Positions 1 through 64,000 of a DNA stretch of 64,000 nt are shown here, piece after piece. The notes below the pieces were generated by a model. It was given only the letters and a program-made list of their open reading frames with translations. It was not told the DNA's origin and did no database searches. Position numbers and translations under genes: made by a program. Source of the stretch: Deltaproteobacteria bacterium (GTDB taxonomy: Bacteria > Myxococcota_A > UBA9042 > DTJE01). The stretch is from NCBI GenBank assembly GCA_029555025.1, contig JAKPTZ010000121.1, positions 7,425 through 71,424 on the forward strand. Direction: 5' to 3'. The stretch's first letter is position 1. Every line of letters starts with the position of its first letter.

Positions 1-7
1 TTCCGGC

Positions 8-799
8 TCATTTCGCCCCTCCCGCGCGCCCTGTCCGGGCGTTAATCAGGTGCGCGGCCACGGCAGCCCCGTAGCCGTTGTCGATATTGACCACGGTCAG
101 GCCGCCGGCGCAGGAATTGAGCATTGCCAGCAATGCCGTAATCCCACCGAAGGAGGTGCCGTATCCGACGCTGGTTGGAATGCCGATGACAGGTGCCGAC
201 GTCAGCCCGGCCACGATTCCGGGCAGCGCCCCTTCCATTCCGGCGGCGACGATGACAGCCGAAGCTTCCTGAAGCGTCCGTATATGAATGCCCAGGCGAT
301 GGATCCCCGCGACTCCCACGTCCCGGATCCTGACGACGCGGTTTCCACAAGTCTCGAGCGTTACCGCCGCTTCCTCGGCAACCGGAATGTCGGACGTTCC
401 GGCCGTAACTACGGCAACAAAGCCATCGGAAATCGGCCGACTGGCATCGACCAGAAGCGACAGGATGGAGCCTGGTTCGTGGTGGATAAGTTCGCCCTTG
501 CCGCCATCGGCGACAAAAAGTTCAATGGCGTCCGTGGCCGGTTCCGGCTTGATTCTGGTCACCACGCAGTTGGTTCCGGCCGCCGAGGAAGACAGCAGCG
601 CATCGGCGATCTGCCTCGGTGTCTTGGTCGAACCGTAGATCGATTCGGCGATCCCCCGTCGAAGGATGCGGTGCGAATCCCATGCGACGTCGCCCAGCCT
701 CCTTGCGGGAAGATCCCTGAGTTCCAGCAACGCGTCGGCCGGTGTCATCCTGCCGGATGCGACCTGATCAAGCAGAACCCTGATGTCTTCCGGGGTCAT
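8..799 (-). CDS. larB: LarB-like protein (PurE/AIR-carboxylase-like fold; nickel-pincer cofactor biosynthesis family). The ORF extends to 964; the internal Met at 799 is preferred.
   Basis: C-terminal PurE-like Rossmann segment (VIVAAGMEGALPGIVAGL...IGIPTS) and an N-terminal 'SGxxTPxxALxxL' motif typical of LarB. Weak RBS before the ATG at 799. The upstream neighbour is off-window. Confidence 0.55.
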   Translation of the reverse strand: MTPEDIRVLLDQVASGRMTPADALLELRDLPARRLGDVAWDSHRILRRGIAESIYGSTKTPRQIADALLSSSAAGTNCVVTRIKPEPATDAIELFVADGGKGELIHHEPGSILSLLVDASRPISDGFVAVVTAGTSDIPVAEEAAVTLETCGNRVVRIRDVGVAGIHRLGIHIRTLQEASAVIVAAGMEGALPGIVAGLTSAPVIGIPTSVGYGTSFGGITALLAMLNSCAGGLTVVNIDNGYGAAVAAHLINARTGRAGGAK

Positions 800-990
800 C
801 CAGTTTCCAGATTCGAGCCAGTGGAATTCTGGACTTGCGATGGCATCGCGGTCAAGTGCGGACAGCGGTCGATTAATTGAATTCCCGCGGTCGGGGCGTA
901 TAATCGAAACTGGTCGCTTTCGGGTTGTGCCCGCGAATTTCGTGCGCGGCAGTTTCACAACCACATCTGTTTTGGGGGATTGGTCAGGGT

Positions 991-2535
991 ATGCGTGATT
1001 TTCCGGAAAGCGGGCCCGATCCGCTCGTCAGGCCCGATGGATTGCAGAACGGGGTGGCCGCGCCAATGGTGCCGGGGGAGGTCGTAAACAACGAAAACCC
1101 GGAAGACGTGTTCGAGCGGGTCGTAATCTGGCAACCCTGGTCGTATCCGGTTCCGGTCGATGTCCTGGTCGAGGGAATGTCCGACGTTGACCGCGGATTC
1201 ATAATGGCCGTCTATCGGCTTGCCCAGAATCTTTACGGCCAGATTCCGATGCGGAAGAACGGCGAGGCAGCCTTCACCCATCCGACAAACGTGGCGATGT
1301 ACCTGAAGCGGGCGCGTTGCCAGCCTTATGTCATCGCGGCCGGCCTGCTTCACGACTTCATTGAGGAACGGGTCGATCTCGAAAAGGCGGCGATAAGGTC
1401 CGAAATCGCCGCCAGGATAAAGGCCGAGGTGACCTCCCGGATCAACGCCAGGATCCGGGCCGAATTGACCGCTTCTATGAACTCCTTCGACGTGCGGGAC
1501 ATCGCCGGCGCCGATTCGACCGATCGCGTCGAGACCGCCAGGCGCCAGGTCAGGGTCGATCTTGCCACCCAGACCAGGGCAGCGATTGCCCAGCTCGATG
1601 CATCGATTCTTCTTAACGACGAAATTGGCGAACTCGTGAAGCAGGAGATGGGCCGGGTTTCCCTTTCCGACCTGGAGAACGCGATACGCGGGGACTTCGG
1701 CAGGGAAATCAACCGGATTACCGATCGCACCGGGTTTCCGCGCCATGTCGCTGCCCGTGTGGTCGAGACAGTATGGCTTCTTACAAGGCACAAGTCCGAC
1801 CTTTATTACAGGTCGATCTCGGGAATCTTCATAAACAGCGACTTGACCATCAGGGTCGCGGCGGCGCTGGTCAAACTGGCTGACCGGATGCACAACATCC
1901 AGACGATCGATAACTACGAAAGCAGTGAAAAACTTTACCAGTGCTTCAAGAACCTTTTCATCCTGAACAATTCGCAGCAGCTTCTGGCCACCAGGAGCGA
2001 GTCGATGGACTGGCGGATGTCGTATTCGCTGGACAAGATGTTCAAAAAGTCAGGAAAGGCGCTGTTCGAGGCGCTTCACAACCTGGCGCACACGGCCGAT
2101 TCGAGCCAGAAGGTTTTCAAGGTCGTTTCGTATCTTGCTCTTGCGTTGCGCAAGTACATCCACGAGCAGGACGGGCTTGCCAGGGTCAACCAGGAATGCG
2201 CGTGTCCCGGGGCTCCGGTACATGCGATTTTTGACGGCATCGTCATCAAGTACGATCACAGGCTGCACGGCGAGATGGACGCCTTCCTGCAGCAGCAGGA
2301 CAGGGAACTCGGATACATGAGGGCGACCTTCGGGACGCTTGGCCTGAGCGACGACGACCTGCGCGAGGCCGTTGCATACAAGGACGCGATGGCTTTGCTT
2401 GAAGTCGTCGGAATGCTTGTATATCGCAAGGATTTCATGATCCTGGACTTCCAGTGCTCGGCCCTTTGCAGGCGCGGGCAGATGTGTACCAGGCGGGCCG
2501 CCGGCCCCGAAAATTCCGGCTCCGAACAGGACTAG
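991..2535 (+). CDS. HD-domain protein with RelA/SpoT-type (p)ppGpp-hydrolase-like motifs and no synthetase domain
   Basis: The 'THPTNVAMYL...AAGLLHDFIEE' and later 'KLADRMHNIQT' motifs match the SpoT HD hydrolase signature. They are separated by a ~170-aa Ala/Arg-rich helical insert. The ATG at 991 follows a G-rich RBS; the ORF opens with TTG at 925. Confidence 0.55.
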   Translation: MRDFPESGPDPLVRPDGLQNGVAAPMVPGEVVNNENPEDVFERVVIWQPWSYPVPVDVLVEGMSDVDRGFIMAVYRLAQNLYGQIPMRKNGEAAFTHPTNVAMYLKRARCQPYVIAAGLLHDFIEERVDLEKAAIRSEIAARIKAEVTSRINARIRAELTASMNSFDVRDIAGADSTDRVETARRQVRVDLATQTRAAIAQLDASILLNDEIGELVKQEMGRVSLSDLENAIRGDFGREINRITDRTGFPRHVAARVVETVWLLTRHKSDLYYRSISGIFINSDLTIRVAAALVKLADRMHNIQTIDNYESSEKLYQCFKNLFILNNSQQLLATRSESMDWRMSYSLDKMFKKSGKALFEALHNLAHTADSSQKVFKVVSYLALALRKYIHEQDGLARVNQECACPGAPVHAIFDGIVIKYDHRLHGEMDAFLQQQDRELGYMRATFGTLGLSDDDLREAVAYKDAMALLEVVGMLVYRKDFMILDFQCSALCRRGQMCTRRAAGPENSGSEQD

Positions 2536-2567
2536 CCGGAATTCAGGCCGGCGTTGCCCCGGGAGTT

Positions 2568-3449
2568 ATGGTGTCAGCCACGATCCCTTCCGTCGATGAA
2601 TTTGTGGAACTTCTTGTGGTGGCCTCGTCCGATCTGCCGGATGACGTCGAGGCCGCCATCGGGCGGGCGCTGCTTTTGTCCGGCGGCACAGCCGGCTGCA
2701 TACTTTCCGAGATGCGCGATAATTCGGAACTGGCCCGCGTCAGGCGTCAGCCCGTCTGCCAGGACACCGGGATTCCGTACGTCCTTGCAACCGGGCTCGG
2801 ACTTGATTCTTCAGGGCGTCGGGATTTTAAGGCAAGGCTTGCCGAGGCAATACGAATCTGCACGTCAAGCGGGGTGCTGCGCCCCAACGCGGTTGACGCG
2901 CTGACCGGCGTCAATCCCGGTGACGGAATCGGCGAGGGCATTCCCCAGGTGCATTTCGAGGATGAAGGGTGCGAACGGGCGACGGTCGATGTGCTGCTGA
3001 AGGGCGGCGGCAGTGAGAACGTTGGCTGTCAGTACAGCCTTCCAGATCAGTCGATTGGGGCAGGGCGCGACCTGGAAGGGATCCGTCGATGCATCATCGA
3101 CGCCGCCTTCCGGGCCCAGGGGCTGGGCTGCTCTCCAGGCATCCTTGGCGTCTGCGTCGGCGGAGATCGGGCATCTGGATATGAATTCGCCAAGCGTCAG
3201 CTTTTCCGGCGCCTGGATCATCCTTCGTCAGGAGCTTTTGCGGCCCTTGAATCCGAACTGGTCGATCAGATCAATTCGCTCGGGATCGGTCCGATGGGGC
3301 TCGGCGGCAGCCCGACTGTTCTGGGCGTCCGGATAGGTTCGCTTGCCCGGCACCCGGCAAGTTTCTTCGTTACGGTCGCATACGGGTGCTGGGCGCTTCG
3401 TCGAAGACGGCTCCTGGCAAGTCCCGACGGAGTCTGGGTTGTTGTCTGA
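2568..3449 (+). CDS. Fe-S hydro-lyase alpha subunit (class I fumarate hydratase / L(+)-tartrate dehydratase alpha)
   Basis: 'CQDTGIP' motif and overall alpha-subunit architecture. ATG at 2568 after GGGAG. Confidence 0.7.
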   Translation: MVSATIPSVDEFVELLVVASSDLPDDVEAAIGRALLLSGGTAGCILSEMRDNSELARVRRQPVCQDTGIPYVLATGLGLDSSGRRDFKARLAEAIRICTSSGVLRPNAVDALTGVNPGDGIGEGIPQVHFEDEGCERATVDVLLKGGGSENVGCQYSLPDQSIGAGRDLEGIRRCIIDAAFRAQGLGCSPGILGVCVGGDRASGYEFAKRQLFRRLDHPSSGAFAALESELVDQINSLGIGPMGLGGSPTVLGVRIGSLARHPASFFVTVAYGCWALRRRRLLASPDGVWVVV

Positions 3450-3474
3450 CGGTTTCTGTTCTGGCGGGGGAAGC

Positions 3475-4071
3475 GTGAATTTCGAGGCAAACCAGGTCAG
3501 GTTGCAATCGCCGGGGGACAGGGATGTCATCCGTTCCCTGCGGGTCGGTGATCGCGTGCTGCTTTCCGGTTTCATCGTCACCGGCAGGGATCTTGTCCAC
3601 CGGATGCTTGCCAGGGACCTTCCGGATTCGGTGCGGCCGCTGCTTCGGAACGCTTTCATATATCATTGCGGGCCGGTCGCGGTCAGGGATGGTGCCGGGT
3701 GGCGAATCGTATCCGCCGGTCCGACCACGTCCATGAGGGAAGAACCTTACCAGGCCGGGATTCTTAAGGAATACGGGCTGCTGGGCGTAATCGGCAAGGG
3801 CGGAATGGGGCGGGCGACGTCGATCGCGCTTGCCGAAACAGGCGGCGTCTATCTTCACGCTACCGGCGGCGCTGGCTCCCTGCTTGCGTCAAGGATTGTG
3901 GGCGTTCCTGACCTAAGGTACCTGGCAGAATTCGGTGTTCCCGAGGCAATGTGGGTCTTCCAGGTCTCGGACTTTCCCGCGACCGTCACGATGGATTCGA
4001 CAGGTTCAAGCCTTCACGAGAGTGTTCTTGAGCTTTCACGCGAGCGCCTGGCAGCCCTTGTCGGGCCGTGA
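3475..4071 (+). CDS. Fe-S hydro-lyase beta subunit (class I fumarase/tartrate dehydratase beta)
   Basis: 'GVIGKGGMG' motif. Probable GTG start at 3475, just after the alpha stop; the ORF opens at 3343 and overlaps alpha. Confidence 0.65.
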   Translation: MNFEANQVRLQSPGDRDVIRSLRVGDRVLLSGFIVTGRDLVHRMLARDLPDSVRPLLRNAFIYHCGPVAVRDGAGWRIVSAGPTTSMREEPYQAGILKEYGLLGVIGKGGMGRATSIALAETGGVYLHATGGAGSLLASRIVGVPDLRYLAEFGVPEAMWVFQVSDFPATVTMDSTGSSLHESVLELSRERLAALVGP

Positions 4072-4079
4072 CCGCGGGA

Positions 4080-4553
4080 TCATTCCTTCACGGTTTCGGC
4101 TCGCTTCGTCCTGGCCGTCCTGGCCGTCGGCTTTTCCGCACCGGCCGCCTTGATCTGATCCTGCAGATCGGCAATCTTTCTGTCGTACGCTTTCTGCATG
4201 TCGGCCATGCGGCGGCGAAGTTCGTCCGTATCGTCCTTCAGCCTTGCGATCTCGGACATCGTTTCAGCAAACAGCGTGTTCCGGACTTCGTCGCGGACCG
4301 ATTCAGCCATCTTGACAAGATTATCCTTCTGGACCTTCTCGGAAATGACGGATACGGCAACCGCACCCTTCGCGGCCGTTTCGCCGGCCTTGGCGCGGGC
4401 CTTTGCCGCGACGTCCTCGGCCTTTTCGATCGCCTTGCCGGCGACCTCACGACCCACGCCGGCCGCGACGGTGCCCTTTTCGATGATGGTCTGGACCTGC
4501 TTCTTCGACTCGTTGATTGCTTCGCTGATGTGTTCCTTCAGTTTGCTGGTCAT
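4080..4553 (-). CDS. Phasin-like coiled-coil protein (hypothetical)
   Basis: 157 aa, Ala/Lys/Glu-rich helical protein. ATG at 4553 preceded by GGAGAAAC. Confidence 0.4.
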   Translation of the reverse strand: MTSKLKEHISEAINESKKQVQTIIEKGTVAAGVGREVAGKAIEKAEDVAAKARAKAGETAAKGAVAVSVISEKVQKDNLVKMAESVRDEVRNTLFAETMSEIARLKDDTDELRRRMADMQKAYDRKIADLQDQIKAAGAEKPTARTARTKRAETVKE

Positions 4554-4674
4554 AGTGTTTCTCCAACTTGACTCCAACACAAAATAACGCGCCGCGTCAC
4601 AATGTCAAGGCCACGGAATGACAAAAATTTCCACGCATTCCGGCGGAGCCGCCGGGCCGCGTCAAATCAATGGA

Positions 4675-6711
4675 TCACGGGTTGCCGAAGCTGGTGTTGA
4701 CGTAGTTCGGCGTTACCGGCTTTGTCGTGTTCACGATGAACTCGGCAGTCTTGTCCAGGCCGACAGTCTTGCATTTCAGGTCGCCCACGTACCACATGTC
4801 GTGGGACGACAGGCGTCGCGTCGAAGTGTAAAGAAGTTGCCCCTTCGCATACACCTGGATCGTGACGTCGGCCTGTCCATAGCCGTGGTCGTCGAAGTAG
4901 TGGGCCCCGACCTTGAACGGCCGTCCGGCCGGGCAGTCCAGGCCCATCATCAGGACTTCCGGTTCGGTTCCGTCGTCGCTGTCGTTTCGCAGGACGACCC
5001 GGTCGTTGATCCAGGGGCTGGCCTCGCCCCAAAGGTACTTTTCGGGTTCCGCGTTGAACCAGAAACAGTCGTAGGGAAGGTCAAACCAGTCGTCGGGCAG
5101 GCCGTCCTTGTCGATGTCGGGCTCGCTTCCGTCATCGCCGGCCTTGAAGTGGGTGAAATGAAGATCCACGTCCTGGCCCATGAAGGGTGGCACGGGCGTG
5201 AACGGGTTGACCGGCTTCCAGGAAAGAAGGATGTCGGCCTTCACCTCGACCCTGGTCGTGATCCTTATCGATTTGCCGGCACAGGCCTCGTATCCCTTGT
5301 TGTCGATTACGTTAAGGAAAATTTCGTAGTAAGGGTTCTCGCCGGCGCCGAGGTCCGGCGCGGCCCCGATCATGAAGGTCGGCTCGACTTCGTTTTCGGT
5401 CGGAATGAAGAAGCCCGTGTTCGCGGCCGGCTGGGTCGCGGACCATTGCCACTGCGTGACATCCCCGAACGGCGAGAACGACTGCGCGCCGGACAGTTGG
5501 ACAAGGGTTCCGGTCGGGACTTCCCAGCCCATTTCAGTCTTGCAGATCCTGGTGTTTTTGTCGTCGGCCGGATAGTCCGGCTGAACCGGACATCCGTCGC
5601 CGTCCATCCTGTATTCGTTGATGAAATCGACGATCGGCATGGTGCACGCGCCTTCGACGGCGACACCGGTGACGCGCTGGAAAATCTTTCCGGTGAACAT
5701 GTCCCCGGAAATCTCGATCTGTCCCGACTCCGGCTGCGGCCTGCCGATGGCGTTGACCGGGCTGGCCCTGGACGGGTCATATACGATGTTGACATCCATC
5801 GTCTTTGTCTGCGCCAGCGTGACCGGATTCTGGATGGTCGGCTGCCTGTCGGGGAACTCGACGCGGAAACCGGCCGCCAGCGCCGCGGCATCGGGGGAAA
5901 CGCCATAGACGTTCACGTCCATGCGGCCGACGGATTTGAGCGTAACCTTTCTTGTTACAGGGGTTCCAAGGACCGCCGCGCCGAAATCAATGGATTCCGG
6001 AGTGACTTCCAGGGCCGGCCTTGTCTTGTTTCCCATGGCGTGGAACAGCAGGCCGTCCGGGTAATCGGTATCGGAAGAAAATGCCCGGATTTCAGTGTAA
6101 ACCTCGACGGCCTGGTCAGGCTTGAAAACAACCTTCCCGTCAAATGTGGCGCCGACCTTCAGCACTTTCGGCGGGGAAATTTCGTATATCGTCTTTCCAC
6201 CTGAAACCTGGCCCTCGGCGCCGACGTCAAGCACGATTGCCGCCGGCCCGACCGTCGTGAACCGATCCAGGCGGAGCGGGCCGTCGCCAACGTTCGTAAC
6301 CTTGAACGGGACGAACGATTCCCCGGCAAGCGGAACGAAGCCGAAATCAATCAGGTATGGGGCCACCGAGATGCGCCCCCTTGGCTCGGAAGTCTCCTGG
6401 CCCTGGTCGGCCGGGTTCGTGTCCTGTCCGCCCTGGTCGCCCGGGTTGTCGTCGCCGGGGTTGCCGTTATCGACCGGGCCGATGTCGTGTCCGCCCTGGT
6501 CGGGATTCCCTTCGTCGGGATCGCCGATATCAGTCGTGGCATCTGGTTCGGCAAGATCCGGACGGCTGTCCGGTTCAGCCCCGTCCTCGATCTGACCGTT
6601 GTCCGGCTGGCTTGTGTCGATATGAACCACAAGATCGTCTTCCGGAACGGTCGACGTACACGCCGTAACCAGTGCGATGACGGCAACTGCCGTGAAATAC
6701 TGCATTTTCAT
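4675..6711 (-). CDS. Secreted lipoprotein, hypothetical, with an acidic D/N/G/P low-complexity linker
   Basis: MKMQYFTAVAVIALVTAC lipobox signal. Repeated 'DNGNPGDDNPGDQGG' segment, followed by beta-rich domains. Confidence 0.6.
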   Translation of the reverse strand: MKMQYFTAVAVIALVTACTSTVPEDDLVVHIDTSQPDNGQIEDGAEPDSRPDLAEPDATTDIGDPDEGNPDQGGHDIGPVDNGNPGDDNPGDQGGQDTNPADQGQETSEPRGRISVAPYLIDFGFVPLAGESFVPFKVTNVGDGPLRLDRFTTVGPAAIVLDVGAEGQVSGGKTIYEISPPKVLKVGATFDGKVVFKPDQAVEVYTEIRAFSSDTDYPDGLLFHAMGNKTRPALEVTPESIDFGAAVLGTPVTRKVTLKSVGRMDVNVYGVSPDAAALAAGFRVEFPDRQPTIQNPVTLAQTKTMDVNIVYDPSRASPVNAIGRPQPESGQIEISGDMFTGKIFQRVTGVAVEGACTMPIVDFINEYRMDGDGCPVQPDYPADDKNTRICKTEMGWEVPTGTLVQLSGAQSFSPFGDVTQWQWSATQPAANTGFFIPTENEVEPTFMIGAAPDLGAGENPYYEIFLNVIDNKGYEACAGKSIRITTRVEVKADILLSWKPVNPFTPVPPFMGQDVDLHFTHFKAGDDGSEPDIDKDGLPDDWFDLPYDCFWFNAEPEKYLWGEASPWINDRVVLRNDSDDGTEPEVLMMGLDCPAGRPFKVGAHYFDDHGYGQADVTIQVYAKGQLLYTSTRRLSSHDMWYVGDLKCKTVGLDKTAEFIVNTTKPVTPNYVNTSFGNP

Positions 6712-6909
6712 GAGCTTGGTATCCCCTTCGAACCCATGTGCCGTCAAAAGCCATCCGACCGACGAATCTTAACGGATTACGGTCGATTGCGAAACATCGT
6801 TATTCTACCCCGACCTGGGAATCGGATTGTACTTCGACTTGGGAACCGGCCCAAACGCTGCTATTTTATAAGGCCGTGGCTCATTCCTTCTCGGGGCGGG
6901 GAAACGACG

Positions 6910-7620
6910 ATGGTTTTCAAGACGGTTGCGGTCGTGGTCGGGGCCGGCATGGGGCGCAGGGTCGGCACGCGTCGGCCGAAGCAGTTCGAGGAAGTTTCCG
7001 GGCGACCCCTGATCACCTACACGCTCGACATTTTTGACAGGATGGCCGAGATAGACGGCATCATCGTGGTCGTCCCGGCCGACTGGGTCGATTTCACGCG
7101 GGCGATGGTCACCCGCTGCCAGTACTCAAGGATTATCGACGTGATACCGGGTGGCGCCTCACGCCAGATGTCGTCGTTTTCGGGAGTCATCCTTGCCCGG
7201 CGTTTCGGCGGTCCCCACCTGAAGAAGATTGTCGTGCACGACGCGGTAAGGCCGCTTGCGTCAGTCGAACTGGTCCAGAAGGTCCTGAAGGCCGCTGATC
7301 GAACCGGGGCGGCCACAGCCGCGGCCCGGGTAACCGACACGATATTTTCCATCTCGGGCGATACCGTTACCGGCGTCGTTGATCGTTCATCCCTTGTGGC
7401 CGTCCAGACACCCCAGGCGTTTGACCCCGAGCTTCTTGTCCAGGCGCATCGGAACGCGCTTACTGCGGGAATCACCGACGCTTCCGACGACGTTGGCCTG
7501 GTGCTTCGTGACGGCGGCAGCGCAGTGGTGGTCGAATCCGATACCGGAAACCTGAAAATCACTTACGGCAGCGACATGCGTCTGCTGGAAAGGCTGCTGG
7601 AGACCGTGAAAGATGAGTGA
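6910..7620 (+). CDS. ispD: 2-C-methyl-D-erythritol 4-phosphate cytidylyltransferase
   Basis: 'VAVVVGAGMGRR...' N-terminus and full-length IspD similarity. The ATG at 6910 is in frame with the longer ORF at 6487. Confidence 0.8.
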   Translation: MVFKTVAVVVGAGMGRRVGTRRPKQFEEVSGRPLITYTLDIFDRMAEIDGIIVVVPADWVDFTRAMVTRCQYSRIIDVIPGGASRQMSSFSGVILARRFGGPHLKKIVVHDAVRPLASVELVQKVLKAADRTGAATAAARVTDTIFSISGDTVTGVVDRSSLVAVQTPQAFDPELLVQAHRNALTAGITDASDDVGLVLRDGGSAVVVESDTGNLKITYGSDMRLLERLLETVKDE

Positions 7621-8560
7621 GTCCTTTATTGGCATAGATCTGGGCGCGACAAGGATCAAGGCCGGACTCGTCCGGGATGAAAGGATTCTTGGAACCGTGG
7701 TGGTCAACCTGGATCCTGCCGACAGGAGCCAGTCCGGGGTAGTTGCCAGGCTGGCAGGCGTGGTCAGGGAACTGGGGGATCGGTTTCTGGAACCCGGCCA
7801 GGCGGTCGCCGGAATCGGGATCGGTTCGCCCGGAGCCATACGTCATGCGGAAGGCATCATCGTCCGCGCCCCGAATTTTGAGCAGTGGAACGATTTCGAA
7901 CTTGGGCGGATGCTCGGGGAGGCCACCGGGCTTCCAGCGAAGTTGGACAACGACGCAAACGTCATCACGCTTGGCGAGGCCGTTTACGGGGCCGGCCGTG
8001 GATATCGGCACTTCCTCTGCCTGACGCTGGGAAGCGGACTTGGCGGCGGCCTGTTCCTGGACGGACGGATTTACCGTGGCGCCGACGGCATGGCCGGTGA
8101 ACTTGGACATATCGGCGTCGAGCCCGAGGGATTCGAGTGCAACTGCGGCAGCCGCGGCTGCGTCGAGCAGTACATCGCCGCGGTCGGCCTTCGCAACTAC
8201 GTAAGGCGGGATCGCCTTTTCGGCGACGGCACCGAAGCGGCACTTGCCGACCCCGACCTGCCGCGACGTCTTTACGAAATGGCGAAGGCCGGTCATCCGG
8301 TTGCCGGCCGGTACTTCCACGACATCGGCTACTACTTCGCCATGGCAATCGGAACCTATCTGAACCTGCTGAACGTGGAAGCCATCGTGATCGGTGGCGG
8401 GATGGCCAGGTCATGGGACGCGTTCGGTCCGACGCTGATGTCCGAACTTCATCGGCGTGCGTATCCGGTGCTGGTCGAGCGGACGCGAATCATCATGTGC
8501 GAGCTTTGGGAAGACGCCGGCATACTTGGAGCGGCGGCTCTTGCCGGAGGGCGATCCTGA
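7613..8560 (+). CDS. ROK-family sugar kinase (glucokinase-like)
   Basis: N-terminal 'IGIDLGATRIKAGL' and the ROK zinc motif 'CNCGSRGCVEQY'. Its start overlaps the ispD stop by 8 nt. Confidence 0.8.
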   Translation: MSESFIGIDLGATRIKAGLVRDERILGTVVVNLDPADRSQSGVVARLAGVVRELGDRFLEPGQAVAGIGIGSPGAIRHAEGIIVRAPNFEQWNDFELGRMLGEATGLPAKLDNDANVITLGEAVYGAGRGYRHFLCLTLGSGLGGGLFLDGRIYRGADGMAGELGHIGVEPEGFECNCGSRGCVEQYIAAVGLRNYVRRDRLFGDGTEAALADPDLPRRLYEMAKAGHPVAGRYFHDIGYYFAMAIGTYLNLLNVEAIVIGGGMARSWDAFGPTLMSELHRRAYPVLVERTRIIMCELWEDAGILGAAALAGGRS

Positions 8561-8686
8561 TCGCCACGGAAGCCGGGCGACCCGGCGAAAAACCTTTTTT
8601 CTCCCGTTCAAAGCCCCCGTCCCTTGAACCGTCTATGTGGTAAACTGTCGCCGCAGCCCGCCTTCGCGTGGCCGGATGGGGGATTG

Positions 8687-9433
8687 ATGGACAAAACTGG
8701 TGTCAGATCCAGGCCAAAGGTTTTGCTGGCGCGGCTTTTCGGGCCCGGCACCGCAGACGTGGCCGCTTTCCTGAAGGGCATGAAGGGCGCCGACGGCGAA
8801 AGGCCGCTGTGCTGGGACGAGGGGCCCGAGGTCGTCGTCAAGTGCGTCGGTCCCGATGTGCTTGAAGCCTTGTCGGCCGCTTTTGGCGACAGTCTGTATT
8901 CGATTGACGGCAGAAGGATGCACGAAGTCGCGGCGGGACTGCTCGCGGCCGGTCAGTGGAAGCTATCGACCGCGGAATCGTGCACCGGAGGGCTGGTCAG
9001 CCAGTTGCTGACTTCCGTTGCCGGTTCGTCCGTTTTCTTCGAGGGCGGGCTGGTGACGTACTCGAACCTTTCGAAGTCGGAACTGCTGCATGTTCCTGCT
9101 GAACGGATCGCCAACTCGGGGGCGGTTTCCGAGGATGTGGCCCGCGCGATGGCATCGGGATGCAGAAGTGTACTGGGAACCGACCTGGCGGTCGCGGTTT
9201 CGGGTATTGCCGGACCTTCGGGGGGTTCCCCTGACAAGCCGGTCGGCACCGTGTGTTTCGCCCTGGCATCGGCCGATTGCGTGCGATCCGCCACGGTCCG
9301 CTTCCCGGGTGGACGCGCCGAGGTTCGCGAGGCGGCGGCGATCGCGGCAATCGACATGGTTCGAAGGTGGTGCGTCGATCGGGGCGGTCGGGGGTTCTAT
9401 TTGGATGTTGCCCGCCGGGACGGCTTGAATTAA
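8687..9433 (+). CDS. cinA: CinA-family protein (PncC-like NMN amidohydrolase domain) with an ~90-aa N-terminal extension
   Basis: 'KLSTAESCTGGLV' signature. ATG at 8687 after GGGGGA. Confidence 0.7.
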   Translation: MDKTGVRSRPKVLLARLFGPGTADVAAFLKGMKGADGERPLCWDEGPEVVVKCVGPDVLEALSAAFGDSLYSIDGRRMHEVAAGLLAAGQWKLSTAESCTGGLVSQLLTSVAGSSVFFEGGLVTYSNLSKSELLHVPAERIANSGAVSEDVARAMASGCRSVLGTDLAVAVSGIAGPSGGSPDKPVGTVCFALASADCVRSATVRFPGGRAEVREAAAIAAIDMVRRWCVDRGGRGFYLDVARRDGLN

Positions 9434-9475
9434 TCTGCTGCCGATTTTCATGGCGTCCGGGATGCAAGGTGAAAG

Positions 9476-10132
9476 ATGACGGTCGAAAGCGACAACAGGA
9501 AGGCTGAGCAGGTCAGGAAGGCGGCGATAGTACTGGAGCCTTCCATACAGTTTGCGAACCTTCTGCTTGACGTTACCCGCGACACCCGCAAGAGGCTGGG
9601 CCGGGGCGCCGGCGCCGTCTGGATGCCGCCCGCCGCCTGCGCGATCACAATCCTGACGGCCGAACTTCCCCCGCGTGCCCTTGACGAGGTCATCGGCATG
9701 GGAATGTCGTCGGTGGCGTCCGGTTTCAGGGATGTTCAGATTTGCATCGATCCGCCTTCGCTTGAAAGGCTGGCCGACGGTTCAATGTTGATAATCTCCC
9801 GTGCCTGGTCAACGGATTCGGTCATCGGGGTCATATCCGGTGCGCTTGCCCGGGAACTTGAGCGGGTCGGGGTCGAGTCCGTGGATCAGGTGTCCGGAGG
9901 CTTGAAACTGGTTTACGGATGGATGCCCGGTGCTTCCGAAATCGCGTCGATCCCGGGTGCGGCGTCTTTTGAGTATCCGTCCAGGATTGCCATCAGCGGC
10001 CTGGTCGGTGGAATCCTGGAGCCGGTCGGAACCACCCCGATGACCTTGTGTCGCAGGGTAAGGACCGCCCCCCTTGCGATTGCTGCCGGTTCCCGGCATG
10101 TGCGTGACTCGGGCGGCGTGCAGGAAGTGTGA
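9476..10132 (+). CDS. Hypothetical protein (218 aa) upstream of recA
   Basis: ATG with AAGGTGAAAG RBS and coding-like codon bias. No confident family assignment. Confidence 0.45.
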
Positions 10133-10161
10133 TTTGTGGCGGCCCCCGCCGCCTGTGGAGG

Positions 10162-11232
10162 ATGCAGATGGCCAAGGAACCCAGGGATACGAAGCTGAAG
10201 GTCGGCGAAACCGCCGAGCAGAGGGAACGCAATATCGAGGTCGCGGTAGCGACAATCGAGCGTCAGTTCGGAAAGGGCAGCATAATGCGCATGGCCGGTG
10301 ACGCAAGCACGGTCGGCAGGGTTCCCGTCATCAGTTCCGGGTCGCTCGGGTTGAACATCGCGCTGGGCATCGGCGGTTACCCGAAGGGACGAATCGTTGA
10401 AATCTATGGCCAGGAATCCTCCGGAAAGACGACTTTGACGCTGCTGGCCATCGCCGAATGTCAGCGGGCGGGCGGCCTGGCCGTGTTCATCGACGCCGAG
10501 CACGCGCTTGACGTCAATTACGCAAGGAAGCTTGGAATATCGGTCGAGGATCTTCTCCTGGCACAGCCGGACACCGGCGAGCAGGCGCTTGAAATCGCCG
10601 AGACCCTTGTCCGCACCAACGCCGTTGATCTTGTCGTCATCGATTCGGTCGCGGCCCTGGTGCCGAAGGCCGAGCTTGAAGGCGAGATGGGCGATTCGCA
10701 CGTGGGTCTTCAGGCCAGGCTGATGAGTCAGGCTCTCCGCAAGCTGGCCGGGGTTCTTTCCAAGTCGAACACGTGCATGATTTTTATCAATCAGATTCGA
10801 ATGAAGATCGGCGTCATGTACGGCAATCCGGAAACGACGACCGGCGGCAACGCACTGAAGTTCTATGCTTCGATTCGCCTGGACGTCCGCCGCGGACAGG
10901 CCGTCAAGGAAGCCGATGGCCAGACGACGACCGGCTCCAGGGTCAAGGTCAAGGTGGTCAAGAACAAGATGGCACCGCCATTCCGCGAGGCAGAGTTCGA
11001 CCTGATGTACGGCGAAGGCGTCAACAGGCTTGGGGAACTGGTCGATCTGGCGGGCCAGATCGGGGTGCTTGAAAAGAGCGGTTCCTGGTATTCGTATGCC
11101 GGCAAGAGGCTGGGTCAGGGACGCGAGCAGGCGATGGCCTTCCTGAAGGACAACGCCGATGATCTCGCGGCCGTTACCCGCGACGTTTATTCGAAGTTCG
11201 GGATTACGGTGGACGATACGCCCGCCGCGTGA
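10162..11232 (+). CDS. recA: Recombinase A
   Basis: Full-length RecA: Walker A 'GQESSGKTT', L1/L2 loops. GGAGGA RBS before ATG CAG ATG. Confidence 0.95.
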
Positions 11233-11268
11233 CGGGGCCATTTCCGGACCCGGTGACAAGAGGAAAAA

Positions 11269-13890
11269 GTGAAATCCGCAGAAATACGCCAGAAGTTTCT
11301 TCAATTCTTCGAGGAGCGCGGCCATCGCATCGTGGCAAGCCATGGACTGATTCCACCGGCAGATCCGACGCTTCTCTTCGTCAACGCCGGCATGGTGCAG
11401 TTCAAGGACGTTTTCGCCGGCTATCGCGATCCCGGATACCGTAGGGCCACGACAACCCAGAAGTGCCTGCGCGTGAGCGGGAAGCACAACGATCTCGACG
11501 AAGTCGGGCGCACTCCCAGGCACCACACCTTCTTCGAGATGCTCGGAAATTTTTCGTTCGGCGACTATTTCAAACGTGACGCCATCGTCTATGCCTGGGA
11601 TCTGCTGACCAAGGTTTACGGACTTGATCCCGCCGACCTGTGGGTAACCGTTCATCCGGACGACGACGAGGCCCGTCAGCTCTGGATTACCCAGGCGGGC
11701 GTTGCCCCCGACAGGATCATCGCCGATCCGGATGATTTCTGGTCAATGGGCGACACTGGTCCATGCGGCCCATGCAGCGAGATTTACGTTGATCGGGGGC
11801 CTTCCTATTCCGGGACTTCGATGCACGATCAGGGACACAGGTTCATGGAGATCTGGAACCTGGTGTTCATGCAGTTCAACAGGGACGAAGCCGGCGTCCT
11901 TCATCCTCTTCCCGCGCCTTCCATCGACACCGGAATGGGGCTGGAACGAATCGCATCGGTTCTTCAGGGCGTAAGGACCAACTACGACACCGATCTGCTG
12001 ATGCCTCTCATCGAGCGCGCGGCGGCCGCCGCCGGCATCAGGTACGGCCAGGATCCCGATAACGACACGGCGCTGCGGGTCATCGCGGATCATGCCCGCG
12101 CCACCGCTTTTCTCATCTCCGACGGGGTGTTCCCCGAAAACGAGGGGCGTGGATACGTGCTTCGTCGCCTGATGCGCCGGGCGCTCCGGTTCGGCCACAA
12201 GCTCGGTTTCCGCGGCCCGTTTTTCACAGACATCGTTTTGTTCGTATCGACTGTCATGGGATCTGCCTGGCCCGAGCTTCAGCGCGACGCCGACGTAATT
12301 GCCAGGATCGCGGGCCAGGAAGAGGAACGCTTCCTGAAGACGCTTTCCTCCGGGATGGAACTGCTTGATGCCGCCGTCAGGAGGGCCAGGGAAGAAGGTC
12401 GCGCCCGCATTGACGGACAGACGGTCTTCACGCTTTATGACACGCACGGATTCCCGGTTGATCTTACCGAGGTCGTCGCGGAAGAAAACGGCATGGGTAT
12501 CGATCGCGACGGTTTCAATGCCTTGATGGAGGAGCAGAGGGCCCGCGGTCGTGCGTCATGGAAGACTCACGATGCGTCCTGGGGCGGAATCGCCGAGCAT
12601 TGCAGGGTCAACGCGATTAAGAGCGAGTTTGTCGGTTACGACTATGACGAGGCCGCCGGAAATCCGGTTTCCTCGGTTGTCGCGGCAATCTTTGTCGATG
12701 GTTCGTCGGTGGAGTCCGCGTCGGCCGGGGCCGATGCGGTCGTCGTGTGCCGCCGGACGCCGTTTTACGCCGAGTCCGGTGGACAGGTCGGCGACACCGG
12801 CACCATTTCGGGGGAAGGGTACCTGTTCCGGGTTTCCGATACCAGGAAGCAGGGCGACGATTGTTTCATGCATGTCGGCAAGGTTGAGTCCGGCGTCCTG
12901 AAGGTCGGGCACGAAGCCGGCCTCGTGGTCAACAGGGCCAGGCTGGACACGAGGCGGAATCACAGCACCACCCACCTGCTGCACAGGGCTCTCAGGCAGG
13001 TTCTGGGAACGCATGTCCGCCAGAGGGGATCCCAGGTGTCGCCGGAACGCCTGCGTTTCGACTTCTCGCACATGGCGCCGATGACCAGGCAGGAAATCGA
13101 GCAGGTGGAGAAGCTTGTCCAGGGCTGGATTTTCGACGATCTGCCGATTGTCACGCGAGAGATGCCGATCGAGGCCGCCATTGCCGAAGGCGCCCTTCAC
13201 TTCTTCGAAGACAAGTACGGCGAAAGCGTCCGCATGGTGAGGATGGGCGATTCGGTTGAACTGTGCGGTGGCACACACGCCGCGAGGACGTCCGCCATCG
13301 GTCTGTTCAAGATTGTTTCCGAGGGAGGAATTTCGGCTGGAGTCCGTCGCATCGAGGCACTGACCGGATCGGCGGCGGTCGCATGGTTCAGGGAGCGGGA
13401 CAGGATGCTTGCCGAGGCGTCCGAAGTCCTTCGCTGCGATGGATCACAGGTTGCCGAAAAGGCTTCCCGTCTTGTCGATACCGAGAAGTCGCTTCGCAAG
13501 GAACTGGCAGACCTGAAGGTCAAAGTCGCCGCCGCGGGCTCGTCCGGGGGCGATGCCGGCAGGATTGTCGAACTTGGCGGCATCAAGGTGATGGTCGTGC
13601 CCGCCGATGGCATGGATCGGAAAGGGTTGCGGGAACTTGCGGACGTGATGCGCGACAGGGTCGGTTCCGGCATGGTTCTGATCACCGTGGCGGAAGGTGC
13701 GAAGATGTCGGTGGTTCTTGCGGTATCGGCCGATTTGCAGAAGGAAAGGCCGGCCGGAACAACGCTGAACCAGGTGCTTGCCGGAATCGGCGGAAGGGGT
13801 GGTGGCTCCCCTTCGCTTGCACAGGGTTCGGTCGATACTCCGGCGGATCGGGGCGTGATACTTGACGCCCTCGCCAAAGCCCTTCAATAA
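11269..13890 (+). CDS. alaS: Alanine--tRNA ligase
   Basis: 873 aa with class II AlaRS motifs (FFEERGH, HHTFFEMLGNFSFGDYFK). GTG start after AGAGGAAAAA. Confidence 0.95.
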   Translation: MKSAEIRQKFLQFFEERGHRIVASHGLIPPADPTLLFVNAGMVQFKDVFAGYRDPGYRRATTTQKCLRVSGKHNDLDEVGRTPRHHTFFEMLGNFSFGDYFKRDAIVYAWDLLTKVYGLDPADLWVTVHPDDDEARQLWITQAGVAPDRIIADPDDFWSMGDTGPCGPCSEIYVDRGPSYSGTSMHDQGHRFMEIWNLVFMQFNRDEAGVLHPLPAPSIDTGMGLERIASVLQGVRTNYDTDLLMPLIERAAAAAGIRYGQDPDNDTALRVIADHARATAFLISDGVFPENEGRGYVLRRLMRRALRFGHKLGFRGPFFTDIVLFVSTVMGSAWPELQRDADVIARIAGQEEERFLKTLSSGMELLDAAVRRAREEGRARIDGQTVFTLYDTHGFPVDLTEVVAEENGMGIDRDGFNALMEEQRARGRASWKTHDASWGGIAEHCRVNAIKSEFVGYDYDEAAGNPVSSVVAAIFVDGSSVESASAGADAVVVCRRTPFYAESGGQVGDTGTISGEGYLFRVSDTRKQGDDCFMHVGKVESGVLKVGHEAGLVVNRARLDTRRNHSTTHLLHRALRQVLGTHVRQRGSQVSPERLRFDFSHMAPMTRQEIEQVEKLVQGWIFDDLPIVTREMPIEAAIAEGALHFFEDKYGESVRMVRMGDSVELCGGTHAARTSAIGLFKIVSEGGISAGVRRIEALTGSAAVAWFRERDRMLAEASEVLRCDGSQVAEKASRLVDTEKSLRKELADLKVKVAAAGSSGGDAGRIVELGGIKVMVVPADGMDRKGLRELADVMRDRVGSGMVLITVAEGAKMSVVLAVSADLQKERPAGTTLNQVLAGIGGRGGGSPSLAQGSVDTPADRGVILDALAKALQ

Positions 13891-13924
13891 TACTTAACCG
13901 TTTGATTGCCGCAGGAGGCTTCAG

Positions 13925-14521
13925 ATGTCCCGCAGGAAGTCCGACAAGGTTGATGATCTGGCGATTGGCCTGATGGACAGGCATTCGCATGTTCCGACAG
14001 GCGAGGAGCAGCTTGAGCGATACGCGACGATGTATCTTGGCCGTCCCGTCGGCTATGAGCATGCCGTCGAGGTTGTTGAGGAAGCGGCCCCGGCCGAAGC
14101 CTTCGAGCCGCAGTTCGAGCAGCCGATCGATATTCCGGTCGCCGCGGAAATGGATGCCGGCGTGGCCGCGTCTTATGAAGATGTTGACAACGACTACGAC
14201 AGGCCTGGCGCGACCGTGGTCTTCGATGCGATGGACGTCCCGGCGGCGGATTCCGACTGGGATTCGAATCCAGCGGACCAGGTTGAACCGGCACCAGAGC
14301 CGGCGGACGCCTCGATGGAGGCGACGATGACCTTCGAGGCCGCGGAACTTGCCGACGCGCCCCAGGTCGAGTTTGACCCCGAGGGCGAAAACAGCACAGT
14401 CATGCTTGACGCCCTTGACGATCAGGAAGATGAAGGCGAAGGGGATGCCCAGCCTTCCGAAGGCGGTGAAGCCGGCGGCGAGGGCGCGGCCAGGCGCAGG
14501 AAGAAGCGTCGCCATCGCTGA
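13925..14521 (+). CDS. Hypothetical highly acidic protein with a C-terminal poly-basic tail (RRRKKRRHR)
   Basis: GGAGG RBS, then 198 aa rich in D/E/A/P ending in a basic tail. No recognisable domain. Confidence 0.45.
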   Translation: MSRRKSDKVDDLAIGLMDRHSHVPTGEEQLERYATMYLGRPVGYEHAVEVVEEAAPAEAFEPQFEQPIDIPVAAEMDAGVAASYEDVDNDYDRPGATVVFDAMDVPAADSDWDSNPADQVEPAPEPADASMEATMTFEAAELADAPQVEFDPEGENSTVMLDALDDQEDEGEGDAQPSEGGEAGGEGAARRRKKRRHR

Positions 14522-14542
14522 GTGATTCCGCGCGGGAAAGTG

Positions 14543-17500
14543 TCAGAGTCCGCTCGCAAGCAGCGTCGTCACCGTCTGGGTTGACCACGAACTCCACTGA
14601 CTTGAATACATCGCGGTCGTGTCGAAGTTGTCGATGTCGAATCGACCGGCATTGACCGCATAAGCCTTAATGAAGGCGGTTCCGGGCTTGACCGCCTGAA
14701 TTGGCATTCCAGACGCGCCGGCCAGATCGGGCAGTACCAGCCGCCTGACGCTTCCGTCAATCGTCAGGGTCCACCTGCCGGTCTCCCCGCTCGTATAAAC
14801 CCGCATGAAAAAGAACGATGGCTGGGGCAGCGGATCGATGGTCCATTCAATCGTCCTGTCCTGCCAGATCCATCGGGAGGGAGGGCTGTCGAAATCGACG
14901 ATCTGAGCGAAAGGACCGGTCATGACGGCGTTCAGGTCGAACGCCAGGATGTTCGAATATCCGGTGGCATCCGCGGAACCGACCGGAACAAGAGCAGCCG
15001 ATACAATCGGCTGGTTTTCCGGCTGTCTGATTGTCGTGATCGATGCGTCCGACACCCGGATCAGGATTCCGCGAGTTCCGCCCGCGACAAGTTCGGAACC
15101 GCCATCAACAAGGGCCGTTGTCAGGTCGTCGAGAATGCCGGTGGGGATAGGCTTCAGGTCTGCCGCATCGGTGCCATGCAGGATTGTGCCACCCTGGCCG
15201 ACCGCGAAAACCCGTTCCGGGGACACTGCCACCGCGATGAGATCCTTGCCGGTGATCGGATTGAGCGCCGTTGCCGTGGTGCCGTCGGCCCGGACGACCA
15301 TGCCCCGCTTGCCCACCGCGACCATTCCACCCTGGCCGGCAGCCATTGCGCTGAGTTCGACAGGCACGTCGAGCGCCAGTTCCCGCCAGCCGCCGTCAGA
15401 TGACTTCGAGTGGATCGTTTTTCCATCCGAAACCCAGACTGTTCCGTCATCGCCGCGCGCAATCAATGACAGATCCATCAGCCGGGTGCCGATTCTTTCC
15501 GGCACCTGTTCGTGAGTGACCAGGTCAAACGACCAGACAAGCGACCCACCGGCGGCAAAAAGCACCTTTCGGTCGGGTTCGAAGGCACATGCCCGGATGT
15601 CGCCTCCACCCACAAGCGGAAGCGCGCGGATGCCGCCCAGGTTGTCGATTTCCCATGCGTTTCCACGGGCGTCGACAACTATTCCGGATTCGTTCCCGTA
15701 ACATGCCGCCATCGCATCAAGGCGGTACTTCAGGGAAAGGCTTTCGGCTGAAAGCCGGTTGACGGCGGTCACAGGCGGGTTTTCCGGGACGAACCGCATC
15801 GTTTGAACCGTCGAGTACGGATCCGAATTGGAAACCGGTGACGCCGCCTCGGTCCTGACAAGAAATTCCGAGTCGGCCAACTGGTCGCCCATTTCGCGCG
15901 GAAGTCCTGTGAACGTGAAGACGCGGCCGTCGGGAATCGATATCGGGTGCCACAGGTTCAGGTACCCGTCGGAACCGAGCCTGAGCGAGAGCGTGGCTGA
16001 GTGGTTGCCGGTTCCGGAAGAAGAACCGGGCGCGGAAATCATCGATGTCGTCAGGGTCCGATCCAGCGGGATTGACAGACGGACCTCGTTTCCGGAACTG
16101 ATCGCCGACGACGTGACCTGCACGTGACGTTTCACGCCCAGCAGCGTCGGGACGAATTTCCCGTCGACCCTGTTCCTGTAACCGCCGACGCATGTGACAG
16201 CAACGTCCCCCAGCCTCGAGTTGATGGCGAAGAATCCCCTGTCGTCGGGCACGGCGCCAGGTCCGTACTTCTCCGCCCAGCGGGTCGTGCTGGAGTCTGC
16301 CGTCGCGCATCTGATTTCGGTTCTGCCCTTCAGCGGGGTGCAGAAGTGATGTTCGTCGCCGGTGGAACCGCAGGTGTAAAGATCCGGACAATCCATGCTC
16401 GTGTCGCATGACTTCGAGCATGTCAGTGCGGTGATGCCGGACATCACGCAGAAGTATCCCTGTCCGCAATCCCCGTCTGTCCGGCATGGTCTGCACAGCG
16501 CCCCGTCGGTGAGAGGAACCCCGGCGCAGGAAGAATGCGGTGCGCGGAATTCCTTGTCGATTCCTGTGACCTGGCCCGTGATTATTCCGGGGTTCGGGGG
16601 AAAGACCGTTTCGCCGCCACCCCCGTTTCCCGTGTCCGGGATTTCCCGGATCAGGGGTTCGATGAAGAAGGTAATGTTCTCCGCGCTGGTGCCGACCAGG
16701 CTGTTGGTCGTGTAGTCAATCCGGGATGCGGTCGCCATGACCGGCCCGGTCAGGCCCCTTGTCGAAAGGGTTGCCATGCCCCTGGCGTCCGTGAAGCCTT
16801 TCAGCGGCGTCCACGGATCCTGGCCAAGCATGACGAATGCGCCAGGAACCGGCTTGTCGGTATATACGTCAAGCACCGTGATGTTGACCGCGCCGGCGAT
16901 CGGGCGCCCCCACGCGCCGCCCAGGAAGCTGGTCGGGTCGAAGTAATTGAAGGGGTATGAAAGCCTTTCACGGATTCCGTCGGGAGTGACCGCGAAAACT
17001 TCGGCCGGCCCGGCTTCGTCGGCAGGTGGAGTCCTGATGGCGATTCTGCCGGGATCGGCGCCGTCAAGGATTTCGGCCTCGGCGCCCCCGATGAAAATCC
17101 GGGTTCCTGGCCTGAGTCCCCGGCCGGTCACCCATGCGAAAGTGCCGCCCGCCAGGGATCCGCGATCCGGGCTGACCGCCAGTATTGAAGCGCGCCGGGC
17201 CGAGCACGTGAGAGCCCCCTTCGAGACGATCTGCCGTCCGTCGGCAAGCAGTACCGAAACGTCGAACACGCCGGCTTCCAGGTCGGGCAGCTCGAAACGG
17301 ATTTCGTCGTCTGAAGGCGGGCCGGTCATGACCGCCAGAACCGGCCCGATGCCGACCTGAACGGCGCCTGCCAGGCCGGAGCCCAGAATCGACGCGGTCG
17401 TGTCGCCACCGGGAATGCATTCAGCAGGATTAACGGAAGAAATGGATGCGGGGCCAAGGAAGGTGAATGCCTTCGATGCGATGGCGGTTCCGGACGGCGT

Positions 17501-18727
17501 CTGCAAGGCAACATCGACGGTGCCTGGACTTCCCTGGGGAATGATGAAGCGAATCGTCGTGGCATCGGGAATTGACGTGACCACGGCCGGGGTGTCCCCG
17601 AGGGTCAGGGAGATCCGGGCAGGTTCATCCACGTCCAGTCCCGTGACGTGAATGGTTCCGACGATTCCGGAGGTCGCGTCGGCCGCTTTCGGAATCACCG
17701 AACGGATTTTCAGGCCGTCCGATTGAAGATCCGCCGGATCCAGCGCCACAAGGCACGACGGCAGTTCGGTCACCCCCCACGGACCTCCGACGGTTACATC
17801 GACGGAGCCGGGCGCCGCGTCGATTCCAAGAAACGCCCGTATTTCAAGCCCCCGGTCGATAACGGATGACCCCAGGACGGAACCTTGCGACAGAAGGATT
17901 GAGTCGGCCGCGTCGAGCCCGGAGCCCTCCACGCGGAACGTTACGTTTCCGTCGCCGTCTGATCCAAGGCGACTGATCACGCCCGGGCTGCATCCCGATA
18001 CCCTGGGCTCGGAAACGTATGAAAAACCGCCGGGCAGCCGCCCCGAAGCGCCACCCGAAATCACTAGAACCTCGACCGGTCCCGGGTCGCCGTGCGGCGT
18101 CACGGCAAGGACTGTCGAATCGTCCAGCCGGTGAACCTTCAACGCGTGGCGTCCGTCGATTATCACGTTGCAGTCCGGCGCGAAGCCATGACCGGTGATA
18201 ATGACCGGGGTGCCGCCCGAAACCGGCCCGGACGGCGGCGATATTGAAGCGACGGCCGTATCCGCCTGATACATGAATCCAGGTCTCAGAACCGTTTTCT
18301 TTGCGTCAGGTCGGACGATGAAGACGTCAACCGTCTCGGAGTACCCGCTTCCGCCGGGCGTGGAAGTTCTGATGGAGGTATCGCTTTCAACAATGGTTTC
18401 GACACCTTCGACGGTACCGAAGAACACCCTGGATCCCAGGTCGAAACCGCGTCCCTCAATATGAACCCTGGTTCCACCGGATGCCGGCCCGGATGACGGC
18501 TCCATGCGTTCGATGATGAAAGCCGAAGTCCCGTCGTCGTTTCCGGCCCAGTCGTCCGGCGGGTCGAACGGGTTGTCGTGCAGCGTGATGTCAGGGATGT
18601 CGAAGTCCGGGTAAAACGAAGAGATGTCGCAACCGGGAAGCACGGCGGTCAACAGGACAAGGCTCGCCACCAGGCCGGCCGTTTCCGGAAAGTGTGTCCA
18701 TTCGTGACGGTTTGCCGGCCGCTTCAA
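14543..18727 (-). CDS. Giant IPT/TIG-repeat lipoprotein with a Cys-rich module and a C-terminal beta-propeller-like region
   Basis: LPGC lipobox signal and multiple 'SPxSGPxSGGTxVxIxGxGF' IPT/TIG repeats. Cys-rich block (CRPCRTDGDCGQGYFC...). TTG start 5 nt after GGAGG. Confidence 0.65.
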   Translation of the reverse strand: MKRPANRHEWTHFPETAGLVASLVLLTAVLPGCDISSFYPDFDIPDITLHDNPFDPPDDWAGNDDGTSAFIIERMEPSSGPASGGTRVHIEGRGFDLGSRVFFGTVEGVETIVESDTSIRTSTPGGSGYSETVDVFIVRPDAKKTVLRPGFMYQADTAVASISPPSGPVSGGTPVIITGHGFAPDCNVIIDGRHALKVHRLDDSTVLAVTPHGDPGPVEVLVISGGASGRLPGGFSYVSEPRVSGCSPGVISRLGSDGDGNVTFRVEGSGLDAADSILLSQGSVLGSSVIDRGLEIRAFLGIDAAPGSVDVTVGGPWGVTELPSCLVALDPADLQSDGLKIRSVIPKAADATSGIVGTIHVTGLDVDEPARISLTLGDTPAVVTSIPDATTIRFIIPQGSPGTVDVALQTPSGTAIASKAFTFLGPASISSVNPAECIPGGDTTASILGSGLAGAVQVGIGPVLAVMTGPPSDDEIRFELPDLEAGVFDVSVLLADGRQIVSKGALTCSARRASILAVSPDRGSLAGGTFAWVTGRGLRPGTRIFIGGAEAEILDGADPGRIAIRTPPADEAGPAEVFAVTPDGIRERLSYPFNYFDPTSFLGGAWGRPIAGAVNITVLDVYTDKPVPGAFVMLGQDPWTPLKGFTDARGMATLSTRGLTGPVMATASRIDYTTNSLVGTSAENITFFIEPLIREIPDTGNGGGGETVFPPNPGIITGQVTGIDKEFRAPHSSCAGVPLTDGALCRPCRTDGDCGQGYFCVMSGITALTCSKSCDTSMDCPDLYTCGSTGDEHHFCTPLKGRTEIRCATADSSTTRWAEKYGPGAVPDDRGFFAINSRLGDVAVTCVGGYRNRVDGKFVPTLLGVKRHVQVTSSAISSGNEVRLSIPLDRTLTTSMISAPGSSSGTGNHSATLSLRLGSDGYLNLWHPISIPDGRVFTFTGLPREMGDQLADSEFLVRTEAASPVSNSDPYSTVQTMRFVPENPPVTAVNRLSAESLSLKYRLDAMAACYGNESGIVVDARGNAWEIDNLGGIRALPLVGGGDIRACAFEPDRKVLFAAGGSLVWSFDLVTHEQVPERIGTRLMDLSLIARGDDGTVWVSDGKTIHSKSSDGGWRELALDVPVELSAMAAGQGGMVAVGKRGMVVRADGTTATALNPITGKDLIAVAVSPERVFAVGQGGTILHGTDAADLKPIPTGILDDLTTALVDGGSELVAGGTRGILIRVSDASITTIRQPENQPIVSAALVPVGSADATGYSNILAFDLNAVMTGPFAQIVDFDSPPSRWIWQDRTIEWTIDPLPQPSFFFMRVYTSGETGRWTLTIDGSVRRLVLPDLAGASGMPIQAVKPGTAFIKAYAVNAGRFDIDNFDTTAMYSSQWSSWSTQTVTTLLASGL

Positions 18728-18985
18728 GTCGCCTCCGGGTCAGCGGAAGGTGAGTCGCGTACATTATCGGAACTGACGGCCCGCCGGTCAAACAACTTCG
18801 GCTTGTCCGAGCTGTTGGGCCTGCCACAATTGCCCGCCTGCCATTCCCTGATTGTCAAAATGTCATTATCCATGAAGATCGCCGGTCAATCGTGCCTTCT
18901 GCTGCGCATGTCGAATCCGTGCGTCGTCCCCACAACCCGCCGTAATTCAAGGCGCGTGCGGGATACTTGACTGCCGCCGCCGGGA

Positions 18986-19001
18986 TGGTACGCAAATTGC
19001 A
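18986..19001 (+). promoter_or_regulatory. Candidate sigma-54 (-24/-12) promoter upstream of gspC
   Basis: TGGTACGCAAATTGCA matches the TGGCACG-N4-TTGCW consensus with one mismatch and correct GG-N10-GC spacing. It lies ~40 nt upstream of the gspC ATG. Confidence 0.3.
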
Positions 19002-19039
19002 TCCGTCTGACCCGGATTCGTGCCCTGGAGCGGGCTGCA

Positions 19040-19999
19040 ATGCAGGATTTCATTCGAAGACATTTCTGGGCCGTGACGCTCGCGGCAATTGCGGCGGGGT
19101 CATTCCTGACGGCCGGTCTTGTTTCGGAAACACTCGGCGTTGTCTTCCTTGGCAGTCAGTCCGGAGGGGAGGCTTCTTCAGGCGACTCATCCCCGGATCG
19201 TGGTCTTCCCAGGCCGCCGGTGAAGCCGGTTTCGACGACGGCGCTGGTGAGCGCGGCAAGCGAGCGCAACATTTTCAACGCGGAGCCGGAAGTCTTTGCC
19301 GAGGGGGATTTCGAGGAAGGCGACGGATCGGGCGGGCAGTCGGATGCCGGCCCTGCAATCAGCATATCGGTCAAGCTGCTCGGCACCCTTGTTTCCCCGA
19401 ATCCCGAATGGTCCATGGCGACAATCCTCCTGAACAACGAGTCTAAACTGGTGAGGGTTGGAGTTCTTTTGAACGATACGGTGGAGATTGCCGAGATTCA
19501 TCCCAGGTACATCGTCCTGAGGCAGGGTGAAAAATACAGCGTTGTCACCGTCTGGGACGTGGATCAGCCTAAGCAGGCGGTTCGGTCGGATGCGGGGTCG
19601 CAATCCGCGCTTGGTGCCGCCGGGGATCCCGATGCTTCAGGCGGCGACCCGTTTGCGGCCGGAATCCGCAAGAAGGGCCCGAACGACTACCAGATCGACA
19701 AGAACATGCTCGAGGAGCAGCTCCAGGATCTTACAAAGCTGGGCATGCAGGCCAGGATTGTGCCGAACTACGAGGCCGGCAAGTATGCAGGCTTCAGGCT
19801 GGTCGGAATCCGGCCCAACAGTCTTTACAAGGCGATAGGGCTCCAGTCCGGTGACCTTCTTCGGAGGATCAACGGAGAGGAGATTGATACTCCAAACAAG
19901 GCAATTCAGCTGTTCGAACAGCTTCGGAACAGCAATCAGATCGCTGTGGACGTGGTGCGGCGTGGCAAGAAAATCACCATGAATTACAGCATTCAGTGA
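19040..19999 (+). CDS. gspC: Type II secretion system protein C (N-terminal TM, C-terminal PDZ)
   Basis: TM helix, Ser/Gly/Pro linker and PDZ-like C-terminus (GFRLVGIRPNSLYKAIGLQSGDLLRRING). It is the first gene of the gsp cluster. Confidence 0.7.
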   Translation: MQDFIRRHFWAVTLAAIAAGSFLTAGLVSETLGVVFLGSQSGGEASSGDSSPDRGLPRPPVKPVSTTALVSAASERNIFNAEPEVFAEGDFEEGDGSGGQSDAGPAISISVKLLGTLVSPNPEWSMATILLNNESKLVRVGVLLNDTVEIAEIHPRYIVLRQGEKYSVVTVWDVDQPKQAVRSDAGSQSALGAAGDPDASGGDPFAAGIRKKGPNDYQIDKNMLEEQLQDLTKLGMQARIVPNYEAGKYAGFRLVGIRPNSLYKAIGLQSGDLLRRINGEEIDTPNKAIQLFEQLRNSNQIAVDVVRRGKKITMNYSIQ

Positions 20000-20006
20000 G
20001 GCCAAT

Positions 20007-22724
20007 ATGAAACCGGGTTACCGGGCTGCTCAAAGACTTGGAATATCTGGACTCGCCGTCGTGGCGGCCCTGCTGCTTCTTTCCCATCCGCAGGAAGCGG
20101 CGGCCCAGGCCGGCGGTGGCGCGCAGGTCCTTCCGACCGGCACGGGCGCTGTTCCACCACCGCCGCTGCCGGGTGCCAAGGCGGACAAGGGTGCCAAGGC
20201 GGCCGGCGACGCCGCGGCATCCGCAAAGGGTGGCCCGGCCGCGACACAGGCCGCGACGCCGGCGCAGGCGACCGCCCAGAAGGCCCCGGATACGGGGATC
20301 CCGCCGGAAGTCGATGAAGTGGTCACGTTCAAGACCAATTTTGAAAAGGACGTGAAGTGCCGGCCTCTGCCCCTGAATGCAAAGATCAATGTCGATTTCG
20401 AGGAGGCCCCGATCAAGGACGTCGTGAAGTTCATCGCCTGCATAACGCAGAGGAACTTCCTGATCGGCACCAACCTGAAGAGCGGCAAGACCGTTTCCAT
20501 AATGTCAACCACGCCCGTCACGGTCTATGAGGCGTACAAGGCTTTCCTGGCGTCGCTTGACATCAACGGGCTGACGATTGTTCCCTCGGGTCCCTTTTAC
20601 AAGATAGTGGAAACGGCCAAGGCCAAGACCGAGGTCGTTCCGGTCTATTCGGACAATGAGAAGGTGCCGGCCGAGGACAGGCTGGTCACGAGGATCGTCA
20701 ACCTGAAGTACATCGACGTCAACGACGTCAGCCAGGTGTTGACCAAGTTCAAGACCGCGGCCGGCGACGTCGCGATCTATCAGCCCGGAAATTCCCTGAT
20801 CATCACGGATCTTGGAAGCAACATCGTCAGGATGCTGAAGTTCATCAACGAACTGGACGCCCCGACCGGACGCGAGAAGATCTGGGTTCGGCCGGTTCAA
20901 TACGCGGCCGCGTCCGAGATGGCCACTCTGATAACGTCGATATTCGGGGAGAAGGGGGGTAGCTCCGGTTCAGGGCAGCCCCGCAAGGGTGCCCCCGCGC
21001 AGCAGGCAACCGGTGAGGATGCCGCCGCTTCCAGGACACCTGAAGGCGCTTCCATCGTTTCAAAGGTCATCCCTGACGAGCGCACCAACCAGCTCATCAT
21101 CGTGGCCACGCCGGCCGCCTACATGAAGATCGACAGGCTGCTTCGCCGGATGGACATGCCCATCGAGGGCGAGGGCCAGATTCACATTTACTACCTTGAG
21201 AACGCGAATGCCGAGGACGTGGCGTCAACGCTGTCATCGCTTGCTTCCGGTTCCGGCTCCGGAAAGAAGGGCGGCAAGGGTGCCTCCGCGGGCGGGGCCG
21301 CATCGCTCTTTTCCGGCGAGGTCAAGATAACCGCCCACAAGCCGACGAACAGCCTGGTCATCGAAAGCACCCTGAAGGATTACATGGCGCTCAAGCGCGT
21401 CATCCAGCAACTCGACATCAGGCGGAAGCAGGTCTATGTCGAGGCCGTGATAATGGAGATTTCGTCCAACAAGAATAAGAACTTCGGCATATCGGGCAGC
21501 TTCGGGGCCAGCCTGAATATCGGCGGCGAGTCGGTTCCGCTGCTGATGGGGCTGGGCGGGCTTGGTCTTTCCGGACTTGACGTCAACCAGCTTACCAGCG
21601 GCGGCATGGCTTTCGGCATGCAGGGGCCGATGGTCAACCTTAATGCGGGCAGCACCGGCGGCACGACCGGAACGCTTTCGATCCCCGCCTACGGTTTCGC
21701 GATTCAGGCTATCCAGACCAACTCCGACGTCAATGTCCTTTCGACTCCGCATATCCTGACCATGGATAACGAGGAAGCCGAGATAGTCGTCGGAAAGCAG
21801 ATTCCTTACCAGGCCAGTTCCGGCACGGGCCTGAACAGCCTGCTTGGAAACTACGGCGGGCTGACCGGCGCGACCAGCGGCCTGGCGACATCCGCTCTTT
21901 CGTCACTGACCGGGAGCCTTGGTTACGGGGGATACGTCCAGCGAATCGACGTTGACATGACGCTGAAGATAACGCCCCAGATCAGTGAATCCAACTTCGT
22001 GCGGCTGCAGATCCAGCAGCAGCTTGACGATGTCGAGTCGATGGACACGACCCTTGGCCCAACCACGTCGAAACGAAAGGTGTCCAATACTGTCGTCGTC
22101 AAGGATCAGCAGCCGGTCGTAATCGGCGGCCTGATCCGCGATGTCGAGACGTCCGGCATCGACAAGGTTCCGCTTCTCGGGGACATACCGGTTCTTGGCG
22201 CGCTCTTCCGGCGATCCGTCAAGACGGTCGAGAAGCGCAACCTTCTGATGATCATCATTCCCTACATTATCGAGGATCCGTCGGATCTTCAGCGAATCCA
22301 TGACCAGAAACTCGAGGAAATGCGCGAGTTCGCGGAATACATGGCCACCAGGAAGCAGGAATACCAGGGCGGCATCGACTACCGGAAAAAGATTGGGCTT
22401 ATCGAGGACATCACCCGGACGATGGAAAAGGTCAGGAAGGATCGCGAGATGCTCGAACAGACCACGTTTGACAACGTTGACCTGGTCGGCGCGCCTGCCG
22501 GACACGATCTCGAGTTCGATCCCCTTTCCGCCGCACCTGCCGCGGTCCAGCAGGAATCCGGCCAGGGCAGCGGCGATGTCGTTCCGGCGAAGAAGCAGGG
22601 GGCATCAGCGGGCCAGTCGAAGGCACCGGTTCTTCCACCTCGGGCCGAGCCTTCCGCCGCGCCCGCGCCGGCCGTGGAGATGGGTGCCGAGGAGCAGGAG
22701 CCGACAGTCCCCCTGATTGACTGA
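20007..22724 (+). CDS. gspD: Type II secretion system secretin
   Basis: Signal peptide, N0/N1-N3 domains and secretin core (VPLLGDIPVLGALFR). Ala/Pro-rich N- and C-terminal extensions bring it to 905 aa. Confidence 0.9.
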   Translation: MKPGYRAAQRLGISGLAVVAALLLLSHPQEAAAQAGGGAQVLPTGTGAVPPPPLPGAKADKGAKAAGDAAASAKGGPAATQAATPAQATAQKAPDTGIPPEVDEVVTFKTNFEKDVKCRPLPLNAKINVDFEEAPIKDVVKFIACITQRNFLIGTNLKSGKTVSIMSTTPVTVYEAYKAFLASLDINGLTIVPSGPFYKIVETAKAKTEVVPVYSDNEKVPAEDRLVTRIVNLKYIDVNDVSQVLTKFKTAAGDVAIYQPGNSLIITDLGSNIVRMLKFINELDAPTGREKIWVRPVQYAAASEMATLITSIFGEKGGSSGSGQPRKGAPAQQATGEDAAASRTPEGASIVSKVIPDERTNQLIIVATPAAYMKIDRLLRRMDMPIEGEGQIHIYYLENANAEDVASTLSSLASGSGSGKKGGKGASAGGAASLFSGEVKITAHKPTNSLVIESTLKDYMALKRVIQQLDIRRKQVYVEAVIMEISSNKNKNFGISGSFGASLNIGGESVPLLMGLGGLGLSGLDVNQLTSGGMAFGMQGPMVNLNAGSTGGTTGTLSIPAYGFAIQAIQTNSDVNVLSTPHILTMDNEEAEIVVGKQIPYQASSGTGLNSLLGNYGGLTGATSGLATSALSSLTGSLGYGGYVQRIDVDMTLKITPQISESNFVRLQIQQQLDDVESMDTTLGPTTSKRKVSNTVVVKDQQPVVIGGLIRDVETSGIDKVPLLGDIPVLGALFRRSVKTVEKRNLLMIIIPYIIEDPSDLQRIHDQKLEEMREFAEYMATRKQEYQGGIDYRKKIGLIEDITRTMEKVRKDREMLEQTTFDNVDLVGAPAGHDLEFDPLSAAPAAVQQESGQGSGDVVPAKKQGASAGQSKAPVLPPRAEPSAAPAPAVEMGAEEQEPTVPLID

Positions 22725-22781
22725 CCTGCCTGAAAGGTGTCGGGAGCGTCCCGTCGTTCGGCGGGGCTTGCGGAGAGTCAG

Positions 22782-24503
22782 ATGTCCGGAACTGGAAATG
22801 AATTCATCAGCAGGTTGCTTCTGGAGCACAGGCTGGTCGATGTCGAGTCCCTGGCGAAGGCCGAGGAGGCTCGCGGCCAGCGCCAGGAGCGTGGCCTGGT
22901 CGAGACCCTCCTGGACATGGGCCTGATGGAGGAGAAGCGATACCTGGCGGCCTTTGGATCGATTCTTGGCCTTGACGTGCTCGAGTCCCTGCCGCTGGAC
23001 GATGTTGACCTGAACCTGCTCAAGCTTGTTCCCATCACGTGGGCCCGTGAAAACTCGGTGCTTCCAATCCGCAGGGACGACGACAGGATTGTTGCCGCGA
23101 TATCAAATCCGCTGAACCTGTCGATTGTTGATGACCTGAAGGCGCTGTTCGGCGCCCGTGTCGAGATTGTTCTGGCATCCAATGACGTGGTTGAGGACGG
23201 AATCAACCAGGCTTACCAGAGGTTGACGGGGCTGGAAGGCACGGCCTCGGCGGTTTTCGGCGACGACGAGAACGATCTGGAAAAGGCCGCGGCCGACCTT
23301 GAGGAGAGCAGCCGCGATCTGCTTGACGTCACCGACGAGGCGCCGGTAATCAGGCTGGTCAATTCAATTCTCGGACAGGCCGTCAAGGAGAGGGTCAGCG
23401 ATATCCATATCGAGCCTTTCGAGAAGCTTCTTTCGGTTCGCTTCCGGAAGGACGGGATTCTTCGCGAGGTGCTTAGGCCGCCCAAACGGTTCCAGGCGTC
23501 AATCACAAGCCGAATCAAGATTATGGGCAACCTGAACATCGCCGAAAAGCGTCTTCCCCAGGACGGTCGAATCCGAAGGGTCGTGGCCGGAAAGGAAATC
23601 GACGTCCGCCTATCCTCGGTTCCGACGTCTTTCGGTGAACGCCTGGTTCTTCGAATACTTGACAAGTCCTCGACGATTCTGGACTTGACGGATCTCGGGT
23701 TCGACGGCGACAAGCTGAAGGTGATGCATGAGCTGATAACAAGGCCGCATGGAATCATCCTTGTCACCGGCCCGACCGGGTCCGGCAAGACGACGACCCT
23801 TTATGCCTGCCTGACAAGGATTAATACCCCGGACAAGAACATCCTGACGGTCGAGGATCCGGTCGAGTATCAGATTAACGGGATCGGACAGGTGCATGTC
23901 AACACCAAGATCGGGCTGACCTTCGCAAGCGGTCTTCGCGCGTTCCTGCGCCAGGATCCGGACGTCATCCTGATCGGCGAAATTCGCGACCGTGAAACCG
24001 CGGAAATCGCCGTTCAGGCGTCTCTTACAGGTCACCTGGTCTTTTCAACGCTTCACACAAATGACGCATCGTCGGCGTTCACCCGCCTGGTCGATATGGG
24101 GATCGAGCCGTTCCTGATTGCAAGTTCCGTGCTGGCCACGGTGGCCCAGCGCCTTGTCAGGGTGGTGTGTCGCGAGTGCCGCGAACGGTACGAACCTTCC
24201 CGCGGCGAGCTTGAAACCCTTGGGATCGACCGGATCCGGCCGGAGGACACATTCTACAGGGCTGTCGGATGTCCGGCCTGTTCGATGACGGGATACAGCG
24301 GACGAAACGCGATTTACGAGATCCTGAAGGTCGAAGACCAGGTCAGGGAACTGGTCATGAAGAGCGCCGACGCCTCGGAAATCAAGCGTATGGCGATGTC
24401 ACTGGGCATGAGAACCCTGCGCCAGGACGGCGTTGACAAGGTCAGGCGGGGCATCACGACGGCCGAGGAAGTGATGCGGGTCACGCAGGGCGACGATGAA
24501 TGA
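22782..24503 (+). CDS. gspE: Type II secretion ATPase
   Basis: T2SSE N-domain, Walker A 'GPTGSGKTT', Asp/His boxes and a tetracysteine motif. ATG at 22782 after GGAGAG; the ORF opens at 22737. Confidence 0.9.
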   Translation: MSGTGNEFISRLLLEHRLVDVESLAKAEEARGQRQERGLVETLLDMGLMEEKRYLAAFGSILGLDVLESLPLDDVDLNLLKLVPITWARENSVLPIRRDDDRIVAAISNPLNLSIVDDLKALFGARVEIVLASNDVVEDGINQAYQRLTGLEGTASAVFGDDENDLEKAAADLEESSRDLLDVTDEAPVIRLVNSILGQAVKERVSDIHIEPFEKLLSVRFRKDGILREVLRPPKRFQASITSRIKIMGNLNIAEKRLPQDGRIRRVVAGKEIDVRLSSVPTSFGERLVLRILDKSSTILDLTDLGFDGDKLKVMHELITRPHGIILVTGPTGSGKTTTLYACLTRINTPDKNILTVEDPVEYQINGIGQVHVNTKIGLTFASGLRAFLRQDPDVILIGEIRDRETAEIAVQASLTGHLVFSTLHTNDASSAFTRLVDMGIEPFLIASSVLATVAQRLVRVVCRECRERYEPSRGELETLGIDRIRPEDTFYRAVGCPACSMTGYSGRNAIYEILKVEDQVRELVMKSADASEIKRMAMSLGMRTLRQDGVDKVRRGITTAEEVMRVTQGDDE

Positions 24504-24528
24504 GCCGGGTTCGCCCGGGGAGCCGTAG

Positions 24529-25785
24529 ATGCCGCTTTTCGAATACAGGGGAATATCGGCGAAGGGAAAGCAGGTCACGGGAGTGTCCGAAGCCGACGGT
24601 GTTGCCGAACTTACGTCGAAGCTGAAGCGCGAAGGCATATACGTCACCAGAGTCACGGAGTCCGGCGGAAAATCCCCCAGGGCCGGAAAGCCCCAGTCCG
24701 GTTCGGTGCTTTCGAAGGAAGTCGATTTTTCAAGGTTTTTCGATCGGGTGAAGTCGGCCGACGTCGCCGTGATGACCCGCCAGTTCGCCACGTTGCTGAA
24801 GGCCGGGGTTCCCATGGTCGAGTCCCTGGCCGCCCTTGTCGATCAGCAGGAAAGCCGGAAATTAAAGACGATGCTGGGCCAGATTCGCGAAAGGGTGCGC
24901 GAGGGCGCGTCCCTGGCCGACGGACTGAGCGACCACAGGAACGTCTTTCCTGATCTGTACATCAACATGGTCAGGGTCGGCGAGGCCTCCGGCACGCTTG
25001 ACATGGTTCTTGAGCGGCTGGCCGACTTTCTCGAGTCGAGCGTGAGGCTTAAGTCCAAGATAACGTCGGCGATGGTCTATCCGATCATAATGACGTGCGT
25101 CGGCATCCTCATAGTATCCCTGATGATGGCCTTCGTCGTACCGAAGATGACCGAGATGTACGCCGATATGGGCGGTGACCTGCCACTTGCCACAAGGCTT
25201 CTTAAAGGCGCCAGCGACCTGCTTCGAGCAACCTGGTTTGTACTTATTCCGGCCATATTCGGCACGGTTTATGCGCTTCGAAGGTACTTCAGGACCGAGG
25301 CCGGCCGCCTTAAGTGGGATCGTTTCATGCTCCGGGTTCCGGTCTTCGGGCGGCTGAACCGGCTGGTTGCGGTGGCAAGGTTCGGCCGTACCCTTTCAAC
25401 CCTGCTTTCTTCCGGGGTTCCGGTCCTTACTTCGCTTGAGATCGTCAGGACGATTGTGAATAACGAAATCATGGCAAGGGTCATCGACGACGCGCGTGTC
25501 GCGGTCAGGGAGGGAGACAGCCTGGCGAGCCCCCTCAAGGCCAGCGGTCAGTTTCCCCCTATGATGACCCACATGATCACCATCGGGGAAAAGACGGGCC
25601 AGCTCGAGGCAATGCTGAAGAACGTCGCCGATTCTTATGACGCCGAAGTCGATGCGAAGGTTTCGACGCTCACGGCAATCCTGGAGCCCGTGATGATCGT
25701 CGGGATGGCACTGATGGTGGCTTTCCTGATTGCCGCATTGCTGATGCCGATGCTGCAGATGAACGAACTGATTTCCGTCGGGTAG
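24529..25785 (+). CDS. gspF: Type II secretion inner-membrane platform protein
   Basis: Duplicated T2SSF domains, 418 aa. Confidence 0.9.
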   Translation: MPLFEYRGISAKGKQVTGVSEADGVAELTSKLKREGIYVTRVTESGGKSPRAGKPQSGSVLSKEVDFSRFFDRVKSADVAVMTRQFATLLKAGVPMVESLAALVDQQESRKLKTMLGQIRERVREGASLADGLSDHRNVFPDLYINMVRVGEASGTLDMVLERLADFLESSVRLKSKITSAMVYPIIMTCVGILIVSLMMAFVVPKMTEMYADMGGDLPLATRLLKGASDLLRATWFVLIPAIFGTVYALRRYFRTEAGRLKWDRFMLRVPVFGRLNRLVAVARFGRTLSTLLSSGVPVLTSLEIVRTIVNNEIMARVIDDARVAVREGDSLASPLKASGQFPPMMTHMITIGEKTGQLEAMLKNVADSYDAEVDAKVSTLTAILEPVMIVGMALMVAFLIAALLMPMLQMNELISVG

Positions 25786-25838
25786 TTTTCCGGGCCGCTG
25801 ACACCGTTCCAGCGGTCCGTTCAAGCAGGAGAATTGGA

Positions 25839-26255
25839 ATGAATGCCAGATCCCTTCTGATGCATCGTGTGTGTCGCGTCACTGCCGCGCGCGGCATGAC
25901 CCTGATCGAAATCATGGTTGTCATCGCGATTATCGGCATCGTCATGACCGCGGTCGGCGTGGGTGTCGTTCCCCAGTTGAACAAGGCCAGGATCAAGGCC
26001 GCGGCGGCGCAGTTGAACACGATCGAAAACGCGTTGACGACTTACTCCCTGGACGCGGACACCCCCAATTCCCTGGAGGAACTGACCAAGGGCGGGGGCG
26101 CGCTCCTGAAGGCCAAGCAGTTGAAGGATCCGTGGGGCACGCTGTTTACGTACGCGTATCCCTCGTCGGACAGCGACCGTGAGTACGACCTGTGCTCGAA
26201 CGGTCCGGACAAGCGGGCAGGCACGGACGACGACATCTGCAATTATGAAAAGTGA
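25839..26255 (+). CDS. gspG: Major pseudopilin
   Basis: Prepilin motif 'RG/MTLIEIMVVIAIIGI' and 'KDPWG' motif. AGGAGAA RBS. Confidence 0.85.
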   Translation: MNARSLLMHRVCRVTAARGMTLIEIMVVIAIIGIVMTAVGVGVVPQLNKARIKAAAAQLNTIENALTTYSLDADTPNSLEELTKGGGALLKAKQLKDPWGTLFTYAYPSSDSDREYDLCSNGPDKRAGTDDDICNYEK

Positions 26256-26287
26256 TGTCCGTCCGCCCGCCAGAGGATTGCCGGCAC

Positions 26288-27118
26288 ATGAAGGCGCCTT
26301 GTCAAAAGGGTTTCACCGTCCTGGAATTGATGGCGGTAACCGCCGTCGTCATGCTCATGGCCGTTGCAGGCACGGTGACGGTGCGGGCCGTCCGTCGTGC
26401 CGACATCAGCGCGGCCGCGTCGAGAATGTCGGCGGCAATCAGATATACCTATGACACCGCCGTCCTCAACAACGGAACGTACCGCCTTGTAATCGATATT
26501 GCCTCCGGCTCGTGGTGGGCCGAAAGGGTTGATACCAGCGAGACATGTTCCACCACCGCCGTCCTCCCGGGAGAGGACGAGGAGGACGCCGAGGACGGTG
26601 ATGAGGACAGGCCGGGACTCCGGTCTGGGTCAAATCCCTTTGATGGCGGTTCGATGGCGACACGGATGTGGGACATGGCCGCAATCGCGGCAGGTTCGGG
26701 TGAAGACGGCGGCGGCAGCGGCGGAACCCTGGCGGCGGCGGTCGCGGAAGGCGTCGCGTCCATCAACCAGAAGGGCCCTTCGCAGCCGGCTTCCGCGCGC
26801 GTGGAAAAGTCGGACGAAGCCAGGGAGGCCGCCCGGGAGTTGAGGCGGCAGCGGCAGCGCGTCCGCGACGAACTCCTGAAGAAGAGCGACCTGCCTTCTG
26901 GAATACAGTTCAAGGCCGTGGCTACCGGCCACGGGGACGAACCGGTCGAGGAAGGGCTGGCCGAGATATATTTCTTTCCCAGCGGCTATGTGGAGAGGGC
27001 CTATATCTACCTGCAGCTTGGGGAGGACGTCTATACGATTGAAACGGTTCCCCTGCGTGGAACAGGGGTGATTCACAAGGAAGAACTCGACTCCAGGGAA
27101 GTATTCAGGAAGGGATGA
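26288..27118 (+). CDS. gspH: Minor pseudopilin (GspH-like)
   Basis: 'KGFTVLELMAVTAVV' prepilin-type N-terminus. Confidence 0.6.
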   Translation: MKAPCQKGFTVLELMAVTAVVMLMAVAGTVTVRAVRRADISAAASRMSAAIRYTYDTAVLNNGTYRLVIDIASGSWWAERVDTSETCSTTAVLPGEDEEDAEDGDEDRPGLRSGSNPFDGGSMATRMWDMAAIAAGSGEDGGGSGGTLAAAVAEGVASINQKGPSQPASARVEKSDEAREAARELRRQRQRVRDELLKKSDLPSGIQFKAVATGHGDEPVEEGLAEIYFFPSGYVERAYIYLQLGEDVYTIETVPLRGTGVIHKEELDSREVFRKG

Positions 27119-28008
27119 AGGGTGGGGCTGTGACGGGATTCCGGCATGCCATCGATGTGATTATTTCGACCCGGCGCGGTCGCGCGACCGGCGTCCGAGG
27201 CTTCACCCTGCTGGAAGTCATGGTCGCGATGACCATACTTGCAATGGGAATCGGGGTCATCTCGTATGCGAATTCGGCGGCGATGACCCAGATTTCGCGG
27301 GTCACGCGGATGACCACCGCATCCTTCCTGATGGAAAGCGTCGTCAACGACATCCAGGCCTATTACGTCAAGGAGGGGTTTCCCTCGAATGACCTCGAGG
27401 GCCGTGGCTGTGAGCTTCCCAATGAATTCTCGGACGTGTTCGAGTGCTCCTATGATCTTCTGGCCATGGATCTCGAGCCTTCCCAGATGCAGGAACTGAT
27501 GAATGTCGGGATGGAGGCGTTCACCGGCAGCATGGGCAGTCTCGCCGGCGGCGAGGAAGGCGCCGCGGCCGGGATTTCCGGCATGGATGTCGGACGCATG
27601 GCGGCGCTGGCACCACTGTTCGGTCCGATGGGCGGCGAAATCATGTCGCTTTGCGATATCAACCTGAGCCAGTTGATGATGGGAATAACGATGTTGTCGT
27701 CCTACATGCCCCAGATCATCGACCAGGTCGCCCAGAGGACACGGAAACTCACCGTTACGCTTTCATGGCGGGACGGTCCCCGCGGACAACGTGATTTCAC
27801 CATTGAAACTTTTATCGTGTCGCTGCCTGAGGAATTGATCCGGCAGGCGCGCGATCAGGAAATGGCGCGCGAGGCTGCCGAGGAGATCCAGGGTTCCGTC
27901 CAGAGTTCCGCGCCGTCTGCTGGTGGCTCCGGCGGAACAGGTGGCGGTGTCGGCAACCTGCTGCAGACGTTGACCGGCACGGCTGGCGCCGCGGGAGGCC
28001 TCAAATGA
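27115..28008 (+). CDS. gspI: Minor pseudopilin (GspI-like)
   Basis: 'RGFTLLEVMVAMTILA' prepilin N-terminus. ATGA overlap with gspH. Confidence 0.55.
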   Translation: MKGGAVTGFRHAIDVIISTRRGRATGVRGFTLLEVMVAMTILAMGIGVISYANSAAMTQISRVTRMTTASFLMESVVNDIQAYYVKEGFPSNDLEGRGCELPNEFSDVFECSYDLLAMDLEPSQMQELMNVGMEAFTGSMGSLAGGEEGAAAGISGMDVGRMAALAPLFGPMGGEIMSLCDINLSQLMMGITMLSSYMPQIIDQVAQRTRKLTVTLSWRDGPRGQRDFTIETFIVSLPEELIRQARDQEMAREAAEEIQGSVQSSAPSAGGSGGTGGGVGNLLQTLTGTAGAAGGLK

Positions 28009-28757
28009 CCCCGGAAGTCGAGAGGACGAGGCACGCCCGAGCCGGTTTCACGCTCCTTGAAGTCATGATTGCGGTCGGTCTGCTGGTCGTGGTGTCGTTG
28101 CTGATGTATCAGTCGATATCCATAACGATGAGGGCGAGGGAGGAGATTACCCGCGTGGAGGATCTGAACCATTGCGCCCAGGTTCTGTTGTCCCACATCA
28201 AGGCCGACATATCGATGGCTTTCGTGTCCAACCACGTCAACATCGAGCAGCCGGCCTCGAACACTCTGTTCGTCGGGCGCGAGGATTCGATCCTCCTGAC
28301 GACCTTTTCGCACGAGAGGCGGCAGCGCGGAACCAGGGAGTCGGATCAGGCAGTGGTGGAGTACCGGGTCGGAACCATGGATGGTGAAGATGTGGTCTTC
28401 AGGCGCGAGAAGGCGATTCTTGACGAGGATCCCGAGAAGGGCGGCGTCGAGGAAGTGATTGCGGTTGGCGTGCGGGACTTCAAGCTTTCCTACTGGGACG
28501 ACAAGGAAGAGGACTGGGTCGATGAGTGGAAGGTCGACATGAAGGATGCAAGGCAGGCGGGGCTTGCCGGCGGCCTTTCCGAGGCGGTTGCCCCGGTCGG
28601 CGCGAAGTTCATGAAGCAGGCCCAGGAGAAGATGCTTGAGGAGTACATGCTTCCGTCCAGGGTGTATGTGAGACTCGTCCTGGCCGATTATGACGGCAAC
28701 GAGTATCCGTTTGAGACGCAGGTTCCGGTGCATATCCGGGCGCCGTTGAACTTCTAG
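28005..28757 (+). CDS. gspJ: Minor pseudopilin (GspJ-like)
   Basis: 'AGFTLLEVMIAVGLL' prepilin N-terminus. ATGA overlap with gspI. Confidence 0.55.
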   Translation: MTPEVERTRHARAGFTLLEVMIAVGLLVVVSLLMYQSISITMRAREEITRVEDLNHCAQVLLSHIKADISMAFVSNHVNIEQPASNTLFVGREDSILLTTFSHERRQRGTRESDQAVVEYRVGTMDGEDVVFRREKAILDEDPEKGGVEEVIAVGVRDFKLSYWDDKEEDWVDEWKVDMKDARQAGLAGGLSEAVAPVGAKFMKQAQEKMLEEYMLPSRVYVRLVLADYDGNEYPFETQVPVHIRAPLNF

Positions 28758-28763
28758 GAGTTA

Positions 28764-30017
28764 ATGCCGATGGGCCGGCGGTCAAACAACAGGGGCGTGG
28801 CGCTGATAGTCGTTCTGACCGGCATCACCATCCTTGCCGCGTTTTCATCGGAGTTCACATACCGCTCGAGGGTTGACATCAGGACGGCGATGAACCAGCA
28901 GAGGCGGGTTCAGGCTTATTTTCACGCGAGATCCGGGATGGAGATAGGCAGACTGGTAATCACTTCGCAGAAGATGGTTGATCAGGCCCTTTCCAGTTTC
29001 GGCCTTTCAGGAAGGGCTGCCGGTCTGGAGTTGTGGCGGTTCGCGCCCAAGTTCGTCGATGTCTTCACGTCATCGTCGCTTGAGTTTCTTGGTTTCAAGC
29101 TGATGGATCTTTCCGGAGTGCGGGGAATCGGCGTCGGGGCCGGCGGCTTTGAACTGGAGATTGTGCCCGAGGATTCCCGCATCAACGTCAACTCGGGAAG
29201 TTCGGACAAGGACAAGCGGGAGATTTTCTCCAAGCTTTACCCGATCCTGGCGGGCCAGATCGACGAGGAGCCGATGACTGGAATGGACAGGAAGGCCGCC
29301 GAGGTTATCCTGAACATTATCGACTGGGCGGATCCCGACGATTCCAGGTCCGACATCGATTCGAACGGCAACCTGCTTTCAACGGTAGGCGGCAGCGAGA
29401 ACATGAACTATTCGAAATGGGGTTACACGTCCCGTAACGCCAGGATGGATTCGCTGGATGAACTGCTGATGATTGAAGGCGTGACGGACAGCATATTCTG
29501 TCGTTTCAGCCGCATGCTGACGGTCTATAACACTTCGAAGATCAACGTGAACGACGCCGATCCCTGGCTGATCAAGGCAGTCGTGTGCGACAACCTGGTC
29601 ACCGACAAGCTGGCGGTCTGCGGGTACAACTACATGTCGCCTGGATCGGTCATGGATCAGGCCATGTACCTGTTCGAGACGTGCAGGCAGATAAAGCAGC
29701 AGTTGAACATGCCCCCGTTCATGTCGGCTTCGCAGTTCGTCAATTTCTGGACGAGGTTGCCGGAGCCCCTGAACCAGCTTGTGGTTGTCAATCCTGAAAC
29801 GTTGAGGGCGTCGGCCGGTACGAAGAGCACCGTTCTCAGGGTGGTGTCGCGAGGGTGGGTCGATGAGTCCGGGCACGAGATGTCTGCCGTCATCGATACC
29901 GGATCGACCAGATGGCTTTCGTGGAAGGAGCGCGGGTTCGATGCCTCGGGAAAACGCGACATGGGGCAGGTCGATGGCGTCGATTCCGCCGGAGAGGCGG
30001 GAACGGAAGGAAGATAA
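28764..30017 (+). CDS. gspK: Minor pseudopilin GspK
   Basis: 'RGVALIVVLTGITILAA' N-terminus typical of GspK, and size (417 aa). Confidence 0.65.
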   Translation: MPMGRRSNNRGVALIVVLTGITILAAFSSEFTYRSRVDIRTAMNQQRRVQAYFHARSGMEIGRLVITSQKMVDQALSSFGLSGRAAGLELWRFAPKFVDVFTSSSLEFLGFKLMDLSGVRGIGVGAGGFELEIVPEDSRINVNSGSSDKDKREIFSKLYPILAGQIDEEPMTGMDRKAAEVILNIIDWADPDDSRSDIDSNGNLLSTVGGSENMNYSKWGYTSRNARMDSLDELLMIEGVTDSIFCRFSRMLTVYNTSKINVNDADPWLIKAVVCDNLVTDKLAVCGYNYMSPGSVMDQAMYLFETCRQIKQQLNMPPFMSASQFVNFWTRLPEPLNQLVVVNPETLRASAGTKSTVLRVVSRGWVDESGHEMSAVIDTGSTRWLSWKERGFDASGKRDMGQVDGVDSAGEAGTEGR

Positions 30018-30019
30018 GC

Positions 30020-31729
30020 ATGGGTCACAGAGTAATCGGTCTGACAAGGTCGGGAACGATTCTTAGGGCGGCCGTCGTGGAGACGAGGCTTCGCAGGTTC
30101 GAGTTGAGAACCGTGCTGGAGATCGATCTGGCGCAGCCGGGCGACGAAGTTGACGAAGCTGGCGCGGTCGATGCCTCCGACGGGCTTCTCACCGTGGGCG
30201 AGGCTCTGAATCGCGCCCTGGTGCCGCCGCTGAGTCCGTCTGATTCGGTTGTCGTCGCCTATCCCGGCGATGCCGGCTTCATAAGGAGGCTGTCCTTTCC
30301 TTTCAGGGACAGGGCCAGGATTTCGGAAGTCCTGCCGGTCGAATTGGGCGGCACGCTTCCCACAGGTCTTGATACCGAGCTTCATGTCAATTTCGAGCGG
30401 GCGGGCAAGGACGGAAACGACATTATCGCGGTTGGCGTCCAGGCACAGGCGTTCGCTTCGTGGCTTGACGGCTGGCGCTTTCAGGGAATCGATCCGAAAC
30501 ATGTTGCCATGGAATCGCTCGAGCTTGCGGCATACCTTCCATTTATCGCGAACGGCGAACCCGCCAACCGGATGATTGTGTCCGTCGATGGGAACCTGGT
30601 CGAGTTCATGGTCGCCAGTGGCGATTCCGTAAGGCTGTGTCGCGCGATAAGGCTTCAGGGCGGAATCGTCAGCGGCGGCGATCTCAGCGGCGCGTTCATG
30701 CGGGAAGTTCTCCTGTGCGTTGCCGCCGCGTCCGAGGCCGGAACGCCGCTTGACAGCGTTTTTGCGTGCGGCGATCACGCGGACGTTGTTGCCCGTGTTC
30801 TTTCGGAGTCGATCGGAATCCAGTGCGACAAACTTGATCCATTGGCGCTGGGAATCCCCGGGGCCGCAGATTGCGATTGTTCCGGAACGGCCATGTCGCG
30901 CACCGTCGCGCTTGCAATCGGGGTCGCTGACGGAAGCGGGCCGGCCGCTTTGAACCTGCGAACCGGTCAGTTCGGCTCGGGTGGGGCCGCCGGGCTGCTT
31001 CGCGAGAAGGCCATGTTCTTTTCCGTGGCGCTGGGGGTGTTCCTGCTGCTGGGGGCCGGATGGACGGCAACCAGGTACATCGGCCTGGTGGGCGACAGGG
31101 CTGCCATTGAGAAGCAACTTGTGGTGCTGTCGTCAACCATTCTGGAACGGCAGGTGGATGATTTCGAGGGGGCGCTTGCCGAGGTTCGTGCCGGCTCGCG
31201 CGAGGAACTGGCCCTGTTTCCCGCCTGGACCGGTGCGGGGACCCTTGAGAAGATAACCAGGGCCGTGCTTGCTGCCGGTCCTGCCGGCGTTCATTCCGTA
31301 CCAGCCCAGGGGACCGGCTCCCAGGATGACGGTTCCGTTGAGGACACTGCCGGAAGCGGGGGCGAGTCGGTCGAGGAAGATTCCGCGGAGGTTGATCCCG
31401 GCCACTCGATGGAGCTTGAGCAGATAGAGATCGGGCCGAAGCAGGCCATGATCAAGGGTGAGGCTGAGTCCATCGAGAAGGTTGACGAGTTGATAGCACG
31501 CCTTCGGGGCGATGCATGCTTTCACGAGATCGTCACGGAAAGCACCGAGCGTGTTCAGTTCCAGCGTCATCAGGGCTGGCAGAAGTTCCGCGTCAGGATG
31601 AACGTTGACTGCGTAGGAAAGGATGCCCGCAAGGGGGCTCCGGCGACCGGGGCGGCTGCGACACCGGGGGCCGCGCCTGCGTCCCCGCCTGTACAGGCCG
31701 ATTCTGCGGCCCAGGTCGATGGCGAGTGA
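30020..31729 (+). CDS. gspL: GspL-like protein (cytoplasmic actin-like domain, TM, periplasmic domain)
   Basis: Position after gspK, PilM/GspL-like N-domain and central TM (FFSVALGVFLLLGAGW). ATG at 30020 after GGAAGGAAG. Confidence 0.6.
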   Translation: MGHRVIGLTRSGTILRAAVVETRLRRFELRTVLEIDLAQPGDEVDEAGAVDASDGLLTVGEALNRALVPPLSPSDSVVVAYPGDAGFIRRLSFPFRDRARISEVLPVELGGTLPTGLDTELHVNFERAGKDGNDIIAVGVQAQAFASWLDGWRFQGIDPKHVAMESLELAAYLPFIANGEPANRMIVSVDGNLVEFMVASGDSVRLCRAIRLQGGIVSGGDLSGAFMREVLLCVAAASEAGTPLDSVFACGDHADVVARVLSESIGIQCDKLDPLALGIPGAADCDCSGTAMSRTVALAIGVADGSGPAALNLRTGQFGSGGAAGLLREKAMFFSVALGVFLLLGAGWTATRYIGLVGDRAAIEKQLVVLSSTILERQVDDFEGALAEVRAGSREELALFPAWTGAGTLEKITRAVLAAGPAGVHSVPAQGTGSQDDGSVEDTAGSGGESVEEDSAEVDPGHSMELEQIEIGPKQAMIKGEAESIEKVDELIARLRGDACFHEIVTESTERVQFQRHQGWQKFRVRMNVDCVGKDARKGAPATGAAATPGAAPASPPVQADSAAQVDGE

Positions 31730-31766
31730 TGTCTGGTCTGCCGGAGATTCCGGCTGGAGGACGTGA

Positions 31767-32417
31767 ATGAAGATTTCGGAGTCGTTTGATGCCATGACCG
31801 GTCGTCTTTCCGAGAGGGAGAGACGGCTTTTCGGCCTGCTGGCCCTGGCCGCCCTGCTTCTTCTGGTCGGCGGGGCGTGGTTCGGCGTTTCGACCGTTTT
31901 TTCCGGGATACGGGAAGACATCGAGGGAGATCGCAAGGTTCTTGCCGAGCTTCGAAACATGGCTCCGCAGTATCTCGAGAAGCAGGCCAGGAAAAGGGAT
32001 CTGGAAGCGGCGGTCAAGAACAATACGGAGTCGGTCAGGGTGATGGCGAATGAAATCCTGAAGGACATTGAACTGTCCGCGGAGATTCCCGGCGCCCTTG
32101 GAACCAGGATGTCGGACATCGTCAGCTTTGAAGGCAAGACCGTCGAGACTCCGGTTGAGTTGACGAAGTCGAAGAAGGCAGCCAAGTCAAAGAAGAAGGT
32201 GACTTCCTCGTATGTGATGGAAGAGCAGGAATTGAAGTTCAAGGAAGTTCCGCAGAACGATCTGATGAGGTTCCTGGATGCAATAGAGAAGTCCGAGGCC
32301 CTGCTTTTCGTGACGAAGATTGACATGAAAAGGACTTTTAACGACAGGAACCGCGTCACCGCGTCGGTGGTAATCGCGACCTTCAGGTATCGCGAAGCCG
32401 CCGGTCGGGACGAGTGA
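31767..32417 (+). CDS. gspM: GspM-like protein
   Basis: Single N-terminal TM, ~216 aa, positioned after gspL. Confidence 0.55.
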   Translation: MKISESFDAMTGRLSERERRLFGLLALAALLLLVGGAWFGVSTVFSGIREDIEGDRKVLAELRNMAPQYLEKQARKRDLEAAVKNNTESVRVMANEILKDIELSAEIPGALGTRMSDIVSFEGKTVETPVELTKSKKAAKSKKKVTSSYVMEEQELKFKEVPQNDLMRFLDAIEKSEALLFVTKIDMKRTFNDRNRVTASVVIATFRYREAAGRDE

Positions 32418-33916
32418 CTGGTTTCATACCGGAGATTCCCATGGCGATGGAATGGACAAAGAACCCAGGCGTAATCAAGGGCCTGAAGATTGGCGGCGTG
32501 GCCGTTTTCGCGCTGGTTTCGTTCGTAATTTCGATCGGGTACACGCTTCCCGAGGAGCGCATCAAGTCCCTGATCGAGGCAAAGGCGGCTGATGCCGGAA
32601 TCGTTCTGTCAATTGCGGATTTTGACGCTTCCGGCTTTGGCGGGGTGACGATTGAGGGAATCCGGGCCGAACTGTCGCCACTGGTGTCCGAAGCGGCCGA
32701 TGGAACCAGGCTGGAGCAGCCCAGGAAGCTTGAGATAGACCGGATGGATCTTGATGTAAGCCTCTTTTCACTGCTGCTTGGAAAACCGTCCTTCAAGCTG
32801 ACAGTGCTTGATGAAGGTGGTCACGTCGGGCCTGCGCGCATCAAGGTGCTGGCCGACTCCATCGATGTGGAAATCGAGGAGATTGTCGATTTTCCCATTC
32901 CAAGGGGATTTCCGGCAGGCCCGTTTCCACTGTCGGGGGTCATTCGATCGGGCAAGGGACGGATCCAGTGGGATCGCGCGGGCGGCATTGCCGGAAGCGA
33001 GGGTGCCTTTGAGCTGAAGGCCGAAAAGGTGACGGCGCTGAAGCCTGTGCTCAACACGAAGCAGGCAGGCGCAATCGGCCTGACCGACATTGCCCTGGGC
33101 ACCTTCGAGGCGTCGCTGATCATCGACAAGAGGTCGAATATCGCCGCATTGAAGTCATCCAAGGGGCGATCGCAGACGGGTGGCGAAGGTCGGGTCATCT
33201 ATTTCGAGACGTTGAAGGTTGACGGTAAGGACATCAAGGCCATGGTCGAGGGGAATTCCCTGATCAGGCTGGCCTCCGGGCGTCCTCTTTCGAAAGCGCA
33301 GTTGACGCTGGAAATGGCTTTCGCGATCGAGGAAGCCTTCTTTTCCAAGACAAACAAGGACTCGACCGATACCCCGAACAAGTTCCTCAAGACGCTGCTT
33401 GATCTCGATCCGCGATGGAAGAGCGCCAAGTCCGGGGAATTCTACGGCCTGATGTGCACCGGCACTCTCGACAGGCCGAACTGCCTGCCGCGAAGGCCTT
33501 CCGTGCGCGGCGGGGACTTCAAGGCCCCATCGAAGTCGGCCGAAGATGACGAGGAGAAGCCGGTTCGCCAGAAGGCTTCGCGCCGCAAGCCGGTGACCAC
33601 GCGACAGCGGCCGGCTGCGACCGATGAATCCGCGGGGGCAGCCGGCGGCCAGACCGGGAACGATGCACCGGCCGAACCGGTTCAGGCGCCGGAACCTGCG
33701 GCGCCGACGGAACAGCAGCCCGCGGTTGAGTTCACGCCGCCGCCGGACGGCCCGACGGCCAGGAGGCCGGGGCCGCCGGACACCGATGTCGATGTGACCG
33801 CGCGGGTTGGCGGAACCGCCTTCATTGACCGGAGCGAGAGTATCCGGACGCAGGGCGAGATGAGGGCCAGGCCGCGAATCCGGCTGCAGGAACCTGGCGA
33901 GCCTAGCGAGGAGTAG
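32414..33916 (+). CDS. gspN: GspN-like protein with a Pro/Ala/Arg-rich disordered C-terminus
   Basis: N-terminal TM and position after gspM. Start overlaps the gspM stop. Confidence 0.5.
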   Translation: MTGFIPEIPMAMEWTKNPGVIKGLKIGGVAVFALVSFVISIGYTLPEERIKSLIEAKAADAGIVLSIADFDASGFGGVTIEGIRAELSPLVSEAADGTRLEQPRKLEIDRMDLDVSLFSLLLGKPSFKLTVLDEGGHVGPARIKVLADSIDVEIEEIVDFPIPRGFPAGPFPLSGVIRSGKGRIQWDRAGGIAGSEGAFELKAEKVTALKPVLNTKQAGAIGLTDIALGTFEASLIIDKRSNIAALKSSKGRSQTGGEGRVIYFETLKVDGKDIKAMVEGNSLIRLASGRPLSKAQLTLEMAFAIEEAFFSKTNKDSTDTPNKFLKTLLDLDPRWKSAKSGEFYGLMCTGTLDRPNCLPRRPSVRGGDFKAPSKSAEDDEEKPVRQKASRRKPVTTRQRPAATDESAGAAGGQTGNDAPAEPVQAPEPAAPTEQQPAVEFTPPPDGPTARRPGPPDTDVDVTARVGGTAFIDRSESIRTQGEMRARPRIRLQEPGEPSEE

Positions 33917-35003
33917 CCGGTGGAAAGATCGAATCCGGTACGTAGGGAACAAGGCCATCCCTGGTCCTGCAAAGGAGTGCCGGGCCCGCATCGAGAGTCC
34001 TGACCCAGTAAAGATCGTTCTTCAACACGTTGAAGCGCCCGCTCGGTTCCGGCCAGTCGCGTCCAAGAGCGATAAGTGCCATCAGCCACGGAAAATTGAA
34101 CCCGGCGGCAGTGTAGAAATGGTTTGTTGTCCCGAACCGGCCGGCGTTGATCTCAGTGGGCCGCGGATTTCCATCGGCATCGCACTTGAAATCGACGAAG
34201 GCCACGCCGTCGAATCCGGGGTCGATGGAAAGGACGCATCGCGGGCCAAGCTCGTTGATGTCGTCCCTGCTGATTGTGTGGCAGATGGCCGGAGCCCCGG
34301 TTATTCCGCTTGGACTGACGTGAGGGATCACGTATGCGTCACGCTGTCGTCCCTGACTTGCAACAAGGGTGCCGCGATCAAAGATCCCCAGCCAGGTCAG
34401 GTTGTCTCCCGGAAGAAATTCTGAAGCGATGAATCCGCCCCAGCCTGAATAGAACTGTATCCAGCCGGTCGCTTCCGCGACCGACCTGCACGGGAGTGCC
34501 GCACCCCCGATTCCGCGTCCCGGAATACCGGCGCCTCGAAACCAGATTGGAACGCCTGGGAGGATGCGAAAGGCCGTCTCGACATCGTCCGCGTCGTTAA
34601 TCAGCATCGTTGCCGGAACCGGTATGTCGTCGTCGCGCCATCGCGACCAGGTAAGCCATTTCGATGCCGAAGTCTCCTGAGCCTGCAGCGACGGAACCTT
34701 CATCCTCGCCGGAATCGCGTCCGAATTCCTGGTCAGGGCCATCATTTCCACGCTGGAATTCGGTATCACAAGGTCAATCGAGTGCTTCCGGCACAGTGCG
34801 GAGATTGTCTCGATGTAGGCATCACCGTCGTCGCACCTTGGAACCAGCGCCTTTTCATGTGTCAGTGCCAGGTGGATGTAATAGGGGCTTGCGTCGGTGC
34901 CGAGCAGGAAGACAGGATCGGGTGCCATCAGGAGGCTTCGCGTAAGGTTGACGGTTCCCGGTCCGCCGGCCCCGGTCACCAGGATTCTGGTCGCATCTTT
35001 CAT
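33903..35003 (-). CDS. ATP-grasp domain ligase (PylC/carbamoyl-phosphate-synthase-like fold)
   Basis: 'ILVTGAGGPG' N-terminus and an ATP-grasp C-lobe ('PRPTEINAGRFGTT'), 366 aa. Its start is 6 nt after the preceding small gene's stop. Confidence 0.7.
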   Translation of the reverse strand: MKDATRILVTGAGGPGTVNLTRSLLMAPDPVFLLGTDASPYYIHLALTHEKALVPRCDDGDAYIETISALCRKHSIDLVIPNSSVEMMALTRNSDAIPARMKVPSLQAQETSASKWLTWSRWRDDDIPVPATMLINDADDVETAFRILPGVPIWFRGAGIPGRGIGGAALPCRSVAEATGWIQFYSGWGGFIASEFLPGDNLTWLGIFDRGTLVASQGRQRDAYVIPHVSPSGITGAPAICHTISRDDINELGPRCVLSIDPGFDGVAFVDFKCDADGNPRPTEINAGRFGTTNHFYTAAGFNFPWLMALIALGRDWPEPSGRFNVLKNDLYWVRTLDAGPALLCRTRDGLVPYVPDSIFPPATPR

Positions 35004-35008
35004 TTTTC

Positions 35009-35224
35009 CTACTCAAGTTCAAAGTGTTTGCAGAAGACGTATGTACCCCTGGGTGTCTCGAACGATTCGGCCTGCTGCAGTTCGGTGTTTGGGTATTCAA
35101 GGCCGCAGCGGCCCGTTGTCGGAACGATGTGGACGCAGCGGTCGCACTTCCAGGCCAGTTTGAAGGCCAGGCAGTCGTCCTTGAATCGATCCCTTTCCTG
35201 GCCCGTTGGATAAACCGGTTTCAC
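35009..35224 (-). CDS. Small Cys-containing protein or peptide (71 aa) translationally coupled to the ATP-grasp ligase
   Basis: Strong GC3 codon bias. GTG start overlaps the upstream stop as GTGA. Sequence VKPVYPTGQ...CLAFKLAWKCDRCVHIVPTTGRCGLEYPNTELQQAESFETPRGTYVFCKHFELE. The longer ORF to 35323 would overlap the upstream gene by 100 nt. Confidence 0.5.
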   Translation of the reverse strand: MKPVYPTGQERDRFKDDCLAFKLAWKCDRCVHIVPTTGRCGLEYPNTELQQAESFETPRGTYVFCKHFELE

Positions 35225-35934
35225 TGCACAGTTTTCCCGACCGCCTGGTCGGCCTCCATTGCGATGATTTCCTGGATGGCGGCTGCCTGGCGGTTGTCCG
35301 CGTGTCTGTTCGTCGCCGCGCAAAGGTTTTCATTACGGATCCCGACCCTCATCGATGCAAGACATCCGGCCGCCGCCACTTCGGCCGGCATGCCGTCGGT
35401 CGGCGTTACAAGCGCCAGTGCGGAATCGGGCGAGCTTGCAGAAAGAAGCACGATATACGCCGCGAGCGCGGGGCCTTCTCCGGAGTCGGCCGCCGACGCA
35501 AGCCAGGACAGCGCCAGTTCAATGTCACCGACCATGCAGGCTGAAGATGAGGCCGCAAGCGCGATCGGCAGTGGCATGCCAAATTCCTCGAGGGCGGGAA
35601 CCGCGTCGGGGGGAGCCTTGAAAACGCGCCGATCGAGAACCGCGTTCACGGAATCGTAGTCGCAGCGTTTCGTGCCGAACGAGGCGGCAAGTTCCTGCCT
35701 GACTTTGTTCCACGCCAGGCGAAATGCCTCTGTCGCCCGCCTGTCGGCGTTGCGAAGAAAGAGCCTCGCAGCCGTGGAATATGCAGAGCCGCCCAGCCAG
35801 GGCTCGAGATCGTGTCGAGAAGGCCGGGCGATGGCACGGCATTCCACTGGGGGCTGCGATGGTGCTATATTCGTTGCACCGAGCCCGATGGCCGGAAACA
35901 CGATCAGCAATGTGATTAAGGGTATTCTTCCCAT
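35221..35934 (-). CDS. Hypothetical protein with an N-terminal signal-like segment; first gene of the three-gene operon
   Basis: Coding-like codon usage and N-terminus MGRIPLITLLIVFPAIGLGA. Mostly helical, Ala-rich, with no recognisable domain. Confidence 0.45.
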   Translation of the reverse strand: MGRIPLITLLIVFPAIGLGATNIAPSQPPVECRAIARPSRHDLEPWLGGSAYSTAARLFLRNADRRATEAFRLAWNKVRQELAASFGTKRCDYDSVNAVLDRRVFKAPPDAVPALEEFGMPLPIALAASSSACMVGDIELALSWLASAADSGEGPALAAYIVLLSASSPDSALALVTPTDGMPAEVAAAGCLASMRVGIRNENLCAATNRHADNRQAAAIQEIIAMEADQAVGKTVQ

Positions 35935-36736
35935 GCCGCGAGCGATTATAACCCAAATGGTCCTGGCGTGGCTGCTGGGCATTGTGATCGCGGTTCCGTT
36001 GGAGGCGGCGGAACCAGAATCGTCCTGGCCGGCCGATGGGAGCTTCGTCCGGATTACACGCGAAGGCGGGGTTACCCCCTATATTTCGGTCTATTATGAC
36101 GTGACCGTGCGCGGTCGCACCCTGGTCGTGACGATGACCAAGGACACGCTGTGCCGGGTGATGACGCATGAGCGCGTCGTCATCCTTGACGGTTCGGATG
36201 CAAGGCGCGTCCTCGGGATCCTTTCTGATGCCGGGGCCTGGATAATGCGGCCGCCGGTGCGTGACCGGGGCACGGTCGAAACGGCGCCGGGATCGCCTGA
36301 CGACGATGCCGCATATGAATTCTGGAGCGCTTCCGGCCGCGACATGAGAAGGTTTCGAGCGACCAGGCGGGAACTTCTGGGCGACCCCGGGCTGACAAGG
36401 CTTCTTTCCGTGGTTCGCGCGACCGTTACCGGTCTTGTGGAGCCGCTGGCCCTGCGGGATGTCTTCCAGCCCGCCGATCGCACCGGGATTCTGGCAATAA
36501 CGGCGTCCGAGCCTGCCGTCGCGCTGATTGATGGGTGGGATCGGGTCAGGCTTCCGGTCAGCTCGCTTGACCTGAAGGTCGGAGTGCATGAAGTGGTGGT
36601 GACCGGAAAGAGCGGATCCAGGAGGAATTTCACCGTCCGCGTCGTGCCTGGGGAAAACCCCGCGATACACGTCCTGCTTGGGGATCCGCCCCCGCCTGGA
36701 GTTACCGCGGAACCTTCGGTCAGCCCCGTCCCCTGA
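35933..36736 (+). CDS. Hypothetical secreted protein
   Basis: Signal peptide MPRAIITQMVLAWLLGIVIAVPLEAAEP and good GC3 bias. Its start codon overlaps the divergent gene's start (CATG). Confidence 0.5.
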   Translation: MPRAIITQMVLAWLLGIVIAVPLEAAEPESSWPADGSFVRITREGGVTPYISVYYDVTVRGRTLVVTMTKDTLCRVMTHERVVILDGSDARRVLGILSDAGAWIMRPPVRDRGTVETAPGSPDDDAAYEFWSASGRDMRRFRATRRELLGDPGLTRLLSVVRATVTGLVEPLALRDVFQPADRTGILAITASEPAVALIDGWDRVRLPVSSLDLKVGVHEVVVTGKSGSRRNFTVRVVPGENPAIHVLLGDPPPPGVTAEPSVSPVP

Positions 36737-36819
36737 CAAAAGTTTTGACCCCGGAAGAAGATTGCCTGAAAATGTGTTTTCCGTCCGTCACTTTGGCGGA
36801 ACCGGTTGAAGCCGTTGAT

Positions 36820-36829
36820 TTGACGTCAA
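36820..36829. promoter_or_regulatory. Perfect 10-bp palindrome TTGACGTCAA nested in a longer inverted repeat, upstream of the LysM/LAS peptidase gene
   Basis: GGTTGA-N14-TCAACC with a TTGACGTCAA core in the 110-bp intergenic region. Candidate operator or -35 element. Confidence 0.25.
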
Positions 36830-36846
36830 CCCTGGATGCTTGAATA

Positions 36847-37671
36847 TTGACTTCGCTGCTTGTCGCACTGACCATCGCCTCCACGGTGATGACCATCCCG
36901 GACAACCCCTGCCCTTCCGGGTGGAAGTACATGCTGGCCGAGGTCAGGGCCGGTGAACGCGATCCCACGGATATTGCCCGCCGCCTGATGGTGAAGCCCG
37001 ACATGCTGGCCGACTGGAACAGGATGTCGGTCAGGGAAAGGCTTCAAAAGGGACAGTTGCTTGTGTTCTGCAAGGATCTGCGACCGGCCTCCGTGGGAAG
37101 TCCATCCCGCGGCCGCCTGAGGGCCGGCGTGAATATGGACGCGGACGGCGACAGTCGTGGCTGCGGCTGGGTCAAGTCACCGCTGCGAACCACCACGTGG
37201 GGCACGCCCGAGACCGTTGCCGCCGTTTCGGATTGTCTTTGTCGTTTCAAAACACGTTTTCCCGGAGCGCCGGACGTGACGCTGGGGGATCTTTCGCGGC
37301 AGGGCGGTGGAAGACTCGGGCGCCACCTGTCACATCGCAGCGGCCGGGACGTCGATCTTGGCTATATCACTAATCCGCCGCAGTCCGGAGGCTATTTCAA
37401 CCGCAACGCCAGGTACGGTAACCTGGACGCGGAAAAGCAGTGGTGGATCGTCAAATGTTTCCTGGATCGGGGCAATGTCAGGTTCATCTTCCTGAACTGG
37501 CCGGCCCTGTCCGCGCTGAAGTCGTTTGTTAAGTCCCGTCCGGAGCTTTCTTCTTACATGAGGTTTTTTTCCGGCGGATCGTCGCCCGTGATTTCGGCGG
37601 ACAGAGAACATCGAAATCATCTTCACGTAAGGTTTGACTGCCCGCCCGACGACATCGAATGCATCGAATGA
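36847..37671 (+). CDS. LysM-domain LAS-family peptidase (MepA/peptidase M74-like murein endopeptidase)
   Basis: LysM-like block (YMLAEVRAGERDPTDIARRL...GQLLVF). Zinc-ligand motifs 'HLSHRSGRDVDL' and 'HRNHLHVRF'. The ORF opens with TTG, so the true start is uncertain. Confidence 0.6.
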   Translation: MTSLLVALTIASTVMTIPDNPCPSGWKYMLAEVRAGERDPTDIARRLMVKPDMLADWNRMSVRERLQKGQLLVFCKDLRPASVGSPSRGRLRAGVNMDADGDSRGCGWVKSPLRTTTWGTPETVAAVSDCLCRFKTRFPGAPDVTLGDLSRQGGGRLGRHLSHRSGRDVDLGYITNPPQSGGYFNRNARYGNLDAEKQWWIVKCFLDRGNVRFIFLNWPALSALKSFVKSRPELSSYMRFFSGGSSPVISADREHRNHLHVRFDCPPDDIECIE

Positions 37672-37803
37672 TGCGGGCGCCCATTTTTCATCTGTAACAT
37701 TGTGGTTTTCAATCTATAATCCGCTTTCAACGCGTCTCGGCCGGGTTAGGCTCGATCGATTCGGGCGCGTCTGGACAACTCAATGGTATTTCCGGGGGTT
37801 CAA

Positions 37804-39345
37804 ATGGGAAGGTTCCTGGTGCTGCTGGCGGTCGCCGGCGCAGTTGCTGTGGGCGGATGCGTCAACAAGGAAGAGATGGCGGCCAGACAGAAGGAGGCCT
37901 TCGAGGCCAGAAAGAAGGAAGTTCAGGCGGAACTGGCCGTCGTCCTTCAGGGGTGGCTTGATGAGATGACCAGGACACTCCCGGCCGATATAAAAAAGTA
38001 TCCGAAGGTTCAGAGCCCGCTGGTCAAGTGGCGCGCCGATACTTTCAACTTCGACTGGAGAAGACAGGTTGATGCCGCCGTGGTCAAGGCCCGGTTCCTT
38101 GCGGTTGCATCTGAATTCGAGGCCATCCCGAAGTTTTTCGACGTGATGGAGAAGTTCTGGAAGAAGGAGGTCATGTTCAAGGACTACATGGTCGCCTGGA
38201 AGGAACTGAAGCGTACGTCAAGCGACCCGCTGGCCGGATTGCTGGCCGACTTCGACCACACATTCGTTCATGTCGAGGCGTTCTACGGCGCTCAGGACAT
38301 GGAAGGTGACGACCGGGCGATCTACTTCTTCCGGCACTGGCAGGTCGCGTTCGAGTTCCCGCGGGAAGAAAAGGAATCCGTCGGGGAGTACATCGCACGG
38401 CTTTGCGAGGCGAAGTTGAAGGACTACTGCATGTCGGTGCCATTCGAGGATCTGCATTTCGCGCTCGAGAAGCCGTACCTGACGGAAGCGCGCCGTATTG
38501 TGAAGGCGTACCTTGAGGAACACCCCGGCGTCGAGCTCAACCGGATTTTTGAACAGTACCTTGCAGATGTCGATGCAAGACTCGCCGCATGGAAGGATTT
38601 CCCGGAAACCCTTGTGGTTCCGACGATGAAGTCGCGTAACCCCTACACATCACAGCTTCTATTTACGGTCGATGGCCAGTCCGTCGATTACGAGGGCAGG
38701 GATTATTTGAAGTTCGGAAAGGACTGGGCCGTTTCGGAGTCCGAATGGAAGGCTTTTGCCAAGGCTCTTGTGCCAGAGGTCGAGAAGCTTTCAGAGGAGA
38801 GGGGCCCGGAGAACATGGAGGTCGCGCTGCTGAAGATGGACAGGGCCGCCCCGATGGCCGTTTCCGCCAGGATTGTCGAGGCTATCAGGGGAACGACCGC
38901 CAGGTACGTTCAGTTCGCGGGCCGCAATCGCAGCGATGCGGTGGCCAAGCTGACGAAGGTCGGCAACCTGCAGTTCAGGGAAGTTCCCGAACTGCCGGCG
39001 AAGCTGGACGTCGCTGGCGTCGGCAAGCTCGCATGCCGTGGGCTGGGCCAGTCGATCGATGATCAGGCCTTCCCGTCGAAGGTGGGTCCCGTCGTGTATC
39101 TGGGGACTTCCGGAATCAAGACAGGCGTCATGAAGGACGGATCCGTGGTCGATCTCGTGGATGCGGATCAGGCAGCCGCCGTCAAGGCGCTTCTTTCCGC
39201 CGAGTCCATGCTGCTGGTGGATGAAAAGGTTTCGTACGAGGCCTTCACCACCCTGATTGAACCGGTATTCATCAACTGCGACAACGAGGTCTGCAAGTAC
39301 CCGCGCAATAACGAACCCAGGGTTGGGGTATCGATTTGCAGGTGA
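37804..39345 (+). CDS. Hypothetical lipoprotein
   Basis: MGRFLVLLAVAGAVAVGGC lipobox, 513 aa, no recognisable catalytic motif. Confidence 0.55.
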   Translation: MGRFLVLLAVAGAVAVGGCVNKEEMAARQKEAFEARKKEVQAELAVVLQGWLDEMTRTLPADIKKYPKVQSPLVKWRADTFNFDWRRQVDAAVVKARFLAVASEFEAIPKFFDVMEKFWKKEVMFKDYMVAWKELKRTSSDPLAGLLADFDHTFVHVEAFYGAQDMEGDDRAIYFFRHWQVAFEFPREEKESVGEYIARLCEAKLKDYCMSVPFEDLHFALEKPYLTEARRIVKAYLEEHPGVELNRIFEQYLADVDARLAAWKDFPETLVVPTMKSRNPYTSQLLFTVDGQSVDYEGRDYLKFGKDWAVSESEWKAFAKALVPEVEKLSEERGPENMEVALLKMDRAAPMAVSARIVEAIRGTTARYVQFAGRNRSDAVAKLTKVGNLQFREVPELPAKLDVAGVGKLACRGLGQSIDDQAFPSKVGPVVYLGTSGIKTGVMKDGSVVDLVDADQAAAVKALLSAESMLLVDEKVSYEAFTTLIEPVFINCDNEVCKYPRNNEPRVGVSICR

Positions 39346-39365
39346 TTCGACGGAGGTTCAACTTC

Positions 39366-40310
39366 ATGAGATTCGCATCGTCTCTTATTATGCTTGTTGC
39401 GATAGTGCTGGCCGGCTGTTCGGGAAGAACCCCGCCACCGAATCCGGCTGCGGCCGGCGGCGAGGCGGCTCCAGTCCAGTCCACCGCCGTTGAACAGGTG
39501 GCCAAGCAGCCGCCCGCGCCTCCTCCTTCCAGGCATGCCGCCCTTCGCGAAGGCATCGACGGTTGGTTGAAACTGGCTTCGACCTGCCAGAAGCGGTGGT
39601 TTGCGAAGGTTGACCCGGCGAAGCTGGATAAGTGGGAACTTCCGGTTGACGTGCCGTCCATGGAGGACGACTGCGACAAGCTGGTTTTTGATTTCGAGGC
39701 CCTTTCGAAGGAAAATCTCCTGAAGGGACCTGAACTGGATTCGCTGTTCGGCCGGATGGCAATGGTCACCGATCTCTATACCCACCTGGCGCTTCGCTGC
39801 CGCAAGGTCGGCGTCAAGGACCGGGTTCCGTTCAAGCAGATGATAGCGGGACTCAGGGATCGCCTGGGCGCCGAGGTCGAGGCGGTCGCGAATGAAGGGG
39901 CGGCGGTGCTGGCTCTTGATGATGACATGCTGGTTCGCGACGTAAGCGGGCAGGCGATGATGGATCGTGCCCTTGGCGCCCTCGGCCGCGTGAAGTCCGA
40001 CATGGACGAATGGATAGTCAAGCCAAGGAAGGAAGTCGGGCCGGTGTTCAAGTATTCATTGAAGGTTTCAGGCAGGCTTGCAGCCGGCGCGTCCGAAGCA
40101 CTGGCGGCGGATGCATCGCTTCCCGAGAAGTTCAGGATGTCTGCGTCGGCGCTTTCGAAGGCCTGGACCGTGGTGTCCGATTTTTACGCCGGCGACTACC
40201 TCGCAGAAGAGGAAGCGAAGTCCGATTTCCTGCAGAAGTCGGTCGTCAAGGCTTTCATCGCCTATGACAAGGCGTTGGCATCATTCAGGAAGGCGGGCGG
40301 TCATCCCTGA
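39366..40310 (+). CDS. Hypothetical lipoprotein
   Basis: GGAGG RBS and MRFASSLIMLVAIVLAGC lipobox. Pro/Ala-rich linker followed by a helical domain. Confidence 0.55.
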   Translation: MRFASSLIMLVAIVLAGCSGRTPPPNPAAAGGEAAPVQSTAVEQVAKQPPAPPPSRHAALREGIDGWLKLASTCQKRWFAKVDPAKLDKWELPVDVPSMEDDCDKLVFDFEALSKENLLKGPELDSLFGRMAMVTDLYTHLALRCRKVGVKDRVPFKQMIAGLRDRLGAEVEAVANEGAAVLALDDDMLVRDVSGQAMMDRALGALGRVKSDMDEWIVKPRKEVGPVFKYSLKVSGRLAAGASEALAADASLPEKFRMSASALSKAWTVVSDFYAGDYLAEEEAKSDFLQKSVVKAFIAYDKALASFRKAGGHP

Positions 40311-40333
40311 CCCGCGGCAACCGGAGGGGTTTA

Positions 40334-40804
40334 ATGGAAGACGTCAAGGTTGGAGTTCTTGTAGGCAGCCCCAGTGACAAAGAAATTGCTGAAGCGATTG
40401 TCAAAACTCTGGAATCGCTTGGAATCAGAGGCGAAATCAAGGTGGCATCCGCCCACCGCACGCCTGACCTTGTAAGTGCTTACTGCGCCGCGGCGGAAGG
40501 CCGTGGCATCCAGGTTCTTGTCGCCTGCGCCGGAATGGCGGCGCATCTTGCCGGGGCCGTCGCGGCCCAGTCGCTTCTGCCGGTAATCGGCGTGCCGGTC
40601 GCTTCCGGGAAGCTCCAGGGATTTGACGCCCTCCTTTCGACCGTTCAGATGCCGCCGGGAATCCCCGTGGCCACCGTTGCCATCGACGGTGCGAAGAATG
40701 CCGCCGTTCTCGCCGCGCGGATCATAGCCCTCCGGGAGCCTGCGGTCAGGCAGGCGCTTGAAGCGGCTCTTCTTGCCGATCGCAGGAAGTACACCGATCA
40801 GTGA
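40334..40804 (+). CDS. purE: N5-carboxyaminoimidazole ribonucleotide mutase
   Basis: Full-length PurE similarity (VLVGSPSDKEI...ACAGMAAHLAG...). Confidence 0.9.
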   Translation: MEDVKVGVLVGSPSDKEIAEAIVKTLESLGIRGEIKVASAHRTPDLVSAYCAAAEGRGIQVLVACAGMAAHLAGAVAAQSLLPVIGVPVASGKLQGFDALLSTVQMPPGIPVATVAIDGAKNAAVLAARIIALREPAVRQALEAALLADRRKYTDQ

Positions 40805-40836
40805 TTTCATTCGGTTGATTTTCCCGTCTGGCCGCT

Positions 40837-41247
40837 TCAGTCGCAGATCACGCCTCGGTTCAGGATTTCATCGGCCATCTTTGTAAGCTTCGGGTTATCG
40901 ATATCGCCCCGGGCATAGACGATGTGATCCCCGAAGTTGTAGGGCTGGAAGTCAAGCGGCAGAAGCAGTTCGCGACCGCTGTCGAAGTACTGTTCCAGGT
41001 ACCAGCCTGCGAAATCGACTGTGACGTCCAGGGCCGCACCCTGGTCGAGACGATTCTCGGCAAGTGCGCACCTGAATTGCATGGCGTAGCAGAATGTGTC
41101 GTCCCGCCTGTGCAGTTTCAGGTCGACGTGCAGGAAGCCGGGCTCGAACATGCCGGACACCGAAAATGTCTCCCCGGCAATGAAGGCCCCGAACATCTTT
41201 GTAAGGGTGGCCTCGATTTCGTCAGTTTCAATCCTTGGAATCTTCAT
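40837..41247 (-). CDS. Hypothetical protein (137 aa) immediately downstream of rnc
   Basis: ATG after GGTGGAGG. Overlaps the rnc 3' end by 20 nt. No known motif. Confidence 0.4.
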   Translation of the reverse strand: MKIPRIETDEIEATLTKMFGAFIAGETFSVSGMFEPGFLHVDLKLHRRDDTFCYAMQFRCALAENRLDQGAALDVTVDFAGWYLEQYFDSGRELLLPLDFQPYNFGDHIVYARGDIDNPKLTKMADEILNRGVICD

Positions 41248-41977
41248 GTCCGACCTCCACCACGCGAAGAGATTCGCGAACATTTTCAAGCGCCATGCCG
41301 GCGGCCGCCTGTTCCGCCTGCTTCCTGCTGCGGCCGCTTGCCCTGTATCCGGTTCCGTCCGGAAGCGTCACTTGAACCGTGAATACGGGCGCGTGGGCAG
41401 GGCCCTCGGTTTCGACCACGGAGTATGCCGGAGGCTTGTGGGCCAGTCCATAAGTAAGCATCTGAAGTTCGGTCTTGGGGTCGATATGCCGCCCTTCGCG
41501 CCTGGCCTTCTCCAACTCGCCGGCCAGAAGGCCCAGAACGACCTGCCTGGCCTTCTCGAAGCCGCCGTCAAGGAATATCGCGCCGATTACCGCCTCGAAG
41601 GCATCGCACAGAACGGACGGATGCGTGGCGGCCTGATCCGCGACGGCGGCACCGTGACCAAGGCGCAAGAACCTGCCGATCTCCAGGCGGGTCGCGGTTG
41701 CGGCAAGTGACGGCTGCGCGACGACCACCGATTTCAGGCGTGTCAGTTCACCCTCCCTGGCATCGGGGAAAAGCCTGAACGCCGCCTCGGCGATGACCGT
41801 TGAAATGATTGCGTCGCCCAGAAATTCGAGCCTTTCGTTATCGGAAACGTCGTCTTCGGTTTCGTTGCAGAACGACGAATGCGTCAGGGCCTTCAAGATC
41901 AGATCGATATCGTTGAACTTGTGTCCGACATTCCTTTCCAGTTCGGAAATATCCACTCTGTTCGATGATTCCTTCAT
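41228..41977 (-). CDS. rnc: Ribonuclease III
   Basis: 'ERLEFLGDA' RNase III signature and a C-terminal dsRBD. Confidence 0.9.
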   Translation of the reverse strand: MKESSNRVDISELERNVGHKFNDIDLILKALTHSSFCNETEDDVSDNERLEFLGDAIISTVIAEAAFRLFPDAREGELTRLKSVVVAQPSLAATATRLEIGRFLRLGHGAAVADQAATHPSVLCDAFEAVIGAIFLDGGFEKARQVVLGLLAGELEKARREGRHIDPKTELQMLTYGLAHKPPAYSVVETEGPAHAPVFTVQVTLPDGTGYRASGRSRKQAEQAAAGMALENVRESLRVVEVGHEDSKD

Positions 41978-43353
41978 TCTTCCTGCCGTCCAATGGCAAC
42001 CGCGCCGCGACTGGAAACGATTCGAACCGAAGTCCTTCCATCGAGAATGCGATGCCTGTTCGTGACGAAGACCCTTGTGTAGTCGGCCGCAAGTGCTTCG
42101 ACGCCTTCGGAGCCGACCCTTATATCAACGACCTCCACCGTGCTTCCCGTCAGGGCAAGGGCATGGGCCGACCGCGCGCGCGTTCCGAACTGGCGCAGCG
42201 CGCGGGCCCGTTCCTTCCGGGTTCCGTCAGGTACCTGATCGTCCATGGCGGCCGCCGGCGTCCCGGGACGTGGCGAGTACGGGAATACATGAAGATAGGT
42301 CGTTGGCAGTGCCTGAACCATCTCAAGTGTCAGCAGGAAGTCCCTGTCCGTCTCGCCGGGGAAGCCGGCAATCACGTCCATCCCAAGAACCAGTCCCGGA
42401 ACGCGCGCCGCCGCATCCATGACCAGCTCGGCGAACCGGCCTGCCGAGTACGGGCGGTTCATCCTGGCAAGAACCGCGTCCGAACCCGACTGCATCGGTA
42501 TGTGCAGGTGCGGACAGATGTCGGGGCTGGCCGCCATCGAATCAAGCAGTTCCCGGCTGAGGCCGTGGGGCTCAAGCGATGAGAGCCTGAAGCGCGATCC
42601 CGTTCCCGCGGCCGTCAGCCGAACGAGCAGTTCATCCAGTCGCCCGTACCTGCCGTCGGAATTCCTTCCCCAGGCAGCCAGATCCACACCGGTCAGGACG
42701 ATTTCCGCGGCACCGGCGTCCGCAGCCCTCCGGATTTGATTCAGGATGTCGTCAATCGAACGGCTTGTCGACGCTCCCCTGACCAGGGGAACTATGCAGT
42801 AAGTGCAGCGGCAGTCGCAGCCGTCCTGGATCTTGACCAGCGGCCTGGCCCTGACGCCCTTTCTGGTTGCGGCGGCAGTGATTGCAGGATGAACGTCGTC
42901 GGGCGGCATCGCCTCGCCGGCAGCATCCCTTCCCGGTTCTGGCAGTCCCGAGGCCAGAATCTCACGGACGCGTTCCCTGATGCCGGAAAGAAGGGCCGAC
43001 CTGTCGGCCGTGCCGCCGATAATGGAGATTTCCGGCGGCATCGTTGAAGCGGTTCCCTGGTCTTGAAGCCTTGTCGCCATGCATCCCGCAAGGATTACCC
43101 CGGCTCCGGTCCGCAATGCCCGAAAGGCCGCGGCCCTTCCGTCCCTGTCCGCATTCATGGTGACGGTGCACGCATTTACAACCACCAGATCCGGTCGGTC
43201 GTCAGGATCGCAGATGATTACCGGCATGTCGGAGACGGCTTCAAGAATGGCTTCCGTGTCGAACTGATTGACCTTGCAACCGGTGGTCCTGAAGGCAAGC
43301 CGAACCTTGCCTCCGCCCCCCGGGAAAACCTCTCTTGAATCTTTCGCAGGCAA
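41974..43353 (-). CDS. MiaB-family radical-SAM methylthiotransferase (MtaB/RimO-like)
   Basis: N-terminal MTTase Cys triad, radical-SAM 'CDCRCTYCIVP' and a C-terminal TRAM-like domain. Confidence 0.8.
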   Translation of the reverse strand: MPAKDSREVFPGGGGKVRLAFRTTGCKVNQFDTEAILEAVSDMPVIICDPDDRPDLVVVNACTVTMNADRDGRAAAFRALRTGAGVILAGCMATRLQDQGTASTMPPEISIIGGTADRSALLSGIRERVREILASGLPEPGRDAAGEAMPPDDVHPAITAAATRKGVRARPLVKIQDGCDCRCTYCIVPLVRGASTSRSIDDILNQIRRAADAGAAEIVLTGVDLAAWGRNSDGRYGRLDELLVRLTAAGTGSRFRLSSLEPHGLSRELLDSMAASPDICPHLHIPMQSGSDAVLARMNRPYSAGRFAELVMDAAARVPGLVLGMDVIAGFPGETDRDFLLTLEMVQALPTTYLHVFPYSPRPGTPAAAMDDQVPDGTRKERARALRQFGTRARSAHALALTGSTVEVVDIRVGSEGVEALAADYTRVFVTNRHRILDGRTSVRIVSSRGAVAIGRQEE

Positions 43354-43362
43354 AAAGGCCCC

Positions 43363-43836
43363 CTAGTCGCTGTCGCGGCCCCGGCTTGCCCTGGCCAGGT
43401 CCTTCGCCTCGATCTTGTCCCGCTTGTCGTACGCCTTCCTGCCTTTGGCAAGCGCGATCTCGACCTTTGCCAGGCCGTCCCGGAAGTAAATCTCAAGCGG
43501 GACTATGGTGAATCCCTTTTCCCTTGTCTTCTGGTCCAGGCGCTTCAATTCCTTCGCGTTCAAGAGCAGTTTCCGGTCACGCCTGGGGTCATGATTCAGA
43601 AATGACGAGTGCGAATACTGGGCTATGTTGATGCCGACAAGCCATGCCTCCATGTTGCGGATCTCCACGTATCCGTCAACAAGCTGGGCATTGCCATCCC
43701 GAAGGGACTTGACCTCGCTTCCCAGCAGAACCAGGCCGGCCTCGAACTTATCAAACAGTTCGTAGTCGTGCCTGGCACGTCTGTTCTGGGCGACCAGCTT
43801 GCGGCCGTCCTTTTCCTGTCGGTTACCCTTTGCCAT
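43363..43836 (-). CDS. smpB: SsrA-binding protein
   Basis: Full-length SmpB similarity (RRARHDYELFDKFEAGLVLLGSEVKSLR...). Confidence 0.9.
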   Translation of the reverse strand: MAKGNRQEKDGRKLVAQNRRARHDYELFDKFEAGLVLLGSEVKSLRDGNAQLVDGYVEIRNMEAWLVGINIAQYSHSSFLNHDPRRDRKLLLNAKELKRLDQKTREKGFTIVPLEIYFRDGLAKVEIALAKGRKAYDKRDKIEAKDLARASRGRDSD

Positions 43837-43953
43837 CCCGGTCTGTCCGTTCGCGCCATTTCCGGCGCGACAGTATAACCGATTTGCGCGATCCGGTCAG
43901 CCAGGCCGTTCGGAACAGCTTCGATGTTGCCACCCGCGTGGTTTGCCACGATA

Positions 43954-45882
43954 ATGGGAGTCCTGGTTGAGACCCTTGGAAATACTGTGAAAATCGGAAT
44001 TGTGGCAGCGATTGCAGTTTTATTGGCCTTCGTCCCGGCAGCTTCCGTCGGACTTCCGGCCCCGGGCGCCGGCCCCTCCTACATTGACTCAAGGGGCTGT
44101 TCGATATCACTCCAGCGCCTTCCCTCGGAGAGCGACAGGGTCGCCGTGTTCGACGGAGGGGAGCCTGCCAGGCCAATCCTGCTGCGGGACGGGCTGCTCG
44201 TGGCGTTTGATGCATCCGTTGAAAGAGTACCTTCGTCGGTATTGGCCAGGGCGGGGCTTACCCCGGTCAGGCCCATTGATCGGGCCGGAACCACCTGGTT
44301 GTGCCGAGCCGCCGGGCCGGATCAGGTGCTGGCGGCTTCCCGGGCGCTGGCCGTCATCGAGGGGGTACGCTGGGCTGTTCCCGATTTTTCCGTGCCGATT
44401 GATTTGCACGAGGCTCCGGCGGATCCATTCTGGTCGGCCCAATGGCCGGTCAACCCGTCCGGGAGTTCTCATGACGTCAAGGTCATCGAGGCATGGTCAA
44501 GAACCACCGGGGATCCTCGTGTCCTTGTCGCGATAATCGACACCGGCGTTGATACGTTTCATCCGGATCTTGGTGCCGACAGGTTCGTCGCCGGGGACAA
44601 CTACATCGAAGCCCGGCAGGGGCCCTGGCCCGGGGATCGAGCGGCCGCCGCGCATGGAACCCATTGCGCGGGTATCATCGGCGCACTCCACAACGACATT
44701 GGCATTGCAGGGCTCTGTCCCGGTTGCAGCCTTGCCGGATACAGGTTCCTGACCGGACTTCCGGGCGACGAGCACGTGGCCGAGCTTTCGAACGCGGCCA
44801 TCGCGCTGAGGCAGGCCGCCGACGACGGTGCGTGGGTCATCAGCAACTCGTGGGGGATATACAACGTCAACAAGCCCAAGGTCGATCTCGTGCCGATCCT
44901 CGAGGCCGCCAGATATGCGGCGGAAAACGGGGGGCCGGACGGGCAGGGCGCCCTTGTGGTCTTTTCGTCCGGCAATCAGATGGGGTACGACGAATCAACA
45001 GATACCACGTTCGCCCTGAACATCGCGCCTGATGATCTGGCGGCCCTTCCGGGGGTGCTGGCGGTCGGCGCCATCAATCCTGAAGGTGAAAGACAGGAGT
45101 ATTCCCAGTGGGGGCCTGAACTCGATCTGGTCGCGCCTGGCGGTGCGTACGCGGCGCTGGAGCCGCAGATAGTGACGCTGGACACGTCAGGCTCGACATC
45201 CGGGCGGGGCAATGGCGCCAACAAGGGTGATGGGCAGCATTACGTGTCGGCCGGCATCGGCGACGTCAAGAAGTCAGGCATGCCGGAATCGGATTCATCA
45301 GGCCTGGTGACGCAGTATTTCAACGGCACTTCTTCCTCGGCTCCTTTCGTTTCCGGTGCTGCGGCGCTTGTGTGGTCCGCCGACCTTCTGGATGGGGTGC
45401 GGGATCTTTCCGCATCCGATGTCCGGCGCATCCTGCTCGATACCGCCGCAAAGGTTGGTCCCCTGCCATATCCCGCAGGCCGCAATGATGAATACGGCCG
45501 CGGCCTGGTCGATGTGTCCGCCGCGGTGCAGGCCGCTCTTGACGGGGGCCTGGCGCCGGCGGACGAAGTCGAGCAGCCGATGGCCGATGCAAAGGTCGCC
45601 GAACCTTCCGAACCCGATCCCGAGCAGATTCCGGAATTGGTGCGCGATGCTGCCGACACCGCCGCTCACATGGATCAGGCGTCGGATCTCGCGGTCGATT
45701 CGGCGAATGATGTTCTGAACGATTCGGACGCTTCCGTTTCCGGTTCCAGAGGTTGTTCATCGGCCTCTGAATCTGGTCGGACTTCAATCCTGCCCATCCT
45801 TTTTCTGTCCATGTTTGCGCTGGTTGTAATCCGTCTGACGCGCCGCCTGCCGCAATGCACAAAAAGCGTGTCAAAAGCCTGA
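43954..45882 (+). CDS. Subtilisin-like S8 serine protease with an acidic C-terminal extension and a MYXO-CTERM-like sorting tail
   Basis: D/H/S catalytic motifs (IIDTGVD, HGTHCAG, GTSSSAPFVSGAAAL). Tail 'RGCSSASESGRTS-ILPILFLSMFALVVI-RLTRRL'. An alternative GTG start at 43987 after GGAAA is possible. Confidence 0.8.
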   Translation: MGVLVETLGNTVKIGIVAAIAVLLAFVPAASVGLPAPGAGPSYIDSRGCSISLQRLPSESDRVAVFDGGEPARPILLRDGLLVAFDASVERVPSSVLARAGLTPVRPIDRAGTTWLCRAAGPDQVLAASRALAVIEGVRWAVPDFSVPIDLHEAPADPFWSAQWPVNPSGSSHDVKVIEAWSRTTGDPRVLVAIIDTGVDTFHPDLGADRFVAGDNYIEARQGPWPGDRAAAAHGTHCAGIIGALHNDIGIAGLCPGCSLAGYRFLTGLPGDEHVAELSNAAIALRQAADDGAWVISNSWGIYNVNKPKVDLVPILEAARYAAENGGPDGQGALVVFSSGNQMGYDESTDTTFALNIAPDDLAALPGVLAVGAINPEGERQEYSQWGPELDLVAPGGAYAALEPQIVTLDTSGSTSGRGNGANKGDGQHYVSAGIGDVKKSGMPESDSSGLVTQYFNGTSSSAPFVSGAAALVWSADLLDGVRDLSASDVRRILLDTAAKVGPLPYPAGRNDEYGRGLVDVSAAVQAALDGGLAPADEVEQPMADAKVAEPSEPDPEQIPELVRDAADTAAHMDQASDLAVDSANDVLNDSDASVSGSRGCSSASESGRTSILPILFLSMFALVVIRLTRRLPQCTKSVSKA

Positions 45883-45996
45883 AACAGCGGTTGAATTTAT
45901 GACACACGGCGTTATTATGCCGTGAAACTGCGGGCAAACTGCCGAAAGTGGCAGCCCGGTGCAGTCGATTGCTGAAGGTTAACCAGGGAGACTCCG

Positions 45997-48315
45997 ATGT
46001 CGATTACGCAGTGCGCCGCCGATTTGTGTGCGAAAGCCCGTTCCGAGGGAAGGGATACCCTTCTTGAACCAGAGCTTTATTCCCTCCTTGCCGAGGGCGG
46101 TGTCCCGGTTCCGGCCAACTTCATGGTCACTCCGGATGCAATGGCGGTTGCCGCCATCGCCGGGGCTCCCAGGCTTCCCGGTTCCAGGGTTGTCGTAAAG
46201 GTTGTTTCTCCCGCCATAACCCATAAGACCGAGATGGGCGGCGTCAGGTTCGTCGAAAACACCCCCGAGGCCATATCAGAGGCCTGCACCGGAATCATTC
46301 AGGCCGTGACCGAGCGCGGCGGGCCGGAACTCGCCGCCACCGTGCGCGGATTGATGGTTTCCGAGATGGTTCCGGTCGGTCACGACATTTCTTCCCAGCT
46401 CTTTGCAGGGATGCGGTTCTCACCGGACGTCGGCCCTGTTCTCGCATTCGGATTCGGCGGCCTGGAGGCAGAGGAACTTGCCGCGCGTTTTCGCGACGGC
46501 CAGGGCGTCGTCCTGATGTCCCCGCTTGTCATGACCCCGGAACAGATGCTTTGCAAGTTCCGGAAGTCCTTTGTTTACCGGAAGCTGGCCGGGCTGACCC
46601 GCGGAGGTGCCAGGCAGGTGTCGGACGAAGAATTGATGAAGGTCTTTAAGTTTTTCATCGACCTGGCCGTCAATTTTTCGAATCAGCCGGGGACGGGTTG
46701 GCTGGTCAAGGATTTCGAGGTCAATCCGTTCTTCGTGTCGGAAGGCCGCCTTGTCGCGGTTGACGCCTTCATGCGCTTCTGTCCGGAACTGGTCGTCGAG
46801 CGCGTCTGCGATCTGGAAAAGACGCACACATTGCTTCACCCGAAGACCGTCGCCATCATGGGAGCCTCTTCCAAGGGCATCAACGTAGGTCGAATCATCC
46901 TTGCCAATCTTCTGAAGAAGGGCTTCCCTTCCCGCCTGATTCGCGTGGTCAGGCCGGACTGCGAGCCGGTTGACGGTGTTGAGGCGGTCGCCACGATTTC
47001 CGATCTTCCCTGGGTTGCAGACATGGTAGTCGTCGCGGTCGGAGCGAAGCAGGTTCCGGCGATCATCAAGGAGTCGCTGGAGTGTGGAAAGGCCGCTTCG
47101 ATGGTTCTTATTCCTGGTGGAATGGGCGAGACCGAGGAAGGGAAGGCGACCGACCGTGAGATTCGCTCGCTGATTCGCGAGGCCCGTGCCGCAGGAAAGT
47201 TCGTTCCGGTTTTCGTTGGTCCAAACTGCCTGGGCGTCAGTTCCGTGCCCGGAAACTACAACACCCTGTTTGTTCCCGAAACCAAGCTGCCTCCCCAGGA
47301 TGCAAGCCAGAGTCGCGACAACGCCGAAGTGGCGCTGATCTGCCAGTCCGGCGGCTTCCTGATCACGCGCATGATGAACATGCCCTGGGTCGAGCCGCGT
47401 TACGCGGTCTCTACCGGCAACCAGATGGATCTTGCTCTGGTCGATTTCGTCGAATCAATCCTCAAGGATGACCAGGTCGAGGTTTTTGGCCTTTACATCG
47501 AGGGTTTCAAGCCGCTGGACGGTCTTCGTCTTGCCAGGCTCATCCGGAAGGGACGCGCCGCGGGTAAGGATTTCGTCGTATACAAGGCGGGCCGCACATG
47601 TGCCGGCCAGACCGCCACATCGTCGCATACCGCTTCGATATCCGGCGACTACGACTCGTGCTATGAGGTTCTGGCCGACGCGGGCGCCCTGATGACCGAG
47701 TCGCTCGAGGAATACAGCGAACTCATGCAGATGGCGATTGCCTTCAAGCGCAAGAAGATAAACGGTACAAGGCTGGCCTGCCTTTCCAACGCCGGATACG
47801 AGACTGTAGGGATGGCCGACGCGATTTGCGAGAAGTCGCAGTTCACGCTTGGCGACTATGACGAGAAGACGGCGGCCACGATACAGAACGTGCTTACAAT
47901 GGGTCGTCTTGCGGGGCTGGTCGATATTCACAACCCGCTTGACATCACCCCCATGGCGCCTGATCTGGTCTATGCAGGTTGCCTGCAGGCCCAGATTTCA
48001 TGTCCGAACATCGATGCGTGCATCGTCGGGATTCTGCCTCTGACTCCGGCAATGAAGACGTTGCCCCCGGGAGTCGATCCTGCCGGCGTTGATACCATCC
48101 TGGCCCCGGACGCACTTCCTGCCCTGTTTTCAAAGATTGCGCACTACTCGGCAAAGCCGGTCATCACCACGGTCGATTGCGGACGCCTTTACGACCCGCT
48201 CTGCGATGAACTGCGCAAGAACGGCGTGCCGTGCTTCAAGAGCGTCGATTCCGCGATGAAATCGCTTCAGCGCTACATGCTTTACAGATTGGGCCTTTCG
48301 GAAAACGTCTGCTGA
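45997..48315 (+). CDS. Acetate--CoA ligase, ADP-forming (fused ATP-grasp and CoA-binding domains)
   Basis: N-terminal ATP-grasp region and a CoA-binding/succinyl-CoA-synthetase-like alpha domain (VAIMGASSKGINVGR). Confidence 0.7.
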   Translation: MSITQCAADLCAKARSEGRDTLLEPELYSLLAEGGVPVPANFMVTPDAMAVAAIAGAPRLPGSRVVVKVVSPAITHKTEMGGVRFVENTPEAISEACTGIIQAVTERGGPELAATVRGLMVSEMVPVGHDISSQLFAGMRFSPDVGPVLAFGFGGLEAEELAARFRDGQGVVLMSPLVMTPEQMLCKFRKSFVYRKLAGLTRGGARQVSDEELMKVFKFFIDLAVNFSNQPGTGWLVKDFEVNPFFVSEGRLVAVDAFMRFCPELVVERVCDLEKTHTLLHPKTVAIMGASSKGINVGRIILANLLKKGFPSRLIRVVRPDCEPVDGVEAVATISDLPWVADMVVVAVGAKQVPAIIKESLECGKAASMVLIPGGMGETEEGKATDREIRSLIREARAAGKFVPVFVGPNCLGVSSVPGNYNTLFVPETKLPPQDASQSRDNAEVALICQSGGFLITRMMNMPWVEPRYAVSTGNQMDLALVDFVESILKDDQVEVFGLYIEGFKPLDGLRLARLIRKGRAAGKDFVVYKAGRTCAGQTATSSHTASISGDYDSCYEVLADAGALMTESLEEYSELMQMAIAFKRKKINGTRLACLSNAGYETVGMADAICEKSQFTLGDYDEKTAATIQNVLTMGRLAGLVDIHNPLDITPMAPDLVYAGCLQAQISCPNIDACIVGILPLTPAMKTLPPGVDPAGVDTILAPDALPALFSKIAHYSAKPVITTVDCGRLYDPLCDELRKNGVPCFKSVDSAMKSLQRYMLYRLGLSENVC

Positions 48316-48355
48316 TATCGGTGATTGTCGGGGTTGCTCCGGCGCGGTTCCTTTT

Positions 48356-51028
48356 TCAGTGAAGCTCGTCCCACCAGGTTCCATGACCAGGCTCGGCCAC
48401 AAGCGGCACGGCAAGCGCGGCCGCATTCTCCATCTCGGAAATCAGGATCTCCCTTGCGCGCTGGACTTCGTCATTATCGACTTCCAGAACCAGTTCGTCA
48501 TGCACCTGCAGGACGATTTCGGCCCTGACCCCGTCGCGTTTAAGGCGCCTGTCCAGATTGACCATCGCAATCTTGATGATGTCGGCCGCGGTACCCTGGA
48601 CCGGCATGTTCAGGGCCATGCGCTCGGCCGCTGTTCGAAGCTGGTGGTTTGGTGAATTTATATCCGCTATTCCACGCCGCCGCCCGAAAAGGGTCGTCGA
48701 GAAGCCGGTCTGGCGTGTCTGCTCGACCGTCTTCGACAGGAAGTCCCTGATTCCCGGGAAGGCGTTGAAATAGTCGTCGATTATCTGCCTGGCATCTTTC
48801 TGCGGAATTTTCAGGTCGCCGGCCAGGCGGAACGGTCCCATCCCGTAAAGCAGTCCAAAATTGACGATTTTCGCGACGCGTCGCATCTCGGGAGTCACCT
48901 GTGAACCTTCGCCCTCGGCCGGCAGCCGGTAAATTCGCCGGGCCGTTTCCGAGTGGATGTCCCGGCGGCTGGCGAATGCCTCGGCAAGGAACGGATCTGC
49001 GGCGAAGTGGGCAAGAACCCGAAGCTCGATCTGCGAATAGTCGGCCGAAACGAACTGGCGGCCCTCCGGCGCCCTGAACGCATGCCTGATGCGCCTGCCG
49101 GCCTCGGTTCGTATCGGGATGTTCTGCAGGTTGGGGTCTGATGATGAAAGTCGTCCCGTTGCGGTCACGGTCTGGTTGAAGGTGCTGTGAATCCTTCCGT
49201 CGGCGGGATCGACCAGGTTGTAAAGCGCGTCCGCGTAGGTGCCCTTCAGCTTGGAAAGCGAACGGTATTCAAGGACAAGTTCCGGAACCGGGTGCAGCGG
49301 AGCAAGTTCCTCAAGAACCTTCACGTCGGTCGAGTACCCCGAGGATTTCTTTTTTCCGGCTGGCAGGCCGAGCTTCACGAACAGGACATCCGCAAGCTGC
49401 TTTGGCGACATCGGGTTGAAAGCGACTCCGGCCGCATCGATTATTCTGCGTTCAACCGCGCGAAGGTCTTCCCCAAGCGAATGCGACAGGTCCGAAAGCG
49501 CCTGGCGGTCAACCAGGACCCCCTTCTGCTCCATGCGGCCGAGAATGCCGGCCAGGGGGATTTCCACGTCCTTCAGCAGATATCCCAGATTGGCCGCTGC
49601 GACGTTTTCCCGAAGGATGGCGTTGCCGGAACGCTGTGCCAGCAGGATCGCCGAAATCGCTTCCGGCGAAACATCAGCCCTGTTCGGCAGTGATGCATGG
49701 ATCGTCCTTTCGAGTACATCCAGCAGCCCGAACTGACCGGATCCCGCGTCAAGGACGTAGGCCGCCAGCACCGGGTCGAAGGACGGCGCGGAGGGTTCGA
49801 TTCCAAGCGGCGAAAGAAAGCGCGTCAAGTCCTTGAACCCGTGCCCGGACCAGTCCTGGAAAGCCCCAGCCAGCCTGTCGGGCGCGAGTCTTGCCGCATC
49901 GGAAAGACTGATGATGTAACACTGGTTGTCGTCGGTTAGGAATCCTGCGGATGCCTCGGGCCAGGGCGTGAAAAAGGCTTCCTTGTGAACTGACGACAGG
50001 AGTTGAAGGATTCCCGAGATTCGCCAGGGCTCCACCACCTTGGGGCTGATGTCGGCCGAGAGTTGGATCCGGTCGGCCTCCGGCGCATCGAAAAGGTCCT
50101 GCTCGACGAAGGCGGGACGTTCGGGGCCTGCCGGTCCGGTTCCCTGTGATGTCGAACTGCCGGCATCAACCCGGGGCGTCCCTTCGGCCCCGTGCAACTC
50201 CGCAAGCAGCTTCCTGAACCCAAGTTCGGAATAAAGTCCGGCAAGCGCCCCGGTGTCGGGCTGGCCCATGGCCAGTTCACCGATTGAAACCCCGACCGGC
50301 GCCATGTCTTCCAGGGTCACCAGCTTCATGGACAGCCTGGCATCATCGGCGTACTGCTCCAGGGCCTTCCGCGCGCGTGGCGGAACCGAGTCAATCGACT
50401 TCAGGATGTCCTCAAGGCGGCCGAACGAGTTGATCAGGTCTGCCGCGCCGCGCGCGCCAATCCCGTGCACCCCCGGCACGTTGTCGGACGAATCCCCCAC
50501 CAGGGCCAGGTAATCCCGGACGAATTCGGGATGAACCCCGAGCTTCTCAAAAACCGCTTCGCGGTCGTAGTACTTCTCCTTCATGGGGTCGTGAACCGTC
50601 ACGCCCGGCCCGACCAGTTGCAGGAGATCCTTGTCGCCGGACTCGATCACCACATCGACGCCGGCATCGACCGCCTGCCTGGCGAGAGTGGCGATGACGT
50701 CGTCGGCCTCGAAGTCCGGAACTGCGACAACGGGAAAGCCCAGCGCCGATGCGAGCCTCGGAACATACTTGAACTGAACTGAAAGGGCCGGATCCGTTTC
50801 CGGCCGGTTTGCCTTGTATCCCTGATACAGCCTGTTCCTGAAAGTCTCCCTTCCAACGTCTTGCACGAATGCGCAGTGCGTCGGCCTTTCCTGTGCCAGA
50901 AACCTGTTCAGCATCGTCGCGAGCCCGAAGATGGCGTTGGTCGGCATCCCCTGGCTGTTCGTCAGGCCGCGGATTGCGTGGAAAGCCCTGTGAACAAGGC
51001 CGCTTGCGTCAATCAGATAAAGCTTCAT
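48356..51028 (-). CDS. polA: DNA polymerase I
   Basis: 5'-3' exonuclease N-terminus (MKLYLIDASGLVHRAFHA) and Klenow polymerase motifs A/B/C, 890 aa. Confidence 0.95.
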   Translation of the reverse strand: MKLYLIDASGLVHRAFHAIRGLTNSQGMPTNAIFGLATMLNRFLAQERPTHCAFVQDVGRETFRNRLYQGYKANRPETDPALSVQFKYVPRLASALGFPVVAVPDFEADDVIATLARQAVDAGVDVVIESGDKDLLQLVGPGVTVHDPMKEKYYDREAVFEKLGVHPEFVRDYLALVGDSSDNVPGVHGIGARGAADLINSFGRLEDILKSIDSVPPRARKALEQYADDARLSMKLVTLEDMAPVGVSIGELAMGQPDTGALAGLYSELGFRKLLAELHGAEGTPRVDAGSSTSQGTGPAGPERPAFVEQDLFDAPEADRIQLSADISPKVVEPWRISGILQLLSSVHKEAFFTPWPEASAGFLTDDNQCYIISLSDAARLAPDRLAGAFQDWSGHGFKDLTRFLSPLGIEPSAPSFDPVLAAYVLDAGSGQFGLLDVLERTIHASLPNRADVSPEAISAILLAQRSGNAILRENVAAANLGYLLKDVEIPLAGILGRMEQKGVLVDRQALSDLSHSLGEDLRAVERRIIDAAGVAFNPMSPKQLADVLFVKLGLPAGKKKSSGYSTDVKVLEELAPLHPVPELVLEYRSLSKLKGTYADALYNLVDPADGRIHSTFNQTVTATGRLSSSDPNLQNIPIRTEAGRRIRHAFRAPEGRQFVSADYSQIELRVLAHFAADPFLAEAFASRRDIHSETARRIYRLPAEGEGSQVTPEMRRVAKIVNFGLLYGMGPFRLAGDLKIPQKDARQIIDDYFNAFPGIRDFLSKTVEQTRQTGFSTTLFGRRRGIADINSPNHQLRTAAERMALNMPVQGTAADIIKIAMVNLDRRLKRDGVRAEIVLQVHDELVLEVDNDEVQRAREILISEMENAAALAVPLVAEPGHGTWWDELH

Positions 51029-51115
51029 TTCGATTCCCGGGAGACTTGCACGCCGATTATGGCACGGAACATCGAGCTTTTGGGGAGCATGGTTGCGTAT
51101 GGTGAGATTGTGGCG

Positions 51116-53521
51116 TTACTGCAGGCTGCATTTGGACGTGATGCCGAAGATGTGTCCCGACTCGCCGGTCTGGCCCTTGGTCGAGCCGCTGCCACCGCTG
51201 AACCCTCCGTCGCCGCCAAGGCCGACAAGCATGTATTCGTTGGTTTCGCATGTCGGGTTCGAGGATGCACCGACTATGTAAAGCGGGAACGTCGGGCCGC
51301 CCGGTCCGCCGCCACCGTCGCCACCGTCGCCGCCGTTGCCGCCCTTGCCGCCAGACGCCCCGGCACCGGCTCCGTCGGCCGTGGCGGCACCGCCTGCCCC
51401 GGCCTGACCGCCATCGCCGCCGGCCCCGCCGGTTCCACCGACGCCGCCGCGTCCGCCGAACCATGACTTGAGCGTATTATTCTTAATGACCGGGCTGGAG
51501 TTCACCACGAACAGCCCGAACGAGCCGCCGCCGCCACCGCCGCCCGAGCCTGCCGTGCCGCCGCATCCACCGCCGCCGCCGCCGCCACCGGCGCCGCCGG
51601 CCGAGTAGCATTCCGCGCCGAAAATGGCCGCGTCATCGTCGCCACCACCACCGCCGCCGCCGCCGCCGCCCTTGCCGTGATCGCCGTTGGTGCCGGCCCC
51701 GCCGGTCAACGGAATGAACAGGCCGCCCGCGCTGATGCTTCCACTTGCGACGCCGCTTCCGCCATCGGTCCCGTCGTTTCCGTCCGGGCCCGGTTTTCCG
51801 ACAGAACCATCGGTCTGTTCATCGGGAGCTCCAGCACCCCCGGCCCCGCCCGAACCGGTCGCGGCGGTACCGGCCAGGCCGCCGTCGCCGAGCTTGCCGC
51901 CCGCGCCGCCCTTGCCGCCGTCCATCGAGCACGGGCTGCCACCGCCGGGCCCAGGCTTCATGTTCGTGTTGAAGTCGAATTTGGTGCAGATGCAGGGACC
52001 GCATCCGTCATAAACGAATGCGTCCGAGCCCTTGGTTCCGTTTGTACCGGCCTGCCCGTTCGTGCCGAAGTTGCCGTTTCCGCCCTGGGTTCCGCTGTCG
52101 GCTTCCAGGTAATTGTTGGATATCACCAGGTCTTCGTCGCATCCCATGACGTGCATGCCGTACGAGGAACCCGAAAGCTGAGACGACTGGGACGATTTCA
52201 CGTGGAATCCGTCGAATGTCGTCGGCTCGGTGATGTTTCTGGCCACGACGGCACGCACGGCAAGCGTCTCCTGGCCGTTCCAGGAAATGATTGACTGGTT
52301 GGTCACAAGGTTTCGCTTCCATCCGCTGTCGCCGTCATATCCGCCATAAACGCTGACGCCGTTCACCAGGTTGACCTGTTCCTGGTAAATCCCCTTCGAA
52401 ACATAGACTTCCGGAATTGGCGACTGTTCAGCCGCAAACGCCATCGCAGCCCCGATCGTTGCAAACGGGAAGGCCATCGATCCGATGAAGTTGTCGTCAT
52501 CGCCGCCGTTCATCACGAACACGCCGGTCTCGACATCGCCGTCAATCCCGTCACAGTCCGCGTCGATGTATTCCGGATCCGGATGGTCAACGGTCGATTG
52601 GAAAAGGCACTCGTACTCGCACCCGTCATCGGGCACGCCGTTCAGGTTGACGTAGCCCCGCAGGCATGCGTCCAGCTTGCATTTGCCGCCGCTGCACGAC
52701 GCCGTGGCGTTCGGATAGAAGCAGCGGGTCTCGCAATCGCCGCAGTGGTTGGGGTCGTTGTCGTAATCCGTGTCCGACGCGCATTCGCAGTGGTCGCTTG
52801 TCGGAACGCACTGCCTTGATATCGTGGTGCCGTCGATGCTGGTTGCCTCGACACATTTGAAGTCCAGTTCTATGACTTCGCAGGTCACTTCATCCTCGAG
52901 GCACTCCTCGATGGTTGTTTCGTTCTTGAAACTGCACTCGCCGGTGTTGTCGCAATCCTTGATCCTGGTCATCGACTCGCAATCGGAATCCTGGTTGCAG
53001 GACTGTCCGCAGTACTTCTTGTTGCCGTACTGGATGCACAGGGCACCCGCGGCGGTGCACTGGCTGTTTTCAGAGCATTCGGACTGGCAGAGCTGGTTGT
53101 AGTCTGGCATGCATGCGTATGCCGAGTCGCCGCCGCCAAGCAGGACCTGGCTGCATTCCCATCCTTCCGGGCATTTGCTTGAACACAGCCGCGTGCATCG
53201 CAGGTAGTTTTCATGAGGCATCTTGATGCAGTAGCCGCTTTCGCAATCGGGGTTCTCGTCGCAGATGCAGCCAAATCCCATCGGAGTCATGGCGCATGGA
53301 TCCCCGACATCCTCCGTGTCCTGGGAAAGCGCGTCGATTCCGTCCGCCTGCGTCATCCCGTCGCGGCCCTCGTCGTAGGCCGCATCAAACGCATCGAGGC
53401 CGCCCTGATCCAGCGTTATGTCAACAGGAATATTGACGTCCTCGCCAGGCTGGGAGCCACCGCCGCAACCGGCCATATGAATGGCGACCAGGGCCGAAAA
53501 AACAGTAATGACTGGACGCAT
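51116..53521 (-). CDS. Cys-rich repeat / beta-helix / poly-Gly lipoprotein (hypothetical secreted)
   Basis: Lipobox MAGCGGG and multiple 'CxxxxDCxSGYC'-type Cys repeats (myxobacterial Cys-rich repeat-like). Central beta-helix-like region and a Gly-rich C-terminal half with runs of up to 10 Gly. Confidence 0.6.
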   Translation of the reverse strand: MRPVITVFSALVAIHMAGCGGGSQPGEDVNIPVDITLDQGGLDAFDAAYDEGRDGMTQADGIDALSQDTEDVGDPCAMTPMGFGCICDENPDCESGYCIKMPHENYLRCTRLCSSKCPEGWECSQVLLGGGDSAYACMPDYNQLCQSECSENSQCTAAGALCIQYGNKKYCGQSCNQDSDCESMTRIKDCDNTGECSFKNETTIEECLEDEVTCEVIELDFKCVEATSIDGTTISRQCVPTSDHCECASDTDYDNDPNHCGDCETRCFYPNATASCSGGKCKLDACLRGYVNLNGVPDDGCEYECLFQSTVDHPDPEYIDADCDGIDGDVETGVFVMNGGDDDNFIGSMAFPFATIGAAMAFAAEQSPIPEVYVSKGIYQEQVNLVNGVSVYGGYDGDSGWKRNLVTNQSIISWNGQETLAVRAVVARNITEPTTFDGFHVKSSQSSQLSGSSYGMHVMGCDEDLVISNNYLEADSGTQGGNGNFGTNGQAGTNGTKGSDAFVYDGCGPCICTKFDFNTNMKPGPGGGSPCSMDGGKGGAGGKLGDGGLAGTAATGSGGAGGAGAPDEQTDGSVGKPGPDGNDGTDGGSGVASGSISAGGLFIPLTGGAGTNGDHGKGGGGGGGGGGDDDAAIFGAECYSAGGAGGGGGGGGCGGTAGSGGGGGGGSFGLFVVNSSPVIKNNTLKSWFGGRGGVGGTGGAGGDGGQAGAGGAATADGAGAGASGGKGGNGGDGGDGGGGPGGPTFPLYIVGASSNPTCETNEYMLVGLGGDGGFSGGSGSTKGQTGESGHIFGITSKCSLQ
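51526..51680. repeat. Low-complexity GCC/GGC trinucleotide run encoding poly-Gly within the lipoprotein gene
   Basis: Near-perfect (gccgcc)n tracts visible on the plus strand. Potential slippage-prone region. Confidence 0.5.
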
Positions 53522-53740
53522 GGCTTGCCTCTTCCAACAAACACACCAGATTGTATTTAATAACCGTACTTATTGGAAGGACGCGAAGCAATGAGGCTCT
53601 CGTCGTCTGTCACGCCCCCGGGGTATGTGATAGATTCCCAGCCTGGCGGCCTGGCGTCGAACTGGGCGTTTGGATGGCATCCAGGCCGCGGCGGCCAGCC
53701 CAGGAAGGGGTTCGGCGTTGAAAGAATCGAAGGGGGCAAT

Positions 53741-54436
53741 GTGTCCGAAAGGCAGTTTCATGCATTCGAAGGAGAAGATCTGGGGCCCGAGGCAATAATC
53801 GGCGGGGAGGGTCGGCTTGTTCTGGATAAGATTCCTGAATATTTCCAGAGATTTGAGAGGTTGATCCTGCCGTCCCGGCCAGATACGGTTCAGAATTTCA
53901 GGAAGCATCTGGATGGTCGTCCCGTGGTAGTTGAGGTCGGTTCCGGACGTGGGCGCCTGTTGTGCGAGGTCGCCCTGTCTCGTCCGGATGCGGTTTGCCT
54001 TGGTCTCGAGACCGGCCTTGGTCTTTGCGGGGATGCGTTGAAGCGGGCTGAAAAGAAGGGCGCGTCGAATCTTTTCATGGCCTGGGGCGATGCCCGGCGA
54101 ACCATTCCGATGCTGGTCGATCCGGGATCGGCGGACGCGGCGTACCTGCTCTTTCCGGATCCGTGGTGGAAGAAGAAGCACGCCAGCAGAAGGCACGGCG
54201 CCTTGACGGGGATCACCATTGCGAATGCGCTTCGCTCTGGGGGCATCCTTCACCTGAAGAGCGATGTCGAGCCATACCTGCATGAAATTGTTGCGGCTTT
54301 TCTTTCCACGGGCATGTATGATCGTCTGACTGACGATGAAGCAGTCATCGCGGCGATGCCGTTGACCGACCGGGAGGTCAGGCTCACGGCTGCCGGAACT
54401 CCTGTGTTTGCCGCGGTGCTGCTGCGCCGTGCTTGA
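53741..54436 (+). CDS. trmB: tRNA (guanine-N7)-methyltransferase
   Basis: 'VVVEVGSGRG' SAM motif and 'FPDPWWKKKH' TrmB signature. GTG at 53741 after GAAGGGGG gives a canonical 231-aa protein; the ORF opens at 53573. Confidence 0.8.
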   Translation: MSERQFHAFEGEDLGPEAIIGGEGRLVLDKIPEYFQRFERLILPSRPDTVQNFRKHLDGRPVVVEVGSGRGRLLCEVALSRPDAVCLGLETGLGLCGDALKRAEKKGASNLFMAWGDARRTIPMLVDPGSADAAYLLFPDPWWKKKHASRRHGALTGITIANALRSGGILHLKSDVEPYLHEIVAAFLSTGMYDRLTDDEAVIAAMPLTDREVRLTAAGTPVFAAVLLRRA

Positions 54437-54478
54437 TTCTTCCTGCGGCCTGCCGGGCCTTAACAAGGGGAGTGACCA

Positions 54479-56518
54479 ATGTCTGTTTCGATAGCAAGCG
54501 TGATTGCGATGTCCCTGATGCTGGTCGTTGCGCTGGCATTTTTCTCCGTCAGCATGTTAAAGCGTATTCGCGTGATGCTCGCGGGGAAACCCGAAGTCCG
54601 ATGGGACAGGCCGGCCCGGCGTTTTGCCGAAATGCTGAAGGTGGCCTTTGCCCAGAGCCGCATGTTCAAGGAACCAGGCCCCGGCATCATGCATGCTTTC
54701 ATTTTCTGGGGCTTCCTGGTTCTGCTCTTCAGATCCGCTTCCCTGATCGGGCGCGCGTATGCGCCGGAGTGGTCCTCGTGGACGCTTTTCTGGTTCTGTC
54801 CGACGCTGGACGGCTGGTACGCCCTGTTGAAGGACGTCACCGAACTGGTCGTGCTGGCGATGATTGCCTGGGCATTCTTCAGGCGCCTTGTCGTCAGGCC
54901 GAAGCGTCTGGAAAATTCATTTTCGGCCTTTCTTATCCTGGGTTTCATATCGTATCTGATGGTTTCCGACTTCATCTATGATGCGTCAAGGTTCGCGCTG
55001 CTGTCGGCAGGCGGCGTGATTCCGGACGCCATGGCTTCCAAAATCGCTCACGAAAGGGAGTGGTCGCCGATCGGCGCCATGGTGGCCGGCTGGCTTGACG
55101 GTCTTTCGCCAGGAACCCTCAAGGTTCTGATCCAGGTCTTCTTCTGGTCGCACGTTGGCGTGCTTCTGGTGTTCCTGAACGAGCTTCCGCTGGCCAAGCA
55201 CTTCCACGTCATCCTGGCCATTCCGAACGTCTTCTTCATGAGGCTGACGCATCCTGGCGCCATCGAGCCGATTCGCGACATCGAGGAACAGGAGACTTTC
55301 GGCGTGCTTCGCCCGACCGAGCTTACCTGGAAGCAGATGATGGACGGCTTTTCGTGTACCGAGTGTGGAAGGTGCACGGTCAACTGTCCGGCCGTCTGCA
55401 CGGACAAGCAGTTGAACCCCAAGCGACTCATCTGTGACATGAGGGATTACGTCCGGGAAAATGAAAAGGCCATCCTTTCCGGCGGGGATCTTGGCGAGAA
55501 GGCCAGGGAGGATGGTCGTTCCCTGATTGACGCCATCCGTGACGAAGTCATCTGGGAGTGCACCACGTGTAGATCCTGCGAGGAACAGTGCCCCGTCACG
55601 ATCACCCACGTGGACAAGATAATCGGTTACCGGCGCTATCTGACGCTGATGGAGGCGTCGATGGATCCCGAACTGGCGACTTGCCAGAAGAACCTGGAAA
55701 ACAAGAGCAACCCCTGGGGACTGCCTTCGGGTGAACGCGGGCTGTGGATGGTCGAGGAACTTGGCGTCCCCCTTCTTTCCGACAAGCCCGATGCCGAATA
55801 CCTCTTCTTCCTGGGATGTTCCGCGGCTTATGACGATCGAAACCGCAAGGCGGCCAGGGCCTTCGTCAAGCTGCTGAACGCGGCGGGCGTCAGCTTCGCG
55901 ATACTTGGGCCGGAGGAGGGTTGTTGCGGGGATACGGCCAGGCGGCTTGGCAATGAATACCTGTTCCAGGCCCAGGCAAGTCAGAATATCGAGGTGTTCA
56001 AGGAATACGGGGTCCGAAAGATCGTTACGATGTGTCCCCACGGATTCAACACGATCAGGAACGAGTATCCGCAGTTCGGCGGCGCTTTCGAAGTTATTCA
56101 CCATACGTCGCTGCTGGCCGCCCTGGTTGCCGAAGGCCGGCTGTCATTCGAAGGCGGCAAGTCCGATGCGGTGGTTTACCACGACTCCTGTTACCTTGGC
56201 AGGTATAACGGGATTTATGAAGATCCGCGCAAGGCTCTTGCGGGTGCCGGACTGTCCCTTGTCGAGGCCGACAGGTCCGGGAAGACCGCGATGTGCTGCG
56301 GCGCCGGCGGCGGCATGATGTTCCGGGACGAAAAGGAAGGAAGTCGCATCAACAGGTTGCGGGTCAACCAGCTTGTTGAAACCGGGGCGAAGAGCATTGT
56401 CAGCGCGTGTCCTTTCTGTCTGGTGATGTGTCGCGACGGCATCAACGAGGAAGGCATCGATCAGAACGTGTCGGCCTTTGACGTGTCCGAAGTGCTTGCC
56501 GAAAGGTTGAAGGCCTGA
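54479..56518 (+). CDS. Membrane-anchored Fe-S oxidoreductase (HdrD/DsrK/GlpC-like CCG-domain protein fused to an N-terminal multi-TM domain)
   Basis: N-terminal ~250 aa with multiple TM helices. Two 4Fe-4S motifs (CTECGRCTVNCP, CTTCRSCEEQCP) and two CCG domains (GCCGD, MCCGAGGG). Confidence 0.75.
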   Translation: MSVSIASVIAMSLMLVVALAFFSVSMLKRIRVMLAGKPEVRWDRPARRFAEMLKVAFAQSRMFKEPGPGIMHAFIFWGFLVLLFRSASLIGRAYAPEWSSWTLFWFCPTLDGWYALLKDVTELVVLAMIAWAFFRRLVVRPKRLENSFSAFLILGFISYLMVSDFIYDASRFALLSAGGVIPDAMASKIAHEREWSPIGAMVAGWLDGLSPGTLKVLIQVFFWSHVGVLLVFLNELPLAKHFHVILAIPNVFFMRLTHPGAIEPIRDIEEQETFGVLRPTELTWKQMMDGFSCTECGRCTVNCPAVCTDKQLNPKRLICDMRDYVRENEKAILSGGDLGEKAREDGRSLIDAIRDEVIWECTTCRSCEEQCPVTITHVDKIIGYRRYLTLMEASMDPELATCQKNLENKSNPWGLPSGERGLWMVEELGVPLLSDKPDAEYLFFLGCSAAYDDRNRKAARAFVKLLNAAGVSFAILGPEEGCCGDTARRLGNEYLFQAQASQNIEVFKEYGVRKIVTMCPHGFNTIRNEYPQFGGAFEVIHHTSLLAALVAEGRLSFEGGKSDAVVYHDSCYLGRYNGIYEDPRKALAGAGLSLVEADRSGKTAMCCGAGGGMMFRDEKEGSRINRLRVNQLVETGAKSIVSACPFCLVMCRDGINEEGIDQNVSAFDVSEVLAERLKA

Positions 56519-56545
56519 TCCCTCCGTTCCGGACAGTGGTCGCTG

Positions 56546-57514
56546 TCACTGGTCGCCACGGATTTCTTTAATTGTCCGACCCAGGCCTGCCTTCAAGGCG
56601 AAAGGCATGCAGCAGAGCGCCGTCACCGTCCGAATCACCGCAAGGGACGCCGTGGCGCTTGCCGAGAACGCGTCTATGGCAGCCGTCGAACCGCCGGCCT
56701 GCGTGACATAGGGTTCGAAAAATGCCCTCATGAGAACCATGGTGGGTCCGATCCCGGCAACGGTGATCGGAAGGACGCACGCGAAGCTGTCAACGGCGAA
56801 AAGCTGCATGAATACGCCGACAGGAATGTCCAGGTTGAACGTTCCGAGCATCAGGAAGTCGCCCGACATGTCGAACGCAAGCAGGATCACCCGCAATCCA
56901 AGGACGGCGGCCACCCCGGCCGGCCCGGAAGCTCGGAAGGTGTGCAGAAGACCGGAGGGCGCATCCTTCCGCCGCCCTGCCCGCGCATGGGCTGCCGCAG
57001 CCATGACGGCGGGCAGCCCCAGCAGGCCGAGTATCGCTCCAACCGCCAGAAGGGTGGGCACGCCGGCCTTCAGGTGGTCTCCGGAACCCGAGGCGAGACC
57101 GGCGATCAGTATCGCGGACACGACGAAAAGGTCGATCAGGTTCAGGGCTATGAACGGGCTTGCAAGCGATTGCCACCTGACAGACCGGCCCCTGGCCGCG
57201 GCCGCCGCGATCAGCACGAACGCCAGGTTATAGTTGATGAAACCGAGCAGGTATGACGATGCCCGGATTGCCAGCAGGCGGGGATAGGGAATCCCGATGC
57301 CCGTCCGTTGCAGAAGGGCGTGAAGTCCGGCCGAGTCAAGGAGCAGGTGCGCCGCCGCGAAAGCGACGGCCAGGATGGAGAAAGTCCCGAAATCCGCCAG
57401 GGCTACCGCCGAGCGCAAGCCATCGAATTGAGTTGTTGCCGCAACCCAGGCGATGAGGCCCGCGGTTACGAGCCACGGACCAACCCTGCGCGCCACTTCC
57501 CTGAATGTTTTCAT
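56546..57514 (-). CDS. Polytopic membrane protein, flippase-like / lysyl-PG-synthase-TM-like family (UPF0104-like)
   Basis: ~8 predicted TM helices. ATG at 57514 overlaps the upstream stop (ATGA). Confidence 0.5.
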   Translation of the reverse strand: MKTFREVARRVGPWLVTAGLIAWVAATTQFDGLRSAVALADFGTFSILAVAFAAAHLLLDSAGLHALLQRTGIGIPYPRLLAIRASSYLLGFINYNLAFVLIAAAAARGRSVRWQSLASPFIALNLIDLFVVSAILIAGLASGSGDHLKAGVPTLLAVGAILGLLGLPAVMAAAAHARAGRRKDAPSGLLHTFRASGPAGVAAVLGLRVILLAFDMSGDFLMLGTFNLDIPVGVFMQLFAVDSFACVLPITVAGIGPTMVLMRAFFEPYVTQAGGSTAAIDAFSASATASLAVIRTVTALCCMPFALKAGLGRTIKEIRGDQ

Positions 57515-58464
57515 CGCTGGCAGCCCCATGCCTTTCCTGATTCGACAAGCTCCGCCTGCACGGTAAGCCTGACGCCGGTCCGCCAGTCAAAGGGTGCCCG
57601 GAATCCGGACTCATACAGTTCGTGGCAGTCCATTGCGACTGCACTTCCGGGAAACGGGTGCGGGCCGTCGCGGGGATCTTTTCCGGAATCTTCAGGGACT
57701 TCGGGCTCAAGCCCGAGTTCGCTGCGGACTTCGGCCACAAAACCCGCCGGGGTGACCGGATCCGGCCCGGCGACCGGAATGCGGCGAATGCCGGGCCCGG
57801 AAGGGCTTGATGAGATGTGGACAATCGCGTGCGCAACCGTATCGACGAAGCCGTCGGGCATGGCGTTGTCGCCGTTGCCCGCGAACCGTACCGGTCGTCC
57901 GGTCATGATGGCGCGGATGACATCCCTTGTCCTTCCGCGCCGGCCGTCCGGGTCGTGGTCGCCCGGCCCCCACATCATTGGCAGGATGACCCATGTGACA
58001 TCAAGCCAGGGCTGATCCGCAAGGACCAGGAAGGCTTCAAGCTTTCCCCTGGCGTGTTCGTCGTCGGCCATCAGCGGCGAGTCGGATCTTATCGTCCCGC
58101 CTTCAGCCAGGATTCGTGCATGTTCGCCGATCGTGGACGTGATGACGAATGATGGGAGCCTGATGCCGGAATCCGCCACCGTCCGGCACGCGCTGACCAG
58201 TTGGACGGCGTCGTCGGCACTCGATATCGCCGTGTCAATCCATGTGGTGGCGCCGGACTGCAGAAGCATCTTCGCCAGATCGGGTCGTTGCCGGTCTCCG
58301 GTAATCCGGGTGACGCCGCCTGTCTGTCGGATCGGGCGCCGCCTGGAGACTCCCGCAATCCCGTCGACCGGACGCCCGGAAGCGGTCGATGCGGATGCCG
58401 CGGCCAGGCACAGGCGATGTCCCAGGAATCCTCCGGCCCCGACGATGATGGTGTGGAATTTCAC
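57511..58464 (-). CDS. NAD-dependent epimerase/dehydratase family (SDR-type Rossmann) protein
   Basis: 'IIVGAGGFLG' dinucleotide motif. GTG start overlaps the radical-SAM stop (GTGA); the ORF opens at 58563 but would then overlap the upstream gene by 100 nt. Confidence 0.6.
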   Translation of the reverse strand: MKFHTIIVGAGGFLGHRLCLAAASASTASGRPVDGIAGVSRRRPIRQTGGVTRITGDRQRPDLAKMLLQSGATTWIDTAISSADDAVQLVSACRTVADSGIRLPSFVITSTIGEHARILAEGGTIRSDSPLMADDEHARGKLEAFLVLADQPWLDVTWVILPMMWGPGDHDPDGRRGRTRDVIRAIMTGRPVRFAGNGDNAMPDGFVDTVAHAIVHISSSPSGPGIRRIPVAGPDPVTPAGFVAEVRSELGLEPEVPEDSGKDPRDGPHPFPGSAVAMDCHELYESGFRAPFDWRTGVRLTVQAELVESGKAWGCQR

Positions 58465-59471
58465 GTCCGAACCCCGCCCGACTCGAATTCGTCCCAGCCC
58501 ATTTTTCGGGTGTATTCGGAAAATACACCGGTGCAAGGTTCGTTCCAGCGGCAGCGGCCGCACGTTTTTCCGTTCTTCTGCCTGTCGCTGCCGACGGACC
58601 CGCCGTAGGCCCCGGTAATCAGGTTGAATTCCGATTCGATCAGGTACGCGTCCAGGTTATAGCCCTCGTATCCCGGCATCAGGCAGTTCGGGATGTTCTT
58701 GAACCCGACGCCGACCCCGACCTCGCGTCCGCGGTCGATTGCGGCCCGTATCGCCGCCGCCGACTCGGACAGGGGCAGGAAGATGCGATCCATATCCTCC
58801 GAGGTGCTTCCGGCCGGCTTCATGCCGGAAAAAATCACGGTGGGCTTGTGGGAAATCGGCTTCAGGGCCGCCACCGAATCCACGTAGTTGTTCATGTGGG
58901 CAACGTTTGCCCTTGTGACCACGCCGTACAGGAACGTCTCTACGCCTGGAGTTCCCATCAGGTTCATAAGAGCCTTGAAAACAAGTTCCCCGCAGCGTGG
59001 ATTCCTGGAAAGCCACACGGTAGTCTCCGGATCGAAGTCGTCGATGGACAGGTGTACCGTCCGCATGCCGGCATTCACAAGGCTGGCAACGACCTTCGGG
59101 TAGGAAAGCATCAATCCGTTTGTCGTAAGCGTGATTTCGTTGATGCCCGACGCAGTAAGGAGCTGCATCGTATGCAGCAGATCCCTGCGAATCGTCGGCT
59201 CGCCCCCGACCAGCGCGCACTTGCGGAAATTCCAGCGGGCCGCCTTCCTGATGGTGTCGGCCACCGATTCCGGCGTGGCATAGTACTGGTGGCTGTGATC
59301 CAGGCAGCAGTACCGGCACGACATGTTGCAGACGTTGCCCAGGTTCAGGTGGAACACATGACTGCACATCCTGCTGAAGCGCAGCATGAAATCCACCGGG
59401 GAATCACATGCCGGAGTGTCGCGCAGAATGGTTACATCGACGGTGGGATCAAGAGTCTTCTGGTGATACAT
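58461..59471 (-). CDS. Radical-SAM enzyme with a C-terminal SPASM/twitch-like Cys cluster
   Basis: 'CNMSCRYCC' CxxxCxxC motif and C-terminal 'CGRCRWNEPCTG'. ATG at 59471 after GGGGGAA. Lies 100 bp downstream of the BMC-T gene on the same strand. Confidence 0.75.
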   Translation of the reverse strand: MYHQKTLDPTVDVTILRDTPACDSPVDFMLRFSRMCSHVFHLNLGNVCNMSCRYCCLDHSHQYYATPESVADTIRKAARWNFRKCALVGGEPTIRRDLLHTMQLLTASGINEITLTTNGLMLSYPKVVASLVNAGMRTVHLSIDDFDPETTVWLSRNPRCGELVFKALMNLMGTPGVETFLYGVVTRANVAHMNNYVDSVAALKPISHKPTVIFSGMKPAGSTSEDMDRIFLPLSESAAAIRAAIDRGREVGVGVGFKNIPNCLMPGYEGYNLDAYLIESEFNLITGAYGGSVGSDRQKNGKTCGRCRWNEPCTGVFSEYTRKMGWDEFESGGVRT

Positions 59472-59573
59472 CGGTTCCCCCGGCCGCACCCCCGAAAACG
59501 ATTATAGTCGCCGCCGTCGCCGTGGCCATAAAAAGTTGGGATGGGGCATTGGCAATGGGAAGGCTCTTTGTCG

Positions 59574-60179
59574 TCAGACAGGTGAGATACCGAGTGCGGC
59601 GATGAATTCGGGGTGTGGATTCGGTATGACTTCGGTGCCGAGCAGCCTGTCCTGGCCGATGCTTTCGGCCGCGGCCTGGATCGATGCCTCCACGTCGAAG
59701 AGGTCGCCGGAAAAAGCGAAGTAGCACTTGCCGCCGATGCCCGCCGAAAGGTGAATGACGTTTAACTTGACCATGGCCGCCTTCAATGCCGCGTCGGCCG
59801 ATCTGATGCCGGCGCACGAGGTCGAGCATTCCACGACACCCAGTGCTTCTGCCCCCGGGTCGGCCATGGGCCCGAAAACCCCGCGCTCAAGCTGCTCGTG
59901 TGCAAATGGAAGGAAAAACCTGTCAATCAGCTTGTCGCCTGCAAGCCTTTCGGCTTCCAGCAGCGATTCCTCGACCTCGGCAACGCTTCCGTCGATAAGT
60001 ATCAGGAATTTTCCCGGAGTCACGGTCGCGGCCAGGCATATGCGCGAGCGGGCCTTCTTGACAAGCGCGTCGATGCAGACGAAGCCCCGTGCGATCCCGT
60101 GTACTTCAATCCCCGCGAATGCCTCGGGGACGACCTGAAGGTCGGGCAGTGGAAAAAATCTGGCTGGTGTAAGGCTCAA
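59574..60179 (-). CDS. Tandem-BMC-domain shell protein (BMC-T, PduT-like)
   Basis: Two BMC-like domains (AGIEVHGIARGFVCIDALVKKA... and ALGVVECSTSCAGIRSADAALKAAMVKL...). TTG start 4 nt after GGAGG. Confidence 0.7.
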   Translation of the reverse strand: MSLTPARFFPLPDLQVVPEAFAGIEVHGIARGFVCIDALVKKARSRICLAATVTPGKFLILIDGSVAEVEESLLEAERLAGDKLIDRFFLPFAHEQLERGVFGPMADPGAEALGVVECSTSCAGIRSADAALKAAMVKLNVIHLSAGIGGKCYFAFSGDLFDVEASIQAAAESIGQDRLLGTEVIPNPHPEFIAALGISPV

Positions 60180-60216
60180 TTGGCCTCCGCAAAGGATCTC
60201 GCCCGAAAAGGGGGCG

Positions 60217-61656
60217 TCAGACGATCCTGAAATAGTCCTTGAGCACGCATCTGCGCTCGCGGGTGAAGTTGATTGCCGTGGTCATGCCTTCCCCGGTCGG
60301 GCTGGCAATCGTCCACGACGTATGACCCTCACCCATGAAACCGGTGCCGGCCAGCGACGGCGCGTTTTTCACGAAGATCGAGCAGTCGGCCGCGCGCGCG
60401 TACCGGTGCAGGTTTTCGATGTTCAGCGAATGCATCACGGCGGTATGCCGGAATCCGTGTTCAACCCGAAGTGCCGCCTTGATTCCCTCATCGACGTTTC
60501 GAACCCGGAACATCGGGATGATCGGCATCAACTGTTCGGCCTGAACCAGCGGGTGTTCCTCGTCGACTTCGCAGAATGCAATCCTGACATCGTCGGGAAT
60601 GTCGATTCCCACCTGCTTGAGGATGACCGAAGCGTTCCTTCCGACGAACGCACGATTCGGTTCGTGACCCTTCAATACGAGATCGACAAGTTTCGGCACG
60701 ACGTTGTCCCTGATGTAGTAGGCGCCGGCCCTGACCAGTTCCTGCTTCAGCCTGTCGGCAATCGCCTCGACCGCGATGATTTCCTTTTCGACGATGCAGA
60801 TGATGTTGTTGTCCATCCCCGCACCCTTGACGATGTCCCTTGCGGCATTAGGAAGTATGGCCGTTTCGTCAACCAGCGCCGGAGGATTGCCTGGGCCGGC
60901 CGCGATGCACTTCTTGCCGGTTCCCATCGCGGCCTTGACGAGGCCCGGGCCACCGGTGACGACAACAAGGCGCACGCCGCTGTGGCGCATCAGCCTGTCG
61001 GCCGATTCGATGGTCGGCTCCGGAATGACGCAGATAAGGTTGTCCGGTCCACCGGCCGCCATTACGGCCTGGTTCAACATCCTGACGGTATCGACCGTCG
61101 TCTTCTTCGCGTTCGGGTGGGGGTTGATCACGACAGCGTTGCCGCCGGCGATCATTCCGATTGCGTTGTTGATGATCGTTTCAGTCGGATTAGTGCTCGG
61201 CGTGATCGAGCAGATGACCCCGTATGGGGCGCGCTCGGTCAGGGTGAGTCCGTAATCGCCTGTCTGAGCCTTCGGCTGGAGGATCTCGATTCCCGGGGTC
61301 TTCAAGGCTGCAAGCCTGTTCTTGGCAATCTTGTCCTCGACGCGGCCCATCTTTGTTTCTTCGTGGGCCTTGCGCGCAAGCTCGGGCGCGTTCGCCACCG
61401 CAACATCCCGGATGGCCTGGATGGCATTGGCGCGAACCTCGAGTGAAAGACGCATCAACTGTTCGTGCGCCGCCTGGGCCGCCTGCACGCAGCCGTCGAT
61501 GTCATTGTGGACACCGAAGGTGCCTGGCTTGTTGACGTTGGTCACGATGGCCGGGCCCCGAACCGGGCCGTGTCCAGCCGGCAGGGCTCCCTCGTCCCGC
61601 AGGCGGGCCATCACCTGTTCCACGATTGAGGATATTTTCTGCTCTTCAACAGCCAT
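60217..61656 (-). CDS. CoA-acylating aldehyde dehydrogenase (EutE/PduP-type) with an N-terminal encapsulation-peptide-like amphipathic helix
   Basis: Aldedh fold with catalytic-Cys region 'NNIICIVEKE'. N-terminus 'EEQKISSIVEQVMARLRDEG' followed by a Gly/Pro linker. Confidence 0.85.
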   Translation of the reverse strand: MAVEEQKISSIVEQVMARLRDEGALPAGHGPVRGPAIVTNVNKPGTFGVHNDIDGCVQAAQAAHEQLMRLSLEVRANAIQAIRDVAVANAPELARKAHEETKMGRVEDKIAKNRLAALKTPGIEILQPKAQTGDYGLTLTERAPYGVICSITPSTNPTETIINNAIGMIAGGNAVVINPHPNAKKTTVDTVRMLNQAVMAAGGPDNLICVIPEPTIESADRLMRHSGVRLVVVTGGPGLVKAAMGTGKKCIAAGPGNPPALVDETAILPNAARDIVKGAGMDNNIICIVEKEIIAVEAIADRLKQELVRAGAYYIRDNVVPKLVDLVLKGHEPNRAFVGRNASVILKQVGIDIPDDVRIAFCEVDEEHPLVQAEQLMPIIPMFRVRNVDEGIKAALRVEHGFRHTAVMHSLNIENLHRYARAADCSIFVKNAPSLAGTGFMGEGHTSWTIASPTGEGMTTAINFTRERRCVLKDYFRIV

Positions 61657-61669
61657 TGTGGCCCCCTGG

Positions 61670-61957
61670 CTACTTCAGGTAGCGAGACCTGCCGTCGATC
61701 GCCAGTTCATCGACGATCGCCATGATCGTCGCGTCAACCGGACGATTCTTCGTCGCTTCAGTCTGCCTGGCCGACGAGCCGCTGGCATAAAGGACGACTT
61801 CACCAACGCCGGCGTCCAGAGAATCGGCTGCCACGACCATTTTGCCGGTCTCCTTCATGTTCTGATCCAGTTCGTTGACGACCAGAAAGCGGAGCCCGAC
61901 CAGATCCTCGTTTTTCCTGGTGGATACGACGGTACCCACCACGATTCCCATCATCAT
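61670..61957 (-). CDS. BMC vertex pentamer protein (BMC-P, EutN/CcmL family)
   Basis: '[27 protein letters not shown]...' EutN/CcmL fold. AGGGAGGA RBS. The ORF opens at 62038. Confidence 0.85.
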
Positions 61958-62110
61958 GGCAGTCCTCCCTTCGGACTCTGGGTCCGACACGGCGCCCTGT
62001 GACGTTCGGGCGACCAGTGGTGCCCGATCACGGAACATCAGCAGGCAGGGCTTGTCCGGCCCGCCTGAACGGCAACCGCTTCAGGCCGGCCAAACGTATT
62101 CCCCGCGGGC

Positions 62111-62407
62111 CTACTTGCCGGCCTTCGCGCCCTGGCGGCCAAGCGGCAGGACTTCGTCGATGTTCGCGTGCGGACGCGGAATAACGTGAACGGAAACCAG
62201 TTCGCCAACGCGTTCAGCCTGGCGGGCGCCGGCCTCGGTCGCCGCCTTGACCGCGGCGACGTCGCCACGGACGATGGCGGTGTTGTAACCGCCGCCGATC
62301 TTTTCATAGCCGACCAGTTCAACCTTGGCCGCCTTGACCATGGCATCGGCCGCCTCGACCAGCGCAACAAAGCCCTTCGTTTCGATCATTCCAAGAGCAT
62401 CAGCCAT
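62111..62407 (-). CDS. BMC hexamer shell protein (BMC-H, PduA/EutM/CcmK-type)
   Basis: '[56 protein letters not shown]' canonical BMC domain. GGAGG RBS. Confidence 0.9.
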
Positions 62408-62470
62408 CGTTAACCTCCAGAACTTAACAAAGCCCGTCGCGTCCGCGCGGGCACATCCAGTCGCCCGGCA

Positions 62471-63082
62471 TCAAACGCCGGACATCGATTTCAAAACCTT
62501 TATCGCCGCCTCGGCTGCCGAATCGATTTCGGATTCGGATCCCGAGAGCCATAGCCGTCCGTAAGCGCCGTGGGGATGAATTTCGACGAGGGAGACGTCG
62601 GCGGCCTTGAGTGCCTCGTTTGCCGCGATCGCCACATACCCCGCCGGTTCGGTTTCAAGAATGAACAGGCTCTGCCCGGGAAGGATCATCATGCCCCACG
62701 AATTTCTGTTGATGATCTGGGCCTGGAACGGTTCGATGGAACGAATAATCTGGGTCGATGTGATCACCGGCTTCATCCGGTCGTTCTCGGAAAGCTTCAG
62801 GTAGTCCAGGATCGCGGCGCCGGCACGCTCGACCTCGCCCTTGTCGAAATCGTGGAGTTCGACCACGCCGAAGGCCCGCTCCACCACCTGCATGCCAGGG
62901 GCCACCGTTGTTGCCTTCAGTGCCCGATCCGTGATCCTGTTGATGATGATTGCCGGCTGGACCTCGACGAACAGCGAGGCCTGCTCCGGCAGCGGCAGGA
63001 ATCCCTGGGCCGTCTTGCCCAGATAGGCCGCGAGTTGCGGCTGCAGGCTGTCGATGAATGAAAAGGTCCGCAGGGTAATCAT
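62471..63082 (-). CDS. Tandem (permuted) BMC-domain shell protein (BMC-T, PduB/EutL-like)
   Basis: Two permuted BMC-like repeats (…[25 protein letters not shown]… and …[25 protein letters not shown]…). ATG at 63082; the ORF opens at 63181. Confidence 0.65.
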
Positions 63083-63335
63083 TTCAGTCGTCCAGGTCGC
63101 CACGCCCGGCCGGGCCGGTACTTCCGTCCGTTCCAGGGTCGTGGCCAAGACTCGCGGCAGATTATCACAGGAAGCGGCCACCAGTCGATAGCTATTGCGT
63201 GAAAAACAGTGTGTACGGATGTTCAGGCAAGATGCGTCTGGATCGGTTCCATGCGTGAGCCTGAAGGCCGGCGGTTCAACGGGTTACATCAAATCTATTG
63301 ACCTTGTCACCCCGCTGCGTGCAACATTCCGTGGT

Positions 63336-63349
63336 CAACGTTTCCGTTG
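63336..63349. promoter_or_regulatory. Inverted repeat CAACG-TTTC-CGTTG in the divergent BMC/rubrerythrin intergenic region
   Basis: 5-bp arms with a 4-bp spacer ~35 nt upstream of the rubrerythrin ATG. Nearby TGACC/GTCAAC half-sites. Confidence 0.2.
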
Positions 63350-63383
63350 TTTTTCAAGTCAACCGGATTCATGGAGGATCGAC

Positions 63384-63890
63384 ATGGGCAAGACGACAGA
63401 CAACCTGAAGGCGGCCTTTGCTGGTGAGAGCCAGGCCAGGAACAAGTACATCGCATATGGGCGCAAGGCCGAACTCGAAGGCATGCCGAACGTGGCAAAG
63501 CTCTTCCGGGCCGCAGCAGATGCCGAGGAAGTCCACGCCATCCGCCACTGGAAGGCCCTTGGAATGGTACGCGACACGTTGCAGAATCTCGAGGACGGGC
63601 TTGCTGGCGAAACGTACGAAATCGTCGATATGTATCCAGAATTCCTCGCCCAGGCCGAGAAGGAGCAGGAAATCACGGCGACCTATGCCTTCAAGGGCGC
63701 CCTCGAGGCCGAAAAGATCCACCAGAAGCTGTATGCCGCGGCCATCGAGGCGGTCAAGGCAGGCGCCAGGGACATCGAGGCATTCCGCGTATATACATGC
63801 GAGGTCTGCGGTTACACCCACGTTGGTGAACCGATCGAGAAGTGTCCGATCTGCTCTGTTCCGTGGACGAAGTTCCACGAAGTCCTGTAG
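63384..63890 (+). CDS. rbr: Rubrerythrin (ferritin-like diiron domain plus C-terminal rubredoxin-like CxxC...CxxC)
   Basis: 'KAAFAGESQARNKYIAYG...EEVHA' diiron motifs and 'CEVCGY...CPIC' rubredoxin-type domain. GGAGGA RBS. Confidence 0.85.
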   Translation: MGKTTDNLKAAFAGESQARNKYIAYGRKAELEGMPNVAKLFRAAADAEEVHAIRHWKALGMVRDTLQNLEDGLAGETYEIVDMYPEFLAQAEKEQEITATYAFKGALEAEKIHQKLYAAAIEAVKAGARDIEAFRVYTCEVCGYTHVGEPIEKCPICSVPWTKFHEVL

Positions 63891-64000
63891 GGAAGATGCA
63901 CCGTTCCCGTCAGCGTCGAACCCTGCTCATGTCGAATGACGCGATGACCGGCGCATGATCCGACGGCTTTTCCATGGCTCGTTCCGCACGGTCGATTCTG

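Follow-up and report, generated by a model that had tools for sequence, protein, structure and literature searches.

ATP-grasp enzymes convert a carboxylate to its activated form, an acyl-phosphate, which they then transfer to an amine. In PurD and the L-amino-acid ligases, the carboxylate of an amino acid is joined to the amine of a small molecule, which for PurD is a phosphorylated aminosugar; no member of either family is known to be paired with a Cys4 mini-protein. Anantharaman, Iyer and Aravind reportedly described, in 2012, a Ter-linked module that unites ATP-grasp enzymes with HAD phosphatases and makes a small metabolite. A further ATP-grasp structure, 2pn1, is an Exiguobacterium structural genomics entry of the PRK12767 "carbamoyl phosphate synthase-like" proteins. 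Small proteins or peptides are encoded beside an ATP-grasp gene in the LysW/LysX systems and in graspetide clusters; among the latter, the ATP-grasp enzyme MyxF of a Myxococcota-derived cluster installs K-x-x-E lactams (PMC12848669).

A 64,000-nucleotide stretch of DNA from a Deltaproteobacteria bacterium (the window) was analyzed here. The original prediction, made from its sequence, was that an operon encodes a secreted protein, a 71-aa peptide and a PylC-like ATP-grasp ligase, and that the peptide and ligase may belong to a graspetide or a LysW-type amino-group-carrier system, perhaps as an undescribed variant. Direct reading of the open reading frames and the sequence bore out three closely packed genes on the minus strand, encoding, in that order, a protein of 237 aa with a signal peptide, one of 71 aa and an ATP-grasp ligase of 366 aa. 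This three-gene arrangement (the triad) is a real operon, conserved in Myxococcota. The features of the locus are as follows.

35221..35934, minus strand: gene 1, exported protein with TPR-like helical repeats, 237 aa; start set by orthologue alignment.
35221..35224, minus strand: GTGA junction, gene 1 stop over gene 2 start; read from the sequence.
35009..35224, minus strand: gene 2, cytoplasmic Cys4 protein, 71 aa, GTG start; from the ORF and family alignments.
35004..35008, minus strand: 5-nt spacer from the gene 2 TAG to the ligase ATG; read from the sequence.
33903..35003, minus strand: gene 3, ATP-grasp carboxylate-amine ligase, 366 aa, of an uncharacterized family resembling PRK12767/2pn1.
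35933..36736, plus strand: divergently encoded exported protein, 267 aa, PEGA domain at the C-terminus; from conserved synteny and PEGA matches.

The GTG start codon of gene 2 (35224-35222) shares bases with the TGA stop codon of gene 1 (35223-35221), and the resulting GTGA overlap, which had been predicted, is an arrangement typical of translational coupling. An equal 4-nt overlap ([A/G/T]TGA) is present in 14 related loci. The spacer between gene 2 and the ligase gene had been given as 6 nt and is in fact 5 nt long; a Shine-Dalgarno-like AGGA, within GAGTAGGAAAAATG, overlaps the gene 2 stop codon ahead of the ligase ATG. The association of the small ORF with an ATP-grasp gene is a conserved one: it extends across a whole clade of ligases, with a gap of no more than 42 nt in 40 of 46 loci and with overlapping genes in many.

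The open reading frame of gene 1 spans 35221..35982, and the alignment of its orthologues begins at the ATG at 35934, which gives a protein of 237 aa. Its N-terminus, MGRIPLITLLIVFPAIGLGA, is hydrophobic, resembles a Sec signal and is kept in the orthologues, in agreement with the predicted secretion. Of its cysteines, Cys133 is invariant and Cys32 almost invariant. Pfam and NCBIfam gave no match for gene 1; the profile of 21 orthologues weakly matched TPR/PPR repeat proteins in the PDB. Divergent from gene 1 in about 29 loci, distant ones among them, is the PEGA gene; three of four sequences scanned matched the PEGA domain, and two of these matches exceeded the Pfam cut-off. Judging by synteny only, this gene is probably associated with the triad. 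In the window, its ATG and that of gene 1 have two bases in common, within the CATG at 35932-35935.

The translation of gene 2 is the very 71-aa peptide quoted in the prediction, and the ORF is a genuine gene: it has 43 distinct orthologues in the equivalent position, is under purifying selection (dN/dS 0.14-0.19, with dS saturated) and is modeled by AF2 as a compact fold with a pLDDT of 87. Homologues, whose absence had been named as an argument against the prediction, are in fact abundant, falling into 112 or more clusters when grouped at 50% identity; all named source records are MAGs of Myxococcota or Deltaproteobacteria. The protein is conserved along its full length. Its cysteines follow the pattern CxxC-x9-C-x24-C, C27, C30 and C65 being invariant in both of two alignments (54 and 58 sequences), and C40 being invariant in the former and at least 90% conserved in the latter. 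With four conserved candidate metal-ligand cysteines, the protein probably binds a metal, and that metal is probably zinc. K66 and E69, which form its single KxxE, are invariant in all family members aligned; E69 lies near the C-terminus, four residues past the last Cys, in the region that AF2 modeled least confidently. It is followed by 1 to 12 variable residues across the family. The window peptide ends in Glu, as had been stressed, but the last residue varies among its relatives (E, I, G, A, L, S, T, D, Y and others). No Pfam or NCBIfam model matched the small protein, and no significant match by sequence or fold was found among the PDB chains searched; Zn_ribbon Pfam matches in the family are scattered, far below significance and confined to one member each. 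This is a broad, previously undescribed family of stand-alone small proteins.

The ligase was modeled by AF2 with a pLDDT of 91 as a three-domain ATP-grasp fold, and Foldseek returned 626 PDB matches at E <= 0.001, of which the best 50 were all ATP-grasp enzymes. The top matches were 2pn1, PurD (GAR synthetase), RizA, BL00235, YwfE, PurK, biotin carboxylases and Ddl, all of them small-molecule enzymes. Residues K115, D271, E284, N286 and R289 do not vary among 37 homologues and show at least 90% conservation in each of the two ligase clades described below, with E284, N286 and R289 forming an E-x-N-x-x-R motif; the fold, the conserved Lys of the central domain, the acidic residue and the E-x-N...R residues of the C-domain are those of the ATP-grasp superfamily. 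By motif recognition, these positions may be equated with catalytic positions of biotin carboxylase or PurD.

The closest relative by either type of search is 2pn1, which is the best sequence-profile match in the PDB (E = 7.5e-5) as well as the best Foldseek match (E = 1.1e-17, TM 0.68/0.80). PRK12767/2pn1 and the ligase have in common the three-domain architecture and an E-I-N-x-R-F-G motif, but identity to 2pn1 is only 18%, and the sequence alignment covers only the N-terminal ~140 residues. Since 2pn1 has no known function, the match transfers none. All 37 members of the ligase family matched the PRK12767 NCBIfam models, and all fell under the cut-off; the best score of the window protein was 69.9 bits against a curated cut-off of 218, so that it is not a member by that criterion. 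Next in fold similarity are PurD, RizA, BL00235 and YwfE/BacD (E = 1e-16 to 1e-17, TM about 0.6-0.68). PurD and the L-amino-acid ligases are, however, only 14-19% identical to the ligase, and the triad locus has neither a purine-pathway nor a dipeptide-antibiotic gene context. It is to 2pn1/PRK12767, PurD and the L-amino-acid ligases that the ligase is closest, and not to the MdnB/MdnC, LysX/RimK or PylC families against which profile searches had been suggested. The label "PylC-like" holds only weakly: Pfam PylC-like_N scored 26.7 bits against a cut-off of 27, for the N-terminal domain only. Identity with PylC was rejected, there being no PylC model among the NCBIfam results, and no radical-SAM or dehydrogenase genes of a pylB/pylD context neighbor the ligase. 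Among the 37 family members, weak matches were also found to the rimK_fam model (6 members) and to PF15632, ATPgrasp_Ter (16 members; 14.9 bits for the window protein against a cut-off of 29.1).

Neighbor-joining divided the ligases into two clades, the first almost always accompanied by the TPR-like and small genes, and the second never. In the triad clade, the small gene is found in 47 loci, in 44 of which a gene 1 homologue lies directly upstream of it. In the sister clade, a HAD hydrolase gene is directly downstream of the ligase gene in all 17 loci, and in about 6 of these it lies in the ligase's open (stop-to-stop) frame, which is consistent with fusion; GlmS is encoded upstream in 5 loci. 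The clades look like orthologues because there is essentially one locus per source genome. They have in common 82 positions conserved at 90% or more and differ by 3 fixed differences and 1 clade-specific alignment column, and this near-identity of conserved residues points to one conserved reaction. The weak ATPgrasp_Ter matches and the pairing or fusion of the sister-clade ligases with a HAD hydrolase recall the Ter-linked module; neither ter genes nor a phosphoribosyltransferase gene was found at ~28.7-40.3 kb of the window or in the related loci with listed genes.

The TPR-like and small genes are more tightly linked to each other than the small gene is to the ligase gene. One locus, L080, has the TPR-like and small genes with no ligase within 5 kb, and in five others an opposite-strand gene stands between the small gene and the ligase gene. 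Relatives of the peptide, a search for which had been suggested, do not always lie beside an ATP-grasp gene: 7 of 8 distant homologues checked have neither the TPR-like gene nor the ligase, and the eighth has the upstream gene without the ligase. The family-invariant residues are kept in small proteins from loci that lack both partner genes (L075-L079 and L081-L083). Around the triad lie genes for T2SS-like, PEGA and Peptidase_M74 proteins and others without assigned function. Close relatives have this whole wider neighborhood in common, including the T2SS-like and Peptidase_M74 genes, and the conservation is therefore in part a matter of inherited gene order; the triad is nevertheless kept in distant loci where all outer neighbors differ. 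The region behaves like core genome, with synteny conserved in a bacterial lineage, and PADLOC returned no matches.

How does the locus compare with LysW/LysX? A small Cys protein is encoded beside an ATP-grasp ligase in both, and the small protein may resemble LysW in outline, as a globular Cys domain followed by a short tail with an invariant Glu. This tail, however, is not acidic, its last residue is not conserved, and CxxC-x9-C-x24-C stands in place of the two CxxC knuckles of LysW, which was absent from the listed PDB matches of the small protein in both sequence and fold searches. Nor is the ligase LysX/RimK-like by profile search, and the triad neighborhood contains no LysZ, LysY, LysJ or LysK gene. 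The original interpretation is supported in part but mostly fails, and neither of the identities that it proposed is supported; we rejected the small protein as a LysW-type carrier on its non-acidic tail with a variable last residue, and as a RiPP precursor on its compact predicted fold and full-length conservation.

The explanation to which we tentatively lean, while stopping short of calling it probable, is that of a lineage-specific Myxococcota operon whose ligase acts on a small molecule and whose Cys4 protein is a non-covalent accessory partner. From its fold and catalytic motifs, gene 3 is predicted to encode a catalytically competent ATP-grasp ligase, and its substrate would most likely be a small molecule rather than the adjacent Cys4 protein. 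The enzyme's job is probably the one done by its orthologues in sister lineages, which have a HAD phosphatase as neighbor or fusion partner. The substrate may be phosphorylated, or tied to aminosugar or cell-envelope metabolism; the suggestion of a phospho-metabolite or aminosugar is drawn by analogy only with the sister-clade neighbors and the fold neighbors. The small protein, presumably co-translated with the exported TPR-like protein just upstream of the ligase, would most likely be an accessory, adaptor or regulatory partner that acts non-covalently. Such a role is supported by the retention of its invariant residues in homologues that lack both the ligase and the TPR-like gene. On the other hand, tight packing of the small and ligase genes despite a changed outer neighborhood is what a physical or enzyme-substrate relationship would resemble. 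The mutually exclusive partners (HAD versus the small and TPR-like proteins) could instead mean that the substrate was swapped, and the invariant K66-x-x-E69 near the less confident C-terminus is a motif that some ATP-grasp enzymes cyclize (PMC12848669).

It appears rather unlikely that the ligase, a member of a clade whose other enzymes act on small molecules, covalently modifies the Cys4 protein at K66-x-x-E69, whether by placing an amine or amino acid on Glu69 or by a Lys66-Glu69 staple, with the TPR-like and PEGA proteins as downstream partners. We regard as similarly doubtful the more specific proposal that it acyl-phosphorylates a carboxylate of the Cys4 protein, the Glu69 side chain being likeliest, and then adds an amine or amino acid. 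The enzyme would in that case work in a LysW- or RimK-like manner without membership of those families, and the small protein would serve as a carrier or be the target of a post-translational modification. The adjacency, with coupled or overlapping genes, throughout one ligase clade argues for this proposal, as do the position of the invariant Glu69, where the model is least confident, and the apparent LysW-like outline of a globular Cys4 domain with a short tail. Yet Glu69 is equally invariant in homologues without a nearby ligase, and ligase orthologues with near-identical conserved residues have a HAD hydrolase and no adjacent small gene. Moreover, the ligase falls outside the protein-modifying RimK/LysX/MdnC part of the superfamily, and the C-terminal residue and tail length of the small protein vary. 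A Lys66-Glu69 side-chain lactam (i to i+3), that is, graspetide-like chemistry on a folded protein, is improbable. Both residues are invariant in all family members aligned, and MyxF sets a precedent for K-x-x-E lactams in a Myxococcota-derived cluster (PMC12848669). MyxF is, however, of the MvdC/MvdD type, and the triad ligase matches no such model, nor does it have such an enzyme among its best 50 fold neighbors. The KxxE is also kept in paralogues without a nearby ligase and so may be structural, for example a salt bridge, and the small protein has no microviridin-type leader-like recognition helix motif.

For a graspetide or other RiPP cluster, in which the 71-aa product would be a leader-plus-core precursor that is cyclized, cleaved and exported, the likelihood is very slight. 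The order of small ORF and ATP-grasp gene, the invariant K-x-x-E and the Myxococcota setting recall graspetide clusters such as that of MyxF, and nothing beyond the gene pair and the motif supports the reading itself. The product is instead confidently predicted to be folded, is conserved along its whole length with four invariant Cys, and shows neither a leader-plus-core organization nor a variable core. The ligase belongs to another ATP-grasp clade: none of the 37 family members matched a graspetide or microviridin maturase model in Pfam or NCBIfam, and MdnC-type enzymes were absent from its PDB profile-search matches and from the best 50 of the 626 Foldseek matches. No protease, transporter or graspetide-type ligase was found among the four proteins scanned, namely those of the triad and the adjacent PEGA protein. 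Occurrence of the small-protein family without any ligase, the core-genome-like conserved synteny and the empty PADLOC result also speak against such a cluster. Finally, synteny may carry no biochemical link at all, the TPR-like and small genes forming one unit, perhaps for envelope or regulatory functions, downstream of which an unrelated ligase became fixed in one lineage. This we consider unlikely. Locus L080, the opposite-strand gene in five loci and the partly inherited gene order of close relatives all favor it; against it stand the persistence of the triad in distant loci with every outer neighbor changed, the junctions that overlap or nearly touch, and the mutually exclusive linkage of the ligase to the small and TPR-like genes or to HAD.

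Should the ligase indeed modify the small protein, protein modification by ATP-grasp enzymes would have a third, independent origin, and covalent modification would amount to a new type of protein-level modification or carrier system that stands apart from both the RimK/LysX and the graspetide lineages. If the ligase does not modify it, the locus still warns that a small ORF and an ATP-grasp gene side by side are insufficient to call a RiPP or LysW system. With the 71-aa protein, a sizeable family of small proteins without a Pfam or NCBIfam model is defined; its tight pairing with this ligase family, and the clean alternation of "TPR-like + Cys4 + ligase" with "ligase + HAD", provide a concrete handle on the role of the ligases.

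The interval contains three tightly packed open reading frames, all on the minus strand, and the GTG start codon of the second overlaps the TGA stop codon of the first (GTGA), as the original prediction had described. The 71-amino-acid (aa) translation of gene 2 also agrees with the sequence quoted there, and two small corrections apply: the strand had been left unstated, and the spacer between gene 2 and the ligase gene measures 5 nt instead of 6; an AGGA motif overlaps the TAG stop codon of gene 2 ahead of the ligase start.

Features of the three-gene locus and its flanks
28764-33916, T2SS-like gene set, adjoining the operon and divergent (weak T2SSK_1st, PilN and T2SSM matches, then the 500-aa gene)
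32414..33916, plus strand, 500-aa gene, the last of the T2SS-like cluster
33903..35003, minus strand, gene 3, ATP-grasp ligase (366 aa), 5 nt past the TAG of gene 2
35009..35224, minus strand, gene 2 (71 aa), GTG start, TAG stop
35221..35934, minus strand, gene 1 (237 aa), start set by orthologue alignment (in the ORF listing, 35221..35982, 253 aa)
35932-35935, CATG palindrome holding the gene 1 ATG (minus, at 35934) and the PEGA gene ATG (plus, at 35933)
36847-37671, Peptidase_M74 (MepA-like murein endopeptidase) gene, beyond the PEGA gene

The 253-aa form of gene 1 was discarded in favor of the 237-aa form because the ATG at 35934 is where its orthologues begin to align. The shorter product begins with a Sec-type signal sequence, MGRIPLITLLIVFPAIGLGA, which is also present in orthologues (e.g. 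MRNLTLLIVALVFTAAAARA). A 104-aa form of the small ORF starting from TTG (35009..35323) was likewise discarded, since every orthologue starts at the MKP/VKP position. The ATG codons of gene 1 and of the divergent 267-aa PEGA-domain gene have two bases in common within the CATG, and there is therefore no room for an intergenic promoter; the same head-to-head 2-nt overlap occurs in the related loci L004 (4073/4074) and L006 (5049/5050). A scan of 33600-36400 detected no promoter-like sites, and its terminator-like sites were no more frequent than expected by chance. The ligase gene and the 500-aa gene converge, with their 3' ends overlapping by 14 nt (33903-33916). The final ~150 residues of the 500-aa protein are rich in Pro, Ala and Arg, and local GC there reaches up to 70%. 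The T2SS-like set and the Peptidase_M74 gene are syntenic in close relatives only.

The small ORF is a real gene, as had been proposed: it has a family of homologues, a dN/dS of 0.14-0.19 against four orthologues (purifying, with synonymous sites saturated) and a confident structural model. A word-indexed search with the 71-aa query returned just 3 close homologues, and the full family emerged from exhaustive HMMER and profile searches, the former giving at least 112 clusters at E <= 0.001 among 1.84 billion representatives, all but two of them 55-105 aa long. C27, C30, C65, K66 and E69 show no substitution in either of two alignments (54 and 58 diverse members), and C40 is invariant in one of them and at least 90% conserved in the second. 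Conservation of P45, F64 and F68 is at least 90% in each alignment, and Y44 reaches this level in a single one. The identity of the final residue varies, and in some members the C-terminus is extended by up to 12 residues. The AlphaFold2 model, made with 58 sequences, is compact (mean pLDDT 87); a helix near the N-terminus (residues 8-20) precedes short strands, and confidence falls only over the last ~ten residues. To judge from this model, the 71-aa ORF encodes a folded protein. Neither it nor the 237-aa protein matches anything in Pfam or NCBIfam, and the small protein represents a previously undescribed family.

The only Pfam matches of the ligase are PylC-like_N, just under threshold (26.7 bits, cut-off 27), and a faint one to ATPgrasp_Ter; in NCBIfam, the ligase hits PRK12767 'CPS-like' models with scores far under their cut-offs. 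PylC-like_N is matched by 24 of 37 ligase homologues and ATPgrasp_Ter by 16, and none of the 37 matches a graspetide maturase, LysX or PylC model in either collection. The earlier label 'PylC-like' thus holds as far as the near-threshold domain match, and not for PylC proper. A single-sequence search of the PDB found nothing, and a profile was required to obtain matches. The AlphaFold2 model has an ATP-grasp fold (pLDDT 91), with 2pn1, PurD, RizA, BL00235, YwfE, PurK, biotin carboxylases and Ddl as its best Foldseek matches; 2pn1, the best of these, is itself without known function. K115, D271, E284, N286 and R289 are invariant among the 37 homologues, and the ligase therefore looks catalytically intact. 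More than 800 homologues were found, and all organisms named in the sources are Myxococcota or Deltaproteobacteria metagenome-assembled genomes. Within the known ATP-grasp superfamily, the ligase represents a new family that is as yet uncharacterised.

The predicted pairing of peptide and ligase is conserved. In 74 ligase loci searched with a small-protein HMM, the small gene was present in 47, with a gene 1 homologue directly upstream in 44, and the gap between small gene and ligase was at most 42 nt in 40 of 46 loci. A 4-nt overlap between the gene 1 stop and the small-gene start is also present in 14 loci. Close relatives have the whole neighbourhood in common, with T2SS-like genes on one side and the PEGA and Peptidase_M74 genes on the other; at distant loci the triad alone remains, often with the divergent PEGA gene. 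In five loci (L023, L025, L043, L046 and L068), an opposite-strand gene of ~440 aa with a C-terminal Xre_MbcA_ParS_C antitoxin-type domain lies between small gene and ligase. A weaker homologue of that gene comes after the small gene in L080, a contig with a distant small-protein homologue.

A neighbor-joining tree divides the ligases into two clades. The small gene and gene 1 are almost always present in one and never in its sister, where a HAD-family hydrolase gene (PF00702) lies directly downstream of the ligase in 17 of 17 loci, often with GlmS or a DUF2142-like membrane protein upstream. In about six loci (e.g. L055, L056, L060 and L063-L065), ligase and HAD occupy one open (stop-to-stop) frame, consistent with a fusion.

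Comparison loci
L042, L051-L067 and L070, about 6000-7850 in each, sister-clade ligase and HAD genes
L068, 4555-5874, minus strand, example of the ~440-aa inserted gene
L075-L078, L081 and L083 (5001-5243), and L079 and L082, stand-alone small-protein paralogues

The two clades have 82 positions in common at which conservation is at least 90%, with 3 fixed differences and 1 clade-specific alignment column, and essentially every source genome has a single ligase locus. From this one locus per genome and the common conserved positions, the clades look like orthologues with the same chemistry and different partners. No Pfam, NCBIfam or PADLOC model describes the triad or its alternation with ligase-HAD, and neither appeared in a limited literature search.

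The small gene does not always adjoin the ligase gene, a point the original prediction had proposed to check: none of 8 distant homologues placed on contigs does so. At seven, both ligase and gene 1 are absent; the eighth small gene is accompanied by gene 1, with no ligase within 5 kb. FHA, cNMP-binding and RsmE genes adjoin 4 of these 7 small genes, and a RidA gene follows 2. The stand-alone paralogues occur in two settings, divergent from the FHA/cNMP-binding/RsmE block (twice with a FYDLN_acid zinc-ribbon gene next) or immediately upstream of the RidA (Ribonuc_L-PSP) gene, and this recurrence may indicate that the family has a broader role of a housekeeping type. All six invariant residues, K66 and E69 among them, are kept in the stand-alone proteins.

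The graspetide origin originally suggested is contradicted by the ligase clade and by the folded nature of the small product, and the LysW-type alternative by the C-terminus, homology, ligase type and neighbouring genes; both are rejected. A known defence system was excluded, since none of the four proteins (triad and PEGA) has a PADLOC match. The best-supported reading, put tentatively at somewhat below an even chance, is a small-molecule ligase, perhaps with a phosphorylated or aminosugar substrate, for which the Cys4 protein would serve as a metal-binding accessory or adaptor. The enzyme would be a carboxylate-amine ligase working through an acyl-phosphate intermediate; the idea that its substrate may be such a metabolite comes from the HAD and GlmS partners of the sister clade and from the PurD-like fold neighbours. 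The Cys4 protein would be co-translated with the exported product of gene 1, which gives weak TPR/PPR profile matches.

Covalent modification of the small protein, either by attachment to Glu69 or as a Lys66-Glu69 lactam, is still viable because small gene and ligase are tightly coupled, and lactam chemistry at KxxE motifs is on record for MyxF, an ATP-grasp enzyme unrelated to this ligase (PMC12848669). An enzyme-substrate relationship is weakened by the HAD-partnered clade, which has neither small gene nor gene 1, and by the small proteins that keep their residues with no ligase nearby; the two versions together appear unlikely. A purely syntenic association of ligase and small gene is a further possibility, likewise unlikely. 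The triad is a solid and testable lead, and so far it has yielded no sign of unusual chemistry.

Follow-up and report, generated by a model that had tools for sequence, protein, structure and literature searches.

A coupled radical-SAM, SDR and membrane protein gene trio beside a minimal microcompartment cassette in anaerobic Myxococcota: the evidence favours an independent unit over microcompartment cargo

Haliangium ochraceum carries a bacterial microcompartment (BMC) locus of the HO type, and its gene order, BMC-T, BMC-H, BMC-P, acylating aldehyde dehydrogenase (AldDH), BMC-T, is found again in dozens of loci with AldDH identities of 45-57%, as well as in the DNA described here. In the shell protein PduT, a cysteine at the pore ligates an Fe-S cluster. 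Radical-SAM enzymes are encoded in the BMC loci of GRM-type microcompartments, where they are glycyl-radical activases, and our locus is like these in that a radical-SAM gene stands in the company of shell genes. The reactions of radical-SAM lyases and dehydratases, DesII and AprD4 among them, are chemically analogous to those of the B12 enzymes of known metabolosomes. The hopanoid side-chain genes include those for HpnA, which resembles SDR sugar epimerases, for the radical-SAM proteins HpnH and HpnJ and for HpnL, an LPG_synthase_TM membrane protein. TunA, which belongs to the SDR epimerase family, acts in tunicamycin biosynthesis as an NDP-hexosamine 5,6-dehydratase, and its partner TunB is a radical-SAM C-C coupling enzyme. 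The radical-SAM enzyme AbmM acts on the sugar ring of a nucleoside (PMC12691670).

In the window, that is the whole 64-kb stretch of DNA that was analyzed, a trio of genes on the minus strand encodes a radical-SAM enzyme of 336 aa (58461..59471, ATG at 59471, TGA ending at 58461), an SDR of 317 aa (57511..58464, GTG at 58464, TGA ending at 57511) and a membrane protein of 322 aa (56546..57514, ATG at 57514, TGA ending at 56546). The sequence and the list of open reading frames agree on stop-on-start overlaps, with the GTG start of the SDR gene overlapping the radical-SAM stop codon (GTGA) and the ATG start of the membrane protein gene overlapping the SDR stop codon (ATGA). This arrangement, noted in the first-pass annotation together with the position downstream of a PduT-like BMC-T gene, was confirmed, the gap to that gene being 102 nt with all genes on the same strand. 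An alternative ATG at 57529 yields a membrane protein of 327 aa; both starts are used by gene callers on identical contigs. The trio genes are genuine. At least 24 public contigs carry the exact radical-SAM protein, and the strain-level differences, although small in count, reflect purifying selection, with 0 non-synonymous and 6 synonymous differences in the radical-SAM gene and a dN/dS of about 0.26 for the SDR and the membrane protein. The best explanation overall, which we regard as fairly probable, is that the trio is a self-contained operon, most likely with its own promoter, that came to lie beside an HO-like BMC cassette by happenstance.

The cassette (59574..63082, minus strand) was delineated by Pfam and NCBIfam matches and by gene calls on identical contigs and is a minimal HO-like set in which a CsoS1D/CcmP-like BMC-T (63082-62471), BMC-H (62407-62111), BMC-P (61957-61670), the acylating AldDH (61656-60217) and a second BMC-T, BMC-T2 (60179-59574), are all encoded on the minus strand. 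BMC-T2 is PduT/HO-T1-like according to PDB matches to PduT and to H. ochraceum BMC-T, and the BMC-T1 of H. ochraceum matches it with an E-value of 8.5e-32. In HO-like loci two more BMC-P genes follow, whereas the cassette of the window ends after BMC-T2. We regard it as a neighboring module and not as part of the trio. Searches with Pfam and NCBIfam and inspection of gene calls found no aldehyde-generating enzyme in the cassette, which encodes only shell proteins and the acylating AldDH. Loci that are incomplete in this way are recognized as unexplained in the BMC catalogue (PMC8217296). The pair of radical-SAM enzyme and SDR could have been taken over by this minimal metabolosome to fill the place of its signature or substrate-preparing enzyme, and be co-transcribed with the shell genes. 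The chemistry of DesII and AprD4, which are among the structural matches of the radical-SAM enzyme, would suit such a role, as would the same strand, the 102-nt gap and the absence of a terminator. We nevertheless consider it unlikely. BMC-T2 carries Thr at the position of the PduT pore Cys, so that nothing points to a route by which electrons would reach a radical-SAM enzyme in the lumen, and the only radical-SAM model in the HMM list of the 2021 BMC catalogue is that of a glycyl-radical activase.

The spacer between the BMC-T2 and radical-SAM genes (59472..59573, minus strand) bears on the same matter. No terminator-like hairpin was found on the minus strand of these 102 nt, an Rfam search gave 0 matches, the RNA fold had a z-score of +0.62 relative to shuffled sequences, and the sole short ORF overlaps the promoter-like site and was not seen conserved. 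A consensus scan detected a sigma-70-type promoter-like site, TGGCCA-16-TATAAT, at 59501..59528 on the minus strand with 10/12 matches. Its -10-like CTATAAT (59507-59501) lies 29 nt before the radical-SAM ATG and occurs just twice in the 64 kb on both strands. The same heptamer stands 20-37 nt ahead of the ATG in 6/6 distinct orthologous spacers and forms the only invariant block when the spacers of five orthologous loci are aligned, the remainder diverging. A weak -35 element accompanies it, and relatives show no regular spacing to a TTGC-like element. From the conserved motif match, it looks like the trio has its own sigma-70-type promoter in the spacer, which speaks against recruitment by the cassette. 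In one related locus (L013) the spacer shrinks to 6 nt and lacks TATAAT, which makes a transcript shared with the BMC genes likely in that locus and read-through from the BMC-T gene into the trio possible in the window.

The distribution of the trio among relatives was informative in both directions. Clade A, a lineage at family level within the uncultured anaerobic Myxococcota (Anaeromyxobacteraceae-like MAGs), has it in the window, L027, L107, L108, L016 and L013; the guess of Myxococcota in the first-pass annotation was thereby borne out. At each clade-A locus examined (window, L027, L107, L108, L015, L018, L007, L013), with radical-SAM identity as low as 47%, the BMC cassette lies alongside on the same strand, in keeping with a function tied to the shell. 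However, BMC adjacency is limited to this one clade, which has the flanking housekeeping genes in common as well. Seven loci of relatives contain no shell genes (L009, L012, L014, L010, L109, L110, L111); L009 has members of all three families, joined by 4-nt overlaps, in the order membrane protein, radical-SAM, SDR, an order also found in L012 and L014. The radical-SAM/SDR pair, the conserved core of the operon, resides, usually with the membrane protein and 4-nt overlaps, in BMC-free clusters with multiple radical-SAM genes. Natural fusions of the two enzymes outside BMC loci likewise speak for a separate unit. Conversely, the trio accompanies the cassette in only one (L027) of the 80 loci recovered with the AldDH and is lacking in 79/80. 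The five-gene cassette stands without it in L030 and L032 and in about 70 HO-like loci. In L030 (AldDH 68% identical) and L032 (64%) the cassette ends at BMC-T2 and convergent ORFs follow, and a rough NJ tree places L030 within the trio-bearing loci and L032 as sister to them. Sequence change in the trio is also much more rapid than in the shell and AldDH genes, as seen in L027 with 45% identity for the SDR versus 85% for AldDH, again an argument against a link to the BMC. The first-pass annotation had named a strong terminator or an independent promoter, together with a lack of synteny in relatives, as the finding that would separate the trio from the BMC genes. We found a promoter-like element and no BMC synteny in distant relatives, but also synteny within clade A and no terminator.

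With regard to encapsulation, the N-terminus of AldDH is classically amphipathic and resembles an encapsulation peptide. Comparison with BMC-free homologs and inspection of the model revealed no such helix and no BMC-specific terminal extension on the radical-SAM enzyme or the SDR. Both are soluble (maximum hydropathy 1.06 and 1.43, respectively). The terminal encapsulation peptide that the first-pass annotation proposed to look for on the radical-SAM protein was not found, as its N- and C-termini are common to BMC-free relatives and fusion proteins and, in the model, fold into a beta-hairpin and a helix. The third coupled product is not lumenal because it has about 7-8 transmembrane segments. 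Given the promoter-like site and BMC adjacency in one group only, the trio is probably not microcompartment cargo; co-occurrence with shell genes across unrelated lineages was not seen, and we assign a low probability to any BMC link. Of the two readings originally offered, the evidence favours the separate unit, and for a BMC signature or cargo enzyme nothing was found beyond adjacency in one lineage.

We then consider the radical-SAM enzyme itself, which matches the Pfam Radical_SAM model (E 1.9e-20) and has its CX3CX2C motif at C48/C52/C55. Four C-terminal cysteines are nearly invariant in the family (C263...C304-X2-C307-X5-C313). They appear to form an auxiliary-cluster-like site resembling the CX2CX5C part of the SPASM motif, in a region where model confidence is low (pLDDT <50 for residues 302-313). 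The earlier label 'SPASM/twitch' is thus supported in part, by the partial likeness of these cysteines to SPASM, while a Pfam search with SPASM (PF13186) gave no match. Classification by HMM was performed as had been suggested and led to no family, every curated NCBIfam cutoff being missed by a wide margin. The best NCBIfam matches are HxsC4 and HxsC. Identification as the HxsC4 maturase was rejected at 98 bits versus a cutoff of 500, as was HxsC at 51 versus 268, and the neighbors are not Hxs genes. MoaA (GTP 3',8-cyclase) was likewise rejected, with 69-73 bits versus cutoffs of 231-325, only the first 130-150 residues aligned and no PF06463 (Mob_synth_C). A defence enzyme of the prokaryotic viperin (pVip) type was rejected too, since the core alone aligned (profile positions 5-161 of 257, 53 bits) and the NCBIfam viperin model reached 47 bits versus a cutoff of 180. 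A glycyl-radical activase was dismissed since no activase model was among the NCBIfam matches listed, no cutoff was reached and the loci contain no GRE gene. The closest sequence matches of the core are AbmM (8wm2, E 1.9e-15) and MoaA (E 3.7e-15), and its sequence neighbors are mostly nucleotide or nucleotide-sugar enzymes, namely AbmM, MoaA, viperin, BlsE and DesII. Judged from these comparisons, the enzyme appears to be an orphan with a MoaA/viperin/AbmM-like core and a conserved four-Cys C-terminal site.

The Hxs matches raise the question of a peptide or protein maturase of HxsC/SPASM-like type that would modify a ribosomal peptide or a secreted Cys-rich protein exported by the membrane protein. 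The HxsC alignment is near full-length and includes the C-terminal Cys motif, SPASM radical-SAM genes are among the neighbors in L009, L012, L013 and L014, and in L111, which lacks BMC genes, a Cys-rich lipoprotein gene takes the place of the flippase-like protein after a radical-SAM-SDR fusion gene. We give this explanation a slim chance, for the scores lie far under the cutoffs, partners such as HxsA, HxsB and HxsD are absent, as is a conserved small ORF, and its obligatory partner, in the fusions as well, is an SDR of the NDP-sugar type. To our knowledge, such a partner is no feature of known RiPP maturases. In an exhaustive HMMER search, four of the best matches are fusions of this kind (687-714 aa, Radical_SAM plus Epimerase), and their SDR half aligns with the SDR family of the trio. 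The radical-SAM/SDR pair is a sizeable family without any characterized member; 545 representatives reach E <= 1e-30, among them natural fusions and giant proteins with multiple radical-SAM domains. Translational coupling is kept even where gene order differs among relatives. These findings support the earlier description of the trio as an uncharacterized module.

The SDR was assigned to the extended SDRs by its match to Pfam Epimerase (PF01370, E 1.6e-7, 31.5 bits versus a cutoff of 20.9) and its GxxGxxG Rossmann motif, GAGGFLG at residues 9-15. UDP-glucose 4-epimerases are the best PDB matches of its profile (E 5e-10), and we regard it as a putative divergent member resembling NDP-sugar epimerases and dehydratases. 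The catalytic YxxxK is replaced by HARGK in the window, by HSAGK or HSGSK in L015 and L016, by HSLGC in L007 and by LARKN in L013. The catalytic Tyr is lost in all BMC-adjacent copies and its exchange for His or Leu is confined to them, while BMC-free homologs and fusion proteins retain the motif as YG(x)xK. The window SDR is the shortest of the family and lacks a C-terminal tail found in others, including BMC-free ones. The derived exchange common to BMC-adjacent SDRs could mark a change of function and thereby count in favor of recruitment by the cassette. In one form of this idea, the Tyr-less SDR and the radical-SAM enzyme would have been captured as an aldehyde-generating or substrate-preparing step, with the membrane protein supplying or removing the substrate at the membrane, which we think quite improbable.

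The membrane protein matches LPG_synthase_TM (PF03706) with E 1e-6 over profile positions 6-287 of 302, at 28.9 bits below the cutoff of 33.4, and the match is carried by the homologs P0046 and P0048-50 and by the L009 protein. Hydropathy indicated about 7-8 hydrophobic segments. The AF2 model (pLDDT 46) is too poor for use, and we take the protein as a predicted polytopic, divergent LPG_synthase_TM or 'flippase-like' member. Among relatives, the third gene varies between LPG_synthase_TM, a DegT sugar aminotransferase (L007) and an ABC_membrane_2/SbmA-BacA exporter (L015). By family assignment, every variant would have an envelope or sugar function.

On the basis of these weak family resemblances, which suggest the kind of substrate, the type of chemistry and the envelope as destination, the trio as an independent operon would most likely modify, by radical chemistry, a nucleotide-sugar or lipid head-group precursor bound for the envelope. 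Reductive cleavage of SAM by the radical-SAM enzyme would yield a 5'-deoxyadenosyl radical that takes a hydrogen from the substrate, either a nucleotide-activated sugar or the precursor of a sugar/polyol head group. A keto intermediate would be supplied or resolved by the SDR, which in the clade-A lineage, without the catalytic Tyr, may be a nucleotide-binding partner only. The flippase-like protein would then move or install the product in the cytoplasmic membrane or envelope. Against this proposal stand the missing Tyr and the lipid enzyme GDGT-MAS (Tes), an equally good structural neighbor that is the top Foldseek match and a top sequence match of the radical-SAM enzyme. The trio could instead be the remnant of a specialized-metabolite or lipid pathway, a reduced multi-radical-SAM cluster making a modified membrane lipid or small-molecule part unrelated to sugars. 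Clade-B and more distant relatives indeed lie in clusters of 4-8 radical-SAM genes that include B12-radical-SAM and U32 genes, the family extends to multi-domain proteins of up to 1406 aa, and the B12-radical-SAM neighbors have weak best matches to HpnJ, BchE and 'lipid biosynthesis B12' models. GDSL lipase-like genes were seen nearby in L012 and fit the same picture. A remnant of this kind is nonetheless improbable, since no neighbor reaches a curated cutoff and the SDR fold class and the DegT neighbor in L007 point to sugar nucleotides. Moreover, only three genes are left in the window and therefore a long pathway cannot run as in relatives.

If the trio is an independent operon, this amounts mostly to a correction: a radical-SAM gene beside shell genes should not be counted as metabolosome cargo by adjacency alone, and the minimal T-H-P-AldDH-T cassette stays without a signature enzyme. 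Enzymologists in search of new radical chemistry on nucleotide sugars or lipids in anaerobic Myxococcota could then reasonably turn to the radical-SAM/SDR pair. Were the pair linked to the BMC, a metabolosome that depends on a radical-SAM enzyme would be known for the first time, and it would offer a way into the function of HO/MIC-type compartments; a captured pair would add a third kind of radical chemistry to the two, by B12-dependent and by glycyl-radical enzymes, that feed microcompartments.

Among known systems, the Hpn cluster may offer an analogy as it unites the same three protein classes in a pathway for membrane-lipid head groups. At E <= 0.01, neither the SDR nor the membrane protein matched any Hpn model, none appeared among the radical-SAM matches listed (25 of 52), no squalene-hopene cyclase was seen in the loci, and the B12-radical-SAM neighbors of relatives reach 114-166 bits with HpnJ versus a cutoff of 578. 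The radical-SAM enzyme shares with AbmM a C-terminal CxxCx5C-like motif that aligns with its own, whereas identity to MoaA, viperin, AbmM, BlsE and DesII (14-22%) is confined to the first 110-170 residues with TM-scores of about 0.45-0.52. The membrane protein is like the flippase domain of MprF (PF03706) in its near full-length profile match and multi-pass character and unlike MprF in scoring under the gathering threshold and lacking a fused synthase domain. The trio differs from TunA and TunB by reversed gene order, the absence of other tun genes and the loss of the catalytic Tyr in its SDR, and the SDR profile gave a weak match, in the Rossmann part only, to PDB 3vps (E 2.5e-5), which we take to be TunA. 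The resemblance would be one of architecture only, with an extended SDR of ~320 aa and a radical-SAM enzyme of ~337-340 aa encoded side by side and possibly acting on nucleotide sugars in both cases. In both, too, the radical-SAM enzyme is far more conserved than the SDR, with 67-86% identity for TunB versus 38-54% for TunA (PMC6965331) and 73% versus 45% in the trio.

The three genes that follow the bacterial microcompartment (BMC) cassette all lie on the minus strand. They comprise the radical-SAM gene (ATG at 59471 to TGA at 58461, 336 aa; Pfam Radical_SAM, E 1.9e-20), the SDR gene (GTG at 58464, end at 57511, 317 aa; Pfam Epimerase, E 1.6e-7, above the cutoff) and the membrane-protein gene (ATG at 57514, end at 56546, 322 aa; Pfam LPG_synthase_TM, E 1e-6). 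The reading frames confirmed the stop-on-start overlaps described in the first-pass annotation, the SDR start overlapping the radical-SAM stop in GTGA and the membrane-protein start the SDR stop in ATGA. They also confirmed the same-strand position of the trio after the PduT-like BMC-T gene, the spacer from the end of that gene at 59574 being 102 nt. The LPG_synthase_TM match spans nearly the full profile with a score just below the gathering score, and the protein has about 7-8 hydrophobic segments; an AF2 model built from five sequences reached a pLDDT of 46, and such a model does not verify an MprF-like fold. Downstream, a gene for a HdrD/TfrB/DsrK-like membrane-anchored Fe-S protein (54479-56518, plus strand, 679 aa, two CCG domains) is convergent with the trio across a 27-nt gap, a position kept in close relatives, and beyond it lie trmB-like and then polA genes. 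The identical radical-SAM protein occurs in the same gene order on at least 24 public contigs, including NCBI MAG GCA_035401265.1, and related contigs are labeled as Anaeromyxobacteraceae, Myxococcales or Myxococcota MAGs; the organism occurs in anaerobic-digester samples, for example the sources of loci L001-L006. A strain-level comparison, with small counts, indicated purifying selection on all three genes. GC3 is uniform over trio, BMC genes and flanks (0.71-0.77) and thus gives no compositional sign of recent transfer.

The neighboring cassette (59574-63082, minus strand) encodes a CsoS1D/CcmP-like BMC-T, a BMC-H, a BMC-P, an acylating aldehyde dehydrogenase (AldDH) with an N-terminus resembling an encapsulation peptide (MAVEEQKISSIVEQVMARLR) and a PduT/HO-T1-like BMC-T (BMC-T2, 59574-60179, minus strand), which resembles H. 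ochraceum BMC-T1 and PduT to about the same degree. The cassette is unusually minimal: genes for a signature enzyme, a phosphotransacylase and an alcohol dehydrogenase are all lacking, and no further shell genes were found in the 64-kb window. A divergent rubrerythrin gene (63195-63890, plus strand) keeps its position in the BMC-adjacent relatives among the homologous public contig loci (L007, L013, L027 and L031). The SPU-type compartments described for Myxococcota and Asgard archaea are of a different BMC type. In the 2021 BMC catalog, HO and MIC-type loci are recorded without an obvious signature enzyme, and the sole radical-SAM component is the glycyl-radical activase (PMC8217296).

The conservation of trio and cassette was followed by tblastn of all window proteins against 80 loci from a metagenome scan with AldDH alignment. 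The T-H-P-AldDH-T order is widespread among these loci, with two more BMC-P genes usually next in HO-like ones, and the trio was found at L027 only (AldDH 85%). At L030 (AldDH 68%) and L032 (64%) the five-gene cassette ends at BMC-T2 with convergent ORFs next, and no radical-SAM homolog was found at either locus. In a rough neighbor-joining tree of AldDH, which carries no support values, L030 groups within the loci that carry the trio, with L032 as sister to them. The trio families likewise occur away from shell genes. At L009, L012 and L014 (radical-SAM identity 39-42%) they are ordered membrane protein, radical-SAM, SDR, with overlaps of 4 nt at L009, and no shell genes lie within 10 kb. Synteny of trio and BMC genes, which the first-pass annotation had suggested checking, is kept at L027 and in the other BMC-adjacent relatives and absent at L030, L032, L009, L012 and L014. 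Four natural fusions (P0053, P0054, P0055 and P0072; 687-714 aa) join an N-terminal Radical_SAM to a C-terminal Epimerase domain and rank among the top matches of an exhaustive HMMER search; their SDR halves align with the window SDR family and keep YxxxK. No BMC genes were found at one fusion locus, L111, so that the fusions provide Rosetta-stone evidence that enzyme and SDR work together independently of microcompartments. In L111 (8844-13195), a 385-aa radical-SAM gene abuts the fusion gene, after which comes the gene for a Cys-rich protein whose signal peptide is of the lipoprotein type; the locus adjoins VgrG-like (Phage_GPD) and pentapeptide-repeat genes. Both the BMC cassette and the radical-SAM/SDR pair and trio are thus units in their own right.

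The first-pass annotation had left room for a BMC signature or cargo enzyme. A candidate encapsulation peptide on the radical-SAM protein did not hold up: its N-terminal beta-hairpin plus helix and its C-terminal helix are common to BMC-free homologs and fusions and are therefore not targeting peptides. The SDRs of L007 (11016-12047, PPEVIASLARAGRILEAGGR) and L013 (11019-12029, ELKQIRALETEVVKLVQGG) have C-terminal tails that resemble a linker plus amphipathic helix; comparable tails occur in BMC-free members of the SDR family, and the window SDR is the shortest of the family, with no such tail. The pore Cys of PduT is an Fe-S ligand. BMC-T2 has Thr at this position (VTPGKF versus ICPGKF in PduT), so nothing points to a conduit that would bring electrons to a radical-SAM enzyme in the lumen, and an Fe-S pore in this role was rejected. 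Sequence divergence is much more rapid in the trio than in the genes for AldDH and shell proteins, with identities between window and L027 of 73% (radical-SAM), 45% (SDR) and 52% (membrane protein) versus 85% (AldDH) and 93% (BMC-H). Most radical-SAM enzymes consume SAM stoichiometrically, which fits biosynthesis better than high-flux catabolism. Despite the conserved adjacency in the BMC-adjacent relatives, we consider a BMC-linked role for the trio improbable.

As to the 102-nt spacer, where a terminator or an independent promoter had been thought capable of separating the trio from the BMC genes, only a predicted promoter element was found. No terminator-like hairpin was detected on the coding strand, no stable fold (z = +0.62) and no Rfam match to a riboswitch or other RNA. 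The spacer holds TGGCCA-16-TATAAT, and CTATAAT lies 20-37 nt before the ATG in six distinct orthologous spacers (window, L108, L027/L107, L015, L018 and, with a radical-SAM identity of just 49%, L007). No other block is invariant when five of these spacers are aligned, and the heptamer has just one other copy in the 64-kb window (37714-37720, plus strand). From this conservation we read CTATAAT as a -10 element, so that a separate promoter for the trio is very probable. Transcripts of the BMC operon may nevertheless read through into the trio. The L013 spacer is 6 nt long and lacks TATAAT, making co-transcription likely there.

The radical-SAM enzyme could not be placed in any known subfamily. 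No curated family was reached (NCBIfam, Pfam SPASM and PADLOC, all below cutoff): the top NCBIfam match, HxsC4, scored 98 bits (cutoff 500), and the MoaA models 69-73 bits (cutoffs 231-325). Glycyl-radical activase, MoaA and pVip identities were ruled out with the NCBIfam matches listed and PADLOC. An alignment of 13 family members contains CX3CX2C and four nearly invariant C-terminal Cys (C263, C304-X2-C307-X5-C313), a predicted auxiliary-cluster-like site that resembles part of the SPASM motif; Pfam SPASM itself did not match the window enzyme. A peptide-maturase role may also apply to the trio. The AF2 model is confident (pLDDT 84), and Foldseek returned only generic radical-SAM neighbors (TM-scores about 0.45-0.52); the closest solved chains by sequence are AbmM (8wm2) and MoaA. 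A word-indexed homolog search had returned about 15 clusters, as if the family were tiny. This was an artifact of the method: exhaustive HMMER at E <= 1e-30 found 545 cluster representatives, including many multi-domain proteins. Giant members carry 2-5 tandem radical-SAM domains and reach 1406 aa (P0058, P0062, P0141 and others). At L010/L019 a 289-aa member (8566-9435) lacks the entire C-terminal Cys site and comes after aroB/aroD-E/aroA/aroK-like genes, with SDR, DegT and ABC transporter genes about 5 kb downstream.

The best matches of the SDR profile are NDP-sugar epimerases and dehydratases. As a derived feature, all BMC-adjacent SDRs have His or Leu in place of the catalytic Tyr of YxxxK (HARGK in the window, HSAGK or HSGSK in L015/L016, HSLGC in L007, LARKN in L013), while BMC-free and fused copies keep it. 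A pseudogene was rejected for the window SDR, as dN/dS is about 0.26 (small counts). The BMC-adjacent relatives differ in their third gene, every variant having an envelope or sugar function: the window, L027, L107, L108, L016 and L013 have LPG_synthase_TM, L007 has a DegT sugar aminotransferase and L015 an ABC_membrane_2/SbmA-BacA exporter. Since, in addition, the enzymes nearest to the radical-SAM core act on nucleotides or nucleotide sugars, we propose a nucleotide-sugar or head-group modification. The radical-SAM enzyme, together with the SDR, would modify a nucleotide-activated sugar or head-group precursor by radical chemistry, and the product would then pass to the flippase-like membrane protein; we infer both substrate class and handover. 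Alternatively, the trio may be a remnant of multi-radical-SAM pathways with a lipid-tail or small-molecule role. After the trio of L009, L012 and L014 come genes for two large radical-SAM proteins together with B12-radical-SAM and U32-like genes, and relatives at 26-28% radical-SAM identity likewise lie in radical-SAM-rich clusters; annotation of the multi-radical-SAM neighbors in L009 and L013 gave no curated family. Of the earlier interpretations, the uncharacterized module was upheld and the independent unit is favored over the BMC signature or cargo enzyme: we class the trio as an uncharacterized radical-SAM plus SDR biosynthetic or envelope-modification operon and not as a BMC component. 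We hold this reading to be moderately probable as a whole, independence from the BMC being its firmer part and the substrate class its weaker one.

Among known systems, the hopanoid Hpn set comprises the same three protein classes. At E <= 0.01 neither the SDR nor the membrane protein matched an Hpn model, and none was among the best 25 of 52 radical-SAM matches listed. We know of no characterized giant tandem radical-SAM protein or radical-SAM-SDR fusion, and literature searches on PF03706 combined with radical SAM and on PDB 8wm2 yielded nothing useful. In tunicamycin biosynthesis, TunA/TunB pair an SDR of about 320 aa with an adjacent radical-SAM enzyme of about 338 aa, the radical-SAM partner being more conserved (PMC6965331). 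TunA is only a weak match of the SDR profile, and TunA/TunB are the nearest architectural analog of the pair within the trio.

Follow-up and report, generated by a model that had tools for sequence, protein, structure and literature searches.

The five genes at positions 59574-63082 of the window (the whole stretch of DNA analysed, 64,000 nucleotides) most probably form, judging from their sequences, the main locus of a type I HO (Haliangium ochraceum) microcompartment as defined by Sutter et al. 2021, in an uncultured Myxococcota bacterium. Five intact ORFs on the minus strand encode, in this order, a permuted double-stacking BMC-T (BMC-Tdp), a BMC-H, a BMC-P, a CoA-acylating aldehyde dehydrogenase (AldDH) and a tandem BMC-T (BMC-Ts). 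The genes are separated by 63, 153, 13 and 37 nt, all lie on one strand, and nothing else is found in between. The assignment follows from the gene order, the HO-like shell proteins and the absence of core and signature enzymes from the window and the 10 kb past its end.

Assignment to the HO class

HO type I is a class already catalogued, and the present locus adds an example, not an unrecognised class. The 2021 BMC catalog describes 41 loci for HO type I, and the description agrees closely with the locus as seen in the window and the 10 kb past its end (PMC8217296). As in the subtype I system of H. ochraceum (Hoch_5812-5816 plus satellites), the same five proteins are encoded in the same order in a Myxococcota host, with a single BMC-H, an AldDH that carries an N-terminal encapsulation peptide, and a second, T3-like BMC-Tdp encoded apart from a main locus that is free of PTAC, AlcDH and signature enzyme. 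The main locus of subtype I is restricted to shell genes and one AldDH, and this is what the locus contains; what flanks it is either housekeeping or belongs to a separable module. The 74 kb examined (window plus 10 kb flank) encode a single BMC-H and a single BMC-Ts, the latter of HO-T1 type, and the two BMC-Tdp belong to distinct clades, one of them being encoded outside the main locus. The encapsulation peptide that HO AldDHs always have is present. BMC-P occurs once in the window plus 10 kb, where an HO triplet would have three copies, two of these on a satellite in subtype I.

The class is mostly found in Deltaproteobacteria/Myxococcota with conserved synteny, and so it is here: about 18 Myxococcota/Deltaproteobacteria bins, with AldDH identities of 51-85%, share the order Tdp-H-P-AldDH-Ts, and the nearest relatives are bins labelled Anaeromyxobacteraceae and Myxococcales. 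There are also differences from H. ochraceum. The T3-like gene lies only about 7 kb off, with housekeeping genes in between, and the lineage-specific neighbours are a divergent rubrerythrin and a radical-SAM module downstream of the locus. Unlike more distant HO loci, this one is not flanked by PilZ and beta-barrel-like genes.

The initial annotation had proposed these gene identities and this order, and had likened the set to the shell locus of H. ochraceum. Both proposals agree with the Pfam scores, all five proteins exceeding the curated cut-offs of the shell and AldDH families, and with the best matches of the shell proteins among solved structures, which are HO-5816, HO-5815, the HO BMC-P chain and HO-5812, at E values well outside the range of chance. 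The limits of the locus were also placed correctly, 59574 being the stop of the last gene and 63082 the best-supported ATG of the first.

Shell proteins

The HO shell serves as the principal model of microcompartment shells in structural and engineering work, and each of the four shell proteins can be compared with a solved structure. The first gene (62471-63082, minus strand) encodes a BMC-Tdp of 203 amino acids, a permuted double-stacking trimer protein of the CsoS1D/CcmP type and a homolog of HO-T2 (Hoch_5816), to which it aligns with E 2.7e-82 (HO-5816 in PDB 5v74/6n07). Residue 35 of the long ORF, encoded by the ATG at 63082, is the first aligned position, and relatives start there too. 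The Pfam BMC score is 33.4 bits (cut-off 24.5) with the match confined to the C-terminal half, as expected for a permuted BMC-T; PF27545 (CsoS1D_N) is also among the precomputed Pfam matches. The BMC-H (62111-62407, minus strand, 98 amino acids, Pfam BMC 106.8 bits) is a hexamer-forming homolog of Hoch_5815 (PDB 5djb, E 3.3e-44). It is 84-93% identical even to copies in distant HO loci and is the sole BMC-H in the 74 kb examined.

The pentameric vertex protein BMC-P (61670-61957, minus strand, 95 amino acids) scores 98.5 bits against Pfam EutN_CcmL (cut-off 25) and matches the BMC-P chain of the solved HO shell, PDB 5v74, with E 3.5e-27; we take this chain to be Hoch_5814. Since the alignment begins at residue 28 of the long ORF, the start was placed at 61957. 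The last protein, BMC-Ts (59574-60179, minus strand, 201 amino acids), is a tandem, non-permuted, single-layer trimer protein with the fold of HO-T1 (Hoch_5812) and PduT, matching PDB 3pac (E 5e-32) and 5dih (E 8.5e-32) and Pfam BMC in two stretches (104.1 bits). It had been called PduT-like, which holds for the fold but not for the pore. The PduT pore cysteine ligates a [4Fe-4S] cluster, whereas in the alignment to 3pac the Cys of the PduT-type motif (TICPGKF) is replaced by Thr (TVTPGKF). The protein is therefore better named HO-T1-like, and its score against NCBIfam eut_PduT, 103.7 bits, is under the cut-off of 250.

Apart from these proteins, a tblastn search of the window revealed no other gene with a BMC domain. 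About 7 kb past the window end (L001:1261-1920) lies the gene for a third BMC-T, the second BMC-Tdp, and the microcompartment system thus reaches past the window end. This protein matches PDB 5v76 best (E 2.5e-79), presumably Hoch_3341/T3, and is 46% identical to the BMC-Tdp of the main locus. A T3-type shell gene can accordingly sit within 7 kb of an HO main locus. Both BMC-Tdp share the gated double-trimer pore fold of the carboxysomal proteins CcmP and CsoS1D and align with them end to end (E 1e-54 to 1e-69), although with 253 and 272 bits they stay under the NCBIfam CcmP cut-off of 340. In contrast to a carboxysome locus, there is no RuBisCO, carbonic anhydrase or CcmM/N nearby.

Aldehyde dehydrogenase and encapsulation peptide

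The fourth gene (60217-61656, minus strand) encodes an AldDH of 479 amino acids that is predicted to be a CoA-acylating enzyme of the PduP/EutE family with an intact catalytic cysteine. It scores 103.2 bits against Pfam Aldedh (cut-off 23) and 635.9 bits against NCBIfam NF011927 (cut-off 403), and aligns over the whole catalytic domain with the PduP-type enzyme 5jfl (E about 6e-129). The predicted catalytic residue Cys287, in the motif DNNxxC(I/V)xEKE, aligns to residue 330 of the 5jfl chain. The closest solved relatives, which are PduP-type, use propionaldehyde; this alone does not indicate an aldolase product.

Alignment to the solved PduP-type enzymes starts only at residues 39-43, and the catalytic domain is preceded by an extension of about 42 residues. 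Residues 1-23, MAVEEQKISSIVEQVMARLRDEG (61588-61656, minus strand), form the putative encapsulation peptide, an amphipathic helix followed by a Pro/Gly/Ala-rich linker to about residue 42. Among 22 N-termini of HO-type AldDHs the hydrophobic pattern of the helix (i, i+3, i+4, i+7, i+8, i+11) is conserved and the linker is variable. An HMM built from the HO-type N-termini and run against all ORFs of the window and flank (74 kb) matched only the AldDH, with E 1e-9. The peptide that had been proposed at the AldDH N-terminus is thus backed by both the conserved helix pattern and the HMM, and the suggested scan of neighbouring ORFs produced no other carrier.

Absent enzymes and flanking genes

All genes called in the window and in the 10 kb past its end were analysed with Pfam, the listing for the window being taken from loci 99.5-100% identical to it, and no PduL/Pta, alcohol dehydrogenase, aldolase, diol/ethanolamine lyase or glycyl-radical enzyme turned up. 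The reported absence of metabolosome core and signature enzymes from the window is thereby borne out, and the possibility that a canonical signature enzyme with PTAC or AlcDH lies just outside it was pursued in the 10 kb past the end, where none was found. The aldolase family PF00596 was likewise not detected in the 74 kb examined, nor were RpiB (PF02502) and DeoC (PF01791) in the window plus flank.

These results bear on the reading that a standard PDU, EUT or GRM locus was cut by the window edge, which would have removed its signature and core enzymes. Located less than 1 kb from the window end, the locus has a PduP-like AldDH and a last BMC-T with the PduT fold. With PDU and GRM systems it shares the AldDH catalytic domain, the catalytic Cys and the N-terminal encapsulation peptide as well as this tandem fold. 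In contrast to these systems it has no diol dehydratase, glycyl-radical enzyme, PduL, PduQ or PduS, the PduT Fe-S cysteine is missing, and double-stacking BMC-Tdp proteins are present, which are unusual in PDU and EUT loci (PMC8217296). The 10 kb past the window end encode a rubrerythrin, exonuclease III, GlmU, two lipoproteins, a protein of unknown function, the BMC-Tdp and an ECF sigma/anti-sigma pair, but no metabolosome enzyme, and on the other side follow 59 kb of housekeeping genes. The gene content past the window end refutes a cut-off locus of this kind, and its probability is close to nil.

Two sets of genes were considered as possible additions to the HO locus and rejected. Between the T3-like gene and the main locus are three genes without annotation, which are not regarded as cargo because each lacks an encapsulation peptide; two carry signal peptides of the lipoprotein type, and the third belongs to no significant family. 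An ADP-forming acyl-CoA synthetase (45997-48315) was discarded as a substitute for PTAC, being located 12 kb off among housekeeping genes and devoid of an encapsulation peptide; that it replaces PTAC is speculation.

A relation to the sugar-phosphate utilisation (SPU) subtypes 5 and 7 is visible in the AldDH, which is 54-56% identical to the AldDHs of the RpiB-DeoC loci L011, L012, L014 and L028. The similarity agrees with the published proximity between the AldDHs of HO and those of SPU5 and SPU7. The four SPU-type loci also have a similar BMC-Tdp, BMC-H and BMC-P, and in L028, a more distant AldDH relative, RpiB and DeoC are both present. The locus described here differs from them in that neither RpiB nor DeoC nor a BMC-P pair beside the AldDH occurs in the window plus 10 kb.

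Possible mechanism and source of the aldehyde

If the solved H. ochraceum shell and established metabolosome biochemistry are taken as a guide, the shell proteins would assemble into an icosahedral shell of roughly 40 nm, into which the encapsulation peptide would draw the AldDH. An aldehyde made in or at the compartment could then be converted to acyl-CoA by the AldDH with NAD+ and CoA. Oxidation within the compartment would keep the toxic aldehyde confined. Cofactor recycling would have to proceed without a locus-encoded PTAC or alcohol dehydrogenase and may use passage through the gated Tdp pores.

The literature on the HO class suggests that the gene for the enzyme producing the aldehyde lies at another site of the genome. 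The likeliest source would be an aldolase, either of class II (PF00596) beside two further BMC-P genes or of the DeoC type, and the substrate would then probably be a sugar phosphate from polysaccharide or nucleic-acid breakdown. As in other HO type I genomes, the remaining parts of the system, two BMC-P and an aldolase, would be expected at such a distant site. That the main locus is again found without an enzyme beyond the AldDH strengthens the view that the answer lies in the satellite loci.

It could also be considered that there is no dedicated aldehyde-forming enzyme and that shell and AldDH act as a general scavenger of free aldehydes from cytosolic metabolism. The AldDH is the sole protein with a detectable encapsulation peptide in the 74 kb, and in the loci compared, type I main loci consistently hold shell genes and an AldDH only (PMC8217296 Supplementary Data 2), both of which would be in line with such a role. 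To our knowledge, however, every characterised metabolosome has an aldehyde source. Moreover, 24 of the 30 type I genomes have a class II aldolase (PF00596) next to satellite BMC-P genes, and EP-like extensions occur on some DeoC orthologs (PMC8217296), which makes scavenging an unlikely explanation compared with a satellite-encoded aldolase. A search of the literature from 2021 to 2026 retrieved no report of a native substrate for the HO microcompartment or of a tie between it and radical-SAM enzymes. The window provides no new clue to this substrate, and one more member of the class adds little alone.

Adjacent radical-SAM module

Beyond the BMC-Ts gene, Pfam identifies genes for a radical-SAM enzyme (58461-59471), an extended-SDR/epimerase-like protein (57511-58464) and an LPG_synthase_TM-like membrane protein (56546-57529), all on the minus strand. 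The three genes (56546-59471) overlap at their ends and are preceded by a promoter-like site at 59501-59528 that matches 10 of 12 positions. The radical-SAM and epimerase-like proteins could be the missing signature enzymes of the microcompartment in the Anaeromyxobacteraceae-like lineage if radical chemistry on a (nucleotide-)sugar or lipid-linked substrate generated an aldehyde for the encapsulated AldDH. The radical-SAM gene follows BMC-Ts by 102 nt on the same strand in the window and in five further loci (L007, L026, L032, L034 and L035), with radical-SAM identities down to 49%. The protein is claimed by no curated family, and its own family is very rare, with about 15 relatives at E < 1e-40 among 5.8 billion proteins.

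The distribution of the module argues against such a role. It is missing in L008, where the AldDH is 85% identical and a CCG gene comes directly after BMC-Ts, as well as in L009 and in every HO locus at 51-58% AldDH identity. Conversely, it occurs in L036 and L038 without a BMC gene within 10 kb, and in L037 a homolog is situated among shikimate-like and sugar-aminotransferase genes. The BMC-adjacent cases all have GlmU, Xth and rubrerythrin as flanks, so they represent one inherited arrangement and not a repeated association. A metagenome scan with the radical-SAM protein returned only three loci; since two of them are of the same lineage beside the same BMC locus, no independent association emerges from it. 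The module homologs next to a BMC have no terminal extension beyond the non-adjacent ones, and the trio in the window gives no match to the encapsulation-peptide HMM. In view of its absence from two close relatives, its occurrence elsewhere without BMC, the lack of an encapsulation peptide and its own promoter-like site, the trio is probably a module separate from the microcompartment, and it was rejected as cargo. That it supplies the signature enzymes of this microcompartment is accordingly very unlikely.

A related proposal is that in the Anaeromyxobacteraceae-like lineage the radical-SAM enzyme and its epimerase-like partner are coupled to the HO compartment, perhaps supplying or consuming an aldehyde-bearing sugar derivative. 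This too we regard as highly improbable. If true, the HO class would have its first substrate clue, and no microcompartment before it would have been fed by a radical-SAM enzyme other than a glycyl-radical activase.

Candidate regulatory elements and occurrence

Upstream of the first shell gene, a match to the sigma-70-like promoter consensus (TCGACT-16-GATAAT with an upstream TG) is present at 63161-63188 on the minus strand. The consensus scan gave 2 sites in 8 kb versus 2.0 expected by chance, and this candidate is weak evidence, noteworthy solely for its correct intergenic region and orientation. A strong GC hairpin follows the stop codon of the BMC-H gene (z = -3.6); it was dropped as a regulatory element, since it lacks both a U-tract and conservation in relatives (z 0.1 to -1.9).

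Assemblies from JGI, ENA, NCBI and Logan contain 16 contigs with an identical AldDH. The HO class is present here in a recurrent bioreactor/environmental myxobacterium with anaerobe-type neighbour genes.

Gene organization and shell proteins

The minus strand at 59574-63082 carries five intact ORFs, exactly where the initial annotation had placed them, with spacers of 63, 153, 13 and 37 nt. In order of reading they encode a permuted double-stacking trimer (BMC-Tdp; 62471-63082, 203 aa from the ATG at 63082; Pfam BMC 33.4 bits, C-terminal half only), a hexamer protein (BMC-H; 62111-62407, 98 aa; BMC 106.8 bits), a pentamer protein (BMC-P; 61670-61957, 95 aa; EutN_CcmL 98.5 bits), an aldehyde dehydrogenase (AldDH; 60217-61656, 479 aa; Aldedh 103.2 bits) and a tandem trimer (BMC-Ts; 59574-60179, 201 aa; BMC 104.1 bits in two stretches). 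All five scores exceed the curated Pfam cut-offs and lie far beyond chance, which upholds the proposed family calls; precomputed Pfam hits add PF27545 CsoS1D_N for the BMC-Tdp. Just past the BMC-H stop codon lies a strong GC-rich hairpin (62053-62095, minus strand) with no U-tract; its 73-nt fold reaches -44.3 kcal/mol (z = -3.6). Since the equivalent regions of relatives fold no better than shuffled sequence, the hairpin is unlikely to be conserved.

The shell proteins and AldDH were compared with all solved structures. The best match of the BMC-Tdp, end to end, is HO-5816 of Haliangium ochraceum (E 2.7e-82), followed by 5v76, CcmP and CsoS1D, which identifies it as a permuted double-stacking trimer. 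The BMC-H matches HO-5815 (E 3.3e-44), and the BMC-P aligns with the BMC-P chain in 5v74, the HO shell structure (E 3.5e-27). The BMC-Ts matches the tandem proteins 3pac and 5dih (E about 1e-31), the latter being HO-T1, Hoch_5812, as labelled in PMC8217296. The matches to HO-5816, HO-5815, 5v74 and 5dih bear out the proposal that the T-H-P-AldDH-T order mirrors the H. ochraceum locus. The description of the BMC-Ts as PduT-like is correct for the fold, which the two proteins share, but not for identity: where PduT has its cluster-ligating Cys (TICPGKF) the BMC-Ts has Thr (TVTPGKF), and it scores 103.7 bits on the NCBIfam PduT model against a cut-off of 250.

Aldehyde dehydrogenase and encapsulation peptide

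The AldDH belongs to the EutE/PduP-type subfamily NF011927 (635.9 bits, cut-off 403). Residues 43-475 align with the PduP-type enzyme 5jfl (E 6e-129), with Cys287 at residue 330 of the 5jfl chain inside DNNxxCxxEKE; this we take to be the catalytic cysteine. The first 42 residues fall outside the catalytic-domain alignment. Residues 4-22, EEQKISSIVEQVMARLRDE, have hydrophobics at i, i+3, i+4, i+7, i+8 and i+11 and are followed by a Pro/Gly/Ala-rich stretch. In the 22 related AldDHs with a recovered N-terminus this amphipathic pattern is kept and the linker differs in both length and sequence, the accepted hallmark of an encapsulation peptide (EP), as had been suspected for this terminus. An EP HMM built from these AldDH termini was run on every ORF of 60 aa or more in the window plus 10 kb beyond; the AldDH was the sole match (E 1e-9; next E 3.9), and no EP-bearing neighbour was found.

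Genomic surroundings

JGI contig Ga0116248_10000004 (326 kb) matches the window at 100% identity, and three further loci among those retrieved do so at 99.5-100%; their gene calls and Pfam hits were used to annotate the whole window. It contains gyrB, LarB/LarC-like genes, fumarase, IspD, ROK kinase, RecA, AlaRS, a large TIG-domain protein, a type II secretion cluster, RNase III, a MiaB-like enzyme, SmpB, an S8 peptidase, an ADP-forming acyl-CoA synthetase, PolA, TrmB and a CCG-domain Fe-S oxidoreductase. In agreement with the initial annotation, Pfam analysis of every called gene in the window gave no PduL/Pta, alcohol dehydrogenase, aldolase, diol/ethanolamine lyase or glycyl-radical enzyme, and tblastn gave no further BMC gene there. 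Continuing past the window end, the genes are, in order, rubrerythrin, exonuclease III, GlmU, two lipoproteins, an unknown 243-aa protein, a second BMC-Tdp (best solved match 5v76, E 2.5e-79) and an ECF sigma/anti-sigma pair. With this gene content, the 10 kb beyond the end is free of the core enzymes that would make this a standard PDU, EUT or GRM locus.

The rubrerythrin gene (63384-63890, plus strand) and the first shell gene are divergently oriented and separated by about 300 nt of intergenic DNA, an arrangement kept throughout the Anaeromyxobacteraceae-like lineage (loci L007, L008, L032 and L035) and not in other HO loci. The 772-aa acyl-CoA synthetase (45997-48315, plus strand; ATP-grasp_5, CoA_binding_2 and Succ_CoA_lig), 12 kb away, could in principle turn the AldDH product into acid and ATP without phosphotransacylase and kinase; it has no EP and shows no sign of linkage to the locus. 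Between PolA and TrmB, an 801-aa protein (51116-53521, minus strand) with a signal peptide and no Pfam hit is rich in Cys in its N-terminal half and very rich in Gly in its C-terminal half.

Relation to the HO class and possible mechanism

The HO type was defined from 41 loci by Sutter et al. 2021 (PMC8217296). There, a PF00596 aldolase and two BMC-P genes lie on a satellite in 24/30 type I genomes, the AldDHs of SPU5 and SPU7 are the closest to that of HO, and the function 'remains enigmatic'. The H. ochraceum locus was already among the incomplete-core metabolosomes of Axen et al. 2014 (PMC4207490). The present locus has all features of the type that are testable in the window and 10 kb beyond, a stretch that encodes one BMC-P and no aldolase. 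It is thus a new case of a catalogued class and not a new class, and both the initial observation and its interpretation were right. We found no assignment of a native HO substrate in the 2021-2026 literature, and nothing in the window narrows it.

A search of species-representative genomes, with the AldDH as query, gave 22 loci. The closest (85% identity) are in bins labelled uncultured Anaeromyxobacteraceae (Myxococcota), and most others are in Myxococcales or Deltaproteobacteria bins at 51-58%. By tblastn with the window's proteins, about 18 of the 22 keep the order Tdp-H-P-AldDH-Ts. Four loci are more remote (from Spirochaetes, Neomarinimicrobiota and an unclassified bin); they have extra BMC-P pairs and a common RpiB-like ORF family and are SPU-type. 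In a Neomarinimicrobiota bin (AldDH 54% identical to the window's) the member of this ORF family is a fused RpiB-DeoC of 474 aa (L028:5915-7339; PF02502 + PF01791), which adjoins the BMC locus. The BMC-H is 84-93% identical even in Myxococcota loci with an AldDH only 51-58% identical; on this sequence comparison, purifying selection on the HO-kind shell set with its EP-bearing AldDH is evident.

Our analysis shows that the locus encodes complete HO-kind shell building blocks and one EP-bearing acylating AldDH. The shell would assemble as in the solved HO shell and the AldDH would be loaded through its EP. Inside the compartment an aldehyde, supplied by an aldolase encoded elsewhere, would be oxidized to acyl-CoA, with cofactor exchange or recycling, possibly via gated Tdp pores.

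Distant Myxococcales HO loci have further neighbours. A PilZ-domain protein of about 235 aa (Pfam E 3.8e-11) is encoded directly downstream of the BMC-Ts in 10 loci (L016:12036-12743; equivalents in L013, L015, L019-L024 and L027), and a 985-aa MshEN-domain protein and an ECF sigma factor upstream in about 6. c-di-GMP is a ligand of both PilZ and MshEN, a hint that HO compartments may be under second-messenger control; the window's lineage has none of these three neighbours. In 10 distant HO loci the BMC-Tdp and BMC-H genes are separated by a conserved ORF of about 220 aa (L016:8622-9278; equivalents in L015, L017, L019-L022, L024 and L025); it has a signal peptide, a beta-barrel-like sequence and no Pfam hit, and is absent from the window.

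Downstream genes

After a 102-nt gap the BMC-Ts gene is followed on the minus strand by genes that Pfam assigns to a radical-SAM enzyme (58461-59471), an epimerase-family protein (57511-58464) and an LPG_synthase_TM-like membrane protein (56546-57529), overlapping at their ends. That these feed the compartment would fit the position of the radical-SAM gene next after the BMC-Ts in the window and in loci L007, L026, L032, L034 and L035. This is one inherited arrangement, as those loci that extend upstream have the same flanking genes. The trio is absent from L008 (AldDH 85% identical), from L009 and from all HO loci at 51-58% AldDH identity. The same membrane-protein/radical-SAM/epimerase module, with further radical-SAM genes, occurs in L036 and L038 with no BMC gene within 10 kb, and in L037 the radical-SAM homolog lies amid shikimate-like and sugar-aminotransferase genes. 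BMC-adjacent and non-adjacent homologs do not differ in length, neither group has a terminal extension, and the 102-nt gap holds a promoter-like site (10/12 consensus positions). In view of the absences, the BMC-free occurrence, the lack of an extension and the promoter-like site, we regard the trio as a module of its own that probably modifies sugars or the envelope; a role in feeding the compartment is improbable.

Among 5.8 billion proteins the radical-SAM enzyme has about 15 relatives (E < 1e-40), which makes this a very small family, and it is claimed by no curated NCBIfam model. Members of the family have a conserved CX3CX2C and four C-terminal cysteines, always occur with an epimerase-family partner, and often with an LPG_synthase_TM-like membrane protein, a DegT aminotransferase or further large radical-SAM enzymes. 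The module (56546-59471) looks like an uncharacterised sugar- or lipid-modification system.
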